From Ignavibacteriota bacterium (GTDB lineage Bacteria > Bacteroidota > Ignavibacteria > UBA10030): 64,000 nucleotides of DNA. Below the pieces are notes generated by a model. That model was not told the DNA's origin. It saw only the letters and a list, made by a program, of their open reading frames with translations, and did no database searches. Location of the stretch: assembly GCA_963701295.1 (NCBI GenBank), contig OY969585.1, positions 2,016,001 through 2,080,000 on the forward strand. Direction: 5' to 3'. Below, piece by piece: positions 1 through 64,000 of this stretch. The position numbers were made by a program, and so were the translations under genes. Within the stretch, counting starts at the first letter, position 1. The number at the start of each line of letters is the position of its first letter.

Positions 1-22
1 CCCATCGCTGGTTTTCGGAAAA

Positions 23-814
23 ATGAGTAACCCCGTTGTATTTCATTATTTTGAAGTATATAATCTCTGTAAGGATTCTCTCTACACTGTCGAAATATTG
101 GTGAAGGATCAAAATGGTGAAATTAAAAAAAGTAAAAGAAGTCAGAAACACTACGGAGTGAAAGATGCGGTCGAAGTTGGAACAACCACTATCATGAACC
201 TATCATCTGGGAAGTACTTATATCAAGTTCGCATACTTGATGGTTGTATGAAAGAGATTGTAATTGGCGGGAAGCAATTGTTTATTAACAACCCACAAGT
301 AAAGCAAGAGGTACCGACAGGCGCAATGAAGTCGGTTGAATTTCTTAACATGACCGACGATGAGCTGACACATGAATTCAAAACAGCGAAGTACTTAGCA
401 ACTGATCAAGAAATTAAAACATTCTCAAAACTTTCTAATGCCGAAGGGCGTCGTGAATTTCTTGCAAAATTCTGGTCGGACATTGAGAGCGGACGACATG
501 AAAACACCGATCTTACTCGTACAATTTATTTGGATCGTGTCATGACCGCAAATCAGCGATATCATTCATTGGGAAGAGAAGGTTGGCAGACAGACCGCGG
601 AAGAGTGTACCTTTTATACGCTGAACCAGACGAAGTAGAACGATTCCCAAATCAAGGCGATAGCAAACCGTACGAAATTTGGCATTACAATCAAATTGAA
701 AGCGGAGTTATATTTGTATTTATAGATCGAACTGGCTTTGGAAGTTATTCGCTAGTCCATTCGACAAAGCGTGGTGAAATTCAAGATGACTCATGGCAGC
801 AATATTTGCGATAA
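23..814 (+). CDS. GWxTD domain-containing protein (probably 5'-truncated by the window edge)
   Basis: GWQTDRGRVYLLYAEPD motif and YEIWHY; the frame is open upstream of 23 to the window start. Confidence 0.85.
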   Translation: MSNPVVFHYFEVYNLCKDSLYTVEILVKDQNGEIKKSKRSQKHYGVKDAVEVGTTTIMNLSSGKYLYQVRILDGCMKEIVIGGKQLFINNPQVKQEVPTGAMKSVEFLNMTDDELTHEFKTAKYLATDQEIKTFSKLSNAEGRREFLAKFWSDIESGRHENTDLTRTIYLDRVMTANQRYHSLGREGWQTDRGRVYLLYAEPDEVERFPNQGDSKPYEIWHYNQIESGVIFVFIDRTGFGSYSLVHSTKRGEIQDDSWQQYLR

Positions 815-1665
815 TACTCTCTCTGTGCGCCTGGACTGTATCGGCTTGTGCTCAGCCGATAGACTCTATACCGGTTGAAGAATTTTCTGTCGGTTCATTC
901 GAACGGGCAACACGTATATTCGCGAGGACGCAAGGGGCGATCTATGTTCTTGATGCCGATCAGAATAAAATATTTGTCTTTACGGATATCACGCAATCAC
1001 CGAAGAGCATTGGAGGATTCGGATGGTCGGCTGGTTCCTTCGATAAGCCAACAGGGATAGCGACAGACGGCATCAATCTGTACGTGTCCGATTATGGCAA
1101 TCACCGCATCCAGCAATTTGATCGGAATCTCAATTATCTGTCTTCTTTCTCAACGCGGGATACTTCCGATGTTGTCTCGCGGTTCGGTTATCCTCTTGAT
1201 GTTGCCATGTCTGAACTGGGAGATTTATTTATCCTCGACGGAGAAAATATACGCGTTCTCAAGTTTAATCCGCAACAATTCTTTGAGCGTTCATTCGGCG
1301 ATATCAATGCCGGGAAAGGGAAGCTCCAGAATCCAATCCGACTTGTTGTTACTACATCGCGACTTTTTGTAGGCGAGCAGACACGGATTGTTGTTTTTGA
1401 TTATTTTGGCAATTATCTCAACAGTATCGGGGATGGTGTTGTGTCAGGGCTTACCGGTTTCGCAATATCAGACAATGTCCTTCTTTTGTCATCACCTGAT
1501 ACCTTGTGGCAGTTTTCTCAGGAAGGTGTTTTTCAAAAATCGATTCCGCTCAGTTACCTCATCACTGGTGAGCGTATTGAACGAATTCAAGATATCGCAT
1601 ATATCAGAAATCGACTTTTTATTTTATCGCCAAGGAGACTTCATATTTTTAAGATAGGCGATTAA
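793..1665 (+). CDS. NHL-repeat / 6-bladed beta-propeller secreted protein
   Basis: Signal peptide; repeated F-x-x-P-x-G/D-I-A ... YVSDYGNHRIQQF units. Confidence 0.8.
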   Translation: MAAIFAIILSLCAWTVSACAQPIDSIPVEEFSVGSFERATRIFARTQGAIYVLDADQNKIFVFTDITQSPKSIGGFGWSAGSFDKPTGIATDGINLYVSDYGNHRIQQFDRNLNYLSSFSTRDTSDVVSRFGYPLDVAMSELGDLFILDGENIRVLKFNPQQFFERSFGDINAGKGKLQNPIRLVVTTSRLFVGEQTRIVVFDYFGNYLNSIGDGVVSGLTGFAISDNVLLLSSPDTLWQFSQEGVFQKSIPLSYLITGERIERIQDIAYIRNRLFILSPRRLHIFKIGD

Positions 1666-1682
1666 TCCACCGGATTCATTTC

Positions 1683-1711
1683 TTGACATTCGTTCCGAAT
1701 TATCCTAATTT
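1683..1711 (+). promoter_or_regulatory. Putative sigma70 promoter of ssb
   Basis: TTGACA, 17 bp, TAATTT; about 50 bp upstream of the ssb ATG with AAGGAGG RBS. Confidence 0.45.
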
Positions 1712-1761
1712 TATTTGGTATTCATGGTAGTTCTGCTGCTCACTTTAAGGAGGGAATTTGC

Positions 1762-2202
1762 ATGGCATCAAGGAGCATTAACAAAATTATTCTCATAGGA
1801 AACCTTGGACAGGATCCTGAGCTGCGGTACACCAGTAGTGGCGTCGCAGTTGCCTCTTTTTCGATGGCGACCAGTGAGTCTTGGAAAGATCAGGATGGCA
1901 ATGTTCAAGAAAAAACTCAATGGCATAAACTTGTCGCATGGAGAAAACTTGCAGAAATTGTAGGTGAATATTTGAAGAAAGGCAGCAAGGTGTATGTCGA
2001 AGGGCGCATTCAATATCGCAGCTACGACGATAAAAACGGTGTCAAGAGAGATATTACAGAAATCGTTGTCGATCAATTGCTAATGTTGGATTCCAAAGGT
2101 GTTAGCCATGCAAACACTTCCTCAGCTGACCCAACCGCACCATCGTTGCAACAGCCAGTTGAGGAATCAGGACCGGATAAAGTCGATGATCTGCCATTTT
2201 AA
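1762..2202 (+). CDS. ssb: Single-stranded DNA-binding protein
   Basis: INKIILIGNLGQDPELRYT N-terminus; acidic DDLPF C-terminus. Confidence 0.97.
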   Translation: MASRSINKIILIGNLGQDPELRYTSSGVAVASFSMATSESWKDQDGNVQEKTQWHKLVAWRKLAEIVGEYLKKGSKVYVEGRIQYRSYDDKNGVKRDITEIVVDQLLMLDSKGVSHANTSSADPTAPSLQQPVEESGPDKVDDLPF

Positions 2203-2281
2203 GTTTTCTATGTGCTGTAATTGTTGCTTTTTCATTTCTTGTTTATTGAGTTGACATCGTTTTTTTGTTCTTTTTAATTCC

Positions 2282-2496
2282 AGTTCTGGTGTTCCGATGT
2301 ACATCGTGCATCGGGATGAAAAGGGAATTTCGTAAATCCCGCCGTTGGCGAGATAATGCGAAAGCTGCCCCGCAACTGTAATTCCGATTCTGCTGAACAC
2401 AGAATTGTATCTTCAATTGTGAAAGTCACTGTGGTGCCCAAGGTGCCATGGGAAGACGAATTGAAGATCGGAAGAGCCAGGAGACCTGCCAGAGCT
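2282..2496 (+). ncRNA. Cobalamin (AdoCbl) riboswitch
   Basis: AAAAGGGAA...GCTGCCCCGCAACTGTAA, GTCACTG...CATGGGAAGAC, GAGCCAGGAGACCTGCC; P1 agttctgg/ccagagct; upstream of a TonB receptor. Confidence 0.95.
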
Positions 2497-2555
2497 ATGT
2501 GCCTCATGAACCTTCGAGGGAAGGTGGTTCACGCACGTCTTCTTTGATGAGTGTG

Positions 2556-2591
2556 AAGCCCCAATCTTTGATGAAGGTTGGGGCTTTTTTT
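2556..2591 (+). terminator. Intrinsic terminator, riboswitch expression platform
   Basis: AAGCCCCAATCTTT-gatg-AAGGTTGGGGCTT followed by a T run, between riboswitch and btuB-like start. Confidence 0.85.
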
Positions 2592-2621
2592 ATTCACCAT
2601 CATTCAAAGGAGAGACGTACT

Positions 2622-4565
2622 ATGCAACATACATGGAATGCTGTTATTTGTTCAACCCTCGTCCTTTTCGCGTCGGCTGTTGCAGCCGATAACGATACGA
2701 CGAAAACTTATCGTGCTGAAGATGTTATTGTAACAGCTACACGCAGTGCTATTTCTCCATCCGACGCACCTTCACCAGTCCAGATTATTTCATCGTCATT
2801 TATTCAACAGATGAATCCAACAACAGTGGCAGATCTTTTGCAACTGACAAATGGAGTGTATGTAAATTATTATGGAGCGGTTGGAGGTGTAAAGAATCTG
2901 ACATTTCGGGGTCTATCAACAGAAAATTCTCTCATCTTGATTAATGGTAACCCGATCAACGATCCGCAAAACGGTTCTGTAGATTTAAGCTTATTATCGG
3001 TAAATGCTATTGATCGGATGGAAGTTATAAATGGCGGCGGATCAGCGTTGTATGGCAGCGATGCTTTGGGCGGAGTAGTTAATATTATTACTCGCCATGC
3101 CTCTGAAGATTTGCATGCACGTATTCAAGGAGATATAGGCTCTTTCGGCGCAGCGCGTGCACTTGCAGATGTTCAGGGACGTATTGCCGGTATTGGTATG
3201 CTCGCCGGCGTTTCCAGAGAATATGGAATTGATGATTACAATTTTATCTTTCAACGTCAAACAATGAATGATACCACATTGAATCGAAGGGACGCAGATT
3301 ATCAGCGCACACAATTATATTGGAATGGTGATTATCAATCCTCAGATATTATTGACGTCCATGCAGCAGTCCAATATATCAAGTTTGAACGAGGTGTACC
3401 GGGTCCAGTTTATTCGGCATCTACTATAAGCGTTGCCCGTCAGAATGACGAAACGTTTCGAGCGACGTTTGGGTCTCATATTCGATTGCAGGATAGCCTA
3501 TCGATTTCAGTGAATGGAGCTTTCGATCATAATTCTGAAATTTATCGTGATTCATTAGAATTGTCAGATGCATTATATGAGAGTAAATATTATTCCTTAA
3601 ATGGTCAACTCGATTGGTCTCCAACAGCATGGGATCATCTTCTTGCGGGCTGCGAGTACGGAGAGGGATACCTCGATGCAAGCGGTGTTTCGTGGGGATC
3701 ACCATTAATAATGCACCCTGTTCGTGTTCAAAAGTCACTTTATCTTTCAAACGAGAATACGCATCAGATAGAGGCAAAATGGCTTGATCGAATGTCGTTC
3801 TACGAATCAATTCGTTATGACTATTACTCCGATGTTATTGAAGATGCTGTCTCACCAAAGCTTGGAGTGAATATCCGTATCTATCAGCCATACGATATTC
3901 ATGTACGGAGCAGCTGGGGAAAGAATTTTCGCGTTCCTACATTTAATGATAAGTACTATCCATTATTTGGCAATTCCAACCTGAACCCTGAACGTTCCAC
4001 AGCTTTCGATATTGGAGTTATTGGAGCGTTAGATCGGTCTGGAAAACAGTCTGTACAAATCACATATTTTGATATTGAGTCGGATAAAAAAATCGCATTT
4101 AATGGCTATTTACCATACAACATTGGAGAAGCTCAGAATTCGGGACTTGAAGTGCGATATGATTATCATTTATCAGATAATAAACTTAATGCGTTTTTCG
4201 GCTTTTCATTTACGAATGCAATAAAGAAGAATAAATCAGGGCCAATCGATTCATCCTATAATAAACAGTTGCCGTATGTTCCGAAGTCCTTAGGGATGCT
4301 CGGAATTTCATTCGATACAGAAATCGGAAAGATATCTGTCAATCAATCAATGGCTGGTCTCCGCTATATAACTGCAGATGAAAGTAAATCGTTGCCCGCA
4401 TATACACTGACCGATGTGAGTTTTATTAAGAAGCTTGAGATGACCAACGTTCAATTGACATTCCATTGTTCTGTCAATAATGTGTTTGATGTTGATTATC
4501 AGAGCTTTGAAGGTTATCCAATGCCTGGACGATCGTTTCGAGTAAGCATAAGTGCAGACTATTGA
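2622..4565 (+). CDS. btuB: TonB-dependent receptor, BtuB-like vitamin B12 transporter
   Basis: Start at 2622 (AAAGGAG RBS, signal peptide; the listed 2448 start overlaps the riboswitch); VIVTATRS TonB box, plug SALYGSDALGGVVNIIT, C-terminal PGRSFRVSISADY. Confidence 0.85.
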   Translation: MQHTWNAVICSTLVLFASAVAADNDTTKTYRAEDVIVTATRSAISPSDAPSPVQIISSSFIQQMNPTTVADLLQLTNGVYVNYYGAVGGVKNLTFRGLSTENSLILINGNPINDPQNGSVDLSLLSVNAIDRMEVINGGGSALYGSDALGGVVNIITRHASEDLHARIQGDIGSFGAARALADVQGRIAGIGMLAGVSREYGIDDYNFIFQRQTMNDTTLNRRDADYQRTQLYWNGDYQSSDIIDVHAAVQYIKFERGVPGPVYSASTISVARQNDETFRATFGSHIRLQDSLSISVNGAFDHNSEIYRDSLELSDALYESKYYSLNGQLDWSPTAWDHLLAGCEYGEGYLDASGVSWGSPLIMHPVRVQKSLYLSNENTHQIEAKWLDRMSFYESIRYDYYSDVIEDAVSPKLGVNIRIYQPYDIHVRSSWGKNFRVPTFNDKYYPLFGNSNLNPERSTAFDIGVIGALDRSGKQSVQITYFDIESDKKIAFNGYLPYNIGEAQNSGLEVRYDYHLSDNKLNAFFGFSFTNAIKKNKSGPIDSSYNKQLPYVPKSLGMLGISFDTEIGKISVNQSMAGLRYITADESKSLPAYTLTDVSFIKKLEMTNVQLTFHCSVNNVFDVDYQSFEGYPMPGRSFRVSISADY

Positions 4566-4621
4566 TTTGATTCAAACAAAAAAATCCAGTATAATAAATT
4601 AATTCATTTCTTGGAGGATTT

Positions 4622-5149
4622 ATGCGTAATATTCTTCTTGGTTCATCTTTAATTCTGGCCGCGGCATTATCACGGCTTCTTCCACATCCTGATAATTTCA
4701 CTCCTATAGCCGCGATGGCACTTGCAGGTGGCGTATATCTTGAAAAACGATTCGCACTCATCGTCCCACTAGCTGCGCTTGTGATTAGTGATTTCTTCAT
4801 TGGTTTTCATAACACCATTCTCTTTGTCTATGGAAGCTTTGTGCTTATCGGATTCATGGGACTCTGGCTGAAATCACATAAGAAATTCTTACCTGTCTTG
4901 GGAATTGCGCTTTTAAGCTCAATTCTCTTTTTTGTCATTACTAATTTCGGTGTGTGGCTCACAGGCGGTGGATGGTTCTACCAGAGGACTTGGCAAGGTT
5001 TGGTCGAATGCTATGTCATGGCTATTCCCTTCTTCCGGAATACTCTAGCAGGAGATTTGGTATTTACGGGAGTATTGTTTGGATTGTTTGAATTATCTTT
5101 GCGTTCTCTCCATGCTTCAGAAAAGAAGGCAGTTCGAGCAAATTTATAA
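4622..5149 (+). CDS. DUF6580 / ECF S-component-like membrane protein, probable cobalamin transporter
   Basis: RLLPHPDNFTPIAAMAL and FFVITNFGVW...CYVMAIPFFRNTL motifs; follows the B12 receptor. Confidence 0.75.
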   Translation: MRNILLGSSLILAAALSRLLPHPDNFTPIAAMALAGGVYLEKRFALIVPLAALVISDFFIGFHNTILFVYGSFVLIGFMGLWLKSHKKFLPVLGIALLSSILFFVITNFGVWLTGGGWFYQRTWQGLVECYVMAIPFFRNTLAGDLVFTGVLFGLFELSLRSLHASEKKAVRANL

Positions 5150-5548
5150 TTACTCTCTCGTTGTGATTTGTTGACGTCGGATTGGCTCGGAAGAAGCTCA
5201 TCTGACGTTTTTATTTTAAGGAACGAATGAAATTCTGATGGAAGATTTTCAACTATAGAGGAAAATCTTGATTCCATTGGACTTTCTTACCTCGTTGATT
5301 CGTACCTTTTCGATTGATATATATCAAAAATGCTATTGTTGTTTGTTGTCTTCTAATAGCATTTTGTAGAAAAAGCTCTATATTGAACCACATTAAACTA
5401 AAACGCAATCATATGTCCAATACAATAGAGCTTGCGTTACGACGTTCCATTCATATCTCCCCGCATTATTTCTGTTGTGCCAGTTTATTTCTCTATAATA
5501 TAATCACTCGCGGAGACATTCTTCAAAAGTTGAAGAAATGAGGTTGCT

Positions 5549-6889
5549 ATGTCCGATTACATCGATAAAATAATGATTCATGTGAAAGCGAAGAACTCCA
5601 ACGAACCGGAGTTTCATCAAGCGGTAGAAGAAGTATGCGAGTCTTTGGAGCCGGTGTTTGCGCGTCACCCGGAATACCGTGCTGCAAAAATTCTTGAGCG
5701 TATGGTTGAACCCGAGCGGATTGTCATCTTTCGTGTTCCATGGATGGATGATCAGGGTGAAATTCATATTAACCGCGGATTCCGGGTTCAGATGAACAGC
5801 GCAATCGGTCCATACAAAGGAGGATTACGATTCCATCCATCCGTTACACTGAGCATTCTTAAATTTCTCGCATTCGAACAAGTGTTCAAGAATAGCCTTA
5901 CAACGCTGCCGATGGGCGGCGGAAAAGGCGGTTCAGATTTCAATCCTAAAGGGAAGAGCGATAACGAGGTGATGCGATTTTGTCAAAGTTTTATGACAGA
6001 ATTATTTCGTCATATCGGTGCAGATACAGATGTGCCGGCTGGAGATATTGGTGTCGGAACACGTGAGATCGGATTTCTCTTCGGACAATACAAGCGGCTT
6101 ACGACAGAATTCACAGGTGTGCTGACTGGAAAAGGATTGAATTGGGGCGGTTCCCTTATCCGTCCAGAAGCGACAGGATTTGGTGTTGTTTATTTTACTG
6201 AGGAGATGTTAAAGACGAAAGGCTTAAGTATTGCTGGAAAAACAGTCGCAGTGTCCGGTTTTGGCAATGTTGCTTGGGGTGCAGTCACAAAAGTTGACCA
6301 ATTGGGAGGGAAAGTGGTTACACTTTCCGGTCCTGATGGTTTCGTGTATGATCCGGATGGTATTAAAGGTGAGAAGATACATTATATGCTTGAGATGCGT
6401 GCAAGTGCCAAAGACGAAGTAAAACCTTATGCCGATAAATTCAAGGCGCAATTCTTCTCTGGTAAAACGCCGTGGGGTGCAAAGGTAGATGTTGCTTTGC
6501 CGTGTGCTACACAAAACGAGCTTGACGAAAATGACGCGAAAGAGCTTGTGAAAAACGGATGCGTTTGCGTGTGCGAAGGAGCGAACATGCCAACAACAAT
6601 TTCGGGTCTCAAAGTATTTCATTCAGCGGGGATTCTTTATTCTCCCGGCAAAGCGTCGAATGCTGGTGGCGTTGCAACCTCTGGATTGGAAATGAGCCAA
6701 AACAGCATGCGTTTACCATGGCCCAAAGAAGAAGTTGACACACGGTTGTATCAGATCATGAAAAGCATTCATGATACATGTATGCAGACCGCAGAACGAT
6801 TTGGCGAACCAGGTAATTACGTTTTGGGTGCAAATATCGCTGGATTTTTAAAAGTCGCTAATGCTATGCTTGAACAGGGTTTGGTATGA
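5549..6889 (+). CDS. gdhB: Glutamate dehydrogenase, probably NAD-preferring (GdhB-like)
   Basis: [24 protein letters not shown]; SGFGNVAWG and TLSGPDG as in NAD-type GDHs. Confidence 0.85.
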   Translation: MSDYIDKIMIHVKAKNSNEPEFHQAVEEVCESLEPVFARHPEYRAAKILERMVEPERIVIFRVPWMDDQGEIHINRGFRVQMNSAIGPYKGGLRFHPSVTLSILKFLAFEQVFKNSLTTLPMGGGKGGSDFNPKGKSDNEVMRFCQSFMTELFRHIGADTDVPAGDIGVGTREIGFLFGQYKRLTTEFTGVLTGKGLNWGGSLIRPEATGFGVVYFTEEMLKTKGLSIAGKTVAVSGFGNVAWGAVTKVDQLGGKVVTLSGPDGFVYDPDGIKGEKIHYMLEMRASAKDEVKPYADKFKAQFFSGKTPWGAKVDVALPCATQNELDENDAKELVKNGCVCVCEGANMPTTISGLKVFHSAGILYSPGKASNAGGVATSGLEMSQNSMRLPWPKEEVDTRLYQIMKSIHDTCMQTAERFGEPGNYVLGANIAGFLKVANAMLEQGLV

Positions 6890-6973
6890 CAGTTTCATAT
6901 CTAAAGGTTACTCGTTCAAGAGATATTTCGCATCACCTGTATCAGGGAGTTTTCGTGCAACAATTAACAGTGT

Positions 6974-9900
6974 TTGAAAAATTTGCGCTATGCTCATATG
7001 AATCGATTTGATCAGTTTTCGACAGAAGATATATATGGAAGCCGTATTAAGTCGTTCCAGAAACTGATGCGTATCAAGGTGCGCGACATTCTGCTTGTCG
7101 CCAGCCTATATGATCAATACCTGTTTGAAGAGGATGGCAGATTATATGAACTGATTCGACAGGAATTTCAAGTCCTCAATCTGAGTCACCCGCCAGAGAT
7201 CACGCATGTGACCAGCGGTGAAGAGGCAATTGAGCTTCTTACCTCTGGCGAGACATTCGATCTTGTCATCACCACAATGCATATTGAAGATATGCATGTT
7301 ATCCGATTTGCACAAAAAGTACGACAGACAGGCGTCGACATTCCCATGATCCTGTTGGCGTACGACAATAGGGAAAAAAAAGAAATCATCATGAATTACG
7401 ATACGTCGGTGTTCGATCGTATATTCATCTGGACTGGCGATTACCGTCTCTTGGTTGCAATGATTAAGTATGTTGAAGACAGGCTCAATGTTGAAAGCGA
7501 TACTGCGACAGTCGGTGTGCAAGTTATTATTTTAGTAGAAGATGATATCAGTTTTTACTCCTCCTATTTGCCGCTCCTCTATACGCAGATTCTTAACCAG
7601 TCCCAACGGCTCATTTCAGAAGGTGTCAATCTTACACATAAATTTCTCAGGATGCGGGCACGGCCGAAGATTTTGCTTTGCGCAACATATGAAGAAGCTT
7701 GGTCATATTTTGAGAAATATGAAGACTTTGTGCTCGGTGTTATTTCGGATGTTGACTTCCTTCGCGAAGGAGTTAAAGACTCTGAAGCAGGTTTCAAATT
7801 TGCGGTAGCAGTCCGACAAAGAAAGGAGGATATTCCTATCCTCCTCCAGTCAGGCGATGCAAAAGCAGCGGCGAAAGCATTTGAAATTGGAGCTGCATTT
7901 CTGCAAAAGGGTTCACCGACACTCTTGCATGACCTGACGAACTTTGTTATGACGCATTTCGGGTTCGGCGACTTCATTTTTCGTATGCCCGACGGAATGG
8001 AAGTAGGAAGAGCGACGAACTTAAAACAGTTAGAGGAGCATCTTCAAATTGTCCCGGATGAATGCATCCAATTTCATGCCAAGCGTAATCACTTCTCTAA
8101 TTGGTTGAAGGCAAGAACGGAATTCTGGCTTGCTCATAAGCTCCGTCCGCAAAAAGTTGAAGACTTCCCAAGCACCGCTGAATTACGGAACGATTTACTC
8201 GGTGCTTTGCGATTGTATTTGGAAACGCGACAGTGGGGCATAATTACAGAATTCTCTAAAGATTCGTTTGATCCTCAAAAAAGCTTTGCACGAATCGGTG
8301 CCGGTTCGGTAGGAGGCAAGGCACGCGGATTAGGTTTTATCAATACGCTTATCAATAACTACAACATCCGCGATAAATTTGAAGGAGTGGAAATATCTGT
8401 TCCGTCTGCAGTAGTTATTGCGACGGATGTTTTCGACAGGTTTTTATCGGAGAATAAACTTGAGAATTTCATTTTGGAGTCGAAAAGCGACGAAGAAATT
8501 CTTCAGCGTTTCACGGATGCACCCTACTTTCCGCCTGATGTAGTCTTTCGCTTGGTCGATTTTCTTGAAATTGTACATAAGCCGTTGGCTGTGCGTTCAT
8601 CCAGTTTGTTGGAAGATTCACAGTATCAGCCTTTTGCCGGTGTATATCAAACCTATATGTTGCCGAACAAAAATTCCGATCCCACTGTTCGATTACATGA
8701 ATTGTTGGAAAGCATAAAGCTCGTGTATGCCTCTACTTTCAGTAAAAATGCAAAAGACTACATGAAAGCGACTCCCTATCGTCTCGAAGAAGAGAAGATG
8801 GCGGTTATCATCCAGCGAATGGTTGGTACATCACATCATAATCGATTTTATCCTGAATTCGCTGGGGTTGCAAAATCATATAACTTCTATCCTGTACCAC
8901 CGCAGAAATCAGAAGACGGCATCGTTCAGGTTGCACTCGGATTAGGGTACACTGTGGTAGAAGGACATAACTCAGTTCGTTTTTGTCCTAAGTATCCACG
9001 TCATCTCATGCAATTCTTTTCAACTAAGGAGACGATTCGCAATGCCCAGCAAGAGTACCTTGCACTCGATCTCACGGCAACGTTCAGCCATGAAAATCAT
9101 GAGACACCAGATGTGATGATCAAACATTATGATCTGAGCACAGCAGAGGAAGATAATACGCTCTTTTATGTCGGATCCACCTATTCCCCGGAAGATGATT
9201 CTGTATATGATGGAGTGTCTCGCACTGGGAAACGTGTCGTTACGTTTGCACCGGTCTTGAAGCACCGGATATTCCCATTACCGGAAATTCTTGATTTAAT
9301 CCTAGAAATGGGGACATGGGGTATGGGCACACATGTCGAAATTGAATTTGCAGTCAATATGAATACACCACCGGGCGCGCCGAAAGAGTTTGCAATGCTG
9401 CAGATTCGTCCCTTAGTCATGAACCTTGAATTTGAAGAACTTGATGTTGATCATTTTGTTCGCGAAAACCTTGTTTGTCAGAGCGAGCAGGTGCTCGGCA
9501 ATGGTGCTATCCAGGATATTCACGATATAGTTGTGGTGGATTCGGATAAGTTTGAAAGATCAAAGAGTAAAGAGACGGCACGCGAAGTCAGTGAAATCAA
9601 TGCCCGATTGCTTTCAGAACATCGACCATATGTGTTGATTGGAATGGGTCGATGGGGAAGTATGGATCCGTGGCTTGGTATTCCTGTCACATGGGACCAA
9701 ATCTCAGGCGCGTCGGTGATTGTTGAGTCTGGTTTTAAAGACATTGATGTAACACCATCACAAGGGTCGCATTTTTTTCAAAATATTACATCATTTCGTG
9801 TGGGTTACTTTACTGTCAACGCCTCTCACAATCTTGGGTTCATTGATTGGGATTGGCTGAAAGTGCAGCCGGCGTTTCAAGAATTTAATCACGTTCGCCA

Positions 9901-9979
9901 TTTGAGGTTTGATAAACCATTCAGTGCCAAAATTAACGGACGAAAGAATAAAGGTGTGATTATGAAACCGGGAAAATAG
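6974..9979 (+). CDS. Receiver-domain / PEP-synthase N-terminal (ATP-grasp) fusion protein
   Basis: Two REC-like domains, then GGKARGL, AVRSSSLLEDS, FAGVYQT, VIIQRMV; C-terminal PSQGSHFF; alternative ATG at 6998. Confidence 0.85.
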   Translation: MKNLRYAHMNRFDQFSTEDIYGSRIKSFQKLMRIKVRDILLVASLYDQYLFEEDGRLYELIRQEFQVLNLSHPPEITHVTSGEEAIELLTSGETFDLVITTMHIEDMHVIRFAQKVRQTGVDIPMILLAYDNREKKEIIMNYDTSVFDRIFIWTGDYRLLVAMIKYVEDRLNVESDTATVGVQVIILVEDDISFYSSYLPLLYTQILNQSQRLISEGVNLTHKFLRMRARPKILLCATYEEAWSYFEKYEDFVLGVISDVDFLREGVKDSEAGFKFAVAVRQRKEDIPILLQSGDAKAAAKAFEIGAAFLQKGSPTLLHDLTNFVMTHFGFGDFIFRMPDGMEVGRATNLKQLEEHLQIVPDECIQFHAKRNHFSNWLKARTEFWLAHKLRPQKVEDFPSTAELRNDLLGALRLYLETRQWGIITEFSKDSFDPQKSFARIGAGSVGGKARGLGFINTLINNYNIRDKFEGVEISVPSAVVIATDVFDRFLSENKLENFILESKSDEEILQRFTDAPYFPPDVVFRLVDFLEIVHKPLAVRSSSLLEDSQYQPFAGVYQTYMLPNKNSDPTVRLHELLESIKLVYASTFSKNAKDYMKATPYRLEEEKMAVIIQRMVGTSHHNRFYPEFAGVAKSYNFYPVPPQKSEDGIVQVALGLGYTVVEGHNSVRFCPKYPRHLMQFFSTKETIRNAQQEYLALDLTATFSHENHETPDVMIKHYDLSTAEEDNTLFYVGSTYSPEDDSVYDGVSRTGKRVVTFAPVLKHRIFPLPEILDLILEMGTWGMGTHVEIEFAVNMNTPPGAPKEFAMLQIRPLVMNLEFEELDVDHFVRENLVCQSEQVLGNGAIQDIHDIVVVDSDKFERSKSKETAREVSEINARLLSEHRPYVLIGMGRWGSMDPWLGIPVTWDQISGASVIVESGFKDIDVTPSQGSHFFQNITSFRVGYFTVNASHNLGFIDWDWLKVQPAFQEFNHVRHLRFDKPFSAKINGRKNKGVIMKPGK

Positions 9980-10105
9980 ATTCTATATATTGAGAAAAAT
10001 GATGCTATTTTCATATTTCTTTCCATCAAACGTAGTACATAGGAAGTGAAAGAAAAAAAACAGAAATTAAAGGAAAATTCTTTTATCTCTATCATATATA
10101 AATAA

Positions 10106-10726
10106 TTGAGAATGAATATGATTTCTTCAAAGCCACTACGAGTTGTGATTGCAGATGATCAGGAGTCGATGAGTGCTATTATCCGACGCCAGTTGGTGAA
10201 GATTGGACATGTCGTAATAGGAAAAGCGACCAATGGACGTCAAGCAGTTGAAATGACACAGTTGCTGCAACCCGACATTGTGCTGATGGATATTGAGATG
10301 CCGGAAATGGACGGCCTGGAAGCAGCCCGATTGATTCATGAAAAAAGTCCTCGACCTGTTGTGCTTCTGACTGGACATGATGATCCGGAAATGGTACGCA
10401 AAGCAAGCCAGGCAGGTGTTGGTGCTTATTTGATGAAACCCCCAAGTGCTCCAGAAATAGAACGGGCTATTATAATTGCAGTCGCACGATTTGCCGATCT
10501 CATGGAACTGCGCCGATTAAATATTGAATTGCAATTGGCTCTCGACAATGTCAAAGCGTTGAAAGGGCTGCTTCCTATCTGCGCAAGCTGTAAAAAGATA
10601 CGCGACGATAAAGGATATTGGGAAGGTGTGGAGAGCTATATTAAGAAACATGCTGATGTAGAGTTCTCCCATGGACTCTGTCCTGATTGCATAACTCAAT
10701 TATATCCTGAGTACAAGCCAAAATAG
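10106..10726 (+). CDS. Response regulator with C-terminal CxxC...HGxCxxC domain
   Basis: VVIADD, VLMDIEMPEMDG, YLMKP; LPICASCKKIRDD...FSHGLCPDC. Confidence 0.88.
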   Translation: MRMNMISSKPLRVVIADDQESMSAIIRRQLVKIGHVVIGKATNGRQAVEMTQLLQPDIVLMDIEMPEMDGLEAARLIHEKSPRPVVLLTGHDDPEMVRKASQAGVGAYLMKPPSAPEIERAIIIAVARFADLMELRRLNIELQLALDNVKALKGLLPICASCKKIRDDKGYWEGVESYIKKHADVEFSHGLCPDCITQLYPEYKPK

Positions 10727-10803
10727 AACTGAGATGCGCACATGTAGACTGGCAAGTTATTTCACTATAAGATATTATCAGTCAATTAGCTGTAATCTCA
10801 TAA

Positions 10804-12201
<1,398 letters not shown>

Positions 12202-12760
12202 CCCGCGATACTAATATTTTAAAGAGTGACGTGGTCATTACATTCAAGTTTTCTTGTGGAGAAGGTTGCGGTCACTGAGATATCTAGGTGTGGATATACG
12301 GAAAAAAATGTTGATCCAATCGTCAATCCGATAGATCCACCCTCAGTCGAATACGGGTATGGAAATCTGTTCTATGGTTCCTTCTTCTGGGATGAAGCCA
12401 CAGATCATGCACGACTTGAAGAAAAAATTGGAAAGGCATACCGTATAGTTCAATAAGCAATCCGTGATAAAAAAGTCCAAACCTGCGGCTGTCAGCGATG
12501 GTCGTTGGTGCAGCGCGTGTTGCGGAAGCATTTCAGTTTTATACGGCTGAGTGTAAACAATCGTTGTTGATGCTTCAATTTAACAATTATTCATTGGTTT
12601 TTTAGTTACACGGAATTCGTATAACTCTATCTACTCGCCTTGATGTATCCTGATGGGTTGCTGCCATGGACAGAAAATGCCAGTCATTTATTGTTACTTT
12701 CTCTGAATTCTACTACCTTTTACCAGCACAAGTTTTCAGAGAATAACATTGGAGCGACAC

Positions 12761-13150
12761 ATGTCTACCACTTCTCAAAACTCTCTAGGGGACAAACCAT
12801 ACACGGTTGAATATTATTATAAAACTGCATGGGGATATGCAGATGAGTTCATGCGGTTGTACAAAAAGAACCATTATCCTGTCTTGAAAAAGCAAATGGA
12901 AATGGGACGCATCCTGAATATCACCATGGTGAAACCACGGTTTCATGCAACCGAAGAAGGACGTTGGGATTGGAGAGTGACAATTGTTTGGAAAAATATT
13001 CAAGTGACTGATGATGGTTTTAGGGAAGAAAGCCTCGTTCGGCAACTTTTTTCCGATCAAGAAGCATTTAAGAAAGAAGAACAGCGGAGATTTGAAATAT
13101 TACTCGGTCACTGGGATGTACCGATCATCAATGTTGATTTGGATAAATGA
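12761..13150 (+). CDS. Hypothetical protein (NIPSNAP-like alpha/beta barrel)
   Basis: Well-formed ORF with GGAG RBS; YYKTAWGYADEF...HWD pattern. Confidence 0.6.
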   Translation: MSTTSQNSLGDKPYTVEYYYKTAWGYADEFMRLYKKNHYPVLKKQMEMGRILNITMVKPRFHATEEGRWDWRVTIVWKNIQVTDDGFREESLVRQLFSDQEAFKKEEQRRFEILLGHWDVPIINVDLDK

Positions 13151-13206
13151 GAAATGAAGACGTAAGACACTTTGATAATGTTCTGAACGTACGAAGGAGA
13201 AGAGCC

Positions 13207-14838
13207 ATGGCAAAAACAAAAAAGTCTTTCAAGAAAACCGGTAAGAAAACTGTTCCAAAACATAAACCGGCTTCTAGACTGAAACGTGTTGTCAGGATTG
13301 AATCTTCTTCTAGAATGTCGCAATTCAAAGCAAGCATGCTTTCACTTATTAGCGAGACTTCAACAAATCTTCCGCCGGATGTGCGACGTGCACTTACATG
13401 GGCGATTGAACGTGAGACTCTGGGAAGTCAAGCCGCACTCGCATTACAGATGATGGCAGTGAATACCGATATGGCATGTGATACTGAAGCACCGATCTGT
13501 CAGGATACGGGTATGCTAACATTCGAAATCAAGACGCCGGCTAGCACAAACCAGATTTTCATGCAGAAAGAAATAAAAGAAGCAGTTGTAGAAGCAACAA
13601 AAGTGGGCAAGCTGCGTCCGAATGCAGTCGATTCTCTTGCAGGAAAAAATAGCGGTAACAATCTTGGAGAAGGTTGTCCGGTGATGCACTTTGAACAATG
13701 GGATAAAAAAGAAATCGAAATAAGACTTATCCTCAAAGGCGGCGGTTGTGAAAATAAAAACATTCAGTATTCGCTGCCATGCGAATTGCAGAATCTTGGC
13801 AGAGCCGACCGCACAATGGATGGAATTCGCAAATGTTTGCTTCATGCTGTTTGGCAGGCTCAGGGACAGGGGTGCAGTGTGGGTGCTCTCGGTGTCGCGA
13901 TTGGCGGTGACCGTGCCTCCGGGTACCATTACGCAAAACAACAACTCTTCCGTACTCTGGATGATATCAATCCAAATCCGGAACTTGCGAAACTGGAAAA
14001 CTATGTTTTGCAGAATGCTAACAAACTGAACATTGGCACAATGGGCTTTGGCGGACTGGCAACGCTTATCGGTTGCAAGATCGCATCATATCACCGGTTA
14101 CCTGCGAGTTTTTTTGTATCGGTTGCATATAACTGCTGGGCTTATAGGCGGCTTGGTGTTATCCTTGACGCAAAGACTGGAGCGATCAAACGCTGGCTCT
14201 ACAAAGAAGATACTCCGGTAATGCGCATGGCAAAAGAAGAGAATTTGCCCTTAACAGGGAGAGAGATTTCTTTGACATTGCCACTCTCAGAAGAGCATGT
14301 GCGCGCGCTGAAGGTGGGTGATGTTTTGTTGCTCAATGGTGTTATGCATATGGGACGGGACGTGTTGCATCATCATTTGATAACGCATGACTCGCCAATA
14401 AGTCTTGAAGGTGGCGTGATCTATCACTGCGGTCCGGTTGCATTGAAAAAGGGAAACAAGTGGTTTATGAATGCTGCAGGCCCAACGACGAGCATACGCG
14501 AGGAACCGTATCAAGGAGAAATCATTCGAAAGTTCAACGTGCGAGCAGTGATCGGCAAAGGTGGAATGGGAATAAAAACACTCGAAGCGTTGAAAGATAT
14601 CGGCGCTGTTTACTTAAGTGCTATTGGCGGTGCTGCACAATACTATGTAAAGTGCATTGAAGAAGTGGAAGGAGTGGACTTTCTGGAGTTTGGTGTTCCT
14701 GAAGCGATGTGGCACATCCGTGTGAAGAATTTTCCTGTAATTGTCACGATGGATTCGAATGGAAATAGTCTTCATGCAGATGTGGAAAAAGACTCAGCAA
14801 CAAAACTTGCCAAATTTTCAGATGCGGTAACATTTTGA
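13207..14838 (+). CDS. Class I Fe-S fumarate hydratase (fused alpha/beta), with a Lys-rich N-terminal extension
   Basis: PICQDTG, KGGGCEN, YNCWAYRR, AGPTTSIREEPY, IGKGGMG; AAGGAG RBS before ATG 13207. Confidence 0.9.
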   Translation: MAKTKKSFKKTGKKTVPKHKPASRLKRVVRIESSSRMSQFKASMLSLISETSTNLPPDVRRALTWAIERETLGSQAALALQMMAVNTDMACDTEAPICQDTGMLTFEIKTPASTNQIFMQKEIKEAVVEATKVGKLRPNAVDSLAGKNSGNNLGEGCPVMHFEQWDKKEIEIRLILKGGGCENKNIQYSLPCELQNLGRADRTMDGIRKCLLHAVWQAQGQGCSVGALGVAIGGDRASGYHYAKQQLFRTLDDINPNPELAKLENYVLQNANKLNIGTMGFGGLATLIGCKIASYHRLPASFFVSVAYNCWAYRRLGVILDAKTGAIKRWLYKEDTPVMRMAKEENLPLTGREISLTLPLSEEHVRALKVGDVLLLNGVMHMGRDVLHHHLITHDSPISLEGGVIYHCGPVALKKGNKWFMNAAGPTTSIREEPYQGEIIRKFNVRAVIGKGGMGIKTLEALKDIGAVYLSAIGGAAQYYVKCIEEVEGVDFLEFGVPEAMWHIRVKNFPVIVTMDSNGNSLHADVEKDSATKLAKFSDAVTF

Positions 14839-14847
14839 GAATACAAT

Positions 14848-15135
14848 ATGACAGAAGATGAATATCGAAATAAGTGGAAAGAATCGGGCCCCATCAAGAT
14901 CAGCATGATCGAGAAGCAAGGGAAGTGTAAGCACCAATTGGGAGATACATTCCAATACAAAACCCCGTATGAGAGGCCGAGTGAAGTCTGTTTTGCTCTG
15001 CTTCATATACTTGATCTGTATACTTGGAGAGTGGCACAAAGTTTTCCTTCTTGGGAAAAAGACGATGAAAACGTTTATCGAATTCATTGTCCGTCTAAGC
15101 TTGGCACTGTATGGGAGATGAAAAAAGTGAAATAG
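14848..15135 (+). CDS. TIGR04076-like small Cys-containing protein
   Basis: GKCKHQLGD...VCFALLH...IHCP pattern. Confidence 0.6.
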   Translation: MTEDEYRNKWKESGPIKISMIEKQGKCKHQLGDTFQYKTPYERPSEVCFALLHILDLYTWRVAQSFPSWEKDDENVYRIHCPSKLGTVWEMKKVK

Positions 15136-15259
15136 GGCAATCTGTCATTCTTGAATTATTTTTAGAAATACGAGTTGAGAACATCTGGACAATGGATACC
15201 CGCTTTAAATCCGAGTGCATGACTTTTCACATTTGCTTTTATTTATAGAAAATAATAAA

Positions 15260-15754
15260 ATGCCAAAAAACGATTATCCCGTTACTCCGGCTGTCCGTAT
15301 TTTGCGTGAAAAGAAAATATCTTTCATACCGAAAATTTTTAAATATGAAGAACACGGAGGTACAAGACTTACGGCGGAGATGATAGGTGTTCCGGAGAAT
15401 CTTGTTGTTAAAACATTAGTGATGGAAACAGATCAGAAAAAACCGCTGATCATTTTGATGCCTGGAGATAGTGAGGTTTCAACAAAGCAAATGGCGCGAC
15501 TCATAGGAGCGAAGCAGGTGACACCATGCGATGCCAGCACGGCGCAACGCTATACCGGTTATCAATTTGGCGGTACGAGTCCATTCGGTACACGGTATCC
15601 ATTGCCTGTATATGTGGAAAAGACTATATTGGATTTGCGAAAAATCTATATTAATGGAGGAAAGCGCGGCTTCATCATTGAAATCAATCCGCAAGATCTT
15701 CGGACCGCTTTTCAGATCATGGAAGTTGAAGCAGCTATCCCTCCTCGTTCATGA
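15260..15754 (+). CDS. ybaK: YbaK/EbsC aminoacyl-tRNA deacylase
   Basis: VVKTLVM, TGYQFGGTSPFG, YINGGKRG. Confidence 0.9.
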   Translation: MPKNDYPVTPAVRILREKKISFIPKIFKYEEHGGTRLTAEMIGVPENLVVKTLVMETDQKKPLIILMPGDSEVSTKQMARLIGAKQVTPCDASTAQRYTGYQFGGTSPFGTRYPLPVYVEKTILDLRKIYINGGKRGFIIEINPQDLRTAFQIMEVEAAIPPRS

Positions 15755-15766
15755 GCGGGTAAACCT

Positions 15767-17008
15767 ATGGCCTTAGGTACGATCGAGTGGACTATTCAAC
15801 TGCGATTTATTGTTGCTCTTGCGCTTGGTTTCCTTGTCGGCCTTGAGCGCGAAAGTATCAAGGTTGATCGGAAACTAATATTCGGCGGTGTCCGCACACA
15901 TCCTATTATCAGTATGTTCGGATTTGGATGCGCATGGTTGTATCAGATTGGTGTGGTATTCATGCTGCCGACTGGGCTGCTCGCAATTGCCACACTCACT
16001 GGTATTGCTTATGTAGCCAAGATCCGATCTGATCGTTTCGGAACAACAAGCGAAGTCTCTGCTTTACTGACGTTTATTATAGGTGCATTGGCAATGCTAG
16101 TGGATGTTTGGATTGCTATGGCGATGGGCATTGTCAATACCATGCTGCTTTCAGAAAAAGCGATGCTCGAATCGTACGTGGAACGATTGAGCAAAGTGGA
16201 ATTCCTATCGACTGTTAAATTCCTCTTAGTAACACTTATTATTTTACCGGTTTTACCGAATCAGGAGTTCACGCCTTTTCATATTAATCCAACAAAAGTA
16301 TGGCAGATCGTTATCATTGTATCCACTCTCGGATTTGTTGGATATTTGTTGGAGAAAAAATTTGGTGCAAAAGTTGGATTGTGGTTGTCCGGAATTTTCG
16401 GCGGTATTGTCTCGAGTACAGCAGTAACACTTTCTGTTGGTAGAATGGCGCGGAGCAATCCTGCACGAGGCAGCACTGCATTGCAAGCAGCATTGCTTGC
16501 AAGCAGTATGATGTATCTGCGTGTGATGGTCCTTATATGGTTTATCAATGGATCATTTCTCCCAAATCTTTGGTACCGTCTTGTCATTCTTGCAGGGGTT
16601 GGTGTGATTCTATCGCTCTGGATGTTTCGGAAAGAATTACCTGTGGGAAAGTCAGAATCGCCAGAATTGCAGAATCCATTTGAGATTCGTCCTGCGATAG
16701 GATTTGCACTATTGTTTGTAATTCTCTCTGTTGTGTCAGGATTTGTAAAATCCACGATAGGAAATTCAGGCTTATTAGGTTTATCGGCGATTGTTGGTGT
16801 ATCGGATATCGATCCTTTCATTCTCTCGTTAGTTCAAGGATCGGACGGAACGATGCATATCATTACCTCGGCAATTATTCTTGCGATGATGAGTAACACG
16901 ATTGCAAAAGCAATATATTTCGGAAGCCTTTCTCCGACAACAAGAAAAGAAACGGCATTGAAGTTTTCTATTTTCGCTATAGTGCATATTCCTTTTATTA
17001 TTTGGTAA
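15767..17008 (+). CDS. MgtC/SapB family, DUF4010 membrane protein
   Basis: GFLVGLERE, GGVRTH, GTTSEVS, GGIVSSTAVT, NPFEIRPA. Confidence 0.88.
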   Translation: MALGTIEWTIQLRFIVALALGFLVGLERESIKVDRKLIFGGVRTHPIISMFGFGCAWLYQIGVVFMLPTGLLAIATLTGIAYVAKIRSDRFGTTSEVSALLTFIIGALAMLVDVWIAMAMGIVNTMLLSEKAMLESYVERLSKVEFLSTVKFLLVTLIILPVLPNQEFTPFHINPTKVWQIVIIVSTLGFVGYLLEKKFGAKVGLWLSGIFGGIVSSTAVTLSVGRMARSNPARGSTALQAALLASSMMYLRVMVLIWFINGSFLPNLWYRLVILAGVGVILSLWMFRKELPVGKSESPELQNPFEIRPAIGFALLFVILSVVSGFVKSTIGNSGLLGLSAIVGVSDIDPFILSLVQGSDGTMHIITSAIILAMMSNTIAKAIYFGSLSPTTRKETALKFSIFAIVHIPFIIW

Positions 17009-17047
17009 GTGCCCTGAAAATAATTCGAAAAGTAGAGTAAGGAAAAA

Positions 17048-18130
17048 ATGATGAGAAGTTATAGTATTCTGAAATGGAGTGTTCTCTCTCTAAGTATGCT
17101 GCTTTCGTTGTCTTGTTCTTCAACGTCCTATCGAGACGTATATCCTATTCTGGCAGACGGAAAGTATGATTCCGAGTTTCCGTATCGCGGGTGTTCTGCA
17201 CAACTCGAGAAGATTTCAGAATCTGTTCGGATGATAAGTTGTATCGCATATTATAAAAGTTATATTTTTCCACCGGAAGCGAAAATTCGTCTCAGTGATC
17301 TCCATGATCCACTACTGAAGGAGAAGGCGATTAAAGAAGTATTCTTGAACAGAACATCATCAGGAAGCGCAACAACGATTTACTCTGAGAATAAACGGAT
17401 AGCATTGCTTACTTGTGCACACGTTATCGACTTTTCAGATACGATTATTACGTACTATCGTGGAGAAAATAGAAAGGAAACTGAATTTATTCAAAGCCTT
17501 GCTGTGAAAGATCGCCAGTCAATTTATGCGGCATCCATTCAGGGTTTGCCCGATCTTGAGATATTAGCTATGGATAAGGGAAGTGACTTGGCTGTTGTTG
17601 GGCAGAGGATGTATGGACAGTCTGCTCAAAATGTTACGGTATTCAATTATCCCCTCGGCAGAGCCAAAGAGCTTGAATGGGGAACGTTTGTGTACATGTT
17701 TGGTTATCCGGCCGGATATCAAATGATTACAAAAGGAATTGTCAGCAGTCCTAATCGAGATAAGCATGGTTCATTTCTTACTGATGCAGTGTCTAATAGG
17801 GGTTTCAGCGGTGGAATCGTGCTTGCCATTCGTGATGGTGTTCCAAATTTTGAACTAGTTGGCATGGTAACTCTCGTACCGGCACGTCAACAATATTTTA
17901 TGACTCCGTTCAAGGAAGGAGAAACCGTTGATTTTGAGTTGGATGCACCTTTCAAGGGGGATGTTTATATCGAAAGCCGCACTGATATTATTTACGGCAT
18001 AGCTCCAGCGATTTCCTCAGAAGTAATTGTAGATTTTCTAAAAAATAATCAACAACAACTCCAAGAGAAAGGATATAATGTACGTTCATTTCTTGATCGC
18101 CAACCCATACTCAAACAAGAACCTCGATGA
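17048..18130 (+). CDS. Trypsin-like (S1) serine protease lipoprotein
   Basis: Lipobox LSC; LTCAHV (His), DLAVV (Asp), NRGFSGG (Ser). Confidence 0.8.
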   Translation: MMRSYSILKWSVLSLSMLLSLSCSSTSYRDVYPILADGKYDSEFPYRGCSAQLEKISESVRMISCIAYYKSYIFPPEAKIRLSDLHDPLLKEKAIKEVFLNRTSSGSATTIYSENKRIALLTCAHVIDFSDTIITYYRGENRKETEFIQSLAVKDRQSIYAASIQGLPDLEILAMDKGSDLAVVGQRMYGQSAQNVTVFNYPLGRAKELEWGTFVYMFGYPAGYQMITKGIVSSPNRDKHGSFLTDAVSNRGFSGGIVLAIRDGVPNFELVGMVTLVPARQQYFMTPFKEGETVDFELDAPFKGDVYIESRTDIIYGIAPAISSEVIVDFLKNNQQQLQEKGYNVRSFLDRQPILKQEPR

Positions 18131-18244
18131 AACTTGGCGAATATACTGATGAAAGAAATAGTTTAAGCATCTTTCTCCCATTGAGAACTTTTCCTTGCAG
18201 TTACCGTAATACTATGCATTGGTAAAAGATCGGTTGTCAAAATT

Positions 18245-19372
18245 ATGGTTTCTCGAATGACTCGTTTCTTTCATAATCTGCATGAAATCCTCACCCGCGA
18301 TTTGACATGGAATGACTTGAATAAGTCTCTCAGCGAAGATATGCGCGGAATGTACGAATTTTACGCGAAGAATATGAAATCAGTGGAGGAGAATCCGAAT
18401 AGAATTAAGCGATCGGTCAAGCTTCTATGGCTTCTTTTTATTGCTTTCCTCATGAAACTCACGCCGCCTCGACGATTGATGTATGCAATCGCTTTGGTCT
18501 TCATTTTTGTTGCAGCTTCTCAAGAGAAAATAACATCCGCAGTTTATTCTTTTATTATCGTTAGCATTCTCCTGGCGATGGAGCTTGCCGATAAATTGAT
18601 TACAAAGGACGAACTAAGTGTGGCACGAGACATTCAATTGAGTCTTCAACCGAGCAACAGTACGACGCTTCCAGGATATGAACTTGCCGCACACAGCGAA
18701 GTAGCGAAAGAAGTTGGTGGTGACTATTACGATATACTCACTTTGCCGGATGGTAGCACACTCATTGTTATTGGGGATGTTTCTGGAAAAGGTATTTCCT
18801 CAGCGCTCTATGTTGTGAAGATGCAGACAGCGCTTCAATTGTTTGCAACTGAGACAAGTGACCTGCGAGAATTGCTCATTCGCCTCAATTCGCATATGTA
18901 CGGTCAACTCAAACGAAACTATTTCCTTTCGCTTTTCTTGGTTAAGCTTCACTCCAATGGAAAAATAGAACTCTGCCGTGCAGGTCATCCACCGGCATTA
19001 CTCTACAGTACATTAGAAAAAAGTGTCTCGTGGTTGAGGCCGAATGGTTTTGCTGTGGGAATAGTAGCTTCGGCGAATGGCGATGCATCTACGGACCAGA
19101 AAATAATCACAGATTTTGGATGTTCACTTGAAACCAAGTCTCTTCAACTGCAACAAGGCGATGTACTGTTTCTCTTCACCGACGGTGTAAGTGAATCGGT
19201 GAATGCAGACGGAAAGGAATATGGGCAAGAAAGAATTGCTGGATTGATAAAAACATTCAACAGTGAAACCGTCGAAAAACTCCGAGAACGCATCAATAAT
19301 GAACTCATCTGTTTTCGTGCAGGGACAGACTTGAGAGATGATACCACCTTTGTGTTGTTAAAGCGTTCTTAG
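18245..19372 (+). CDS. PP2C / SpoIIE-RsbU family serine phosphatase, membrane-anchored
   Basis: VGGDYYD, IGDVSGKG, RAGHPP, FTDGVSE, DDTT. Confidence 0.92.
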   Translation: MVSRMTRFFHNLHEILTRDLTWNDLNKSLSEDMRGMYEFYAKNMKSVEENPNRIKRSVKLLWLLFIAFLMKLTPPRRLMYAIALVFIFVAASQEKITSAVYSFIIVSILLAMELADKLITKDELSVARDIQLSLQPSNSTTLPGYELAAHSEVAKEVGGDYYDILTLPDGSTLIVIGDVSGKGISSALYVVKMQTALQLFATETSDLRELLIRLNSHMYGQLKRNYFLSLFLVKLHSNGKIELCRAGHPPALLYSTLEKSVSWLRPNGFAVGIVASANGDASTDQKIITDFGCSLETKSLQLQQGDVLFLFTDGVSESVNADGKEYGQERIAGLIKTFNSETVEKLRERINNELICFRAGTDLRDDTTFVLLKRS

Positions 19373-19376
19373 AAAA

Positions 19377-20114
19377 TCATCGGTTCTTCTTTTTGATGGA
19401 AGAATCATGTGCAGAGCCGTGTGCCACAAGCAAATCGCTGACCTTTATAAAAACAAACCCTTTGCATCGAAGTGATTGGATGATCTCAGGTAGCGCTTCC
19501 GCGGTATGCCAGCCGCGACCATTCACATGCATCACAATGATGGAACCATTTCGTGCATGAGAAACAACGTACCGAATAAGACGCTCTCGCGAAATGGTAG
19601 AATCGGGATCGCCGGAAGCGAGGTCATACATCACTGTGACAAGACCAAGCTTCTGCGCGATACGTTTGATTCTTCCATTTGCCTCTGCGTATGGAGGACG
19701 AAATAAATGTGAAGAAGTTTTAGAAATGTTCTTTAACAATAATTCTGTTCGTTGTAATTCATGCTGAACGCTGTCGTCTGAAATATTCATGCAATGAGGA
19801 TGTGAAAAGCTATGGTTTCCTAATTCAAAGTTTTGTACGGATGCGAGCATTTTTGTTTCCCGTCGATGCTTCATGATCCACTTTCCACTCAAGAAAAATG
19901 TCGCTGGTACACCGGAATCGACAAGTGTTTGGACGATGCTTGAATCAAATCCGCCGTGTGTGGAAGAAGGACAAGCGTCAAATGTCAATGCAATCTTCTT
20001 CTCGATTCTTGGACCATGAAACAAGGCAAGTGTGTCTGTTTGCTCGGACTGTACAAGAGCACTGCTAAAAAGGAAGAGGATTTGAATTATAGTGATCATA
20101 TCTATCGGTCTCAT
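19377..20114 (-). CDS. Polysaccharide deacetylase (CE4/NodB)
   Basis: ALTFDA, ATFF, GNHSFSHP, FRPPY, IVMH. Confidence 0.9.
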   Translation of the reverse strand: MRPIDMITIIQILFLFSSALVQSEQTDTLALFHGPRIEKKIALTFDACPSSTHGGFDSSIVQTLVDSGVPATFFLSGKWIMKHRRETKMLASVQNFELGNHSFSHPHCMNISDDSVQHELQRTELLLKNISKTSSHLFRPPYAEANGRIKRIAQKLGLVTVMYDLASGDPDSTISRERLIRYVVSHARNGSIIVMHVNGRGWHTAEALPEIIQSLRCKGFVFIKVSDLLVAHGSAHDSSIKKKNR

Positions 20115-20124
20115 CAGTCGATAT

Positions 20125-20152
20125 AAAAAAGCCTCTCGAAAATCGAAAGGCT
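20125..20152 (-). terminator. Intrinsic terminator downstream of the small ORF
   Basis: Minus strand AGCCTTTCGA-tt-TTCGAGAGGCT followed by a T run. Confidence 0.75.
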
Positions 20153-20179
20153 CAATGTAAGTTCATTTTGCATTTAAAT

Positions 20180-20353
20180 TCAATGAAACGAATGTCCTCC
20201 TCGAACGTGACCGGCGTTAACGCTTATGATAATGCGTTGTCTCTTTGTACTTTGGTCTTTGAATCTTGACTTCAGAACACTGGTTCCAATTTTTCTTTGT
20301 ATCGTTTTATTCGTTCTGAGTTCCTTCGACAGCGGGACGTTAGCAGGTTTCAT
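20180..20353 (-). CDS. Small basic hypothetical protein (57 aa), absent from the ORF track
   Basis: MKPANVPLSKELRTNKTIQRKIGTSVLKSRFKDQSTKRQRIIISVNAGHVRGGHSFH; TAAGGAGG RBS 5 nt before ATG; own terminator. Confidence 0.65.
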   Translation of the reverse strand: MKPANVPLSKELRTNKTIQRKIGTSVLKSRFKDQSTKRQRIIISVNAGHVRGGHSFH

Positions 20354-20538
20354 AATATCCTCCTTACGTTTGTTGATAAAAGAAGTAATTACAGAGTTTG
20401 AAGTTCTGAGAGATGATACAGAGTAACCTCTTAATTGTCAAGTGTCTGTGCCACAAAATCCTGTTGCTCTGCGGGGACTTTTTGCCTATATTTCAACATG
20501 TTTAGTATAAATGCTGAAGAAGCTCAGTGGTAGAGCAG

Positions 20539-20651
20539 TCCCGATAATTTCACGCTGGTGTAGCTCAGTGGTAGAGCAGCGGTTTCGTAAACCGCAGGTC
20601 GTCGGTTCAAGTCCGACCACCAGCTCAGAAAAACAACGGAAATTATCGGGA
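20539..20651. repeat. 13-bp perfect inverted repeat flanking tRNA-Thr
   Basis: TCCCGATAATTTC (20539-20551) and GAAATTATCGGGA (20639-20651). Confidence 0.9.
20554..20625 (+). tRNA. tRNA-Thr(CGT)
   Basis: GCTGGTG/CACCAGC acceptor; anticodon arm GCGGT-TT-CGT-AA-ACCGC; T-arm GTCGG-TTCAAGT-CCGAC. Confidence 0.97.
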
Positions 20652-20676
20652 TAAACCGAAGGTCGGAGAAAGGTTC

Positions 20677-20706
20677 TCAACCGAAGGCTGATCCGCCTCT
20701 GACGGA
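20677..20706 (+). repeat. 30-nt double-hairpin insert in a tRNA T-loop (copy 1)
   Basis: TCAACCGAAGGCTGA + TCCGCCTCTGACGGA directly after GGTTC. Confidence 0.8.
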
Positions 20707-20751
20707 AACTCCCAGCTTCAGCTCAGCGTCAGAAAACAGTTCTTGTTCCTC

Positions 20752-20776
20752 ATCCGCCGTTGAGCGGATTTTTTTA
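20752..20776 (+). terminator. Terminator-like hairpin after the tRNA locus
   Basis: ATCCGC-cgttga-GCGGAT followed by a T run. Confidence 0.65.
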
Positions 20777-20803
20777 TCTTATATTGTTAAAAGAACATAA
20801 ATA

Positions 20804-21367
20804 ATGTCATTTCTTGAAGTTTTTTTCATTGCACTCGGTTTAGCTTCGGATGCATTTGCGATTTCTATTAGTGCAGGATCAACTGGTGTGACGACAGAAC
20901 CGCGGGCTATGTTACGGTTATCTTTCCATTTTGGACTTTTTCAATTTTTAATGCCCATCTTTGGCTGGCTTGCAGGTTTAAGCATCGAACACTATATCCA
21001 AATGTTCGATCACTGGATTGCGTTCGGACTGCTTCTGTGGGTTGCTGTGCACATGATTCGATCTGCCCAAGCTGGTAACGAACGTGCCGTCCAACAAGAT
21101 CCCAGCCGGGGAATGATGCTGGTTATTCTCTCTGTTGCGACAAGTTTGGATGCGTTAGCGATTGGATTGAGTTTGACGTTATCGCAAGTATCTATTTGGT
21201 ATCCTGCTGTTGTTATTGGTATCGTTACAGGCGTTGTATCATTTGTCGGTATTTTGCTTGGTCGGCGGTTTTCCAAGAAAGTTGGAAAGTGGGCGGCTGT
21301 AGTAGGAGGTGTTTTACTTGTTCTTATAGCTGTTAGGATCCTTTTGGTTCACATTCTTCCTCTATAA
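20804..21367 (+). CDS. mntP: Manganese efflux pump MntP
   Basis: ALGLASDAFAISI, FGLFQFLMP, DHWIAF, VATSLDALAIG. Confidence 0.92.
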   Translation: MSFLEVFFIALGLASDAFAISISAGSTGVTTEPRAMLRLSFHFGLFQFLMPIFGWLAGLSIEHYIQMFDHWIAFGLLLWVAVHMIRSAQAGNERAVQQDPSRGMMLVILSVATSLDALAIGLSLTLSQVSIWYPAVVIGIVTGVVSFVGILLGRRFSKKVGKWAAVVGGVLLVLIAVRILLVHILPL

Positions 21368-21458
21368 GAGTTTCCCCAAAGGTGAACATGAGAAAATGAT
21401 TGATTGTGGCGGCATCTTTTCATAATTTATTTAAGTATGTTAAAATGTTGTTCACTGA

Positions 21459-22877
<1,419 letters not shown>

Positions 22878-22879
22878 AT

Positions 22880-23293
22880 ATGGCAGATAAAATTCTTCAG
22901 CTGGAAATCGTGACACCCCGGCGTGTTGTTTTCAAAGGTGAAGTGACAAGTTTGAGCGCTCCGGGTGTTGTAGGTGGATTTCAGGTACTTTATGATCATG
23001 CACCATTGCTCTCATCTCTGAAAATTGGCGAGGTTAAGATCAAGGAAGCAAGTGGCACTGAATTCCATTATGCCATTTCAGGTGGTTTTGTTGAAGTGCG
23101 GGACAATCATATCATTTTGCTGGCTGAAACCGCGGAACGTACTGATGAAATCGATGCAGAACGAGCGAAAGCCTCTCGTGATCGTGCTCAGAAACGTATA
23201 ACGGAGAGGAAATCGGACATCGACTTTGAGCGTGCACGGTTTGCACTCTATCGTGCGTTAAACCGTTTAAAGATTGCAGGCGTGAATTTATAG
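22880..23293 (+). CDS. atpC: F0F1 ATP synthase subunit epsilon
   Basis: LEIVTP, GGFQVLYDHAP, SGGFVEV; follows atpD. Confidence 0.96.
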   Translation: MADKILQLEIVTPRRVVFKGEVTSLSAPGVVGGFQVLYDHAPLLSSLKIGEVKIKEASGTEFHYAISGGFVEVRDNHIILLAETAERTDEIDAERAKASRDRAQKRITERKSDIDFERARFALYRALNRLKIAGVNL

Positions 23294-23343
23294 GGAAGCC
23301 CACTGTATATCTTCAGTGTGTTTTACGTTTCTGGAGGTATTCA

Positions 23344-23372
23344 TTGACAATCAAGGCACGAAGGGTTATATT
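23344..23372 (+). promoter_or_regulatory. Putative sigma70 promoter
   Basis: TTGACA, 17 bp, TATATT. Confidence 0.55.
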
Positions 23373-23425
23373 CATCCCAGTCGTTTTCTCATAAAGTCAT
23401 TCATCATTTGAAACAGCGTTCATAA

Positions 23426-23545
23426 GTGCAGAGAACCACTAATTCCACTATCGTAGTTATTGACCTCGGTGCGATCGCTTTTTACCTTCGCGATATTTGC
23501 AAACACGTTGGACCAAAAGCAAAAATCATATTAGTGAAGTGCAGT
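23426..23545 (+). pseudogene. Alanine racemase N-terminal remnant
   Basis: STIVVIDLGAIAFYLRDICKHVGPKAKIILVK resembles the Alr start (PTxAEIDLxAIxxN...VGxxxKIMAVVK); no AYGHG motif follows. Confidence 0.5.
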
Positions 23546-23631
23546 ATGATGTACGCTTCTAGATATATATGCATCCCCTATGAAAGTTTTAGTCGAGTGC
23601 CATCTTGTGTTCCACGAATAAATAGGAATGT

Positions 23632-24513
23632 ATGAACCGCTCACAGAAATACATCTCCATTCTTCTCGAGCGTCTACCGAAATGGGAACTTCGCTCGTAC
23701 GAACACCAAACCAGTCTTGATCGGATTCGAGATCGGGTCACCTCTTCTTCGGATATTTACGCGGAACTCAATTCTCTCTATCAAGTAAAAGGTTTCGCTG
23801 AATTTGCTTTGAGCTTAATGTGGATTGCAGATAAGGTGGAAAAAGATACAACACTGGATGAATCGACGCTTGCCGAAGAAACTCTCGTGTTTGAAAAGTT
23901 ACGTTATGCATTGGGAGATATTTCTGTACCATCACAAGAATCCACTTCTATTACAGAGACAGTCGATCTTCCATCTTCACCAGGATTTGAATCGGCCCCA
24001 TCGCCTGCTCTTGAAGGAATGTCGATATCATCATCCGAATCTCTCCGTGAACTGACACCATCACCTGAGCCGGAGGCTACACCAGAAGTGTTGCTTGATT
24101 CGTGGGGGAAAGAGCCTCAAGCTCCCTCACAGACACTATCGATGGGCGATAGCACAACGATGGGAAGTGAACAGGAACGTGGTTTTTCCAACTTGCTGGA
24201 ACGCTTTTTAGAATCCGTCCAAAGTGGAAATGATGATCGGACAACATTGTTATCTGATGTTATCAATGAATGCAATACAGTGGTCAATGCTGATTCGGTG
24301 CCGGAAGATTATAAACAGTTCTGTCAATTGCTTGTGGAATTTCTCGAATATATATCGGACAATCAATATCTTGATGATATTCGTGTTATGAACATTGTTT
24401 CAAACATTCAAGATCCAGTGAACCAGTGGGCACGAAGTGATGAGAACAATCGAACCGGTTTGTTGGATCCAGCAATTGAAATTCTCCGAGATTTTAAAAC
24501 TATGTTTGAATGA
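23632..24513 (+). CDS. Hypothetical protein with a Ser/Pro/Glu-rich central linker
   Basis: 293-aa ORF, AGGAA RBS, coupled to the manC-like gene. Confidence 0.75.
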   Translation: MNRSQKYISILLERLPKWELRSYEHQTSLDRIRDRVTSSSDIYAELNSLYQVKGFAEFALSLMWIADKVEKDTTLDESTLAEETLVFEKLRYALGDISVPSQESTSITETVDLPSSPGFESAPSPALEGMSISSSESLRELTPSPEPEATPEVLLDSWGKEPQAPSQTLSMGDSTTMGSEQERGFSNLLERFLESVQSGNDDRTTLLSDVINECNTVVNADSVPEDYKQFCQLLVEFLEYISDNQYLDDIRVMNIVSNIQDPVNQWARSDENNRTGLLDPAIEILRDFKTMFE

Positions 24514-25610
24514 CGAGTATAAATCAACAAAATATTTACGCAGTAATCATGGCGGGTGGTGTTGGTTCACGGTTCTGGCCGAGAAGCCGTGAGCGGTCAC
24601 CAAAGCAAGTATTGGAAATTGTTGGTTCCGGATCGATGATCTTCAATACCGTAGCTCGTATTCAACCATTGGTTCCATCGGACAGAACGATGGTAGTAAT
24701 AAACAGGCTTCAAAAAGATATCATCCACCAGCAGGTACCTGCACTACCATCGCAGAATGTACTCGTGGAGCCGCTCGGAAGAAATACAGCGCCGTGTATC
24801 GGACTGGCAGCAAAGTGGATACATCACTACGATCCTGAAGCCATCATGGTCATTCTGCCGGCAGATCATATTATTGCCAATACGGAAGAATTTTTACATG
24901 TCGTTCAATGTGCTGCGCATGTGGCAACAGAGAATGATGCATTGGTCACGATCGGGATCAAACCAACTCATCCGGAAACAGGATATGGATACATCCAATT
25001 CGAAGATACTTCAGAACAGAATCCATATTTGGCAGATGGTATCTACCGCGTGAAAACGTTTGCCGAAAAACCAAATCTTGAGACAGCCGAAAAATTTTTA
25101 AAGAGCGGAGATTTTCTCTGGAATAGTGGAATGTTTATCTGGAAAGCTCGCGTCATTTTACAGGAAATTGAAAAACATCTTCCAGAACTTGGCGAGCAGC
25201 TGGCAAAGCTGGGACCCGTCATTGGTACCGATATATATCAATCGACATTAGAGCATGTTTATGGTGTCATTCGCAGTATCTCCATCGATTATGGAGTGAT
25301 GGAAAAAGCGTCGAAAGTTTTTGTGGCAAAGGGAGATTTTGGGTGGAGTGATGTTGGCTCATGGGATGAAGTAGTGCGTCTCACGCCGAAGGATGGAGAC
25401 GGAAACACGCTGCGCGGAACAGCGATTGTGAAAGATTCGCATCGCAATTATATCGACGCAGGCAACAGAGTTATTGCAATGATTGGTGTGGATGACATGA
25501 TCGTTGTCACGACTGATGATGCGGTTCTGATCTGTAAAAAAGGGCGTTCGCAAGACGTCAAAGAAGTTGTTGATTACCTTCGCCGCAAACAGATGAATGA
25601 ATTGCTCTAG
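24510..25610 (+). CDS. manC: Mannose-1-phosphate guanylyltransferase
   Basis: AGGVGSRFWPRSR, EPLGRNTAPC, PADH, FAEKP, WNSGMF, WSDVGSW. Confidence 0.93.
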   Translation: MTSINQQNIYAVIMAGGVGSRFWPRSRERSPKQVLEIVGSGSMIFNTVARIQPLVPSDRTMVVINRLQKDIIHQQVPALPSQNVLVEPLGRNTAPCIGLAAKWIHHYDPEAIMVILPADHIIANTEEFLHVVQCAAHVATENDALVTIGIKPTHPETGYGYIQFEDTSEQNPYLADGIYRVKTFAEKPNLETAEKFLKSGDFLWNSGMFIWKARVILQEIEKHLPELGEQLAKLGPVIGTDIYQSTLEHVYGVIRSISIDYGVMEKASKVFVAKGDFGWSDVGSWDEVVRLTPKDGDGNTLRGTAIVKDSHRNYIDAGNRVIAMIGVDDMIVVTTDDAVLICKKGRSQDVKEVVDYLRRKQMNELL

Positions 25611-26064
25611 CAGAAAGACAATATACGGAATAGTACTCATCTCACTCTTCGGTTGTTCCGCATCACCGAGGTTCGCGGAAAAAGGTGGTCATTCCAAAGA
25701 AACCAAAATACCACAATCGATAGATCAGCCCGGGAAGCATGTATCTGGAAAAGCTCTACTGACACTTGAAGGTGTTGTCTCCTACTATGCAAATGATTTT
25801 GATGGCAAGCCGACTTCAAGCGGTGAGACATATGATATGCATGCACTTACAGCTGCTCATCGCACTTTTCCATTTGGAACGAAAGTGCGTGTTACAAACT
25901 TGGACAACAATGAAACTGTTATTGTACGAGTGAATGACCGGGGACCCTTTAAAGAAGGGCGTATTATGGATCTATCGATGGGCGCAGCGAAGGAAATTGA
26001 CTTAATTCTTAATGGTACAGCTCGTGCACGGTTAGAAGTTCTTGAATGGGGGAATGGAAATTAG
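25597..26064 (+). CDS. rlpA: Septal ring lytic transglycosylase RlpA-family lipoprotein
   Basis: Lipobox FGC; TAAHRTFPFGT, VRVNDRGPF, RIMDLS. Confidence 0.92.
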   Translation: MNCSSRKTIYGIVLISLFGCSASPRFAEKGGHSKETKIPQSIDQPGKHVSGKALLTLEGVVSYYANDFDGKPTSSGETYDMHALTAAHRTFPFGTKVRVTNLDNNETVIVRVNDRGPFKEGRIMDLSMGAAKEIDLILNGTARARLEVLEWGNGN

Positions 26065-26204
26065 CTGCCTAGAATATATTTTATAATTGAAGTACGAAAT
26101 TTAAGGCATGTCATATGATTGTAAACCAAAAGGATGATTCGTCAAGCAATAAAGCCAAGCCGCACAGATTTTTTTCAGTGTGGCTTTTTCATTCATAAAA
26201 GAAC

Positions 26205-26423
26205 ATGAAACTTACGGTTAAAATAAAACCCAATTCAAGGAAAAATGAGATAAAGTGTGCTGAAGACGGAACACTTACCATTTTAGTGACAGTTCCACCT
26301 ATAGAGGGAAGGGCGAATGAAAAATTGATTGAACTTTTATCCGAATACTTTAAAAAACCGAAACGATGTATTTCTATTGTGGCAGGATTCAAAAGCAAGA
26401 ATAAAATTGTCGAAATTGAATGA
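26205..26423 (+). CDS. DUF167 (YggU) family protein
   Basis: VKIKPNS, PPIEGRAN, GFKSKNK. Confidence 0.88.
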   Translation: MKLTVKIKPNSRKNEIKCAEDGTLTILVTVPPIEGRANEKLIELLSEYFKKPKRCISIVAGFKSKNKIVEIE

Positions 26424-26609
26424 AAAACTCAAATGCAATGTGGCAAAATTGCCTTAAAAAAGCATATCAATGCAAAAAAAGTCATTCCTTCATTGATTTC
26501 TTGAAGGGAATTAGCTAAATTGCTATAGCAATGGAAGGTAGAGAAATGGAACGTATTTAGAATTTTGAGTGTTCTGAAAATAACTAATGTTGAACCATTT
26601 TGAGGTTTC

Positions 26610-27371
26610 ATGAATATTGTTGAAAAAGAGAAATGGCTGCAAAGGGGTCCTCTTTTTGGAGTGATTTTGATTATTTTCAGTTCTTTAACTATACAGGGAT
26701 GTTCTCAACAAATTACGGGGGCTTCTTTTGTTCAAAAAACCAATAGTCCAAATGATGTATTGATCGAGGGAGCATTCCCAGAGCAACCTTCGCCATTTAC
26801 ATCGATGAACATAGCAGGTCTTGACCGATACATTCCTTTAGTAAAAAAGTATGCACAAGAATATGGAATAGACTGGGTTTTGATTCTTGCAATGATGAAA
26901 CAGGAATCGAGATTTAACCATGAGGCGGTAAGTTATAAAGGTGCATATGGATTGATGCAGATTATGCCGGTAACACAAATTGAACTGGCAGAAAAATTGG
27001 GTGTAGAAGAAACAATAACTCCGCGCAATAATATCAAAGCGGGCATTTATCATCTCAAATCGCTTTATACGATGTTTGAGAATATACAAGAAGAAGACAG
27101 AACCTGTCTTTCACTTGCCGCATATAATGCAGGACTTGGACGTGTGCTCGACGCTCAGAAAATTGCTTCTTATATGGGGAATGATCCTCATCGATGGTCT
27201 TCCGTCCGAGAGGCATTTCCGTTTTTAACAAAGAAGAATTATACATTACATAGCCGTATTTGGAGTGAGGGATGTCCACCCAGCGGATATTTCCGAAATC
27301 CCAAGCAAACGTTGGAATATGTCGATAATATCATGACATCCTATGATCGATATAGTTTATCACTGAAATAG
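26610..27371 (+). CDS. SLT-domain lytic transglycosylase (MltF-like catalytic domain)
   Basis: QESRF, GAYGLMQIMP, LAAYNAG. Confidence 0.88.
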   Translation: MNIVEKEKWLQRGPLFGVILIIFSSLTIQGCSQQITGASFVQKTNSPNDVLIEGAFPEQPSPFTSMNIAGLDRYIPLVKKYAQEYGIDWVLILAMMKQESRFNHEAVSYKGAYGLMQIMPVTQIELAEKLGVEETITPRNNIKAGIYHLKSLYTMFENIQEEDRTCLSLAAYNAGLGRVLDAQKIASYMGNDPHRWSSVREAFPFLTKKNYTLHSRIWSEGCPPSGYFRNPKQTLEYVDNIMTSYDRYSLSLK

Positions 27372-27442
27372 CATAGTTTACTGCAACATCTCTTCAGTTT
27401 TTTCGAATCTATTGAATGAATAAATACTACTAGAAAAAACGC

Positions 27443-27471
27443 TTGACATTCATATATTGTAAGTATATATT
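27443..27471 (+). promoter_or_regulatory. Putative sigma70 promoter of the outer-membrane protein gene
   Basis: TTGACA, 17 bp, TATATT. Confidence 0.6.
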
Positions 27472-27577
27472 TTTATGTGTTTGTTGAATGAACACGTTCA
27501 TAATGAATAAACTACTGCTACTCAATTAACTGATTCACTCATATAACTGATACACTCACTAAACAAGGAGTTACATA

Positions 27578-28129
27578 ATGAAACGCATTCTTCTTATTTC
27601 TATACTGTTGGTTATCGCAGTGGGCTTGTCATTTAGCCAGATGGCGTATAAAAAGGGCGATCAAGTGATAAACGTCGGTATTGGTATCGGCGGACTTGCT
27701 GGCGCGTATGGTACTGGCAGTGTCGCAATTACCGGTGGTTATGAATATGGTGTTACCGAAAACATCTCGTTAGGCGGTGTGGTTGGTTATTCTTCGTCAA
27801 CAGATGATTTCGGTTTTGGTTATGGTTGGAAGTATACATATATAATAATTGGTGCACGCGGTGCATATCATGTTGATTTATTCCATAATCCCAATATCGA
27901 CACCTATGGCGGAATTTTACTGGGTTACAATATCGTTTCCTCAAAAGCAACTGGTAATTTTCCGACTCTGTATGGCTATAGCTTGGGATCATACTCAGCA
28001 TCATCGAGTTATCTCGAATACGGCATCTTTGTCGGAGGTCGTTATTATTTTAATCCCCACTGGGCAGTGCAGGCAGAGTTAGGATACGGCCTCGGTATTC
28101 TGAATGTCGGCCTTGCATACAGGTTATAA
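27578..28129 (+). CDS. Small outer-membrane beta-barrel protein
   Basis: Signal peptide, alternating G/Y beta strands, C-terminal VGLAYRL; AAGGAG RBS. Confidence 0.85.
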   Translation: MKRILLISILLVIAVGLSFSQMAYKKGDQVINVGIGIGGLAGAYGTGSVAITGGYEYGVTENISLGGVVGYSSSTDDFGFGYGWKYTYIIIGARGAYHVDLFHNPNIDTYGGILLGYNIVSSKATGNFPTLYGYSLGSYSASSSYLEYGIFVGGRYYFNPHWAVQAELGYGLGILNVGLAYRL

Positions 28130-28156
28130 TTTATAATCGTTTTTTTATAAGCAAAG

Positions 28157-28193
28157 AAAGGGAGAAAATCTAAAAGGATTTTCTCCCTTTTTT
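28157..28193 (+). terminator. Intrinsic terminator
   Basis: AAAGGGAGAAAATC-taaaag-GATTTTCTCCCTTT followed by a T run. Confidence 0.85.
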
Positions 28194-28201
28194 ATTCAGT
28201 C

Positions 28202-28251
28202 AAATTCCCGAAATCTTTCTATTTCATTTCTGGGACAGATTTCGGGAATTT
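28202..28251. repeat. 15-bp perfect inverted repeat (TCCCGA...TCGGGA type)
   Basis: AAATTCCCGAAATCT (28202-28216) and AGATTTCGGGAATTT (28237-28251). Confidence 0.8.
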
Positions 28252-28300
28252 TTTTCCTATTCTTGGAAGCCTGAATTTATTTTCGTATCTTTATAACAGA

Positions 28301-29797
28301 ATGAAAGAATTTGCACATGAAGAAGGAAAGCCGCGCTGCCATTGCGGCGTTTTCGGAGTGTTTGGTCATCCAGAAGCTTCCGTTATGTGTTACTACGGCT
28401 TACACGCGCTCCAGCATCGAGGCCAAGAGGCGGCCGGTATTGTCACAAGCGAGTGGCTTGAAGATAAGAAAAAATGGCGCTTCAATATCCAAAAAGGAGA
28501 AGGACTCGTCTCTGATGTCTTCAAGGATGCCGAGATCCTCAAAGAAAAGTTAAAGGGAAATTCGGCAATCGGGCATAACCGATATTCAACGACCGGGTCA
28601 ACGGATAACAAATCGAATATCCAGCCTTTTGTAGTCAATTATAGATCCGGTAACCTTGCGCTCGGGCACAACGGCAACCTGACAAATTATCGAACGCTGC
28701 GCCATACGCTTCAAGAAGATGGAACAATTTTCCAATCAACATCCGACAGCGAGATTATCCTGCATCTTGCTGCACGAAGCAAGCATAAGGATCAAATCCT
28801 GCAAATCAAAGAGGCGCTGGATACGGTCGATGGCGCTTTTTCGCTCGTCATTTTAACAGACCACAGCTTGATTGCTGCCCGCGATTGGCACGGATTCCGC
28901 CCGCTCGCATTGGGTAAGGTGGAGGGCGCATATGTTGTTGCCTCTGAAACTTGTGCGTTTGATATTATCGGCGCAGAGTACATCCGCGATATCGCACCGG
29001 GTGAAATTGTGGTTATCGATAACGATGCGCTGACGACAGGAAAGATACAATCCTATTGGATTACAAAGAAATCTTCGCAACCACATCACTGTATCTTTGA
29101 GTACATCTATTTTTCCCGTCCGGATAGTAAAATATTTGGTATCAATGTTGATAAAGTACGGCGCAAGTTGGGAAAGTTGCTTGCCAGTGAAAATCCGATT
29201 ATCCCCCAATCACCTGAAGATAAAGTTATTATCATCAATGTTCCGGACTCCAGCAATACATGTACCCTGGGTTATGTAACTGAAAGTAATAAACAAGGGA
29301 GGAATGTCCGGCTTGAGCTCGGTCTGATCCGCAGCCACTATGTTGGGCGTACGTTTATCCAGCCCCAGCAGAATCATCGTGAGCTTAAGGTGAAGACGAA
29401 GTTCAATACCGTGAAAGGTGTTCTCAAAGGGAAGAAAGTTGTTATCGTCGATGATTCGATCGTTCGCGGAACGACATCAAAACAATTAGTAAAACTGATT
29501 AGAGAAGCAGGACCGAAAGAAGTGCACTTCCGTGTTTCGTGCCCTCCCATTAAATTCCCATGTTACTATGGAATGGATTTCCCCAGCCGCGAGGAATTGA
29601 TCGCTAATCGTTTCAACGGTGATATCGAGGCGATCGGTAAAGAATTAGGTGTTGAGAGTCTCTCATATTTGCCGATGGAAAAACTTCTCGCTTCGGCTCC
29701 AACGGATGATGGCAGGAATTATTGTACTGCTTGTTTTGATGGTAAGTATCCTGTTCCAATTGATCCAGGGGCTGCAAAGAACGAAAACGACCAGTAA
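28301..29797 (+). CDS. purF: Amidophosphoribosyltransferase
   Basis: Propeptide then CGVFG; LQHRGQE, GHNRYST, VDDSIVRGTT. Confidence 0.97.
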   Translation: MKEFAHEEGKPRCHCGVFGVFGHPEASVMCYYGLHALQHRGQEAAGIVTSEWLEDKKKWRFNIQKGEGLVSDVFKDAEILKEKLKGNSAIGHNRYSTTGSTDNKSNIQPFVVNYRSGNLALGHNGNLTNYRTLRHTLQEDGTIFQSTSDSEIILHLAARSKHKDQILQIKEALDTVDGAFSLVILTDHSLIAARDWHGFRPLALGKVEGAYVVASETCAFDIIGAEYIRDIAPGEIVVIDNDALTTGKIQSYWITKKSSQPHHCIFEYIYFSRPDSKIFGINVDKVRRKLGKLLASENPIIPQSPEDKVIIINVPDSSNTCTLGYVTESNKQGRNVRLELGLIRSHYVGRTFIQPQQNHRELKVKTKFNTVKGVLKGKKVVIVDDSIVRGTTSKQLVKLIREAGPKEVHFRVSCPPIKFPCYYGMDFPSREELIANRFNGDIEAIGKELGVESLSYLPMEKLLASAPTDDGRNYCTACFDGKYPVPIDPGAAKNENDQ

Positions 29798-30351
29798 TGA
29801 CGTACCGTTATCTTACTGTTTCCAATTTCATCAGTGCCAGTCGAATTATTATGGTCATGCCTATGGGCTATTGCCTTTTAACGGAATTCCCTCATCATAG
29901 GCTATGGACAGCCGGTATTATCCTTGTTGCGGTTGCAACGGATTTTCTCGATGGATTTCTTGCAAGAAAATTACACCAAGTCACAGAAATAGGCAAGATC
30001 ATCGATCCATTGGCAGATAAAATTGGTATAGGAGCATACGCCATCTTACTTGCCGTGACTGGTGATGTACCTCTTTGGTTTGTTGTATTCGTGTTGTTGC
30101 GAGACCTTCTTATTTTTTCTGGTGGATTATATATCCATCGAAATAAAAAAATTGTTCCTCAATCTAATTGGCCAGGAAAAATTTCAGTAAGCTGTATTGC
30201 CGTTACTTTTTTCTTAGCAACACTGCGGATGGATGCGTTTAACCACTTCTTGACTCTTTCCCTCTGGGGAAGTGTTGTCTTGATGCTGTGGTCAACGTGG
30301 AATTATGCTCAAAGGCTCTTTATCGGCAGAAACATTGAGATAACGAAGTGA
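29797..30351 (+). CDS. CDP-alcohol phosphatidyltransferase (PgsA-like)
   Basis: TDFLDGFLARK...GKIIDPLADK. Confidence 0.9.
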   Translation: MTYRYLTVSNFISASRIIMVMPMGYCLLTEFPHHRLWTAGIILVAVATDFLDGFLARKLHQVTEIGKIIDPLADKIGIGAYAILLAVTGDVPLWFVVFVLLRDLLIFSGGLYIHRNKKIVPQSNWPGKISVSCIAVTFFLATLRMDAFNHFLTLSLWGSVVLMLWSTWNYAQRLFIGRNIEITK

Positions 30352-30355
30352 TTCT

Positions 30356-31312
30356 ATGGCGTTATTTGAAACACTCACCAAACTTAAAGCTGGACTTGCA
30401 AAGACAAGGGATTCTATCGTCAATAAGGTGCAGCAGCTTGCAGTAACAAAGAGTAAAATTGATGATGAGCTGTTGAATCAGCTAGAAGAAATCCTTATCG
30501 CAGGTGATGTCGGTGTGGAGACTGCAAACATCATTCTCACGAATCTGAAGCACCGTGTCAAAGAAAATAAATATGAATCGACAACTCAGCTTGTTTTATT
30601 GCTCAAGGAAGAAGTTGCAGCAATTCTTCATGTGAATGATGATAAGAAACCATCATTGACAACATTGCCGGTAGCTTCAAAACCGTATGTTGTGTTGGTT
30701 GTTGGTGTAAATGGTGTCGGAAAGACAACAACGATTGGAAAGATGGCGTATCAGTACCGGCAGGCAGGGCATAAGGTTGTCATCGGTGCTGGTGATACAT
30801 TCCGCGCTGCAGCAAACGAGCAGCTTGAGATCTGGGCACAGCGTGCTGGAGTGGATATCGTTCAACAGTCGCGCGGTTCAGATCCGGCAGCCGTGGCATT
30901 TGACGCGCTCACTTCTGCTCTCTCCCGGCAATCCGATGTTGTCATCATTGATACTGCAGGACGGCTTCACACGAAAACGAACCTCATGGAAGAACTTAAA
31001 AAAATTAGACGAGTGATAGACAAACGATTGCCCGGTGCACCACATGAGGTGCTGTTAGTACTTGATGCATCGACTGGGCAGAATGGGCTGCAACAAGTCA
31101 AATATTTTACTGCCGCAGTTGGTATAACCGGAATTGTGTTAACGAAACTTGATGGCACAGCAAAAGGAGGTATTGTTCTTGCCATCAGTAATGAAATGAA
31201 ATTGCCGGTAAAATTTATCGGTATTGGAGAATGTATTGATGACCTCCAGCTATTTGATCGCCGTGCATTCGTTGATGCGCTGTTTGAGGGCAGTGAGATT
31301 GTAAGCAATTAA
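30356..31312 (+). CDS. ftsY: Signal recognition particle receptor FtsY
   Basis: GVNGVGKTTT, DTFRAAA, DTAGR, TKLDGTAKGG. Confidence 0.97.
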   Translation: MALFETLTKLKAGLAKTRDSIVNKVQQLAVTKSKIDDELLNQLEEILIAGDVGVETANIILTNLKHRVKENKYESTTQLVLLLKEEVAAILHVNDDKKPSLTTLPVASKPYVVLVVGVNGVGKTTTIGKMAYQYRQAGHKVVIGAGDTFRAAANEQLEIWAQRAGVDIVQQSRGSDPAAVAFDALTSALSRQSDVVIIDTAGRLHTKTNLMEELKKIRRVIDKRLPGAPHEVLLVLDASTGQNGLQQVKYFTAAVGITGIVLTKLDGTAKGGIVLAISNEMKLPVKFIGIGECIDDLQLFDRRAFVDALFEGSEIVSN

Positions 31313-31319
31313 TTATTCC

Positions 31320-33182
31320 ATGTCTTCTAAAATTCACATACTGACTCCTGAATTATCAAACAAAATTGCTGCTGGCGAAGTTGTACAGCGCCCTGCCTCG
31401 GTAGTGAAGGAATTGATTGAGAACTCGCTCGATGCCAAGGCAACGCACATCAGTATTGTGGTAAGAGATGCGGGAAAAGCATTGATCCAAGTTGTGGATA
31501 ATGGCGAGGGAATGTCGGAACAAGATGCGTCTCTAGCGTTTCGAAGACATGCGACAAGCAAAATTCATTCAGCTCACGATTTAGAAGAGATTAAGACACT
31601 GGGTTTTCGCGGAGAGGCGCTGGCATCGATGACGGCGGTTGCGCAAGTGGAACTCAAAACACGTTCTGAATCGGATGACCTTGCCACGTTTCTCCGGATT
31701 GAGGGTGATGAAGTAAAAGAAAAAACTAAGTCAGCGCTTGAATACGGAACAAGCATCACAGTCCGCAATCTTTTTTATAATACTCCGGCTCGCCGCAACT
31801 TCCTCAAGACCCGGCACACAGAATTAAAGAATATCACTGATGCTATTGTGCGGATGGCTATTGCCTATCCAGAAGTTGAATGGTTCTATACAAGCGACGA
31901 TGAAGTGATGTTCGATTTGAAGTCGAACTCGACCGAAGGAAGAGTGGCCGCCATTTTTGGGAAAGTCCTCTACCAATCTATAATAAAATTTGAAGACGCG
32001 AATGACCTCATGACGGTCAGTGGATTCCTTGGCAGGCCGAACTTTGCGCGCAAGAGTCGTGCTGAGCAGTTGGTATTCATGAACCGACGATTTATTTTTA
32101 GCAAGATGATCAATCATGCTGTCTTTCAAGCGTATGAACATTTGTTGGAAAAGGGATCTTTTCCTTTCTTTATTCTGAACCTCACTCTTGATCCACGAAA
32201 GGTTGATGTCAACGTTCATCCATCAAAAATGGAAGTAAAATTTGAGAATGACTCAAACATCTATCGGATGATTCTGTCGGTTGTGCGAAGAGCGCTTGCG
32301 GAGAATGATTTAGTGCCATCGGTGTCGTTCACAGATGGAAATGCAATATCACCAATTGATGCTAAGCTCCAATTTGATAGTCAGGTTTGGAAAAAGGCAA
32401 TAGAGACTCAAACGGGTGCGCCCGTCTTTCCTATTGGTACTAGTGCGCGCCCTGGAGAGCCTAAAGTACTGATGACACCGAACATTATCGGACTCGATGA
32501 ATTAAAGCCGTCCGCCTTAAGTTCTGAAGCATCCTTTCCATTCAATGTGTCTTCATCAGCGAATAATCGAATTCTTTCACAGCGTCCATTGGATGACCCA
32601 TCCCTATCGCAAGAAAGCAAACCCATTTGGCAAGCACACAATAAGTACATTATCTCACAGATTCGCAATGGATTAATGATTATTGATCAACACGTTGCCC
32701 ATGAGCGAATTCTCTATGAACGTATTCTGTCGAATTTTGAAAACAGCTTGCCGTCAATCCAGCAATTATTATTTCCTGAAACGATTGAGGTAAGCACAAG
32801 CGACTATTCGCTGGTGAATGAGCTGCACGTACACCTTGAACGGCTCGGTTTTGATTTAAAATTATTTGGTAAAAATACCGTGGTAATTGAAGGGATTCCG
32901 GCTGATGTTCGCATTGGGAATGAAAGGAAAATCTTGCAGGATGTGTTGGATGAATTTAAGAACAACGAACACGCTGGTATATTCGATGTGCGCGATAATC
33001 TGGCAAAATCATTCGCATGCAAGGCGGCGATCAAAGCAGGGGATAAGCTGAATATTACTGAGATGGTAGTATTGATCGAACATCTTTTTCTCACCAAGAT
33101 GCCATTTGTTTGTCCGCATGGTAGACCGGTGATCGTAAAGATTCCACTCGAAGAACTTGACAAACGATTTGGCCGAACTTGA
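31320..33182 (+). CDS. mutL: DNA mismatch repair endonuclease MutL
   Basis: KIAAGEVV, GFRGEALAS, DQHVAHERILYE, CPHGRP. Confidence 0.97.
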   Translation: MSSKIHILTPELSNKIAAGEVVQRPASVVKELIENSLDAKATHISIVVRDAGKALIQVVDNGEGMSEQDASLAFRRHATSKIHSAHDLEEIKTLGFRGEALASMTAVAQVELKTRSESDDLATFLRIEGDEVKEKTKSALEYGTSITVRNLFYNTPARRNFLKTRHTELKNITDAIVRMAIAYPEVEWFYTSDDEVMFDLKSNSTEGRVAAIFGKVLYQSIIKFEDANDLMTVSGFLGRPNFARKSRAEQLVFMNRRFIFSKMINHAVFQAYEHLLEKGSFPFFILNLTLDPRKVDVNVHPSKMEVKFENDSNIYRMILSVVRRALAENDLVPSVSFTDGNAISPIDAKLQFDSQVWKKAIETQTGAPVFPIGTSARPGEPKVLMTPNIIGLDELKPSALSSEASFPFNVSSSANNRILSQRPLDDPSLSQESKPIWQAHNKYIISQIRNGLMIIDQHVAHERILYERILSNFENSLPSIQQLLFPETIEVSTSDYSLVNELHVHLERLGFDLKLFGKNTVVIEGIPADVRIGNERKILQDVLDEFKNNEHAGIFDVRDNLAKSFACKAAIKAGDKLNITEMVVLIEHLFLTKMPFVCPHGRPVIVKIPLEELDKRFGRT

Positions 33183-33234
33183 TTTTCTTCGTTTGAAAAA
33201 AAAACGGAGTATTTTGTCGAAAAGAGAAGGGGCT

Positions 33235-34122
33235 ATGAAGAAGAATATTATCTATGCCTTCAAAATAATACGTCCAAGCCAATGGCTAAAAAATGCATTT
33301 CTTTTTGCGCCATTGATTTTTGCGAAACATCTTTTCGATTTACCATACATTTGGCGGGAAATGCTTGCGTTTAGCGGATTCTGTCTTGTCTCGAGTACCA
33401 TGTATGTTGTCAATGATATTTTCGACTGTGAGGCGGACAAGCTTCACCCGATTAAGCGGAATCGTCCGCTTGCGTCCGGTGCCATCGGTATGCCTCGGGC
33501 TTTTACAATTATTATCATTCTTCTGGTGTTAATAGTATTTATGGTACCGCATCTCAACGTGTATTTTTGGTATACGGTCGTCTTATATGGATTTCTGAAT
33601 ATAGCGTATTCTTTAGGATTAAAACGAGTGGTCTTAGTGGATGTGTTCATTATTGCCGCAGGATTTATGCTGCGTGTACTCGCCGGTGTATTTGCCATCG
33701 AAGTAGAGATTTCCTCTTGGTTGGTTCTTTGTACGCTTTTTGTTTCAGTATTTCTTGCGGTTTCTAAACGGCGTGGTGAGTTAATACTTAGCTCAACCAG
33801 CGAGTCCTTTGATACCAGACCCGTTCTCAAACAATATAATCTCGCGTTTATGGATCAGATTATGACCATAGCGGCATCCGGAATGGCAATTTCCTATGCA
33901 TTATATACAGTCGCTGATCGTACAGTAAAGACCTTTAAAACAGAGAACCTTATTTTTACGACAGTATTTGTCTTGTTTGGCATTTTTCGGTACATTTTTC
34001 TCATGAGGGATAGAAAAATCGATGATAATCCAATGCATTTACTCTTAAGCGATACACCGATGATTGTGAACATTATGGTATGGTTTCTTGTGTGTGTTGT
34101 TATTATTTATTCCCATCATTAA
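33235..34122 (+). CDS. UbiA-family decaprenyl-phosphate phosphoribosyltransferase-like protein
   Basis: RPSQWLKN, NDIFDCEADKLHPIKRNRPLASG, KRRGE. Confidence 0.88.
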   Translation: MKKNIIYAFKIIRPSQWLKNAFLFAPLIFAKHLFDLPYIWREMLAFSGFCLVSSTMYVVNDIFDCEADKLHPIKRNRPLASGAIGMPRAFTIIIILLVLIVFMVPHLNVYFWYTVVLYGFLNIAYSLGLKRVVLVDVFIIAAGFMLRVLAGVFAIEVEISSWLVLCTLFVSVFLAVSKRRGELILSSTSESFDTRPVLKQYNLAFMDQIMTIAASGMAISYALYTVADRTVKTFKTENLIFTTVFVLFGIFRYIFLMRDRKIDDNPMHLLLSDTPMIVNIMVWFLVCVVIIYSHH

Positions 34123-34141
34123 ACAAAATGGATTTATTCGT

Positions 34142-35285
34142 GTGAAGCTGCCAAAACCAAGATCACCCCAAAAAATCACAGGTTTCCCAATAGGTTCTTC
34201 CAAGGTCGCTGTCGTGAAGACAACTCCGGAGACAGGTACTGGAAGACACGCAGCGTGCTATGGAGATGGCGGGGATAAAAAGTACTCTCAAACCGGGAGT
34301 GACAACAATATTGAAAGATAATATTTCATGGCATTTCCCATTCCCCGGAGCGAACACAACACCATGGCAGTTGGAAGGTACTGTTCTTGGCTTGAAAAGA
34401 AACGGCTTTCAAGATGTCGTGTGTGTGCAAAATAAGACCGTTGTAACTGATGCATTCAAAGGCGATGATTTAAATAAATACACACCGATATTCAAAAAAT
34501 ATCAGATTCCTGTTTTGTTCAACTTTCGCGAAAAAGACATGACATGGGTTGAATTCAAACCAAAGAGCCCATTACTTGTGCTTGATCAGATATTTTACGA
34601 GGGAATTCGTATACCAAATTATTTCTTTGGCAAGAACATTGTCCATTTGCCGACTGTCAAATGTCATATCCATACAACAACAACAGGTGCAATGAAGAAT
34701 GCGTTCGGCGGATTGCTCAGCACTCATCGACATTATACTCATACTTGGATTCATGAAACACTGGTCGATCTGCTGGCGATACAGAAAGAAGTTCATCCCG
34801 GAATTTTCGCAGTTATGGACGGCACGACTGCCGGTAACGGTCCGGGGCCGCGGACTATGTATCCGGAAGAAAAGAATATAATCCTTGCAAGCGCTGACCA
34901 AGTAGCAATTGATGCAGTCGCAGCAAAGATGATGGGATTTGACCCGCTTTCGATTCGATATATTAATTTGGCTCATCAAGCCGGATTGGGATGCGGTGAT
35001 CCGAGAGAAATAGAAGTCGTTGGAGAAGATGTGTCACTTGTAAATTGGAATTTTTCGGTAGGAACAAATGCCGTCAAGTTTGCCGCAAAAATATTCTGGT
35101 TCGGTCCGTTGAAGAATATGCAGAGCTTCTTCTTCCGGACACCGTTCGTCCATCTATTTATACTCATATCAGAGATTTATCATGATTATTACCGGTGGCT
35201 CTTAAAGGACCGGCCAGTATTTAGAAAATGGCTCAAACAGACACAGTGGGGAAAACTGTTTGCTTCATATCCTCCTATTGAATAG
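34142..35285 (+). pseudogene. DUF362 domain protein, frameshifted near 34235 (possibly a sequencing error)
   Basis: SKVAVVKTTPET in one frame continues as VLEDTQRAMEMAG in another if one G is removed; LPTVKCH, TGAMKNAFGG, GNGPGP. Confidence 0.75.
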
Positions 35286-35288
35286 CCA

Positions 35289-36182
35289 TTGTTTCATGGC
35301 AGGCAGATGACTCCTCGTACTCGAGCGGAATTATATTTGCTTTCCATTACGGTTGTTTGGGGAAGCACATTTGTTCTGACGAAGTTTGTTTTAGAGAATG
35401 CGTCTCCCTTTGTGTACATTTCCATTCGATTCACCGCCGCATCGATTTTATTCTCAGTAATATTCTTTCGAAGATTGTTGGTGATCACAAAGGATGCAAT
35501 CGCGAAGGGTACTATTCTTGGTGTCTTGCTCTTTGTCGGTTTTGCGCTGCAAACTGTGGGATTGAAATATACAACAGCGTCTAAATCTGCATTTGTTACA
35601 GGCCTCATGGTTGTGTTCACACCTTTGTTTCAATTGATCATAGAACGAAAGTCACCCAAAATTGGAAATATTATTGGTGTCGTTTTGGTTGCAATTGGTT
35701 TATTTTTTTTAACTTCTCCCAAAGGCTCAGAGTTCAATCTTGGAGATGCACTAACTCTTATTTGCGCTGTACTGTTTAGTCTCTATACAGTCTTTCTGAG
35801 CATTTTTGGGAAGGGACATGATCCTGCACATCTGACCTTCATGCAATTTGTTTCAACTGCATTGCTTTCGTTGCTGGCTATACCATTTTTGGAAACAGCA
35901 TACATAAATATCAATGGCAATTTTCTCACACTTATAGCATATTTAGCTGTCATGCCAACAGTCGTCGCATTGTACGTTATGGCGAAGTATCAGAAATACA
36001 CGACGCCAACACGGAGCGCAGTCATTTATTCGATGGAACCGCCTCTTGCCGCGCTGTTTGCCTTTTTGATTATTGATGAACAGATAGGAATGGTTGGGAT
36101 TGTTGGAGGAGTATTGATTCTATTGGGGCTAATTATATCGGAATTATCGGATGTCATTTTTAAGCGAAAACCGAAGAAATGA
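35289..36182 (+). CDS. DMT/EamA family transporter
   Basis: VWGSTF, QTVGLKYTTASKSAFVTGL, SMEP; about 10 TM helices. Confidence 0.92.
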   Translation: MFHGRQMTPRTRAELYLLSITVVWGSTFVLTKFVLENASPFVYISIRFTAASILFSVIFFRRLLVITKDAIAKGTILGVLLFVGFALQTVGLKYTTASKSAFVTGLMVVFTPLFQLIIERKSPKIGNIIGVVLVAIGLFFLTSPKGSEFNLGDALTLICAVLFSLYTVFLSIFGKGHDPAHLTFMQFVSTALLSLLAIPFLETAYININGNFLTLIAYLAVMPTVVALYVMAKYQKYTTPTRSAVIYSMEPPLAALFAFLIIDEQIGMVGIVGGVLILLGLIISELSDVIFKRKPKK

Positions 36183-36313
36183 CGCAAACAAAGCTTTGTT
36201 TGAAATAGCGGTTTTTTGATTGTGTCAAGAGCTATACATAGTATTTTTCAGAGAAAAAAAATGATTCAATCAGTACTTGCGGAATTCAAAACCAAAAACT
36301 ATATTAAACCTAG

Positions 36314-36724
36314 ATGAAATTGGGGTATAAATATTTTATTGCTACTGCCATTCTGTTATTTGCTTTAACGAGAATGGTATTCGCTCAAAACAATCCTACG
36401 ATAACAAAAGTCGAATCTTTTGATGGTTATATTAGGGTGGAATGGACGATTAACTCAGAAGTGGGCGTCGATCATTATGAAGTATGGAGAAGTAGTGGAA
36501 GTTCCGTTCCTCTCTGTGTTGGAGTCGTACCGCATGGAGTTTTTTACTTAGATGATAAAACCGGTTTATATAAGACAGAAGATCAATATTTTAGCTATCA
36601 AGTGAAAGCTGTAGGAGGTCCCAATGGGCCTATCCAGGGACTGAGTGAAATTAAAGGAATACGCTTTAGCACAAGTTCAACCGCGAAGCGTACGTGGGGC
36701 AGTATTAAGGCGATGTTCCGATAA
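36314..36724 (+). CDS. Secreted Ig/Fn3-like protein with C-terminal TWGSIKAMFR motif
   Basis: Signal peptide; VEW...YEVWRS...YQVKAV; ends in RTWGSIKAMFR. Confidence 0.75.
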   Translation: MKLGYKYFIATAILLFALTRMVFAQNNPTITKVESFDGYIRVEWTINSEVGVDHYEVWRSSGSSVPLCVGVVPHGVFYLDDKTGLYKTEDQYFSYQVKAVGGPNGPIQGLSEIKGIRFSTSSTAKRTWGSIKAMFR

Positions 36725-36793
36725 GCTATTGGTTATAAAGAATCTTGAATAAGCGAGCATTATGCGTCGCTTTTTTTGTTTTTAGGCGTCTTT

Positions 36794-37393
36794 ATGAGAC
36801 CTTTAATTCTTGCATCTCAATCACCTCGTAGAAAAATTCTACTGAAGCAGATTGGATTGAAGTTTCGTGTTATCCCGAGTCATGTTTCGGAAGTGTTATC
36901 TTCAAACCAATCACCCGGTGAAAATGCAAAACGCATTGCAATCGATAAGGCTTCAGAAGTTGCCGTCCGTCTGCACAAAGGGATTGTAATTGGAGCAGAT
37001 ACGATTGTTGTACTCGATCACCATGTCCTCGGCAAACCGTCCTCCCAAGATGATGCGAAGCGGATGTTGAAACTGTTGAGCGGACGTGAGCACTCGGTAT
37101 ACACTGGCTTTGCTTTGATCGATGTGGAATCGAAGAAACACGTAGAAGGATTGGAAGAAACAAAAGTACGATTCCGCATACTGGATGAAAAAGAAATTGT
37201 TTCTTATATCGATTCAGGATCGCCGATGGATAAAGCAGGCTCGTATGGAATTCAAGATGATTTTGGAGCCGTCTTTGTCGAAAAAGTGAATGGATGTTTC
37301 TATAATGTTGTTGGATTTCCTCTTGCTCGTTTTTATTCGACGTTACAGCGGTTTATTGCTTCCTTGGAAGTACAGAGTAAAACGAAAATATAA
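36794..37393 (+). CDS. maf: Maf nucleotide pyrophosphatase
   Basis: [31 protein letters not shown]. Confidence 0.95.
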
Positions 37394-37395
37394 CG

Positions 37396-37809
37396 ATGAA
37401 ACGAAAGATACGAGTCCTTATTGCTAAAGCCGGATTGGATGGCCATGATCGTGGAGCGAAGGTCGTCGCTGCAGCATTGCGGGATGCCGGATTTGAAGTG
37501 ATTTACTCGGGACTTCGTAAAACAGCGGAAGCGATTGTGGAATCCGCATTACAGGAAGATGTCGATGCAATCGGTGTGAGCCTGCTGAGTGGCACACATA
37601 TGACGATCTTTCCCAAAATATTGCAGGTGATGAAAACGAAAGGGATGGAGGATGTGCTTCTATTCGGCGGTGGAATCATTCCTCAAAAAGACATTCAAGA
37701 ATTGAGGAGTATAGGAGTGGGTGAGCTATTTACACCGGGAACTTCGACCGAAGACATCGTTCGTTATCTGCGTACATGGAACATGGATCACCAACGTTAT
37801 TCATCGTAA
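37396..37809 (+). CDS. Methylmalonyl-CoA mutase cobalamin-binding subunit
   Basis: [24 protein letters not shown]. Confidence 0.92.
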
Positions 37810-37822
37810 TCACTTTGTACAT

Positions 37823-37858
37823 AAAAAACCCGTCGAAAAAAATCCTTGACGGGTTTTG
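37823..37858. terminator. Bidirectional intrinsic terminator
   Basis: AAAAAACCCGTCGA...TTGACGGGTTTT between convergent genes. Confidence 0.8.
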
Positions 37859-37874
37859 TGATGTAATAGATCTT

Positions 37875-38078
37875 TTAAGCGATCTTTACAACTTTAACAG
37901 CCTGTAAGCCTTTTGGTCCTGTTTCAACTTCGAATTCTACTTTGTCGCCCTCCTTGAGCGTCCTGTAGCCGTCTCCGCTGATGGACTTGTAATGCACGAA
38001 TACGTCTTCACCAGTTTCTCGTTGGATGAAACCGAATCCTTTTGAATTATTAAACCACTTGACTGTACCCTGTTCCAT
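37875..38078 (-). CDS. Cold-shock protein
   Basis: GTVKWFN, KGFGFI, DVFVHY; start MEQG at 38078. Confidence 0.95.
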
Positions 38079-38352
38079 ACGGGTTCGTCCCCTTGATACA
38101 TTGAACATCACACCGCTGATTTGTCTTTCAACGAAAAAGGTGCATGGGATGCTACACCTGTATTGCTCAACCCTATCACAATTCTTATGTGAATCGACTC
38201 ATTTGAAACATACGAACACATTCACTCAGGCTAATGTGATAGTGAAAAACAAATTACGATGAAACAAAACCGGTGCATTGAATTACCTCAGAATATTACA
38301 ATTTGGTATATTAAAATGCAAGTGTCGGCGGCGGGTTTTTCGTTTTATCGAA

Positions 38353-40704
38353 TTATTCTCCTTCAGCTAGCCAAATACCGTAATCCTCGGTGTCCGGTTT
38401 ACCCTCTGCTGTTTCCGGTGCGACTTTACGTTCGAGAATGCGGATGCCTTCATCTGAAAAACCGAATATATCATCTAAAGAAAGAATACGATCGAGTGCG
38501 GTCGGTTCAAAAAATTCCCGGAATTTATTTACTGCTTCATGCAGCTTTTCAAGGTAGTAAGCGGTGTTTTCATTAGCTCCTAGAGTGTCCCAATCTTCAA
38601 CTAAACGTGAAAAACGAGCAACATCGACATCTGTCTCAGTTCCAGAGATATAATACGAGAGAGTGGTATTAGCTTTGACAAAGAGACTTGAACGAACCGC
38701 TGCTTCCAATGCTGGAGAAGGAGTGATCCGACCGGCAGCAATTTCTTTCTGGTACGTCTCCGTATCTATACGTAAAAATTCTGTTTTACAGAAGTCCATG
38801 GGAGTCCAGTTGTGTTTGACAATCTGAGTGTAAGCGGTTGCGTATGTATGATGTAATCGTGTTAGATCGTTCATAAGCATGCATTCAATGAATCGTTGGA
38901 TGAACATTCTTAAATAGCGTTCCATCCCGCGTGCTATGAGACTATTACCTTTGATGAGGACATTGTTGCTCTGATCAAGCACCGCATAGTTACTTTTCCT
39001 GTAGCTGAGCATCTTCTTATAATGATGTAATGACACAAGAGTGATACCACTGGGGAGAGTGTTCGAGAGCCGATCTATAAAAATATCTCGGTTCGCCTCA
39101 CCAATAATATTATCCGGCATGAAGAGAAAGAATCCTTGATCGTCAGATTGGATGATGGTAGCATTAAAGAGTTCGATTTGATGTATGATCTCTTTCAGTA
39201 TTTCTCGGCTCGCAGTAAGTACGATTTCGGCTTGATCTGGATCGTTGTAAAGGCCTTTTGCAGAGCCAAGGGAGAGATGAAAAGAATCGAGCAGACGTTT
39301 CAGTGAATTCAACCGAGCAGCTGGATATGTGTCTCGCGATTGGATTGCATGCTTTTGGTCGAGTATTTTTTGCTGCAAAGAAGTGAGACTTATCAAGAGC
39401 GAGAAAAAAACATCGAGATCATCGGTTCTGGGCTTAATGTTTTGACGGAGGAGCATAGAGGGATATAATCCTTCGAGTTCAATATAGAGGACGTCGGAAA
39501 AGACGCCAATGTGATAAATCTCTGTTGGGATATTGATATTGCGAGAACCTTCCATGGGTTTGGGCACCGAATGTTTTTGCCGTACGTATTCTCTCAGTAT
39601 GAGTGATTCGATGCGTGAAGCCGCGCTCGTATGGATCAGCATTCTGAAATTGAATGGACACATCTGAGCAAGATAAAAAAGTGGAGGAAGAAGTAAGGTG
39701 CTGAGCTCATGTACAATAAGGGCATTTTGCAGAGATTGATTTGCCACTTGCTTTGGTGTGCGTTTCCGTTCTTTCATCAACCGATGAGATGGAAGGGCAT
39801 ATCCTATATCAAGAGGAATTCCGAAATGTTTAGCTAATGAAATCAAACTGAATGATTGCTCAACTTTCTTGGTGTTCATTTCTGTTTCTGCAATTGTTAT
39901 AATGTCCACGAGGTGTCTGCCGAAAACATCGTATGAAAACCATTCGCTTTCACCGAATCCTGCAGTGCTAAATCCGCTCAGTGTCCGCATATCGCTGCCG
40001 CTTCTGCCGATAGCAAATGTTATTTGTTGTCTTTCGCAAGCACGACCGAGAGCCGGTAGAATCGTTCCGAATAAATCATATCCCTCAATAATGTCAGGAT
40101 CAATTTCGTTGATGTGCTGGATACATTGTTTCAAGACAACCTGTTCATTTTGTTTTGGGGTTTTCAGGATATATTTGTTTCCATCACTTGTGAGAAGTGT
40201 GATGACGAGTATGTGTTCTTCAAAATTCTTACTGCCTCGTTTCTTTCCTGTTGCAGGCGCATATTGGACATCGATATGAAGACGTACAAGATCCTCAAAT
40301 TCCATTCCTTTGAACAATGTTGTTCCGGATTGCAAAAGAAACTGGCGTACCGGATCGGCACGAACCAGGATTTCTTTTAACTCCTGATACGATGAGATAC
40401 GCGGCGAATGGCTTTTATTGTATTGTCGAAGAATGCAGTGCACTGCTTCCCACATTTCACTCCAGCGGGAGAATGCTGCGATGAACTGATAGAAGTTGTT
40501 CCCGGCAAGCCTCTTCAGCCAGAATTTTTTTTGGAATTCCTTGATAAGCGCTTCGTCCGTTAGAAAAAAGAAGGGGAAGAATTCCACATCTCTGTGGTGA
40601 ATCTTCCCCTCAACTCGCTTGAACAACCTGATCATCTGATCGTTCAACTGTTGGACGGCAACAATGCGCTCTTCAGGATTATGTCCGTAGAGCAATGAGT
40701 CCAT
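38353..40704 (-). CDS. Family B DNA polymerase homolog with degenerate catalytic motifs
   Basis: DPDIIEG exonuclease region; ELEGLYPS (DxxSLYPS), KRLLDSFH (KxxxNSxYG), QSDDQG (DTDG), KSNYAVL, IKG. Confidence 0.8.
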   Translation of the reverse strand: MDSLLYGHNPEERIVAVQQLNDQMIRLFKRVEGKIHHRDVEFFPFFFLTDEALIKEFQKKFWLKRLAGNNFYQFIAAFSRWSEMWEAVHCILRQYNKSHSPRISSYQELKEILVRADPVRQFLLQSGTTLFKGMEFEDLVRLHIDVQYAPATGKKRGSKNFEEHILVITLLTSDGNKYILKTPKQNEQVVLKQCIQHINEIDPDIIEGYDLFGTILPALGRACERQQITFAIGRSGSDMRTLSGFSTAGFGESEWFSYDVFGRHLVDIITIAETEMNTKKVEQSFSLISLAKHFGIPLDIGYALPSHRLMKERKRTPKQVANQSLQNALIVHELSTLLLPPLFYLAQMCPFNFRMLIHTSAASRIESLILREYVRQKHSVPKPMEGSRNINIPTEIYHIGVFSDVLYIELEGLYPSMLLRQNIKPRTDDLDVFFSLLISLTSLQQKILDQKHAIQSRDTYPAARLNSLKRLLDSFHLSLGSAKGLYNDPDQAEIVLTASREILKEIIHQIELFNATIIQSDDQGFFLFMPDNIIGEANRDIFIDRLSNTLPSGITLVSLHHYKKMLSYRKSNYAVLDQSNNVLIKGNSLIARGMERYLRMFIQRFIECMLMNDLTRLHHTYATAYTQIVKHNWTPMDFCKTEFLRIDTETYQKEIAAGRITPSPALEAAVRSSLFVKANTTLSYYISGTETDVDVARFSRLVEDWDTLGANENTAYYLEKLHEAVNKFREFFEPTALDRILSLDDIFGFSDEGIRILERKVAPETAEGKPDTEDYGIWLAEGE

Positions 40705-40707
40705 TCA

Positions 40708-41478
40708 TCATTTCTGCAGTTTGTCCATAGTCATAAACGGTCTCAGCAAATCGATAGGCACGGGGAAAATGGTGGTGGAATTATTCTCCGTAGCAATCTC
40801 GCGAAGTGTTTGCAGATAACGCAGCGTAAGAGCGCTAGGCTGCTCGCTCAACACTTTTGCCGCATCTGAAAGCCGCTGTGATGCCTGGAATTCACCTTCC
40901 GCCGCGATAACTTTGGAGCGGCGTTCGCGCTCGGCTTCTGCCTGTTTTGCCATTGCCCGCTGCATTTCCTGTGGCAGGTCGATCTGTTTCACTTCAACAT
41001 TGGATACCTTCACACCCCACGGTTCTGTGTGGCTGTCAATAATTTGTTGAAGCTTCTGGTTAATCTTGTCGCGCTGTGAAAGAAGATCATCTAATTCGGA
41101 TTGTCCGAGCACGCTTCGCAATGTTGTCTGCGAAAGCTGGGAGGTAGCGAACAAATAATTTTCAACCGATACAACGGCTTTTTCTGGCTGCATTACACGG
41201 AAGTACACAACAGCGTTTACTTTCAACGAGACATTATCCTGTGTAATGATATCCTGCGGTGGAACATCCATAACGACTGTTCGCAGGCTCACCTTCACCA
41301 TTCTATCAATACCGGGCCATAACCAGACAAGTCCGGGCCCCTTGACTCCTAACAACCGTCCTAAGCGGAATATGACACCGCGATCATATTCGCGCAAAAT
41401 TTTAATTGAATTGACTGCGAGAAGAAAAAATGCAAATCCTAAAAGAAATATATATATAAATCCTGGTTCCATAATCAC
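40708..41478 (-). CDS. Slipin / SPFH (band 7) protein
   Basis: [34 protein letters not shown]. Confidence 0.95.
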
Positions 41479-42767
41479 TCCTTTGATATTGTGAATGGTT
41501 CGACGAATAATTTTAATCCGTTGATTTTAACAACTCGTATTCGACTACCTTTTTCAATTGTTCCTGACAGTGATTCAGCATTCCAGAGCTCTCCTTGCAC
41601 ACGAACGACACCTTCTGGTCTCAGCGTTTCGATAACATCTCCACTCTCTCCAGTGAGTCCTTCAGCGCCGGTTGTTGGTTTTCGGCGTTGAGCTTTAATC
41701 CCCAATCCGAGGATAACGACAAAAAAGAATGTGGTGAGAATGACCGATGCAAAGATGACTGACCAGGATATTTCTACAAACTCAAGAACACTTGAAGTGC
41801 GAATAAGCATAATTGATCCCAGAAAAGTTGAGACAGCCCCGCCGATTGCCAGCATGCCATGGCTGATGATTTTTATCTCTAAGAGGAAGAGAATAATGCC
41901 AAAAATGATGAGCGCAAGTCCGGCATAGTTGATTGGCAGAGTATGCATGGAATAGAACGCAAGCACCAGACTGATTACGCCAACGATGCCGGGAAAAATA
42001 GAACCAGGATTGTACAATTCGAGTATCAAACCGATAGTGCCGAGTTGAAAAAGAATGAGGGCGATATTAGGATTGCTTAAGACATCCAATAACTTTTCCG
42101 CCCATCCCATTTCCATTGGTTCAATCCGTGCACCTTTCGTATGTAATGTCACAGTTCTATCTACTGTTTCGACTTGTTTCCCGTCAATCTGAGAGAGCAG
42201 ATCATCGAGATTCTTCGCAATGAGATCGATAACGTTTGTGTCAAGAGCTTCCGTTTCAGTAATAGCTTGACTTCTACGGACTGCATCTTCTGCCCACTTC
42301 ATATTACGGTTTCGTTTTTCGGCGATCGTACGGATAAAAGCGGATGCATCATTAGTGACTTTATCGCTCATCACCGAATCCATTTTTCCTTCCATTTCTA
42401 CGGGATGCGCTGCTCCGATATTTGTTCCGGGTGCCATTGCCGCTATGTGTGCTGCCATAGTGATAAATACGCCGGCAGAACCCGCCTGAGCACCTCCGGG
42501 AGAAACATAGACAACGATAGGAATTTTCGATTCAAGGAATGAACTGACTATCACGCGGGTCGATTTGAGCAAGCCGCCGGGAGTATCCATCTGTATGATG
42601 AGGCATTCGGCATTCTTCTCGCGGGCATTTTCGATACCTCGTTCGATAAATGCCGCTGCTGCCGGATTGATAATACCGTCGATTTTTAGCACAACAACAT
42701 TCTGTGACAGTACAATGCCTGCACATATGATACTGAGAACAACAAGATGAAGAGTACGACGGAGCAT
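41475..42767 (-). CDS. nfeD: NfeD membrane-bound serine protease
   Basis: [20 protein letters not shown]-terminal OB fold GELWNA; precedes slipin. Confidence 0.93.
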
Positions 42768-43095
42768 AAAAGAATCCTTTATCCGAGACGAATGTTAGTT
42801 ATGCATATTGTATGAAGGTGAAGAATGGAGGTCTTTGTAAATCTCCAATTCGTTAGAAAGATAAAGAAAGAGCGGTCAAATAGCAAAAAGTGTGGACTAG
42901 TATGCCATTTACGAAGAAATTGATAGAATGTACTTATGAATCTGCGGTTGGAATAATTATCAAAGACTTCAGCTCCAAGCCGAGCTTGTCCGTCCAAAAC
43001 CACTTCGTGTTTTAATGGGTTACACTGATTTGGAGCAGAATATTCGAGGTTTGTTCTGAAACGCTATTCATCGGGGAGCGAGCGGCTATGTGGAC

Positions 43096-43762
43096 TTATG
43101 ATGATGACTGGGAATGTCGTGGATTTTTAAGTCCTGTGTCTAATTTATTTTGCACTTCGCGCTTGACACGTGATGCAAGAAGATTTAAATATTTATTGAG
43201 AAACTTGTCGACTGTCACGCAATCTCGCTTGCTGAGTTCTCGGAGGGACCAGGAAAGCGCTTTGACTATCATGTCATCTCGGTCTTTGACAAGCAGGCGG
43301 CAAATCTTGAGTGTTCGAGGACTATCACCTGTACCTCCACGAGCTTGATTGTTCAATGGTACAGGTACTGACCAAGGCGGCGCGTCTCCACCAACGATTC
43401 TGGGAATGTGCCCAGCGACATACTACACTGTCTGGTATCTTTCTTTCACGCCAAGCTGGACCTGCAACATATGATGCAAAGCAATCAACTTCCGCCCAAC
43501 TGTTCATGCCGCGTCCAAGAATTGCGATATCAGTTGACCTCAAATCCTTTTGCGCCCCTCTATGATACAGGATGATCTCGTAAGCCATGATTCGTTCCCA
43601 GAAACCAAGGGGAACAAGATGCTTGGCCAGTACTATGATAGCTTTACCTGGTCTGTTCTGTAATCGCTTAGACCACTCGCGTCGCAGAATGCGAAATGAA
43701 GTTGCATTTTTCGTCTCGATTACAGTAAGGGAACGATGTATTTCAAATGCAATCTTCTTCAT
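43096..43762 (-). pseudogene. DNA alkylation repair (AlkD-like HEAT) protein, frameshifted near 43364
   Basis: NSWAEVDCF...WAHSQNRWWRRAALVST joins VPLNNQARGG...DMIVKALSWSLREL...VKREVQNKL in another frame. Confidence 0.8.
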
Positions 43763-43881
43763 ATTCTCATATGATGAATGTGCGGCTTAAGAGTACCGAT
43801 CCCAATAATTCGAAAACCGAGACGAATTGCTTGGCATTTTATATCTCCCGCTGTCTTTTAGCGGGATGCGAACGGCCAGAT

Positions 43882-44493
43882 TTATTTGGCGATAATAAAT
43901 ATTCCAACAATGATCATTACCAATCCGGCAACTTGATTCGTTCTTTTTTGCCATTTTCTGCTCATATTCATTTTCTTTGATAAACTTGCGATATAACAAT
44001 ATGTTCCTAATACACTAAACGATACTAACGCAATGAGCATCATCATTATGAGAATATCAAGAGACTTCACTTTATTAAAATCGATTATTGTAGGAAGCAC
44101 ACTTGCATAAAACAATATTGGTTTTGGATTACCTAACGTAACTAGTAAACCGCTCATAAACGTTTGAAATCTATTTTTGTTATTTTTTGCCTCAATATCT
44201 ATTCGAATCTGACCACTCTGATAGATTTTTATACCTAGATACATCAAGTATATTCCTCCTATAATCTTGATGAGTAAAAACATTCCTCCCCATATTTTTG
44301 CAATAGCGGCCAACCCAAATAAAGCCAAGAGAAGGAATATGATATCACCTGTCACCAAACCGCCAATAAGATAGAGCGATGCTTTAAATCCTTCAGAAAT
44401 TGCCTTAGCCATCGACGCCAATACTCCCGGACCGGGAGTTGCGGCAAGTATGATCATCCCAATTAAAAAAGCAACGAGTAAATTGATATTCAT
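43882..44493 (-). CDS. LysE family translocator
   Basis: ATPGPG, GGIYLMYLG, LGNPK. Confidence 0.92.
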   Translation of the reverse strand: MNINLLVAFLIGMIILAATPGPGVLASMAKAISEGFKASLYLIGGLVTGDIIFLLLALFGLAAIAKIWGGMFLLIKIIGGIYLMYLGIKIYQSGQIRIDIEAKNNKNRFQTFMSGLLVTLGNPKPILFYASVLPTIIDFNKVKSLDILIMMMLIALVSFSVLGTYCYIASLSKKMNMSRKWQKRTNQVAGLVMIIVGIFIIAK

Positions 44494-44699
44494 AATTTCC
44501 TAAAATCTTCCGTCTCCGATGGATTGAGAATAGTATTTCTTTTTTTTAAGTAGGATGCTATCGCCGCTATAACAAAGAGAACTCCCGTGATTATATTTCC
44601 ATAAAATATATAATGCCTATCATCATAATGTTGTATACCAACAAACAGAAAACAAATGGCGGCAAGTAAAAGAAGAACACTACGTTTGTTTTTATTCAT
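44490..44699 (-). CDS. Small hypothetical membrane protein
   Basis: Two TM segments; AAAAAGGAA RBS. Confidence 0.6.
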   Translation of the reverse strand: MNKNKRSVLLLLAAICFLFVGIQHYDDRHYIFYGNIITGVLFVIAAIASYLKKRNTILNPSETEDFRKL

Positions 44700-44768
44700 A
44701 AAATCATTCCTTTTTCTATTTTAAAACATTATTCCTATTTGTACTGCACGAATCGAGTTTCATGTTAG

Positions 44769-45266
44769 TTACGTTACGCTTTCAGGACGGCCATGTCTGA
44801 AGAGTTTGATCACTCCGACAAGATGGATGAATCCTATACAAAGCGCTATCGTAGAAAAAACAAAAAAATGCATGAAGTGTTGCTGGGGATGTCTAAGGAT
44901 GAATATGAAATCAGGAAGAACCTTCAATCCTCGAAGAATGTATATTGTTGTGACAATAACCAACACATTCCTCATTAAAGGCAGGCGGCGAAACTTGCCC
45001 GCTCCAAATAAAGCATAGAAACCACCTAATGCAATCATGGCCCCGACGATTAGACATACCAAAGTATAATAAGCCGGATGTTCAGCCTGGAGTTTGACAG
45101 GTCCGCCAAAATAGGCTAGGAGTTCTTGGGATAAGAAAATTGCACTGACTTGATATATCGCAAATGCCAATGAGAATAGACCTCTAATTTGTAAATGTAT
45201 ATTGTCCTTTACACTCGACAACCTGCTATCTATTGAGGATTGGTTGAGTGAGCTTGGATGATCCAT
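44769..45266 (-). CDS. Hypothetical membrane protein
   Basis: Four TM segments; YFGGP, YALFGAG..RRLP, IYILRG. Confidence 0.7.
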   Translation of the reverse strand: MDHPSSLNQSSIDSRLSSVKDNIHLQIRGLFSLAFAIYQVSAIFLSQELLAYFGGPVKLQAEHPAYYTLVCLIVGAMIALGGFYALFGAGKFRRLPLMRNVLVIVTTIYILRGLKVLPDFIFILRHPQQHFMHFFVFSTIALCIGFIHLVGVIKLFRHGRPESVT

Positions 45267-45326
45267 TTTATATCTGATCCTTTTTTAAGTATGAACTCTA
45301 TCTGACGGATGGTCGATCGGTGTGGA

Positions 45327-45980
45327 TTATAGGCAGCGTGCTGATTCTGCTAGCTCCGCCGGAAGAGCCCGAATGTTTCCCAGTACCTTGTGGGCTCCTA
45401 GAAATAGTCCTGATCGCGTTAGTCTATTAGGAATTATAATGCATTTTAGTCCGGCAGCCGTCGCTGATGCCAATCCTCTCTCAGAGTCTTCTACAGCGAC
45501 GCACTCTTCTTTTTTAAATCCCGTTCTTTGGACTGCAGCCAAGTATGGTTCAGGATCTGGTTTGAATTTACTGTACTCTTCGCATGTGAGAACAAAGGCG
45601 AAGTATTTCATCAATCCGGTGTTATGGTGTACCAAATCAAAGTGTGCTCGCTGCGAGCTAGTGACCACTCCCATTAAATACTTGCCGTACAAAACGTTTA
45701 AAACCTCCTCCACACCATCAATGACTTTTGCTTGACTGCTCAGCAATTTGAGATATTGCGCATCACGTTGGTTGCGTAGTTGAATCACATCCTCTGGAGA
45801 TATTCTTTTCGCCTCGGCGAGATGCCAAGCACCTCTCCCTTGAACCAAGAGCAGGTCAACGTACATCTCTTGACTCAGAGTGATTCCTACGGACGCCAGG
45901 ATTTGTTGCGTGGCAAGGAAATAAAGATGTTCTGTATCAACCAGGACACCATCATTGTCCCAAAGGATCGCTTTAATCAT
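45327..45980 (-). CDS. HAD-superfamily phosphatase (beta-PGM/CbbY-like)
   Basis: WDNDGVLVDTE, KPDPEPY, VEDSERG. Confidence 0.93.
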   Translation of the reverse strand: MIKAILWDNDGVLVDTEHLYFLATQQILASVGITLSQEMYVDLLLVQGRGAWHLAEAKRISPEDVIQLRNQRDAQYLKLLSSQAKVIDGVEEVLNVLYGKYLMGVVTSSQRAHFDLVHHNTGLMKYFAFVLTCEEYSKFKPDPEPYLAAVQRTGFKKEECVAVEDSERGLASATAAGLKCIIIPNRLTRSGLFLGAHKVLGNIRALPAELAESARCL

Positions 45981-46120
45981 TATTCTTTGATAGTGCTCAA
46001 TTCAGTAATGCTTAATAAAGCCGTATGACGGATTGCCGTTCCGCTAAACAACAGTCAAACAACTAAGCTTGTCCTCATATGTTTTTGTTGGGGACTATGG
46101 CTACAAAACTTTTCAATGTA

Positions 46121-46582
46121 CTATATAGAGTGCTGCCAGCTCACAGTGATATGACCGACTCCAAGGAATATCGCTGACACCATCAACCATCCAGAACCAA
46201 GAAGGATGGATGCAAAAATAAAGTAGATGACGGGCGTGACCGCCATAGGCAAAGGTATCCCAAACATCGATCTTTAGAACAATCCCTCATTGCGACCTTG
46301 AACAAGGTATCGTATCCATCCTGCATAATACAAGACCAGTGCACCAATCATGATCGAAAGTACTCCTACATCCAAAATAGTTAAATAATTCAATCGATAA
46401 AAGAAGGGAATGGCAAATGATCCGATCTGACCAACTCGTTCGAAAACAGTCATGACTTTAACCAGTCTATTGTTGCGTTCAGGAATATTCGCCAGTCTGG
46501 AAATCGGCGGATACAACACTGCCAAGAGATTCGGCAAAAGAACCGCAAGTGATATAATCCCACCGAGAGGAATTGTATCCAT
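46121..46582 (-). pseudogene. Membrane protein gene with an in-frame TAA at 46274-46276
   Basis: After NEGLF* the same frame continues RSMFGIPLPMAVTPVIYF...GHITVSWQHSI*. Confidence 0.65.
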
Positions 46583-46721
46583 AATTCTGTTCAGCCTTTC
46601 ACAATCATATCGCTTACACGTGACGGATGGTTTACCCGCCAAGCTTCGTAGCGGGTCGCTCTACGAAATGCATTCTTCTAGATAAAACCGAGCTTGAGTT
46701 GCTCGTTAGCCCGTTGTGAGA

Positions 46722-47234
46722 TTAATCTGGAATGATTTCTTCTTTTAGAAATTCGATGATTTTGTTTTTATTCAGTACCTCTGCGTCAGATTTGTTAGCT
46801 TCGCTTCTTTGGATATTTAAAAGTACAGCGTGCAAGTATTCAAAATCTTCCCAGAGCGTATTGTCATTCTCTTCACGACGTTTACGTTTTATATGTTCTA
46901 TGCCAGATGACCAGTAACCTTGAACCCATCCATAGAAAGTATGCCAAACTATTTTTTTATTCAGGGTTTTCTTGCGAACAAGGTATCCGACAGTTTCAAA
47001 GAAATCAAAAATATCTTCCGCATCTAAATATTGTTTTTTCTTTAGAATTGAGGTGGCCGCTTTGATCCGTTTTCTCTTAAAATGTTCGCCGTTAAACTTG
47101 TCATCAAATTTAAGGACTAATTCTAGATTCAGAGAAAATCTTGAACGTCGAATCTGATAAATGAGTCCACAGATAGCTGCAATAACACCAAGAATTTGTG
47201 CAATGTTTAAGATCAATTTGAAGTCGACACACAT
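46722..47234 (-). CDS. Hypothetical protein, N-terminal TM plus helical domain (DUF4760-like)
   Basis: AT-rich; FFETVGYLV...LWEDFEYL. Confidence 0.7.
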   Translation of the reverse strand: MCVDFKLILNIAQILGVIAAICGLIYQIRRSRFSLNLELVLKFDDKFNGEHFKRKRIKAATSILKKKQYLDAEDIFDFFETVGYLVRKKTLNKKIVWHTFYGWVQGYWSSGIEHIKRKRREENDNTLWEDFEYLHAVLLNIQRSEANKSDAEVLNKNKIIEFLKEEIIPD

Positions 47235-47365
47235 TCTATTATTCTAGCAATTCCTCTACAAACATTTCTTGTTGAGTTATCTCTATTGTGTGCTTGAGGA
47301 TTAGCAATTTGTAATATACTATATATGACTTCTGCTGTCAACAATGCTCGAGAGTGTACAAAAAC

Positions 47366-47396
47366 AAAAAAAGCCGAACCAACAATGATCCGGCTT
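47366..47396 (-). terminator. Intrinsic terminator after the xylanase gene
   Basis: Minus strand AAGCCGGATC...GGTTCGGCTT followed by a T run. Confidence 0.75.
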
Positions 47397-47421
47397 CTCT
47401 ATTTTACATTCTGGCTTTATA

Positions 47422-48555
47422 TTACTTCTTTGCTTCTGCAGTTTTCAGTACTGCAAAAAATGCCGGCTTGGGCTGATAGTTACGGTCAAATAATAGAGGG
47501 TAGCTCGTGCGTCCTCTGACGGGCCAATTATTCAACCAGGATGTTTTGTCGTACACACCCCAAAAAGTAATGCGTCCGATTTTTCCGGGGTGTGCTAGCA
47601 GCATTGAGAATAGTTCAGCATAACGATCGGCGAGTTTTTTCTGAACCTTAACCGGCAAACCATCAACATAGGGATTCAGCTCTTTCTGTAAGTCTGCACC
47701 AACGTTAATGTCTGCACCCATATAGTTATCTCCTCTGGGTAGGATATCGATGTCTAATTCAGTCACCATTACCTTAACGCCGCATGCCGCAATTGAATCT
47801 ATGAATGCATCGAGGTTTTCTTTTGTTGGATAATCTATTCCCCAATGTCCCTGAATTCCAACGCCATCAATGCGGAGACCCTTGGACTGAAGTTTCCTTA
47901 CTAGACGTACGACTGCATCACGCTTGGCAGGTTTATCGAGAGAAAAATCATTGTAATATAATTCTGCATTAGGATCGGCTTCATGAGCATATTCAAACGC
48001 CTTGCTGATATAATCCTCGCCGATAGTTTCCATCCATTTGGTTTTTTGAAATCCGCCTTCATCGCTAAGCGCTTCGTTGACGACATCCCAGCCACGCACT
48101 TTGCCTTTGTATCTGCCGACAACAGAAAAAATGTGTTCTTTCATTCGGGTAAGCATCACATCGCGGGCTAAGAGTTTTTTGGAGCTGTCCACAAATGCCC
48201 ATTCAGGAATCTGGCTCTGCCAGACGAGTGTATGTCCGATAATAAACATTTTATTTTTCTGTCCGAACTCTATGAAACGATCCGCCGCTTCGAAGTCAAA
48301 TTTGTTCGGCTGAGGGTGGATGAGCGCCCATTTCATAACATTCTCAGCGGTAACGGAGTTGTAGTGTTTTACTACGATGGATGCAGCTTTAGGGTCGTTC
48401 CCGGAGACGGCATCGTCATTCAGAGCCGCACCGATCAAAAAATGTTTTTTAAAAGCATCTTTAAGTGCGGGCTGATCGGTTTCTGCGGCATAATATGCAG
48501 CACCGATAAATGCAACAACCATACAGAGTACAACGAAAAGTTGAATATTTTTCAT
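47422..48555 (-). CDS. GH10 endo-1,4-beta-xylanase
   Basis: TAENVMKW, GHTLVW, WDVVNE, GIQGH, VTELDI. Confidence 0.95.
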   Translation of the reverse strand: MKNIQLFVVLCMVVAFIGAAYYAAETDQPALKDAFKKHFLIGAALNDDAVSGNDPKAASIVVKHYNSVTAENVMKWALIHPQPNKFDFEAADRFIEFGQKNKMFIIGHTLVWQSQIPEWAFVDSSKKLLARDVMLTRMKEHIFSVVGRYKGKVRGWDVVNEALSDEGGFQKTKWMETIGEDYISKAFEYAHEADPNAELYYNDFSLDKPAKRDAVVRLVRKLQSKGLRIDGVGIQGHWGIDYPTKENLDAFIDSIAACGVKVMVTELDIDILPRGDNYMGADINVGADLQKELNPYVDGLPVKVQKKLADRYAELFSMLLAHPGKIGRITFWGVYDKTSWLNNWPVRGRTSYPLLFDRNYQPKPAFFAVLKTAEAKK

Positions 48556-48590
48556 AATAAGCTCCTTCCATTATTTATTTTTTAAAATCT

Positions 48591-50732
48591 CTACGGCGAA
48601 GTATGAATCGGCTTCTTACTAAATTTCTGGAAATACTGGAGGCATGTATCCCGCCAAATTGCTGCGTCAGTTTTCTGCTTTTCTAATTTTGTTTTTACAT
48701 GCAAATAAATTTCAGGATCGATGGATGGTTCAAGAGACGACCATTTTCCTATCATCTCATGAACATAATCAGTTCCAGAGTAATATTTTTGACAAAGTAC
48801 ATCCCAAAGAGTATTGCCGGATTTCATTTTGTAATCCCATGCGACATGATGAAACCAGAGCAGATATTTTTCCGGGCATGTATTGACATCGTTAAATGTT
48901 TCCCGCAAAGACGAGAAATATTGACTTACGGCATCACTTCCTGTTGAACTGCGGTCGTAACCAAGTCCGACACTATCAGCGCGATGATAATAAATTGATG
49001 TCCAATCTTCTCTGCCTTGGTTATTGTCGGGCATCGGTCCATAATGAAAATCTACCTGCATAATGTGGTGTAATCCCAACGGAGTCATATAATTAATACA
49101 AGCTTCCCAAGAACCCATCATAATCGAGCTAACAGCCTTTACGGTGGAGGAGTCATTGCTCAAAGACATTTTAATCCAATCATCAGCAATTTGTTCTGCA
49201 TCGAGTGAGTAATTCCAGGCGAGTCGGCCGTAGGCGAACCAGTTAGCTTGAGCGAAGAAATGTCCGCACCAGTTCCGGTCGTTTCCTATATTTGTTACAC
49301 CTGTAATGCCGCTCATTTGATATTGCTCCAAAGATCCATCCACAATTGATGCAAGTGTCGAACCCTGTCCTCTTGCGTATGTATCGAACTGAAAATATTC
49401 TTTCCACATCGGAGCAAGATACACGAGATGAGTTGAATGGCCTAGATACTCTTGGGTTAACTGAAGTTCGAGCATCAAAGGGGTCTTAGGCATAGAACCG
49501 AACAGCGGCTGGACTGGTTCGCGGGGTTGAAAATCAATCGGGCCGTTCTTTGCTTGAACAAAAACATTTGAGAGGAACTGTCCATCAAGAGGAACAAATT
49601 CTTTATATGCACGTTTTGCACGATCAGGATCGACATCTGCATCATAGACAAATGCACGCCACATCACAATGCCATGGTACGGTTTAAGCGCTTCAGCCAG
49701 CATATTGGCACCGTCTGCATGCGTTCTCTTGTAATCCTGCGGACCGGGCATTCCTTCTGAATTTGCTTTAACAAGAAAACCGCCGAAATCTGGAATGAAT
49801 TTGTAAATCTCTCTCACTTTATTTTTCCACCAAAGTCTCACTTCGGGATTAAGCGGGTCGGAAGTTTCAAGATTCCCGATTCCGCATCTTCGGTTTTGCT
49901 CAAATGCAAATTGAGCCGAAACAGGCGATGAAAAATTCGCAGAAAGGAAAACACGAATTCCGTACGGGCGGAAGATGTCTGCTAACTTTGCAACTTTTTT
50001 GAGATATTCCGGTTTGAATATGTTCGGGTTTGCATTTACATTGTTTAAAACCGTACCGTTGATACCGATGGAAGCATTTGCTCGGGCATAATCATAATAG
50101 CGGTCATCGATTTTATCCGGCAGATCATCCCATTTCCAAAGAGATTTACCAGCGTAACCGCGTTCAATGGAACCATCGAGATTATCCCAGTGATCTAGAA
50201 GGCGGTACTGTATTTTTGGACGGGAGACGATATCAATGTTCTCAAGCTGTTGATGAGTTTGGATGAGACGTAATAAATGAAACGTACCGTAGAGAAGGCC
50301 GATGTCTTTTTGAGCCGCAATCGCAATACACATCTTGCCGTTTATTCTTGTCGATTTGATAAGGTAACCCTCTTGTCCTAATTTATTCAGTTGTTCTGTA
50401 ATCTGCATTTTTTTGATAGATGCAGAACTGAGAGGCGTGCCGATAAGAAGAGTGCCGGTCTTTATTGCCTGTTCAAAGGCAAGAGGTTTATCCAGTAATT
50501 GAGGAAGACTATTCTTCAATTCATCCTGTATAATGCGGCAAGTTTTTGAAGTGCCTGTGACAGCAACAGAGGAAATTATCTGATGGTATTTTCGTAACAA
50601 ACCTCTGTCATCAATTTTTTGATACTTGAGCCATAGTCGATAGCCGTCATCGGCAGATGCTGAACTGCTGAGAGCATACAGTGTAATGCAGACAAAAAGA
50701 AGGATACCCTTGCACACGGATACAAGCTTCAT
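48591..50732 (-). CDS. GH67 alpha-glucuronidase
   Basis: DGYRLWL, HWDNLDGSIERGYAG, VKANSEGMPGP, KNGPIDFQPREP. Confidence 0.95.
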   Translation of the reverse strand: MKLVSVCKGILLFVCITLYALSSSASADDGYRLWLKYQKIDDRGLLRKYHQIISSVAVTGTSKTCRIIQDELKNSLPQLLDKPLAFEQAIKTGTLLIGTPLSSASIKKMQITEQLNKLGQEGYLIKSTRINGKMCIAIAAQKDIGLLYGTFHLLRLIQTHQQLENIDIVSRPKIQYRLLDHWDNLDGSIERGYAGKSLWKWDDLPDKIDDRYYDYARANASIGINGTVLNNVNANPNIFKPEYLKKVAKLADIFRPYGIRVFLSANFSSPVSAQFAFEQNRRCGIGNLETSDPLNPEVRLWWKNKVREIYKFIPDFGGFLVKANSEGMPGPQDYKRTHADGANMLAEALKPYHGIVMWRAFVYDADVDPDRAKRAYKEFVPLDGQFLSNVFVQAKNGPIDFQPREPVQPLFGSMPKTPLMLELQLTQEYLGHSTHLVYLAPMWKEYFQFDTYARGQGSTLASIVDGSLEQYQMSGITGVTNIGNDRNWCGHFFAQANWFAYGRLAWNYSLDAEQIADDWIKMSLSNDSSTVKAVSSIMMGSWEACINYMTPLGLHHIMQVDFHYGPMPDNNQGREDWTSIYYHRADSVGLGYDRSSTGSDAVSQYFSSLRETFNDVNTCPEKYLLWFHHVAWDYKMKSGNTLWDVLCQKYYSGTDYVHEMIGKWSSLEPSIDPEIYLHVKTKLEKQKTDAAIWRDTCLQYFQKFSKKPIHTSP

Positions 50733-50839
50733 ATATGATCACTATAGGTGTAATAGCGTAATGAAATGGAATTTCATAGCTAAAAGAATATTTGGAGATA
50801 AAAGTACAATGGGAAGAGTTTTTGATGAAAATGAAATTG

Positions 50840-50926
50840 CGGAGAGAGTGGGATTCGAACCCACGGTACCCTTACGGATACACTACCTTTCCAGGGTAGC
50901 CAATTCAACCACTCTTGCATCTCTCC
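50840..50926 (-). tRNA. tRNA-Ser(GGA)
   Basis: GGAGAGA/TCTCTCC acceptor; CTACC-CT-GGA-AA-GGTAG; long variable arm; GGTTCGAATCC. Confidence 0.96.
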
Positions 50927-51090
50927 AAAAGTGCTACTTAGAAAATATGATAGGAAAAGATTGATGGAAAAGCAATGAGGAGTATAGGGACAATTCTTTA
51001 CAGATTTTATCTAAATTGGTTTTTTAAAAGCAGTTTGGAAAAATATGCCTGCTTAACGAAATTCTGTGTTTTTTTTTGTATAATAGAGTT

Positions 51091-51147
51091 TGGCGAAAGA
51101 GGAGGATTCTGCGCTAGTGGCGCATGAGCCTTCGGCTCAGAACCCTC
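51091..51147 (-). repeat. Duplicated tRNA 3' half with 30-nt double-hairpin T-loop insert (copy 2; insert 51110-51139)
   Basis: Minus strand GAGGGTTC-[TGAGCCGAAGGCTCA TGCGCCACTAGCGCA]-GAATCCTCCTCTTTCGCCA versus the tRNA-Ser 3' end GAGGGTTCGAATCCCTCCCCTTCCGCA. Confidence 0.85.
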
Positions 51148-51416
51148 AATGATCATCTGTTATAGAATTAGGAATTTTCATATTCTCATTGAGCCATTTT
51201 CGAACAACACCAGATTTGAGGAATAACTCACGCTTCCTTGCCTTACCTAAGAGTCGGATAGAATTCAGAATGAATAAGGATCCAAGGAATCCCTTTTGAT
51301 GTGAATGGAGTTTTCCCCCAGTTGTGTGCCATAAGACGATCTTCAGGATTTTTTTCGGCTGAGTCAACATAGCGTTTGTGCAGTTTGAAACTCCATAGCA
51401 CATAGATCCAGAACAT
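51146..51416 (-). pseudogene. Small GIY-YIG nuclease gene, frameshifted near 51246
   Basis: MFWIYVLWS..HKRYVDS...RLMAHNWG..FT..GIPW.LI..E, then (frameshift) ARKRELFLKSG..RKWL. Confidence 0.85.
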
Positions 51417-51454
51417 AGTTTGTGCTAGATTGTATTGGTTTTGAGGAGGTGCTG

Positions 51455-51541
51455 CGGAAGGGGAGGGATTCGAACCCTCGATAGCCTTGCGGCTATTCCG
51501 GTTTTCGAGACCGGTCGATTCAACCACTCTCGCACCCTTCC
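51455..51541 (-). tRNA. tRNA-Ser(CGA)
   Basis: GGAAGGG/CCCTTCC acceptor; CCGGT-CT-CGA-AA-ACCGG; variable arm ATAGCC-GCAA-GGCTAT. Confidence 0.96.
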
Positions 51542-51670
51542 AAGGTTGGTCTCTGCGATTCAAATATACGGAAAAGGCCAAAGAATTCAAAGATGTGCTG
51601 ATGAAACCTTCTCGGATGATGTTATGTTCTTATCTTTGAACTCACATAAAAAATGGAGGAGATCAATACA

Positions 51671-52135
51671 ATGGCAATTCAAGTTGGGAATAAAGCACCA
51701 GAATTTACTTTGTTCGATACAGAGAAAAAATCTCGCTCACTTTCTGAGTTCCGTGGAAAGAAAGTTATGCTCGCATTCTATCCTGGTGCGTTCACTGGAG
51801 TATGTACGAAAGAAATGTGCACATTCCGCGATACAATGGCAAAATTTAGTGAATTCAATGTGCAGGTTCTTGGCATTAGTGTAGATGCGCCGTTTGCAAA
51901 TAAAGTATTTGCTACGCAGAATAGCCTGCAATTTCCGCTCTTGAGCGATTATTCTCGTGAAGTGATTAAGCAGTATTGCGGTGTGCACGAGGATTTCGCT
52001 GGACTGAAGGGCTACATTACTTCGAAGCGTGCAGTGTTTATCGTCGATGAGAATGGCATTGTGAAGTATGCGTGGATATCGGAAAATCCCGGTGTGGAGC
52101 CGGAGTACGATGCAATCTCCGAGGCACTGAAATAG
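51671..52135 (+). CDS. Peroxiredoxin (BCP/PrxQ-like)
   Basis: FYPGAFTGVCTKEMC; GGAGG RBS. Confidence 0.92.
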   Translation: MAIQVGNKAPEFTLFDTEKKSRSLSEFRGKKVMLAFYPGAFTGVCTKEMCTFRDTMAKFSEFNVQVLGISVDAPFANKVFATQNSLQFPLLSDYSREVIKQYCGVHEDFAGLKGYITSKRAVFIVDENGIVKYAWISENPGVEPEYDAISEALK

Positions 52136-52200
52136 CGACCAGCTAGAATCTCTTTTGAATTTCAATGAGATTATTCATATTCTATATCTAAGGACTATCT

Positions 52201-52665
52201 ATGCTTAAAATTGGCAAGAAAGCGCCTGACTTCAATTTGTTATCAGGCGATGGGAAGAAGTACAGATTGAAAGATTTTTCAGGCAAAAAATTAGTGCTCT
52301 ATTTTTATCCGAGGGACAATACATCTGGCTGTACAGAAGAAGCTCGTTCTTTTGAAAACAAGCGAGGGGTAATGAAAAAGAAAGGTGCAATTGTCGTTGG
52401 AGTGAGTACGGACAGCGCAGATTCGCATGCAAAGTTTGCTAGTAAATATGGATTGACATTTCCACTCCTAAGCGACGAGAAAAAGAGTGTTATTAAGGTA
52501 TACGGTATATGGAAAGAGAAATCGATGTACGGCAAAAAGTACTTCGGTGTGGAGCGCACCACGGTTGTGATTGATGAAAAAGGAATTATCCGGCATATCT
52601 TTCATCGTGTCAAAGTGAAAGGTCATGCTGATGAGGTTTTGGACATTCTGAAAAAGGAAAAGTGA
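52201..52665 (+). CDS. bcp: Thioredoxin-dependent thiol peroxidase BCP
   Basis: YFYPRDNTSGCTEEA, KSMYGKKYFGVERTT. Confidence 0.92.
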   Translation: MLKIGKKAPDFNLLSGDGKKYRLKDFSGKKLVLYFYPRDNTSGCTEEARSFENKRGVMKKKGAIVVGVSTDSADSHAKFASKYGLTFPLLSDEKKSVIKVYGIWKEKSMYGKKYFGVERTTVVIDEKGIIRHIFHRVKVKGHADEVLDILKKEK

Positions 52666-52668
52666 CTC

Positions 52669-53085
52669 ATGCCGAAGATGTATATAACACGGAGGGAAGT
52701 ATTCAGCGCTTCACATCGGCTTTGGAATTCCGGCCTCTCAGAAGAAAAGAACATCGAATTGTTTGATAAATGTGCCAATCCAAACGGACATGGCCATAAT
52801 TTTGTTCTTGAAGTTACAGTTGTTGGTGATCTTAAAAACGAATCGGGATATGTCATAGATCTCAAGACACTCAAAAACATTATCCGAGAAGAAATTGTTT
52901 CAAAAGTCGATCATAAGCATCTGAACTATGATGTCGATTTTCTGAAAGATAAGATTCCTACTGCAGAAAACATCGTACGTGCATTCTGGCAAGTGCTGGA
53001 AACGAAAATCACTCATGCAAAGCTCTCTGCAATCCGTCTCCATGAAACAGAGAATAATATAGTAGAATATCGAGGTGAAGAATGA
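52669..53085 (+). CDS. 6-pyruvoyl-tetrahydropterin synthase family protein (PTPS-II-type motif)
   Basis: [34 protein letters not shown]. Confidence 0.9.
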
Positions 53086-53648
53086 CCACCGAAAACGACG
53101 ATCGAAAAGAAACGATCATCAAAGATTTTCTTATCCAGCTTGGCGAAGATCCGCAACGTGAAGGGCTTCGCAAAACTCCGGATCGTGTGGCTCGGATGTA
53201 TGAATTCCTGACCAAAGGGTATAGACAAAATATTGAAGAGGTTATGAACAGCGCCGTCTTTGAAGAAAAATACAGCGAAATGGTCATCGTCAAAGACATC
53301 GACTTTTTTTCCTTGTGCGAACATCATCTCGTTCCATTTTTTGGTAAGTGCCATATTGCATATATTCCGAATGGACGAATCATTGGTCTGAGTAAAATGC
53401 CTCGGATCGTGGAAGTGTTCGCACGGCGATTGCAGGTTCAAGAGCGATTAACGCAGCAAATTGCTGATACGCTGTATCATCATATTCGGCCACTGGGAGT
53501 TGCAGTTGTGATGGAAGCACAACATCTCTGCATGATTATGCGCGGAGTTGAGAAATTGAATTCTGTGGCAACAACAAGTGCAATGCTGGGTGCATTCCGA
53601 AATGATGAAAAAACAAGAAGTGAATTTCTCACACTCATCGGCAGGTAG
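53082..53648 (+). CDS. folE: GTP cyclohydrolase I
   Basis: [35 protein letters not shown]. Confidence 0.97.
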
Positions 53649-53660
53649 CCGTAACACGCA

Positions 53661-54389
53661 ATGGAAACCAAGAAACCGCGAATCATTTGGATCACCGGAG
53701 CGAGTACGGGAATCGGGAGAGCTCTCGCAGAGGTCTTCACTTCACGCGGCGATACCGTTATTGCAAGTGCAAGAACTGAATCGAAGTTGAACGAATTGGG
53801 CCGACAAATTTCTGCTGCCTGTGGTACGTGCGAAATCATCAAATGCGATGTGCAAAGCCAGGTTTCCGTATTTGGAGCCGTAAAGAAAATCATGGAACTG
53901 CATGGACATATTGATGTGCTTATCAATAACGCAGGGGTTACGTACTTCAAAGATTTCATGGATACATCAATAGAAGAGTTCGATCATGTCATTAATACCA
54001 ACCTCCGTGGAACATTCCTCACGACGAAAGCCGTTCTACCGGCGATGCTTCAGCACCAGACAGGATTAGTATGTAACATTCTATCGTATGTAGTAAAAGA
54101 AGTGTACACAAAATCTGCCGCGTACTCTTCCTCGAAAGCAGGCGTCGAAGCGATGATGAACGTTCTTCGTGCTGAAGTCCGGCGGCATGGTATCAATATT
54201 GTGAATGTCTATCCTGGTGCTGTCTCCACTTCGATCTGGCGTCAAAACCAACTTGAGAAATTCGGAAATCAAATGTTGACACCAGAACAAGTTGCAGAGA
54301 TGCTCTATCAGGTATCGATCCAGTCGCCATCGCTTATGGTGGAAGAAATTGTTCTCCGACCGCACGGCGGAGATCTACAGGTATCATGA
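53661..54389 (+). CDS. SDR oxidoreductase, probable sepiapterin reductase
   Basis: TGASTGIG, NNAG, YSSSK; C-terminal VEEIVLRPHGGDL; operon with PTPS and folE. Confidence 0.75.
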   Translation: METKKPRIIWITGASTGIGRALAEVFTSRGDTVIASARTESKLNELGRQISAACGTCEIIKCDVQSQVSVFGAVKKIMELHGHIDVLINNAGVTYFKDFMDTSIEEFDHVINTNLRGTFLTTKAVLPAMLQHQTGLVCNILSYVVKEVYTKSAAYSSSKAGVEAMMNVLRAEVRRHGINIVNVYPGAVSTSIWRQNQLEKFGNQMLTPEQVAEMLYQVSIQSPSLMVEEIVLRPHGGDLQVS

Positions 54390-54550
54390 TTCCTTCCTTA
54401 TCTCAGGACTGAATGCTTTTTTGCTACTGCTCTGCTGATTGAAACTCATAACTTCCCGTTGAAGACTGCTATTGCTTCAATGAGCTGCGAAGTGAGAAAA
54501 TCAGCAGAGAGTTTTCTTGCAACTTGATACACAATCCATGATTTGATATA

Positions 54551-56986
54551 TTGGAGGCATCAATGAAACGTGCACCGTACATCCGAATTACCCTCAGTGC
54601 TATCTGTTTGGTGATCGTATTTCTTTTTAACGGTTGTTCTATTTTCGAGCCTGTGGGACATGCGATTTCGCAGGGATATGAAAATTCCATCGCGTATTTT
54701 AACGGATACTATAACGCAAAGTGGCTGTTTGATGAAGCAGAAGATGAAATTCGATCAGATGCTTTGGCGAAACGCGGCCAAGTAAGCTCAACGGCAACAG
54801 CTGATCAAATTCCCGCAAGCGCAAAAGAGAAGCTACTCAAAGTCATTGATAAATGTTCAAATATTCTTGCGTTTCACTCCACAAGCACATTGGTAGATGA
54901 TGCACTTATACTCATCGGAAAATCCTTTTATTATCAAGCAGAATATCTTAAAGCAGAACGAAAATTTTCGGAGTTGTTGACCCAGTATCCTAACAGTCCG
55001 TTGGTATTAGAGACCCAGATTTGGTATGCTCGAACAGAAGAAAAATTAAAGAAAATTGACACGGGGATTCGTATGTGTGAGTCTACAATTGCTGCCGCAA
55101 AAGCGAGCGATGATACTAAAATCGAGACTCAAGCGCACCGGATCCTCGGCAGACTCTATCTTCAGGAAAACCAAACCGATAAAGCCGTGCTGGAATTTGA
55201 AAAAGAGATTGCACTTTTAAGTGATGACAATACAAAAGCCGAAGTGCAGATGAATCTTGGAAGTATTTATTTTTCTGGAGGCCAGTACGAGAAGGCAGCA
55301 GAAGCATATCTCCAAGTTGGAGACTATACATCTGATATTTACTCGAGCTATTACAGCAAGGTGCAAGCGGCTATTGCGTATCGCGAGATCAAAGAATATA
55401 AAAAAGGATTAACCCTGGTCGACGCAATGATTGAGAATTTTCGGTATAAAGTATATTTACCTGACCTGCTTTTTGAACGAGCCAATAATTACGCGGCCAG
55501 CAGGAAAATAAATGATGCGATAGATGAATATATCTATGTTGACACCGCATACACAAAGTCGGAATACGCTCTACGTTCTGCATATCAGCTTGGAGTATTG
55601 TATGAAAAGGAAATCGGTGATTATAAGTTAGCATTGAAGTATTATACCGAAGTGAATTCGGCTGCAGGGCCAAAATTCGTAGCTGATGGTCGTCTGAAAT
55701 TTACGGCTCTCACAAGATATTCTGATGCTCGAAAGAAATTGGAAATGGCGGATAGCCTCTTGTTCGTTCTTGCAGATACAACGCAAAAGGCAATTTTAGA
55801 TACGCTTACTACGATACTATCTGATACGACAAAGCATAGAGGTGCAAAGGTATTTTCTCAATCAAATCCACCGATTGCCGATTCGCTTCCATCGATGTCT
55901 GATAGCACAAAGCTCAAAATTAAAACGGCTGCTTCTCGACTTACAAAATCTCGTACTGATTCGCTAAAGATGCTTCGTTCTCTATTGGATTCAACACAAC
56001 GTACCATTGCACAAGCTTCATCTCGACGCCCACATGTCGAGGCTGATTCACTGACTCTGCTTAAATCTATTGCAGATTCAATACAACACAAAATTTCTCT
56101 GATTTCTTCTCAACTTACAGATTCACTTATCGTGCTCAAATCTATTGCTGCACAAGACTTGGGAGATATCTTCTATATAGAAGTCGTAGTGCCGGACTCT
56201 GCTTTCTACTGGTATGAAAAATCTCTTGCATGGGGCTATTCTCCTATCCGGAGTCCACGCATTCTTTATATTCTTGCAGAACTTTCCAGGATGAATACCG
56301 GGAAAAAATATCCTACGCCTGAAGAATACTACACACGTCTCGATCATGATTTTCCGGAATCCATCTATGCAGAAGAGGCACGGCGATTTCTTGGAAAGGA
56401 AAGTTCTGTAAAGAAAACCGATAGCGCAGCGATTTATTATGAGCAGGCTGAGAAGCAAATTGAAACAAAACAGTACACCAATGCGATTAAAGCGTTTCAC
56501 GACATAGCAGAATCATACCCCAAATCCCCATTAGCTGCTAAAAGTGAATATGCGATTGGATGGATTTTAGAGAACCATCTCGAGCAACCAGAAAGTGCTC
56601 TCGTGCAGTATAAACATGTTGTGAAGAACTATGACGGCACAAAGTACGCAATTGCAGCAGCGAACCGATTAGCAGGTACCGTGAAATCTGACAACGTGAA
56701 ACTAGATACAGCAAAGATCAGGGATATAAAGACGGACACATCTAAGATTCATAGAGTAGCGATAGATTCAACAAAGATAAATGCTGTGAAGATAGATACG
56801 ATAAAAATCAACAAAGGAAAAATAGATACATCCAAATCTAACACTGTGAAAATAGACACATTCGAACTGAAAATAACAAGGATAGATACATCAGAGATAA
56901 ATTCCAGACCCATGAACCAGAAAGTTCCAATTCCAGTGGACGCCAGGAAAGATTCGGTGGTCTCTAGAAAGAAAATAATAGATTAG
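54551..56986 (+). CDS. TPR-repeat lipoprotein (SprE/PorW-like) with low-complexity DS/DT-rich segments
   Basis: Lipobox FNGC; YFNGYYNA, VDDALILIGKSFYY, many TPRs; C-terminal 10-residue K-x-D-T repeats. Confidence 0.8.
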   Translation: MEASMKRAPYIRITLSAICLVIVFLFNGCSIFEPVGHAISQGYENSIAYFNGYYNAKWLFDEAEDEIRSDALAKRGQVSSTATADQIPASAKEKLLKVIDKCSNILAFHSTSTLVDDALILIGKSFYYQAEYLKAERKFSELLTQYPNSPLVLETQIWYARTEEKLKKIDTGIRMCESTIAAAKASDDTKIETQAHRILGRLYLQENQTDKAVLEFEKEIALLSDDNTKAEVQMNLGSIYFSGGQYEKAAEAYLQVGDYTSDIYSSYYSKVQAAIAYREIKEYKKGLTLVDAMIENFRYKVYLPDLLFERANNYAASRKINDAIDEYIYVDTAYTKSEYALRSAYQLGVLYEKEIGDYKLALKYYTEVNSAAGPKFVADGRLKFTALTRYSDARKKLEMADSLLFVLADTTQKAILDTLTTILSDTTKHRGAKVFSQSNPPIADSLPSMSDSTKLKIKTAASRLTKSRTDSLKMLRSLLDSTQRTIAQASSRRPHVEADSLTLLKSIADSIQHKISLISSQLTDSLIVLKSIAAQDLGDIFYIEVVVPDSAFYWYEKSLAWGYSPIRSPRILYILAELSRMNTGKKYPTPEEYYTRLDHDFPESIYAEEARRFLGKESSVKKTDSAAIYYEQAEKQIETKQYTNAIKAFHDIAESYPKSPLAAKSEYAIGWILENHLEQPESALVQYKHVVKNYDGTKYAIAAANRLAGTVKSDNVKLDTAKIRDIKTDTSKIHRVAIDSTKINAVKIDTIKINKGKIDTSKSNTVKIDTFELKITRIDTSEINSRPMNQKVPIPVDARKDSVVSRKKIID

Positions 56987-57069
56987 GGATCAATGTTGCA
57001 AAAGAAAAGTGAACGAAGAGGAATGTTAACTGTTCTACGAAAGAATTTAGAAAGAGCAAAGAAATAGTA

Positions 57070-57846
57070 ATGAGAGAAATGGCGCAACAAGTGTGTGAGG
57101 TGCAATCTTGCGATGAAGTTGCTGCAAAGACATTTCTCCTTCGGTTCACTTCTCCTGAAATTACTGCTTTGGCACAACCGGGTCAATTCGTCCATGTGCT
57201 TGCTGCTGAAGCCGGTAAGGGTCCGTTATTGCGCAGGCCATTTAGTATTGCGCGTGTTGACGGTGATATCGTTGAGCTGCTTTTTCATGCTATTGGATCA
57301 GGCACGGTCCTTCTTTCTCGAAAGCGGCATGGTGAAACGATCGATGTTTTGGGCCCGCTTGGCCAGTCATTCCGGATCGATGCCGACTATGACACAGCAC
57401 TTATAGTTGCCGGTGGAATCGGCGTAGCACCATTTCCATTTCTTACAGCAAATTTACTCAAGCGATGCAAACGTATTGAGACATTTATCGGATATAGAAA
57501 TGCCGGACAAATTCTTACTTCCTATCTGCAAAATATTCACATAGCGACGGATGATGGCAGTGAAGGGTTTCATGGAAATGTTGTCCAGCTGTTCGAACCA
57601 TTTCTTGATCGGACAGAACTCGGGAAAGTAAAAATATTTGCCTGCGGTCCGACTGTTATGCTCAAAGCACTTACGGAACTCGCAAAACGTAAAAACATAT
57701 GTTGCGAAGTATCATTAGAGGAGCATATGGCATGTGGAGTCGGACTTTGTCAAGGATGTCCGGTGGAACGCACCGGTGATGGAGCTAAGTACGCTCTTGT
57801 GTGTAAAGACGGACCAATATTTCTCACAACGGATGTAATTCTATAA
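57070..57846 (+). CDS. pyrK: Dihydroorotate dehydrogenase electron transfer subunit
   Basis: LLRRPFSI, AGGIGVAP, ACGP, MACGVGLCQGC...CKDGP. Confidence 0.93.
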   Translation: MREMAQQVCEVQSCDEVAAKTFLLRFTSPEITALAQPGQFVHVLAAEAGKGPLLRRPFSIARVDGDIVELLFHAIGSGTVLLSRKRHGETIDVLGPLGQSFRIDADYDTALIVAGGIGVAPFPFLTANLLKRCKRIETFIGYRNAGQILTSYLQNIHIATDDGSEGFHGNVVQLFEPFLDRTELGKVKIFACGPTVMLKALTELAKRKNICCEVSLEEHMACGVGLCQGCPVERTGDGAKYALVCKDGPIFLTTDVIL

Positions 57847-58811
57847 TGACCGCACCGATAGAAAATAAAGTAAAAACATCGTTTACTCTATGCGGAATTG
57901 AATTCAAAAATCGTGTTTTTGTTGCTTCGGGTACATTTGGATATGGAGATGAGGTTCATACATTGGTAGATGTGAGTCGGCTTGGAGGCATCTTTACAAA
58001 ATCGCTTTCGTGGAAACCGCGCGCCGGTAATCCGCCACCGCGTATTGTTGAAACAGCCAGTGGTATGTTGAATTCCATTGGACTTGCCAATATCGGTGTT
58101 CATACATTTATTGAACAAAAACTACCGTACCTTCGTACACTTGATACGAGAATTATAGCGAATATTGCTGCAAGTTCTCTCCAAGAATACTGCGATGTTC
58201 TCGGTTTGCTGGAAGAGCAGGAGGGAATTACTGCTTATGAGATCAATGTCTCGTGTCCGAACGTGAAAGAGGGCGGACTAAATTTCGGTACTGATTGTTC
58301 GATGACAGGAAGAATCACGGCAAGTCTTCGTAAGCTGACGCGCAAAGCTCTCATCATAAAATTGACGCCGAATGTAACACACATTTCTGAATTTGCCCGT
58401 GCTGTTGAAGTGGAAGGTGCTGATGCGGTTTCTGTGATGAACACACTTATCGGAATGGCGATAGACATCAAGACACGAAAGCCAAAACTTTCTACGGTTA
58501 CTGGCGGCCTTTCTGGTCCGGCTATCAAACCCGTTGCATTGGCAAAAGTGTATGAAGTTGCCAAGTCAGTGAAAATCCCGATCTTTGGGATTGGCGGAAT
58601 TGCCAGCGCCGAAGATGCAATCGAGTTCTTGTTGGCAGGAGCAACAGCAGTACAAGTTGGTACGATGAACTTTGTCGATCCCGCAATTTCTGTAAAGATC
58701 GCCGATGATCTGGTAATCTACGCCCGTGAGCATGGAATTTCAGATATGGGTACGCTTATCGGTGCCTTGGATGCAGAACTGAAGTTCTCGGTTCTTCAAT
58801 CCTGGTTGTAA
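57846..58811 (+). CDS. pyrD: Dihydroorotate dehydrogenase (class 1B)
   Basis: ASGTFG, NSIGLAN, NVSCPNV, KLTPNV, GGLSGPAIKP. Confidence 0.96.
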   Translation: MTAPIENKVKTSFTLCGIEFKNRVFVASGTFGYGDEVHTLVDVSRLGGIFTKSLSWKPRAGNPPPRIVETASGMLNSIGLANIGVHTFIEQKLPYLRTLDTRIIANIAASSLQEYCDVLGLLEEQEGITAYEINVSCPNVKEGGLNFGTDCSMTGRITASLRKLTRKALIIKLTPNVTHISEFARAVEVEGADAVSVMNTLIGMAIDIKTRKPKLSTVTGGLSGPAIKPVALAKVYEVAKSVKIPIFGIGGIASAEDAIEFLLAGATAVQVGTMNFVDPAISVKIADDLVIYAREHGISDMGTLIGALDAELKFSVLQSWL

Positions 58812-58856
58812 CATTTTTTGAAAGTCGCTTTTTTCTTTCCATTTATTGATGCTACG

Positions 58857-60158
58857 TTGACATACACTGAATCTATCAAGTTTCTTTACAATCTCCAGAA
58901 GTTAGGAATGAAATTCGGATTACAAGGAATCAGAACACTGCTCCGTTCCCTCGATCATCCGGAAAAGAAATTTTCTTCTATCCACGTCGCTGGTACGAAT
59001 GGCAAAGGTTCTACCGCTTCGATAATTGCGGCAATCTTTACAGCTGCCGGTTATAAAACGGGTTTGTATACTTCTCCACATCTCCTAAGCTTCAATGAAC
59101 GGATCAGAATCAACGGCAAGCCGATTCCCTCGCGCACCGTAGCGCAGCTTGTATCAGTCCTTCAACCTGAAGTTGAAAGAAATGCCTGCACTTTCTTCGA
59201 AGCAGTAACAGCGATAGCATTCAAACATTTTACAGAATCCAAAGTGGACATTGCAATTGTTGAAACCGGTTTGGGAGGGAGGTTGGATGCAACCAATGTT
59301 CTTCGGCCGCTTGTTTCCGTTATTACGACGATTGGATTGGAACATATTCAGATTCTTGGTACGAGTATCACAGATATTGCTTTCGAGAAAGGAGGCATTA
59401 TTAAGAAAGGAAGTCCCTGTGTAACTGGAACAAAATCGCAAAAGGCTGTTCATATTCTGCAAACTATCTGCAATCAAAGGAAATCACAATTGATTCGAAT
59501 TCATCCCGGAGGAATTCATGTAAAGCATTTCTCTCTTCAAGGAATTGTATCGGATTTTCTCGTGGCAGGACGCAAGATGAAGAATGTGCACGTGTCGCTG
59601 GCTGGTGAGCATCAAGCGATGAATACATCTCTTGCGCTGAATACTATCGAAGCGGTGATCCAGCAAAGTAATTTCAAATTGAGCGAACAATCTATTCGGA
59701 AAGGATTAGGAAATATCCAAAAATATTCCGGACTTCAAGCTCGATTATCGGTTATTCAACAAAATCCTCTCATCCTTGCCGATGTTGCACATAATCCAGA
59801 GGCTGTCCGTACGCTTTGTCATTCACTCCGGCAATTACGTCTCGGAAAAGTTCACATGGTGTTTGGTCTGATGCAGGATAAAGACTATAAGCAGATTGTA
59901 AAAGTGCTTCAAGAAGTTGCAAATGCTGTTTTTGTTGTGGAAGCAAGTACAGATCGATCTCGTTGTGCAGCAGAGTTAGCAAAGGAGTTTCGTCGATTAG
60001 ATGTACCCGTAGAAGAATTTACTGACGTCAAGAGTGGTATTGCGGGGGTTCTTCGAAAACACGATGGCGTCCCGATACTCGTTACCGGTTCGCATTTTGT
60101 TGTTGGTGAAGCACTTGCTTTTCTCAAAAAGGAAAAATACTTGACAATCAATCAATAA
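58857..60158 (+). CDS. folC: Folylpolyglutamate synthase / dihydrofolate synthase
   Basis: HVAGTNGKGS, YTSPHL, ETGLGGRLDATN, DVAHNP; TTG start uncertain (58818 or 58857). Confidence 0.95.
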   Translation: MTYTESIKFLYNLQKLGMKFGLQGIRTLLRSLDHPEKKFSSIHVAGTNGKGSTASIIAAIFTAAGYKTGLYTSPHLLSFNERIRINGKPIPSRTVAQLVSVLQPEVERNACTFFEAVTAIAFKHFTESKVDIAIVETGLGGRLDATNVLRPLVSVITTIGLEHIQILGTSITDIAFEKGGIIKKGSPCVTGTKSQKAVHILQTICNQRKSQLIRIHPGGIHVKHFSLQGIVSDFLVAGRKMKNVHVSLAGEHQAMNTSLALNTIEAVIQQSNFKLSEQSIRKGLGNIQKYSGLQARLSVIQQNPLILADVAHNPEAVRTLCHSLRQLRLGKVHMVFGLMQDKDYKQIVKVLQEVANAVFVVEASTDRSRCAAELAKEFRRLDVPVEEFTDVKSGIAGVLRKHDGVPILVTGSHFVVGEALAFLKKEKYLTINQ

Positions 60159-60169
60159 TCGTGTATACT
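60141..60169 (+). promoter_or_regulatory. Putative sigma70 promoter of rho, overlapping the folC 3' end
   Basis: TTGACA, 17 bp, TATACT. Confidence 0.7.
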
Positions 60170-60339
60170 AAAAGTGGAAGATCTTAGAAAAGTTTCTTTT
60201 CCGGTTCATCCGACCAGGGTTACTTCAAAAAAATTGTTTCGTTCCATTCTAATTATTTATCAAAGAAAATTGTCTGATATTTGACGATGTTTTTTAAAAT
60301 TTACAATCCCCATCTCTCACTATCATAGGTATATTTTCC

Positions 60340-61593
60340 ATGCCAATGGATATCTCTGAATTAAAATCCAAAAAGATCGCCGAGTTAAATGCGATTGCCA
60401 AAGAACTCAATATCACAGGGTATAGCGATCTTCGCAAGCAAGATCTCATTTTTAAAATTCTCGAAGCACAAACCCAGAAAGACGGTCTCGGATTCAGCAA
60501 AGGTGTGCTTGAGGTTCTCCCCGACGGGTACGGATTTCTTCGCTCGGTCGATTACAATTACCTGCCGTCGCCGGATGATATTTATGTGTCGCCATCGCAG
60601 ATCAAGAAATTCGGATTGCGTACGGGCGATACCGTGAACGGCCAGGTCCGCCCGCCGAAAGAAGGCGAACGGTTTTTTGCGCTCCTGCGTGTAGAGGCAG
60701 TGAACGATGACCATCCGGATTTGATTCGTGAACGTGTCCTGTTTGAGAATCTTACGCCGATGTATCCAGCAGAACGGATCAAGCTGGAAACCATTCCCGG
60801 TGAATATGCTATGCGTATTCTCGACCTTCTAGCACCGGTTGGAAAAGGCCAGCGTGGTATGATCGTTTCACCGCCTAAAGCTGGAAAAACCATCCTTTTA
60901 CAAAAAATGGCAAACAGTATTACGAGAAATCATCCGGAAGCGAAGTTGATTGTGCTCCTCATTGACGAGCGCCCTGAAGAAGTGACGGATATGGAACGTT
61001 CTGTAAGTGCTGAAGTTGTCAGTTCCACATTTGATGAACCACCTGAGCGTCACGTTCAAGTTTCTGACATGGTGCTGGAGAAAGCAAAAAGATTGGTTGA
61101 ATCAAAGAAAGATGTTATCATCCTTCTTGATAGTATCACACGTCTTGCCCGGGCACATAACACCGTTGTCCCGCATAGCGGAAAGATCCTCTCCGGCGGT
61201 GTCGATGCAAACGCGTTGCATCGGCCAAAACGATTTTTTGGTGCTGCCCGAAATATTGAGGAGGGCGGAAGTCTTACAATCATTGCAACGGCATTGGTAG
61301 AAACTGGCAGTCGAATGGATGAAGTGATCTTTGAAGAGTTTAAAGGTACCGGGAATATGGAAATTGTGCTCGATCGCGGCTTGAGCGATAAGCGTATTTT
61401 CCCGGCAATCAATGTGAACCGCTCTGGAACACGCAAAGAAGAAATGCTGCTTGAACCGGACGATTTGAATCGCGTATGGATTCTTCGCAAGTTTATGAGT
61501 GATTTGGAACCCAGCGAAGCAATGGAACTCCTGCTTGATAAAATGAGGGGTACTAAGACAAACAAAGAATTCCTTAAAGTAATGAATAGTTGA
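60340..61593 (+). CDS. rho: Transcription termination factor Rho
   Basis: [41 protein letters not shown]. Confidence 0.98.
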
Positions 61594-61698
61594 TATGCGA
61601 GTCACGATTGTCGAGAGAGAATCGTGGCAACATTTTACGCCTGCGCGCGAGCACGAAATATCAATCACTGACCGCTGATCACCAATATCTGATAGCTC

Positions 61699-62076
61699 TC
61701 AGCACTCGTCCATTTCGTGCACTCCGGACTTTTCAATCAGATATTTTACAAAGTGATTATTTTTATCGACGAGAATGTTGATGGGCTTTTTAGGTCGATC
61801 AGAGATCTGAAACGACATTATAATAACTTCATCGCCTTTGTGTACAAGATGTGCAGCAGCTCCATTTATCCCAATAAGACCAGAATTCTTTTTCCCTTTT
61901 ATGACATAGGTTTCAAGCCGGTTACCATTCGAGTTATTGACAATAAGGACTTTTTCATACTCAGCAAGTCCCGCAAGTTTCATCAGGCATTCGTCGATTG
62001 TAATTGAGCCGACATAATGGAGGTTTGCTTCGGTAATAGTAGCTTTATGGATTTTCGATCGAAGATAGATCCGCAT
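61699..62076 (-). CDS. panD: Aspartate 1-decarboxylase
   Basis: [14 protein letters not shown] cleavage site, RLETYVI, INGAAA. Confidence 0.95.
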
Positions 62077-62418
62077 AATAGTGTTCCTGTTCAATTGTCC
62101 ATCATAAAGTACTCACAAGTCATTGGATATGCAAAGGAATCGTTGCTTGAATGCTTTGCGTCAATCATGACATTCTCTTGGTTCTCTCTAATGTGTAGAT
62201 GTTATGAGGAATCAAATACTTGGAAAATACACAAGAGGAAATGCAAAATTAGGTTGGTGCAGGGAACGCATATAGGTAGGTATTGGTGTAGTCTCCCAGC
62301 GGGATGTACTTTTACATTTCTAATTTGGATTATGAAGAGTTGTTTTTGGTATGAAGTTTTGGTACCATACCATTATATTTAAGCTCAACCTGCCTTCGGC
62401 GGGTCAATCGTAGCAAAT

Positions 62419-63417
62419 ATGAATTTATTCAGACGAGCATTTGTTCTTTGTTTTCTTCCGGGATTCCTATGGTGTCAGCACAGATCGGATAGCAGCGCGA
62501 CAGTCATCTTTGCCGGTGATCTTAATTTCGCGGCAAATTTTGAGTATGCCGTGCAACATCGACCCATCAACGTCTTTGCCCATTGGAAACGCATCGGTAC
62601 ATACGATTTGATGATGGTCAATCTGGAAAATGCTGTGACACAATCTGCAGATAGTATGGCGAAAGAGTTTGTCTTCAAAATGAAGCCGAAATATCTTTCT
62701 CTGTTATGCGGTGCTGGAATTTCGATTGTCAATTGTGCCAACAATCATACAGCAGATTTTGGTGCAGAGGGAATTTTGGAAACAATCCAGCAGCTTGATT
62801 CGGCTGGGATCCGGCATACAGGCATCGGGCGAAATTTTTCAGAAGCACGAAAGCCGGTTATTCTCCTTGTGAATGGTATTCGAATCGGTTTCCTGGGATA
62901 TGGTGGTGAGAGAACATTTATCGCTTCAAGTACACAGCCTGGTACGACATCACGCAATCAATGGCTTATCCTTGAGGATATCAAAAGACTGAAATCGCGT
63001 GTCGATTTTATCGTCATCAATCTTCATTGGGGCGAGGAACTGGAAACAATACCAGATAGCAATCAGATTATTCTTGCGCACCGGATGATCGAAGGCGGTG
63101 CCGATTTGATCGTGGGGCATCATCCGCATGTACTGCAGGGAATTGAGCGGTATCGTGGAAAAATCATTGCATACTCTTTAGGCAATTTTGTGTTTGGTGG
63201 GAATTCAAAAAGTGCGAATAGTGAAACAGCTGTATTGAAGGTTCGGTTTACGAAAGATACTGTAGAAGTACAAGCAGTTCCAGTTTCTGTTCATGACTGG
63301 CAGCCGGCACCGGCAGATAGCAGTACAATGTATCGAGTGTTACAGTGTTTGCAGGAACGATCAAAAGTATTTTCCGAAACGATTTCTTTTACATCTTTAG
63401 GAGTACAGTATGAGTAA
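62419..63417 (+). CDS. CapA / PGA biosynthesis metallophosphatase family protein
   Basis: FAGD, VNLE, ANNH, HWG, GHHPHVLQ, YSLGNF. Confidence 0.92.
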   Translation: MNLFRRAFVLCFLPGFLWCQHRSDSSATVIFAGDLNFAANFEYAVQHRPINVFAHWKRIGTYDLMMVNLENAVTQSADSMAKEFVFKMKPKYLSLLCGAGISIVNCANNHTADFGAEGILETIQQLDSAGIRHTGIGRNFSEARKPVILLVNGIRIGFLGYGGERTFIASSTQPGTTSRNQWLILEDIKRLKSRVDFIVINLHWGEELETIPDSNQIILAHRMIEGGADLIVGHHPHVLQGIERYRGKIIAYSLGNFVFGGNSKSANSETAVLKVRFTKDTVEVQAVPVSVHDWQPAPADSSTMYRVLQCLQERSKVFSETISFTSLGVQYE

Positions 63418-64000
63418 GGGATTGATTATTACACTTTCGATTATTGGTGGATTGCTTTTGGTTGTTCTTCTCACGGTCGGCTGGGGAGTCGGTGTCTATA
63501 ATAAAATTGTTGCTAAAGATGAAGGCGTGAAGAGCGCTTGGAGTCAAGTAGAGAATCAATATCAACGCCGATACGATTTAATACCAAACCTCGTTGAGAC
63601 TGTAAAGGGTTTTGCGAAGCAGGAAAAGGAAGTACTCATTGGTGTTACCGAAGCGCGAGCGAGTGTTGGACAAATGAAAGTGACTCCCGAAGTACTGAAC
63701 AATCCACAAGCATTCCAAAATTTTCAAAAAGCACAGGATGGATTAGGCTCGGCATTATCACGATTAATGGTTGTTGTGGAAAAATACCCTGAATTGAAAT
63801 CGAATCAAAATTTTCTTGAGCTTCAATCACAATTAGAAGGTACCGAGAATCGCATTGCTGTCGAGCGCCTCCGGTTTAATGAAATTGTACAAGAGTTCAA
63901 TACTATGATCCGCCGTTTCCCGGCAAAAATGATTGCGGGCTTCTGCGGATTCCGTGAAGCACAATATTTCCAATCTGTCGAGGGCTCTGATAAAGCACCA
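63410..64000 (+). CDS. LemA family protein (3'-truncated by the window edge)
   Basis: ATG 63410; WSQVENQYQRRYDLIPNLVETVKG, EKYPELKSNQNF, LEGTENRIAVER. Confidence 0.93.
   Translation, partial: MSKGLIITLSIIGGLLLVVLLTVGWGVGVYNKIVAKDEGVKSAWSQVENQYQRRYDLIPNLVETVKGFAKQEKEVLIGVTEARASVGQMKVTPEVLNNPQAFQNFQKAQDGLGSALSRLMVVVEKYPELKSNQNFLELQSQLEGTENRIAVERLRFNEIVQEFNTMIRRFPAKMIAGFCGFREAQYFQSVEGSDKAP

Follow-up and report, generated by a model that had tools for sequence, protein, structure and literature searches.

REPIN/RAYT elements are short, non-coding and non-autonomous palindromes. Integrative elements in tRNA genes encode an integrase and supply a replacement fragment, so that part of the gene is duplicated as a direct repeat without loss of bases, and tRNA introns and split tRNAs have an insert in the anticodon arm. 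CGTC-tagged REPs, which are short, non-coding and non-autonomous palindromes, are described from Chlorobi and Bacteroidetes (Di Nocera 2013, PMC3733652). According to the accessible text on the Ssn/NTS (SRM) system, the single-domain GIY-YIG protein SsnA cuts single-stranded DNA a few bases upstream of its hairpin and tolerates removal or extension of the loop in vitro; an origin from mobile elements is proposed by the authors (Chenal et al. 2025, PMC11893778). The GIY-YIG enzyme SegB of phage T4 is described as aimed at a conserved tRNA stem-loop motif and as spreading tRNA genes by gene conversion (PMC2330249).

Here we describe a 113 bp, non-coding cassette with an 87-nt hairpin loop that replaces 8 nt (tRNA positions 28–35) of a tRNA-Thr gene in an Ignavibacteriota bacterium. 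The Ssn/NTS system ties a small single-domain GIY-YIG gene to a short hairpin (PMC11893778); in our case such a gene, of about 90 amino acids, stands beside the hairpin family at other tRNAs, and none was found at 138 Thr(CGT) loci. The published SRM pattern has no match in the nested locus, with loops of up to 5 or 120 nt, or at any of 30 GIY-YIG loci, and the word 'tRNA' does not occur in the main text of PMC11893778, whereas the hairpin described here takes the place of bases within tRNA genes and has an entire gene as its cargo. The cassette is not a formal member of Ssn/NTS. REPs, as their accessible description has it, have loops of 4-5 nt and no cargo, in contrast to the fixed tRNA site, 8-nt loss and 87-nt loop seen here. 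SegB differs in being a double-strand cutter in phage crosses whose gene travels with the region, and the accessible text of PMC2330249 describes neither hairpin nor nesting.

The locus resembles integrative elements in that a tRNA gene is disrupted and a working copy kept (as in genome G004, below), but it has a complete gene within inverted arms and no coding sequence: neither an integrase nor a direct att repeat accompanies the 113-bp cassette. Unlike in tRNA introns, eight bases are gone, including two of the three anticodon bases, so that splicing could not restore the outer tRNA; with positions 28-35 missing, the would-be exons do not rejoin to a complete tRNA. When compared with IS elements and MITEs (DDE), terminal inverted repeats are present as perfect 13-bp arms, but there is no target-site duplication (relative to the allele of G001, 8 nt are lost) and there are no dispersed copies in the genome. 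By analogy, the cassette may work like a nuclease-served, non-autonomous hairpin repeat, as proposed for Ssn/NTS and REPs.

Anatomy of the nested tRNA-Thr locus

The window, that is, the whole stretch of 64,000 nucleotides analysed, comes from a 3.64-Mb single-contig genome (G000; other G labels denote related genomes and L labels loci or contigs), and positions below are on its plus strand. The outer 5' half of the resident tRNA-Thr(CGT) (20513..20538; tRNA positions 1-27) was assigned to allele 'a' by sequence comparison and equals the intact gene of G001, G005 and G012 except at position 8, where the conserved T is an A. It is followed by the left arm of the hairpin, 13 nt long and containing the TCCCGAT core of the family (20539..20551, likewise by sequence comparison), a 2-nt spacer and an intact inner tRNA-Thr(CGT) of allele 'b' (20554..20625; ARAGORN; Rfam RF00005, 75 bits), which has a complete cloverleaf with a CGT anticodon and no encoded CCA. 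An A-rich spacer of 13 nt within the hairpin loop (20626..20638), with homologous spacers in G010 and contigs L251 and L261, leads to the right arm (20639..20651), the exact reverse complement of the left (TCCCGAT…ATCGGGA). The outer 3' half (20652..20723; position 36 to the discriminator) is again allele 'a', with several changes relative to the unchanged copy in G010, and the 8 nt missing from the outer tRNA correspond to 20580-20587 of the inner gene. By sequence comparison, a second, separate hairpin insert of 30 nt occupies the dead T-loop of the outer half (20677..20706); G010 is without it, G004 and L251 have it, and relatives of it occur in other tRNA fragments of the same genome.

The earlier note, made from the sequence, had described an intact tRNA-Thr(CGT) inside a degenerate tRNA-Thr, with 13-bp inverted repeats. 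Every part of that arrangement is present, although the two spacers were missing from the description, and its estimate that about 8 nt of the anticodon arm had been replaced is exact. It was also right that the outer acceptor stem is fully paired (7/7 pairs) and differs from the inner one at two compensated pairs, namely pairs 5 and 6. In the predicted fold a 14-bp stem closes around the inner cloverleaf (-80.9 kcal/mol, z -4.7, 0/200 shuffles as good). Perfect 13-bp inverted repeats with a spacer of 60-120 nt occur just nine times in the genome, and neither a further exact copy of the 13-nt arm nor another copy of the cassette was found there.

ARAGORN and Rfam report the inner tRNA alone and not the outer halves, and it is the sole tRNA-Thr(CGT) among the 48 genes called. 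Its codon, ACG, makes up 9,912 of the 45,320 Thr codons in long ORFs of the genome, and tRNA-Thr(UGU) may also read it; this usage, together with retention of the gene in most genomes, fits selection for an intact tRNA-Thr(CGT) copy. A putative -10-like element, TATATT (20487..20492, read by eye), lies upstream of the outer 5' half and resembles motifs upstream of many of the tRNA-Thr loci compared; a sigma-70 scan of the locus returned no plus-strand promoter. Downstream of the entire nest are a terminator-like hairpin with a T run (20752..20779; consensus match only) and, outside the element, mntP (20804..21367; Pfam PF02659), which served as synteny and tree marker. The neighbours of the locus are a polysaccharide deacetylase gene and mntP, and the gene beyond them is presumably that for ATP synthase beta.

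The nest is real and no product of misassembly. Its left junction is spanned by contigs of related strains that other studies assembled independently (X2 record 11, X16 record 3), and further such contigs span its right junction (X4 record 27, X16 record 6); the whole layout is present in G010 and in two metagenome contigs. In the sequencing runs searched, at most 0.15 of words matched (all contigs), and X16, an RNA library, shows no transcription.

Alleles of the locus in related genomes

Empty and alternative alleles, which the earlier note had proposed to look for upstream of mntP, were found in relatives. In relatives that include a sister species (G001, G005 and G012), a single intact tRNA of the outer type comes immediately after the upstream flank, with both flanks as in the nest; G002 and G013 have a plain allele of the inner type. 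Since both plain forms occur in the genus, the compensated pairs of the acceptor stem reflect two standing alleles and are no sign of selection on the outer fold. The full nest with unchanged outer halves is present in G010, the left arm alone in G009 and G015, and the right arm alone in G008. Dead copies in which the same 8 nt have given way to a closed hairpin (loop of 2-3 nt) occur in G003, G006 and G007 and on contigs L241 and L248, each of them next to an intact gene.

In G004 a 5.8-kb element that encodes two tyrosine integrases (PF00589) lies inside the inner gene and so divides the nest (L031:1450-7200). This element has left a direct repeat ending in the anticodon arm, with the gene rebuilt, no base lost and no hairpin added, and the arms of the nest are located outside it. 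An element end similar to that of G004 follows a 5' fragment of tRNA-Arg(CCT) at G000:C1:2839317.

In a tree of mntP (471 nt) G001 groups with G009 and G010 (97/94), and G000 and G004 fall outside. The empty G001 thus lies inside a nested clade and may be a revertant formed by collapse of the nest rather than a site that was never invaded; the cassette in G000 may be old and vertically inherited. The alternative is repeated invasion, which is favoured by the unchanged outer halves of G010, and one short gene is insufficient to settle between the two histories. The outer halves of G000 and G004 carry substitutions and inserts, and with the missing 8 nt supplied to those of G000 no tRNA was called by ARAGORN. 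Dead tRNA halves at L223, L051, L332, L215 and L218 gather distinct types of hairpin at fixed sites, namely the D-loop, variable loop and T-loop, sometimes as a hairpin within a hairpin.

Spread of the arms across the order

An intact anticodon-arm motif occurs in 217 of 277 genomes of the order (228 matches, 150 of them listed). In all, 147 loci were examined and 12 dropped as partial or too near a contig end, which gave 134 scored genomes (30 of the examined loci were drawn from a search that ordered its matches by similarity to the window; family f7 lies outside the sample and f8 is partly in it). Both arms were present in 15 of these genomes, with the same junctions in six families, and one arm in 18 more (right arm alone in 11, left arm alone in seven); the other 101 had no arm, four of them with a closed-hairpin copy. 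Random windows match the arm patterns at 0.02% (left) and 0.34% (right), and a looser pattern, which gave false positives, was excluded from scoring.

Among 22 hand-picked two-arm loci (16 genomes and six metagenome contigs) the 7-bp core is nearly fixed. Outside it, the arms covary: positions 8-13 pair in 109 of 132 cells, with changes on both sides, against 83 +/- 4.5 for permuted partners, a difference inflated in part by the presence of two arm families and by kinship. The inner and outer acceptor alleles, read by eye, differ in 14 of the 17 legible loci and are equal in three, with five unreadable. The equal loci are G059, G157 and L250, to which the separately found G200 can be added, and equality is what local copying would give. 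When the 8 nt were supplied to the outer halves, a full tRNA resulted in four of 10 loci tested (G010, G057, L249, G200; an eleventh locus was left out), which suggests recent formation in separate lineages. Between G010 and L261, 23 of 27 non-core cassette bases are common, yet only 82 of 123 bases upstream.

The strict left-junction pattern was found in seven of 64 genomes of the order and in none of 337 others in the class, and the same layout is present in records L090, L158 and L124, titled Ignavibacteriae, Ignavibacteria and Chlorobiaceae respectively. The layout was found solely in one order and one distant contig; eight matches in viral contigs were rejected as chance, having no tRNA context, as were most of at least 119 matches in genome scans. 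Mimicry of the T-loop TTCG by the anticodon loop was also discarded, as Thr(TGT) genes without TTCG are struck at the same place. A full two-arm nest is present at tRNA-Thr(TGT) in G139 (L397:1430-1710), and L356 has the left arm in the same type of gene. At L243 a tRNA-Thr(CGT) is nested at a D-loop junction with other arms and unrelated neighbours, which we take to be prfB-, ftsE- and ftsX-like genes; this nest has a probable independent origin.

The TCCCG…CGGGA hairpin family and small GIY-YIG genes

The genome has six PF01541 matches, and three of these are small genes 121-236 nt from tRNA genes, each adjoining a partial tRNA copy with a hairpin. At tRNA-Ala(GGC) (L343:195-640; G000:C1 about 2356095-2356540) an intact GIY-YIG gene of 88 amino acids (L343:308-571; PF01541, E 1.6e-17) ends in a tRNA copy in which a TCCCG…CGGGA hairpin replaces the anticodon arm directly after the D-arm. 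The product of this gene is the best candidate enzyme for the cassette. At L344 and L345 (G000:C1 3414600-3415500 and 3297300-3298000) a GIY-YIG gene lies between a hairpin-bearing 5' tRNA fragment and an intact tRNA, which is tRNA-Cys or tRNA-Leu(CAA). A search with a hand-written GIY-YIG motif gave no match. Ssn/NTS nucleases are placed in CDD cd10448; no NCBIfam family covers the 88-amino-acid protein, and its nearest solved relatives are the UPF0213 proteins 1ywl and 1zg2.

Homologues of this protein are encoded in 118 of 151 genomes. Among the best 30 homologue loci, taken one per genome, 29 are within 400 nt of a tRNA, one of these being in G000, and 14 have the same left junction. The hairpin replaces the 17-nt anticodon arm of Ala or Val in nine of the 30. 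In six, 8 nt in the T-arm of tRNA-Asp have been exchanged for it, four from the stem and four from the loop, which is the same geometry as at positions 28-35 of the nested tRNA-Thr. Some tRNA-Asp copies have variable loops of 17-23 nt, and in one copy a 19-nt loop is enclosed by arms that belong to the second cassette family. The same closed hairpin also marks tRNA-Lys copies beside a GIY-YIG gene in the Patescibacteria record L157. No GIY-YIG gene was found at the 138 Thr(CGT) loci (flanks of 0.9-1.5 kb, one informative query); the cassette is therefore non-coding wherever examined, and the enzyme link rests on shared motif and geometry.

Several further loci of this kind were noted. On the minus strand of the window (51080-51415) a broken GIY-YIG-like gene, seen by eye and absent from the Pfam matches, lies behind tRNA-Ser(CGA) and precedes a 3' fragment of tRNA-Ser whose T-loop has a related hairpin insert of 30 nt. 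At G000:C1:2938650-2939400 a GIY-YIG gene of 105 amino acids, presumably Ssn-like, stands among GTCATTGCGA-type repeats, one of which holds a small TCCCGAC hairpin; the SRM pattern had no match there. Tandem arrays of 14 and seven small GIY-YIG genes with a period of about 300 nt occur at G002:C2:365003-369130 and G019:C9:1492187-1494253 respectively. A 1.4-kb IS-like element with a 351-amino-acid ORF, which we take to be IS110-like, is present in nine copies (G000:C1 226328, 234902, 2413185, 2474610, 2479987, 2828990, 3164689, 3557432 and 3563837) and holds a TCCCGAC…GTCGGGA hairpin in its non-coding end; no link between this hairpin and the cassette was established.

Discussion

We lean, with slightly better than even confidence, towards reading the cassette as a likely non-autonomous, tRNA-carrying member of the TCCCG…CGGGA family that was moved in trans and whose cargo rescues the gene that it broke. 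The earlier note had proposed that a tRNA unit bounded by inverted repeats landed in a paralogous tRNA. Landing is supported by the empty allele of G001, by junctions that are fixed across families and by the covarying arms; the target was not a separate paralogue but the other allele of the same gene, and the unit is part of a wider hairpin family tied to GIY-YIG genes. From the fixed junctions, 8-nt loss, covarying arms, intact cargo gene, empty and one-arm alleles and tie to GIY-YIG genes we infer mobility and an enzyme for the cassette. Points against the model include the position of G001 inside the nested clade, the equal inner and outer alleles at four loci, the failure to find a GIY-YIG gene at the Thr(CGT) loci covered and the tuning of the arm patterns by eye on the same loci.

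We propose, by analogy with SsnA, that a small tRNA-nested GIY-YIG nuclease, acting in trans, recognizes the paired arms in single-stranded DNA whatever the content of the loop. It would cut at or beside the arms, and the cut would promote recombination via short flanking homologies in the tRNA, 26 nt on the left and about 38 nt on the right. A bare hairpin would kill the gene that received it, whereas the tRNA-laden form would spare function and so could spread and persist. After insertion the outer halves would degenerate and pick up further hairpins, and one arm would be removed, or the nest collapsed, by recombination between the duplicated stretches of tRNA. A bolder version seems to us less likely than not: a 113-bp non-coding mobile element, with a working copy of its own target gene as its only cargo, would home into tRNA-Thr by replacement of eight bases, driven in trans by a tRNA-nested GIY-YIG enzyme that reads the arms and disregards the loop, swapping alleles between species and re-nesting like Russian dolls.

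Another explanation for the data, possible although we consider it unlikely, is that the bare hairpin alone is mobile and kills the gene, that a tRNA from the same or a related genome was then patched into its loop, and that the nest has since been inherited vertically. The closed mini-hairpin copies would fit such a local rescue, as would the four loci where inner and outer alleles are equal, the separate amplification of left and right modules (G154, G039, L248), the different junction used by the L243 nest and the apparently ancestral state of the nest in the G000 clade. However, the alleles differ in 14 of the 17 nests in which they can be read, two families of arms recur across several host families with spacers of similar length, and between clades the cassette is better conserved than its flank, all of which speak against local rescue.

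It is improbable that the arms and outer fold are a selected RNA structure, a processing or regulatory scaffold for maturation of the inner tRNA. The predicted fold is very stable, arm pairing is kept across loci, the nest is likely to lie in one transcription unit and the outer halves of G010 are unchanged, but of 134 genomes 101 lack both arms and 18 have a single one, the structure has been lost in the close relatives G001 and G009, and the outer halves of G000 and G004 have substitutions and inserts. A retained precursor fold, the second possibility raised by the earlier note, is not supported: outer halves decay, collect hairpins or get lost, and most of the scored genomes are armless. 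The copy in G000 is a decaying relic, and the decay of its outer halves makes a selected processing fold unlikely. The inner tRNA may nevertheless be cut out of one transcript starting before the outer 5' half: since the gap between the outer half and the inner gene is too short for a promoter, and since the nest ends in front of a terminator-like site, maturation from a single precursor is likely on the sequence available.

A scar of a tyrosine-integrase element with a tRNA attachment site is very improbable. Such an element, with its two PF00589 integrases, does lie inside the inner tRNA of G004, but as it leaves a direct repeat, rebuilds the gene, loses no bases, adds no hairpin and has the arms outside it, G004 largely refutes this explanation. 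That the cassette is what remains of a MITE or IS mobilized by a DDE or Y1 (RAYT) transposase is scarcely credible: the terminal inverted repeats and the related hairpin at the end of the nine-copy IS-like element would suit it, yet 8 nt are lost in place of a target duplication, no exact copy of the 13-nt arm exists elsewhere in the genome and the site is fixed within tRNA genes. The chance that an assembly artefact created the nest is negligible, as independent assemblies share the junctions, each with its own substitutions.

In the literature searched (titles and the starts of abstracts, mostly of open papers), neither the nest nor hairpin cassettes with tRNA-nested GIY-YIG genes were found described; the nest is real and recurrent and apparently undescribed. 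On the bolder version, nuclease and hairpin would together form a site-specific insertion system, so far undescribed, that can carry cargo. If the mobile cassette model is true, it offers a testable answer to how short palindromes spread without a transposase, a question raised in the REP and Ssn papers, and the locus provides a defined donor, target, junctions and candidate enzyme with which to pursue it. There is also an RNA question, namely how RNase P gains access to a tRNA that is enclosed by a 13-bp stem and has a leader of only two unpaired bases. If a hairpin-guided nuclease with tolerance for cargo exists, it could serve as a tool, and the cassette would be among the smallest of gene-carrying mobile units, with self-rescue as its strategy.

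Follow-up and report, generated by a model that had tools for sequence, protein, structure and literature searches.

A full-length G3-group family B DNA polymerase that appears catalytically dead and is very probably kept by selection in an Ignavibacteriota bacterium

The window, i.e. the whole stretch of 64,000 nucleotides of contig OY969585.1 that was analysed, contains a gene for a family B DNA polymerase (PolB) homologue, which is read on the minus strand from position 40704 to position 38353. Its 783 codons include no internal stop, and the plus-strand frame across the same positions is riddled with stops. The stop codon of the preceding slipin gene ends at position 40708, and the 3-nt spacer before the ATG of the polymerase gene is a second TGA. 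The first-pass annotation of this DNA had described an intact 783-codon frame located 3 nt past the slipin stop and a full-length family B homologue, and both descriptions were confirmed. The best phmmer match of the protein is a Thermococcales PolB (E = 4e-20), two AlphaFold models of the protein have mean pLDDT values of 83.5 and 84.4, and the first model can be superimposed on known PolB structures along its entire length (Foldseek E = 1e-37; highest TM, 0.72). Full-length homology and predicted structure thus reveal the N-terminal, exonuclease, palm, fingers and thumb domains of the family B fold. The features identified are listed in Table 1.

Table 1. Features of the polymerase gene and of the two genes upstream of it (positions in the window).
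Feature	Position	Strand	Basis
G3-group family B DNA polymerase, apparently catalytically dead, 783 aa	38353..40704	-	Homology, alignment, model, Foldseek
N-terminal domain, aa 1-135, best-conserved part	40300..40704	-	dN/dS 0.066; 72-93% of invariant sites kept in five families
Inactivated 3'-5' exonuclease domain, aa 136-345	39670..40299	-	Pfam PF03104, weak (E = 0.009); motifs
Eroded motif A, Asp to E409	39457..39480	-	Alignment to intact enzymes
Eroded motif B in fingers; Asn, Tyr and Gly lost	39274..39300	-	Alignment; fingers keep 33-50% of invariant sites
Eroded motif C, second Asp to Q523	39133..39147	-	Alignment to intact enzymes
Thumb, aa 591-735, mostly kept, including R592, K640, Y651, R700 and K727	38500..38934	-	Residue retention
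DDIFGF, candidate beta-clamp-binding motif	38458..38475	-	Position match in outgroup; LFxF-type in 36/37 dead copies
Disordered acidic tail with conserved IWL (IxL)	38356..38415	-	37/37 dead copies; pLDDT <50 in both models
Slipin/SPFH (Band 7), directly upstream	40708..41478	-	PF01145, E = 1e-39; adjacent in 65/76 loci
nfeD, first gene of probable operon	41475..42767	-	PF24961, PF25145, PF01957

Several other genes of the window were noted. A cold-shock protein gene (PF00313; 37875-38078, minus strand) is located 275 nt downstream of the polymerase gene on the same strand, and is present in 36 of the 75 related loci scanned, some of which are too short to show it. A homologue of DNA alkylation repair proteins (PF08713; 43096-43762, minus strand) is found just upstream of nfeD as two overlapping ORFs; it forms a single ORF of 221 aa in genome G004, and the split in the present genome is probably a frameshift. 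The sole ssb gene of the genome is also encoded in the window (approximately 1700-2200, plus strand; C1 2017687-2018199), approximately 36 kb from the polymerase gene. A scan of the locus for promoters and terminators gave results at chance level (10 vs. 10.7; 4 vs. 4.7). An apparent slipin-PolB fusion in genome G001 was attributed to an assembly gap of Ns.

The register of the catalytic motifs was set by the phmmer alignment to Thermococcales PolB and by alignment to intact orthologues. The ExoI motif reads IDVQ, in which D145 is kept and the Glu is replaced by Q147, the ExoII motif reads GYDLFGTI, and an ExoIII motif (YxxxD) is absent from the 783-aa protein in the alignment to intact orthologues, so that only the first Asp (D145) is left of the four acidic residues and the Tyr of a DEDDy exonuclease. 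In PolB enzymes, the Asp of motif A and the second Asp of motif C bind the catalytic metals. In this protein, motif A is ELEGLYPS, with E409 in place of the Asp, and motif C is SDDQG, in which D521 is kept and the second Asp is replaced by Q523. Motif B (KxxxNSxYG) reads KRLLDSFHL, in which K469 is the only one of the Lys, Asn, Tyr and Gly residues to be retained, the Asn having changed to Asp and the Tyr-Gly pair to His-Leu. The erosion of ExoI-III and of motifs A, B and C that had been described in the first-pass annotation was verified by alignment for every motif quoted. The polymerase site is dead in every genome of the genus with readable motifs, and sequencing error is thereby excluded. 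As judged from these motifs, the protein has lost the residues required for both DNA synthesis and proofreading.

A tblastn search with the protein identified no second copy in its own genome, whereas 37 of 41 genomes, among them all 15 of the genus, yielded homologues, as did 178 of the 201 genomes of the order; no homologue was found in the other 23. Intact orthologues at the same locus carry EVDTDG at motif C (the Glu is present in 32 of 34), and the dead copy, which has Q519 at this Glu position, is nested among the intact EVDTDG enzymes that share its locus. The motif C Glu is a mark of the G3 or PolEpsilonN-like group (Kazlauskas 2020, PMC7544198). In addition, one family, which appears to correspond to Chlorobi, carries a G3 gene in 31 of 31 genomes, matching the reported presence of G3 in all Chlorobi (Timinskas 2026, PMC12926913). 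On the basis of the motif and of this family, the protein is assigned to G3 PolB by descent. The first-pass annotation had called it a paralogue, but the genome has no other G3 copy, and the protein is orthologous to the intact enzymes found at the same locus. In the published accounts, G3 is one of the largest bacterial PolB groups and is uncharacterised, without experimental function, and its members possess both active sites and a beta-clamp motif (PMC12926913). The protein shares the canonical architecture (N-terminal, exonuclease and polymerase parts) of the EpsilonN-like clade of these accounts (PMC7544198, PMC12926913); however, both active sites are conserved in the G3 enzymes described there, whereas in the order studied here both have been lost repeatedly with retention of the full length. 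In outgroup family f23 (L173, L174, L175 and L176), the gene preceding G3 is presumably mnmG/gidA-like, and three complete genomes of this family have G3 within 9 kb of position 1.

Within the genus, the dN/dS values of the dead gene range from 0.11 to 0.19 (30 unsaturated pairs), with 0.066 for the N-terminal domain and 0.25 for the fingers. The pooled value of 0.134 (25 pairs) is similar to those of the neighbouring genes, i.e. 0.042-0.142 for eight of them and 0.36 for a ninth; all values were obtained by simple counting from pairs that are non-independent. Polymerase-only relatives gave a dN/dS of 0.10 (10 pairs), which is below that of the dead gene, and fully intact G3 genes gave a sum of 0.29 over 16 pairs, a value raised artificially by the distant ones among them, since close pairs show 0.05-0.16. 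Neutral evolution of the dead gene, which together with catalytically intact orthologues had been named beforehand as an outcome that would overturn a functional reading, is not what these values show, and the view of a non-catalytic protein under selection is supported. All 37 dead copies in the set of proteins >740 aa described below are 765-798 aa long. In the genus, one frame, that of genome G008 (86% complete), is broken. Frameshifts or stops interrupt G3 frames in L036 (G008), L063 (G025) and L338-L339 (G184), reflecting either assembly error or recent pseudogenisation. Taken together, we consider it very probable that the protein is both catalytically dead and under selection.

To describe the states of G3 across the order, 87 proteins >740 aa were classified, in a set enriched on purpose for low-scoring copies, so that the numbers are counts and not frequencies: 34 are fully intact, 16 are polymerase-only, 37 are dead, and none is exonuclease-only. 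The label 'dead' was assigned from the motifs. In 15 of these 37 copies the two metal positions are still occupied by acidic residues, in one case by both aspartates; the copy in this window does not belong to the 15. The dead copies are distributed to families f1 (22), f2 (3), f5 (8), f7 (3) and f9 (1), and none was found among the 18 copies of f8. A tree was built from non-catalytic columns only (N-terminal domain and thumb) for 51 rows picked from the 87-protein set, 21 of them dead. It contains 10 state changes, at least 8 of which are forced by well-supported branches, and a single origin of the dead state was rejected (p-AU 3e-32). A DnaE tree shows 3 changes among 25 genomes and a slipin-NfeD-Maf tree shows 4 among 32, in agreement with several independent origins of inactivation. 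The order thus presents replicated, stepwise formation of a pseudoenzyme, in which the polymerase site was never seen dead with the exonuclease intact. The most eroded G3 copies are those of genus g29 (L187 of G104 and L333 of G237), which still keep the thumb and tail motifs; the fingers of the G104 copy are only 9% identical to those of intact enzymes.

Of the sites that do not vary among intact enzymes, dead copies from five families keep 72-93% in the N-terminal domain and 68-86% in the thumb, but only 33-50% in the fingers. Identity of the N-terminal domain to intact enzymes is 38-48% in 13 of 14 dead copies and 37-48% in polymerase-only copies, whereas that of the fingers is 4-29% and 37-60%, respectively. 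Residues W62, K64, W85 and R30 of the N-terminal domain are almost invariant. Basic residues R592, K640, R700 and K727 of the thumb have a family-weighted retention of 0.96-1.0, compared with 0.45-0.55 for positions 444, 448 and 469 of the fingers; we take these to be DNA and nucleotide contacts, assigned from archaeal structures. Some primer-contacting positions are gone (K571 to S, S587 to N, and the GGY linker motif). DNA binding is therefore partly plausible for the dead protein, with the basic residues of the thumb kept and those of the fingers lost.

An LFxF-type motif follows the thumb in 36 of the 37 dead copies. In this protein it reads DDIF, which fits the QxxLF consensus poorly; the same position is occupied by QTSLF and QIGLF, which are near the clamp consensus, in the outgroup G3 proteins of G160 and G086, respectively. 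Since residues 741-760 are rather ordered in the models (pLDDT 71-79), the motif may instead be structural. A complex prediction for the C-terminal 54 residues with DnaN of the genome gave a score of 0.01 (mark, 0.32), which counts neither for nor against clamp binding. At the C-terminus, an IxL tail is present in 37 of the 37 dead copies compared with a mean of 3.8 in shuffles, for a pattern that was written after the tails had been seen. It is also present in 40 of 50 active copies and in 31 of 32 outside f8, so that the excess of dead over active copies stems from f8. Because it is equally common in active copies outside f8, the tail is a family feature that has survived inactivation and was not acquired with it. 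It is unplaced in both AlphaFold models, as expected for a partner-binding motif. Docking of the tail in cis was considered and rejected, being absent in the two models, and the comparison of tail-less with tail-bearing copies gave no clear docking residues. Among 25 outgroup G3 enzymes, all of which are intact, 15 end in PF (e.g. DDVPF and EDEIPF) versus 0.1 expected from shuffles; PF-tailed loci include L154, L160, L170 and L172. These endings resemble the tail of SSB: the SSB protein of the genome ends in DDLPF, and an SSB tail of DDDIPF has been described (PMC5872125). We infer that the IxL and PF tails may bind the same kind of pocket.

The genome encodes one C-family alpha subunit (DnaE), Pol I, one Y-family polymerase and PolB2; no DnaE2 was found in it. 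The PHP residues of DnaE are intact. PolB2 is encoded in an operon of an iRadA-like gene, PPB2 (MGRT start) and polB2 with a divergent HTH-S24 repressor (L066:4374-8531; C1 approximately 1090373-1094530), which is organised as described in PMC11791011, is approximately 1 Mb from the G3 gene, and specifies a canonical-looking, QxxxLF-like clamp motif at the C-terminus of PolB2. A tblastn search with the dead G3 protein does not find PolB2. The dead gene itself lacks the marks of PolB2/G2, i.e. an iRadA-PPB2-PolB2 operon and a single-Asp motif C, and has nfeD and slipin as its neighbours. A second PolB locus, the type of which was checked in this genome only, is present in 17 of 19 genomes with dead G3 and in 16 of 17 with active G3; being equally frequent with both, it does not account for the inactivation and is not dependent on it. 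It had been proposed beforehand that the protein is a non-catalytic DNA-binding or scaffold protein, perhaps partnering an active paralogue. The first part is in line with the selection described above, but the partnership is not supported, because the only other PolB found is a G2/PolB2 enzyme with its own iRadA-like and PPB2 proteins. Replacement of an inactive DnaE PHP domain by the G3 exonuclease was also considered and rejected, as the PHP residues in this order are intact both where G3 is dead and where it is active. In two genomes outside the order, L222 (G054) and L223 (G122), the DnaE PHP is degenerate and the G3 exonuclease intact, which makes G3 a candidate proofreader there; a missing proofreader has been noted in Chlorobi (PMC12926913). 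A stand-alone DEDDh exonuclease of approximately 200 aa is encoded at L243 (C1 3371026-3371490), with a similar match in 13 of 14 genomes of the family searched.

The loss of catalysis recurred many times while the same outer surfaces stayed, which argues for an adaptor role in DNA maintenance. In the reading that we prefer, and to which we give an even chance, the protein is a non-enzymatic adaptor predicted to act at the beta-clamp and primed DNA, with its acidic tail recruiting a partner. Besides catalysis, G3 in this order would perform a non-catalytic function that persists once catalysis is lost. The DDIF motif would bind the clamp, G3 enzymes being described as carrying such a motif (PMC12926913), and the thumb would still grip duplex DNA, which together would place the protein at primed DNA, leaving the tail and the N-terminal domain to engage a partner. 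The tail may be a short linear motif for a genome-maintenance protein, with a role akin to that of the SSB-like PF tail of outgroup G3 enzymes. Catalysis itself may be dispensable, with DnaE having its own proofreading PHP, and Pol I, the Y-family polymerase and PolB2 covering repair synthesis. The gene would also be dispensable in some lineages, because it was not found in 23 of the 201 genomes of the order. A wider proposal, which is tentative and on the whole unlikely, is that bacterial G3 is a replisome-associated hub selected mainly for a structural role, with a clamp motif and with an SSB-mimicking or SSB-derived tail for the recruitment of genome-maintenance proteins. In this order the chemistry would have been discarded at least eight times, which would leave a stand-alone bacterial counterpart of the inactive C-terminal scaffold of Pol epsilon.

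Other explanations were weighed against the adaptor. Constraint is strongest in the N-terminal domain, which holds the near-invariant W62, K64, W85 and R30, and N-terminal domains of archaeal PolB enzymes read template uracil while T4 gp43 binds its own mRNA; these precedents suggest a stand-alone regulator or sensor of nucleic acids (ssDNA, damaged bases or RNA) that works without the clamp. However, conservation in every lineage extends to the motifs of the thumb and tail, and 18 shorter homologues of the domain show no consistent stand-alone form, having scattered lengths and many resembling contig fragments, so that this reading seems rather improbable; an atlas search with the domain returned only PolB-type or unnamed clusters. 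Recruitment to the NfeD-slipin membrane system, as a cytoplasmic subunit or tether comparable to poxvirus F12, would account for the position of the gene: of 76 loci, 65 have slipin directly upstream of G3, 5 lack it and 6 could not be assessed, the 3-nt gap is fixed in 13 of 13 measurable genomes of the genus, and no close slipin orthologue is present in four of five genomes that lack G3. Nevertheless, 42 of the 65 slipin-adjacent loci have an intact polymerase site, so that the adjacency does not account for the inactivation, and a similar degree of conservation is seen for the convergent maf and B12-domain genes. Furthermore, three dead copies in f7 do not adjoin slipin, outgroup G3 genes sit among other neighbours, and slipin is kept elsewhere in four genomes in which it was not seen beside G3 and in G036, in which G3 was not found. 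The adjacency is ancestral and predates the inactivation; it is compatible with co-transcription and gives no indication that the dead protein works for NfeD and slipin, and we regard recruitment as improbable. A loss of the tail tracking the loss of slipin was rejected, slipin being kept elsewhere and 15 slipin-adjacent loci lacking a strict IW.

Slow decay of a protein with no job of its own, the constraint coming from avoidance of misfolding or from operon structure, would be consistent with the genomes lacking G3, with the broken frame of G008 and with the relaxation of constraint from intact to dead copies. It can be given little credence, since the gene shows the same dN/dS as ordinary neighbours for dS values of up to about 1, the motif in the disordered tail is kept in all dead copies beyond what folding explains, and the gene lies behind nfeD and slipin, on which its truncation would not be polar. 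Weak or altered nucleotidyl transfer by a rearranged active site finds a precedent in PolB2, which was long thought inactive and is a translesion polymerase (PMC7544198), and 31 of the 37 dead copies retain D521, while 15 of the 37 are acidic at both metal positions. The present copy, however, has E409 and Q523, no conserved compensating set is seen (E, D, S, V, T, K or G in motif A; D, E, R, Q, N, S or T at the second Asp of motif C), and conservation is lowest in the nucleotide-binding fingers, which makes residual activity highly unlikely. An ImuB-like scaffold for the PolB2 mutasome of the genome, which was the idea of the first-pass annotation, would agree with the second PolB locus in most genomes with dead G3, but this locus is as frequent with active G3, and the PolB2 operon, approximately 1 Mb away, has its own iRadA-like protein, PPB2 and clamp motif (PMC11791011); such a scaffold is extremely unlikely. 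Under the adaptor reading, the independent inactivations mark the surfaces of the non-catalytic job, namely the N-terminal domain, the thumb, the DDLF motif and the tail, and the marked surfaces make the function of the whole G3 group testable.

Dead polymerases acting as scaffolds are already known, i.e. ImuB, the C-terminal module of Pol epsilon, and poxvirus F12. In the full-text literature searched, which includes few subscription papers, neither a dead G3, nor the gene order nfeD-slipin-polB, nor a G3 tail resembling that of SSB was described. ImuB is likewise a bacterial polymerase that has lost catalysis and persists in a non-catalytic role. It differs in being a Y-family protein encoded with partners (ImuA and DnaE2 alongside), whereas dead G3 has a B-family fold; ImuB binds the clamp, and dead G3 would share this property. 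The PolB of the PolB2/G2 mutasome resembles dead G3 in its inactive exonuclease and its altered motif C, but it is an active translesion enzyme with a conserved replacement site, encoded in an iRadA-PPB2 operon (PMC11791011), and is specified by a separate gene in this genome. The C-terminal module of eukaryotic Pol epsilon retains the whole PolB fold with both sites dead and serves as a replisome scaffold; it is joined to an active module and interacts with the CMG helicase, whereas dead G3 is a stand-alone bacterial protein (PMC7544198, PMC2669801). F12 of chordopoxviruses is likewise an inactivated PolB exapted to a non-enzymatic role, but it is viral, functions in virion morphogenesis, and has a different origin from dead G3 (PMC4304020). 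Dead G3 thus adds a stand-alone, apparently fully dead bacterial PolB to the known pseudo-polymerases.
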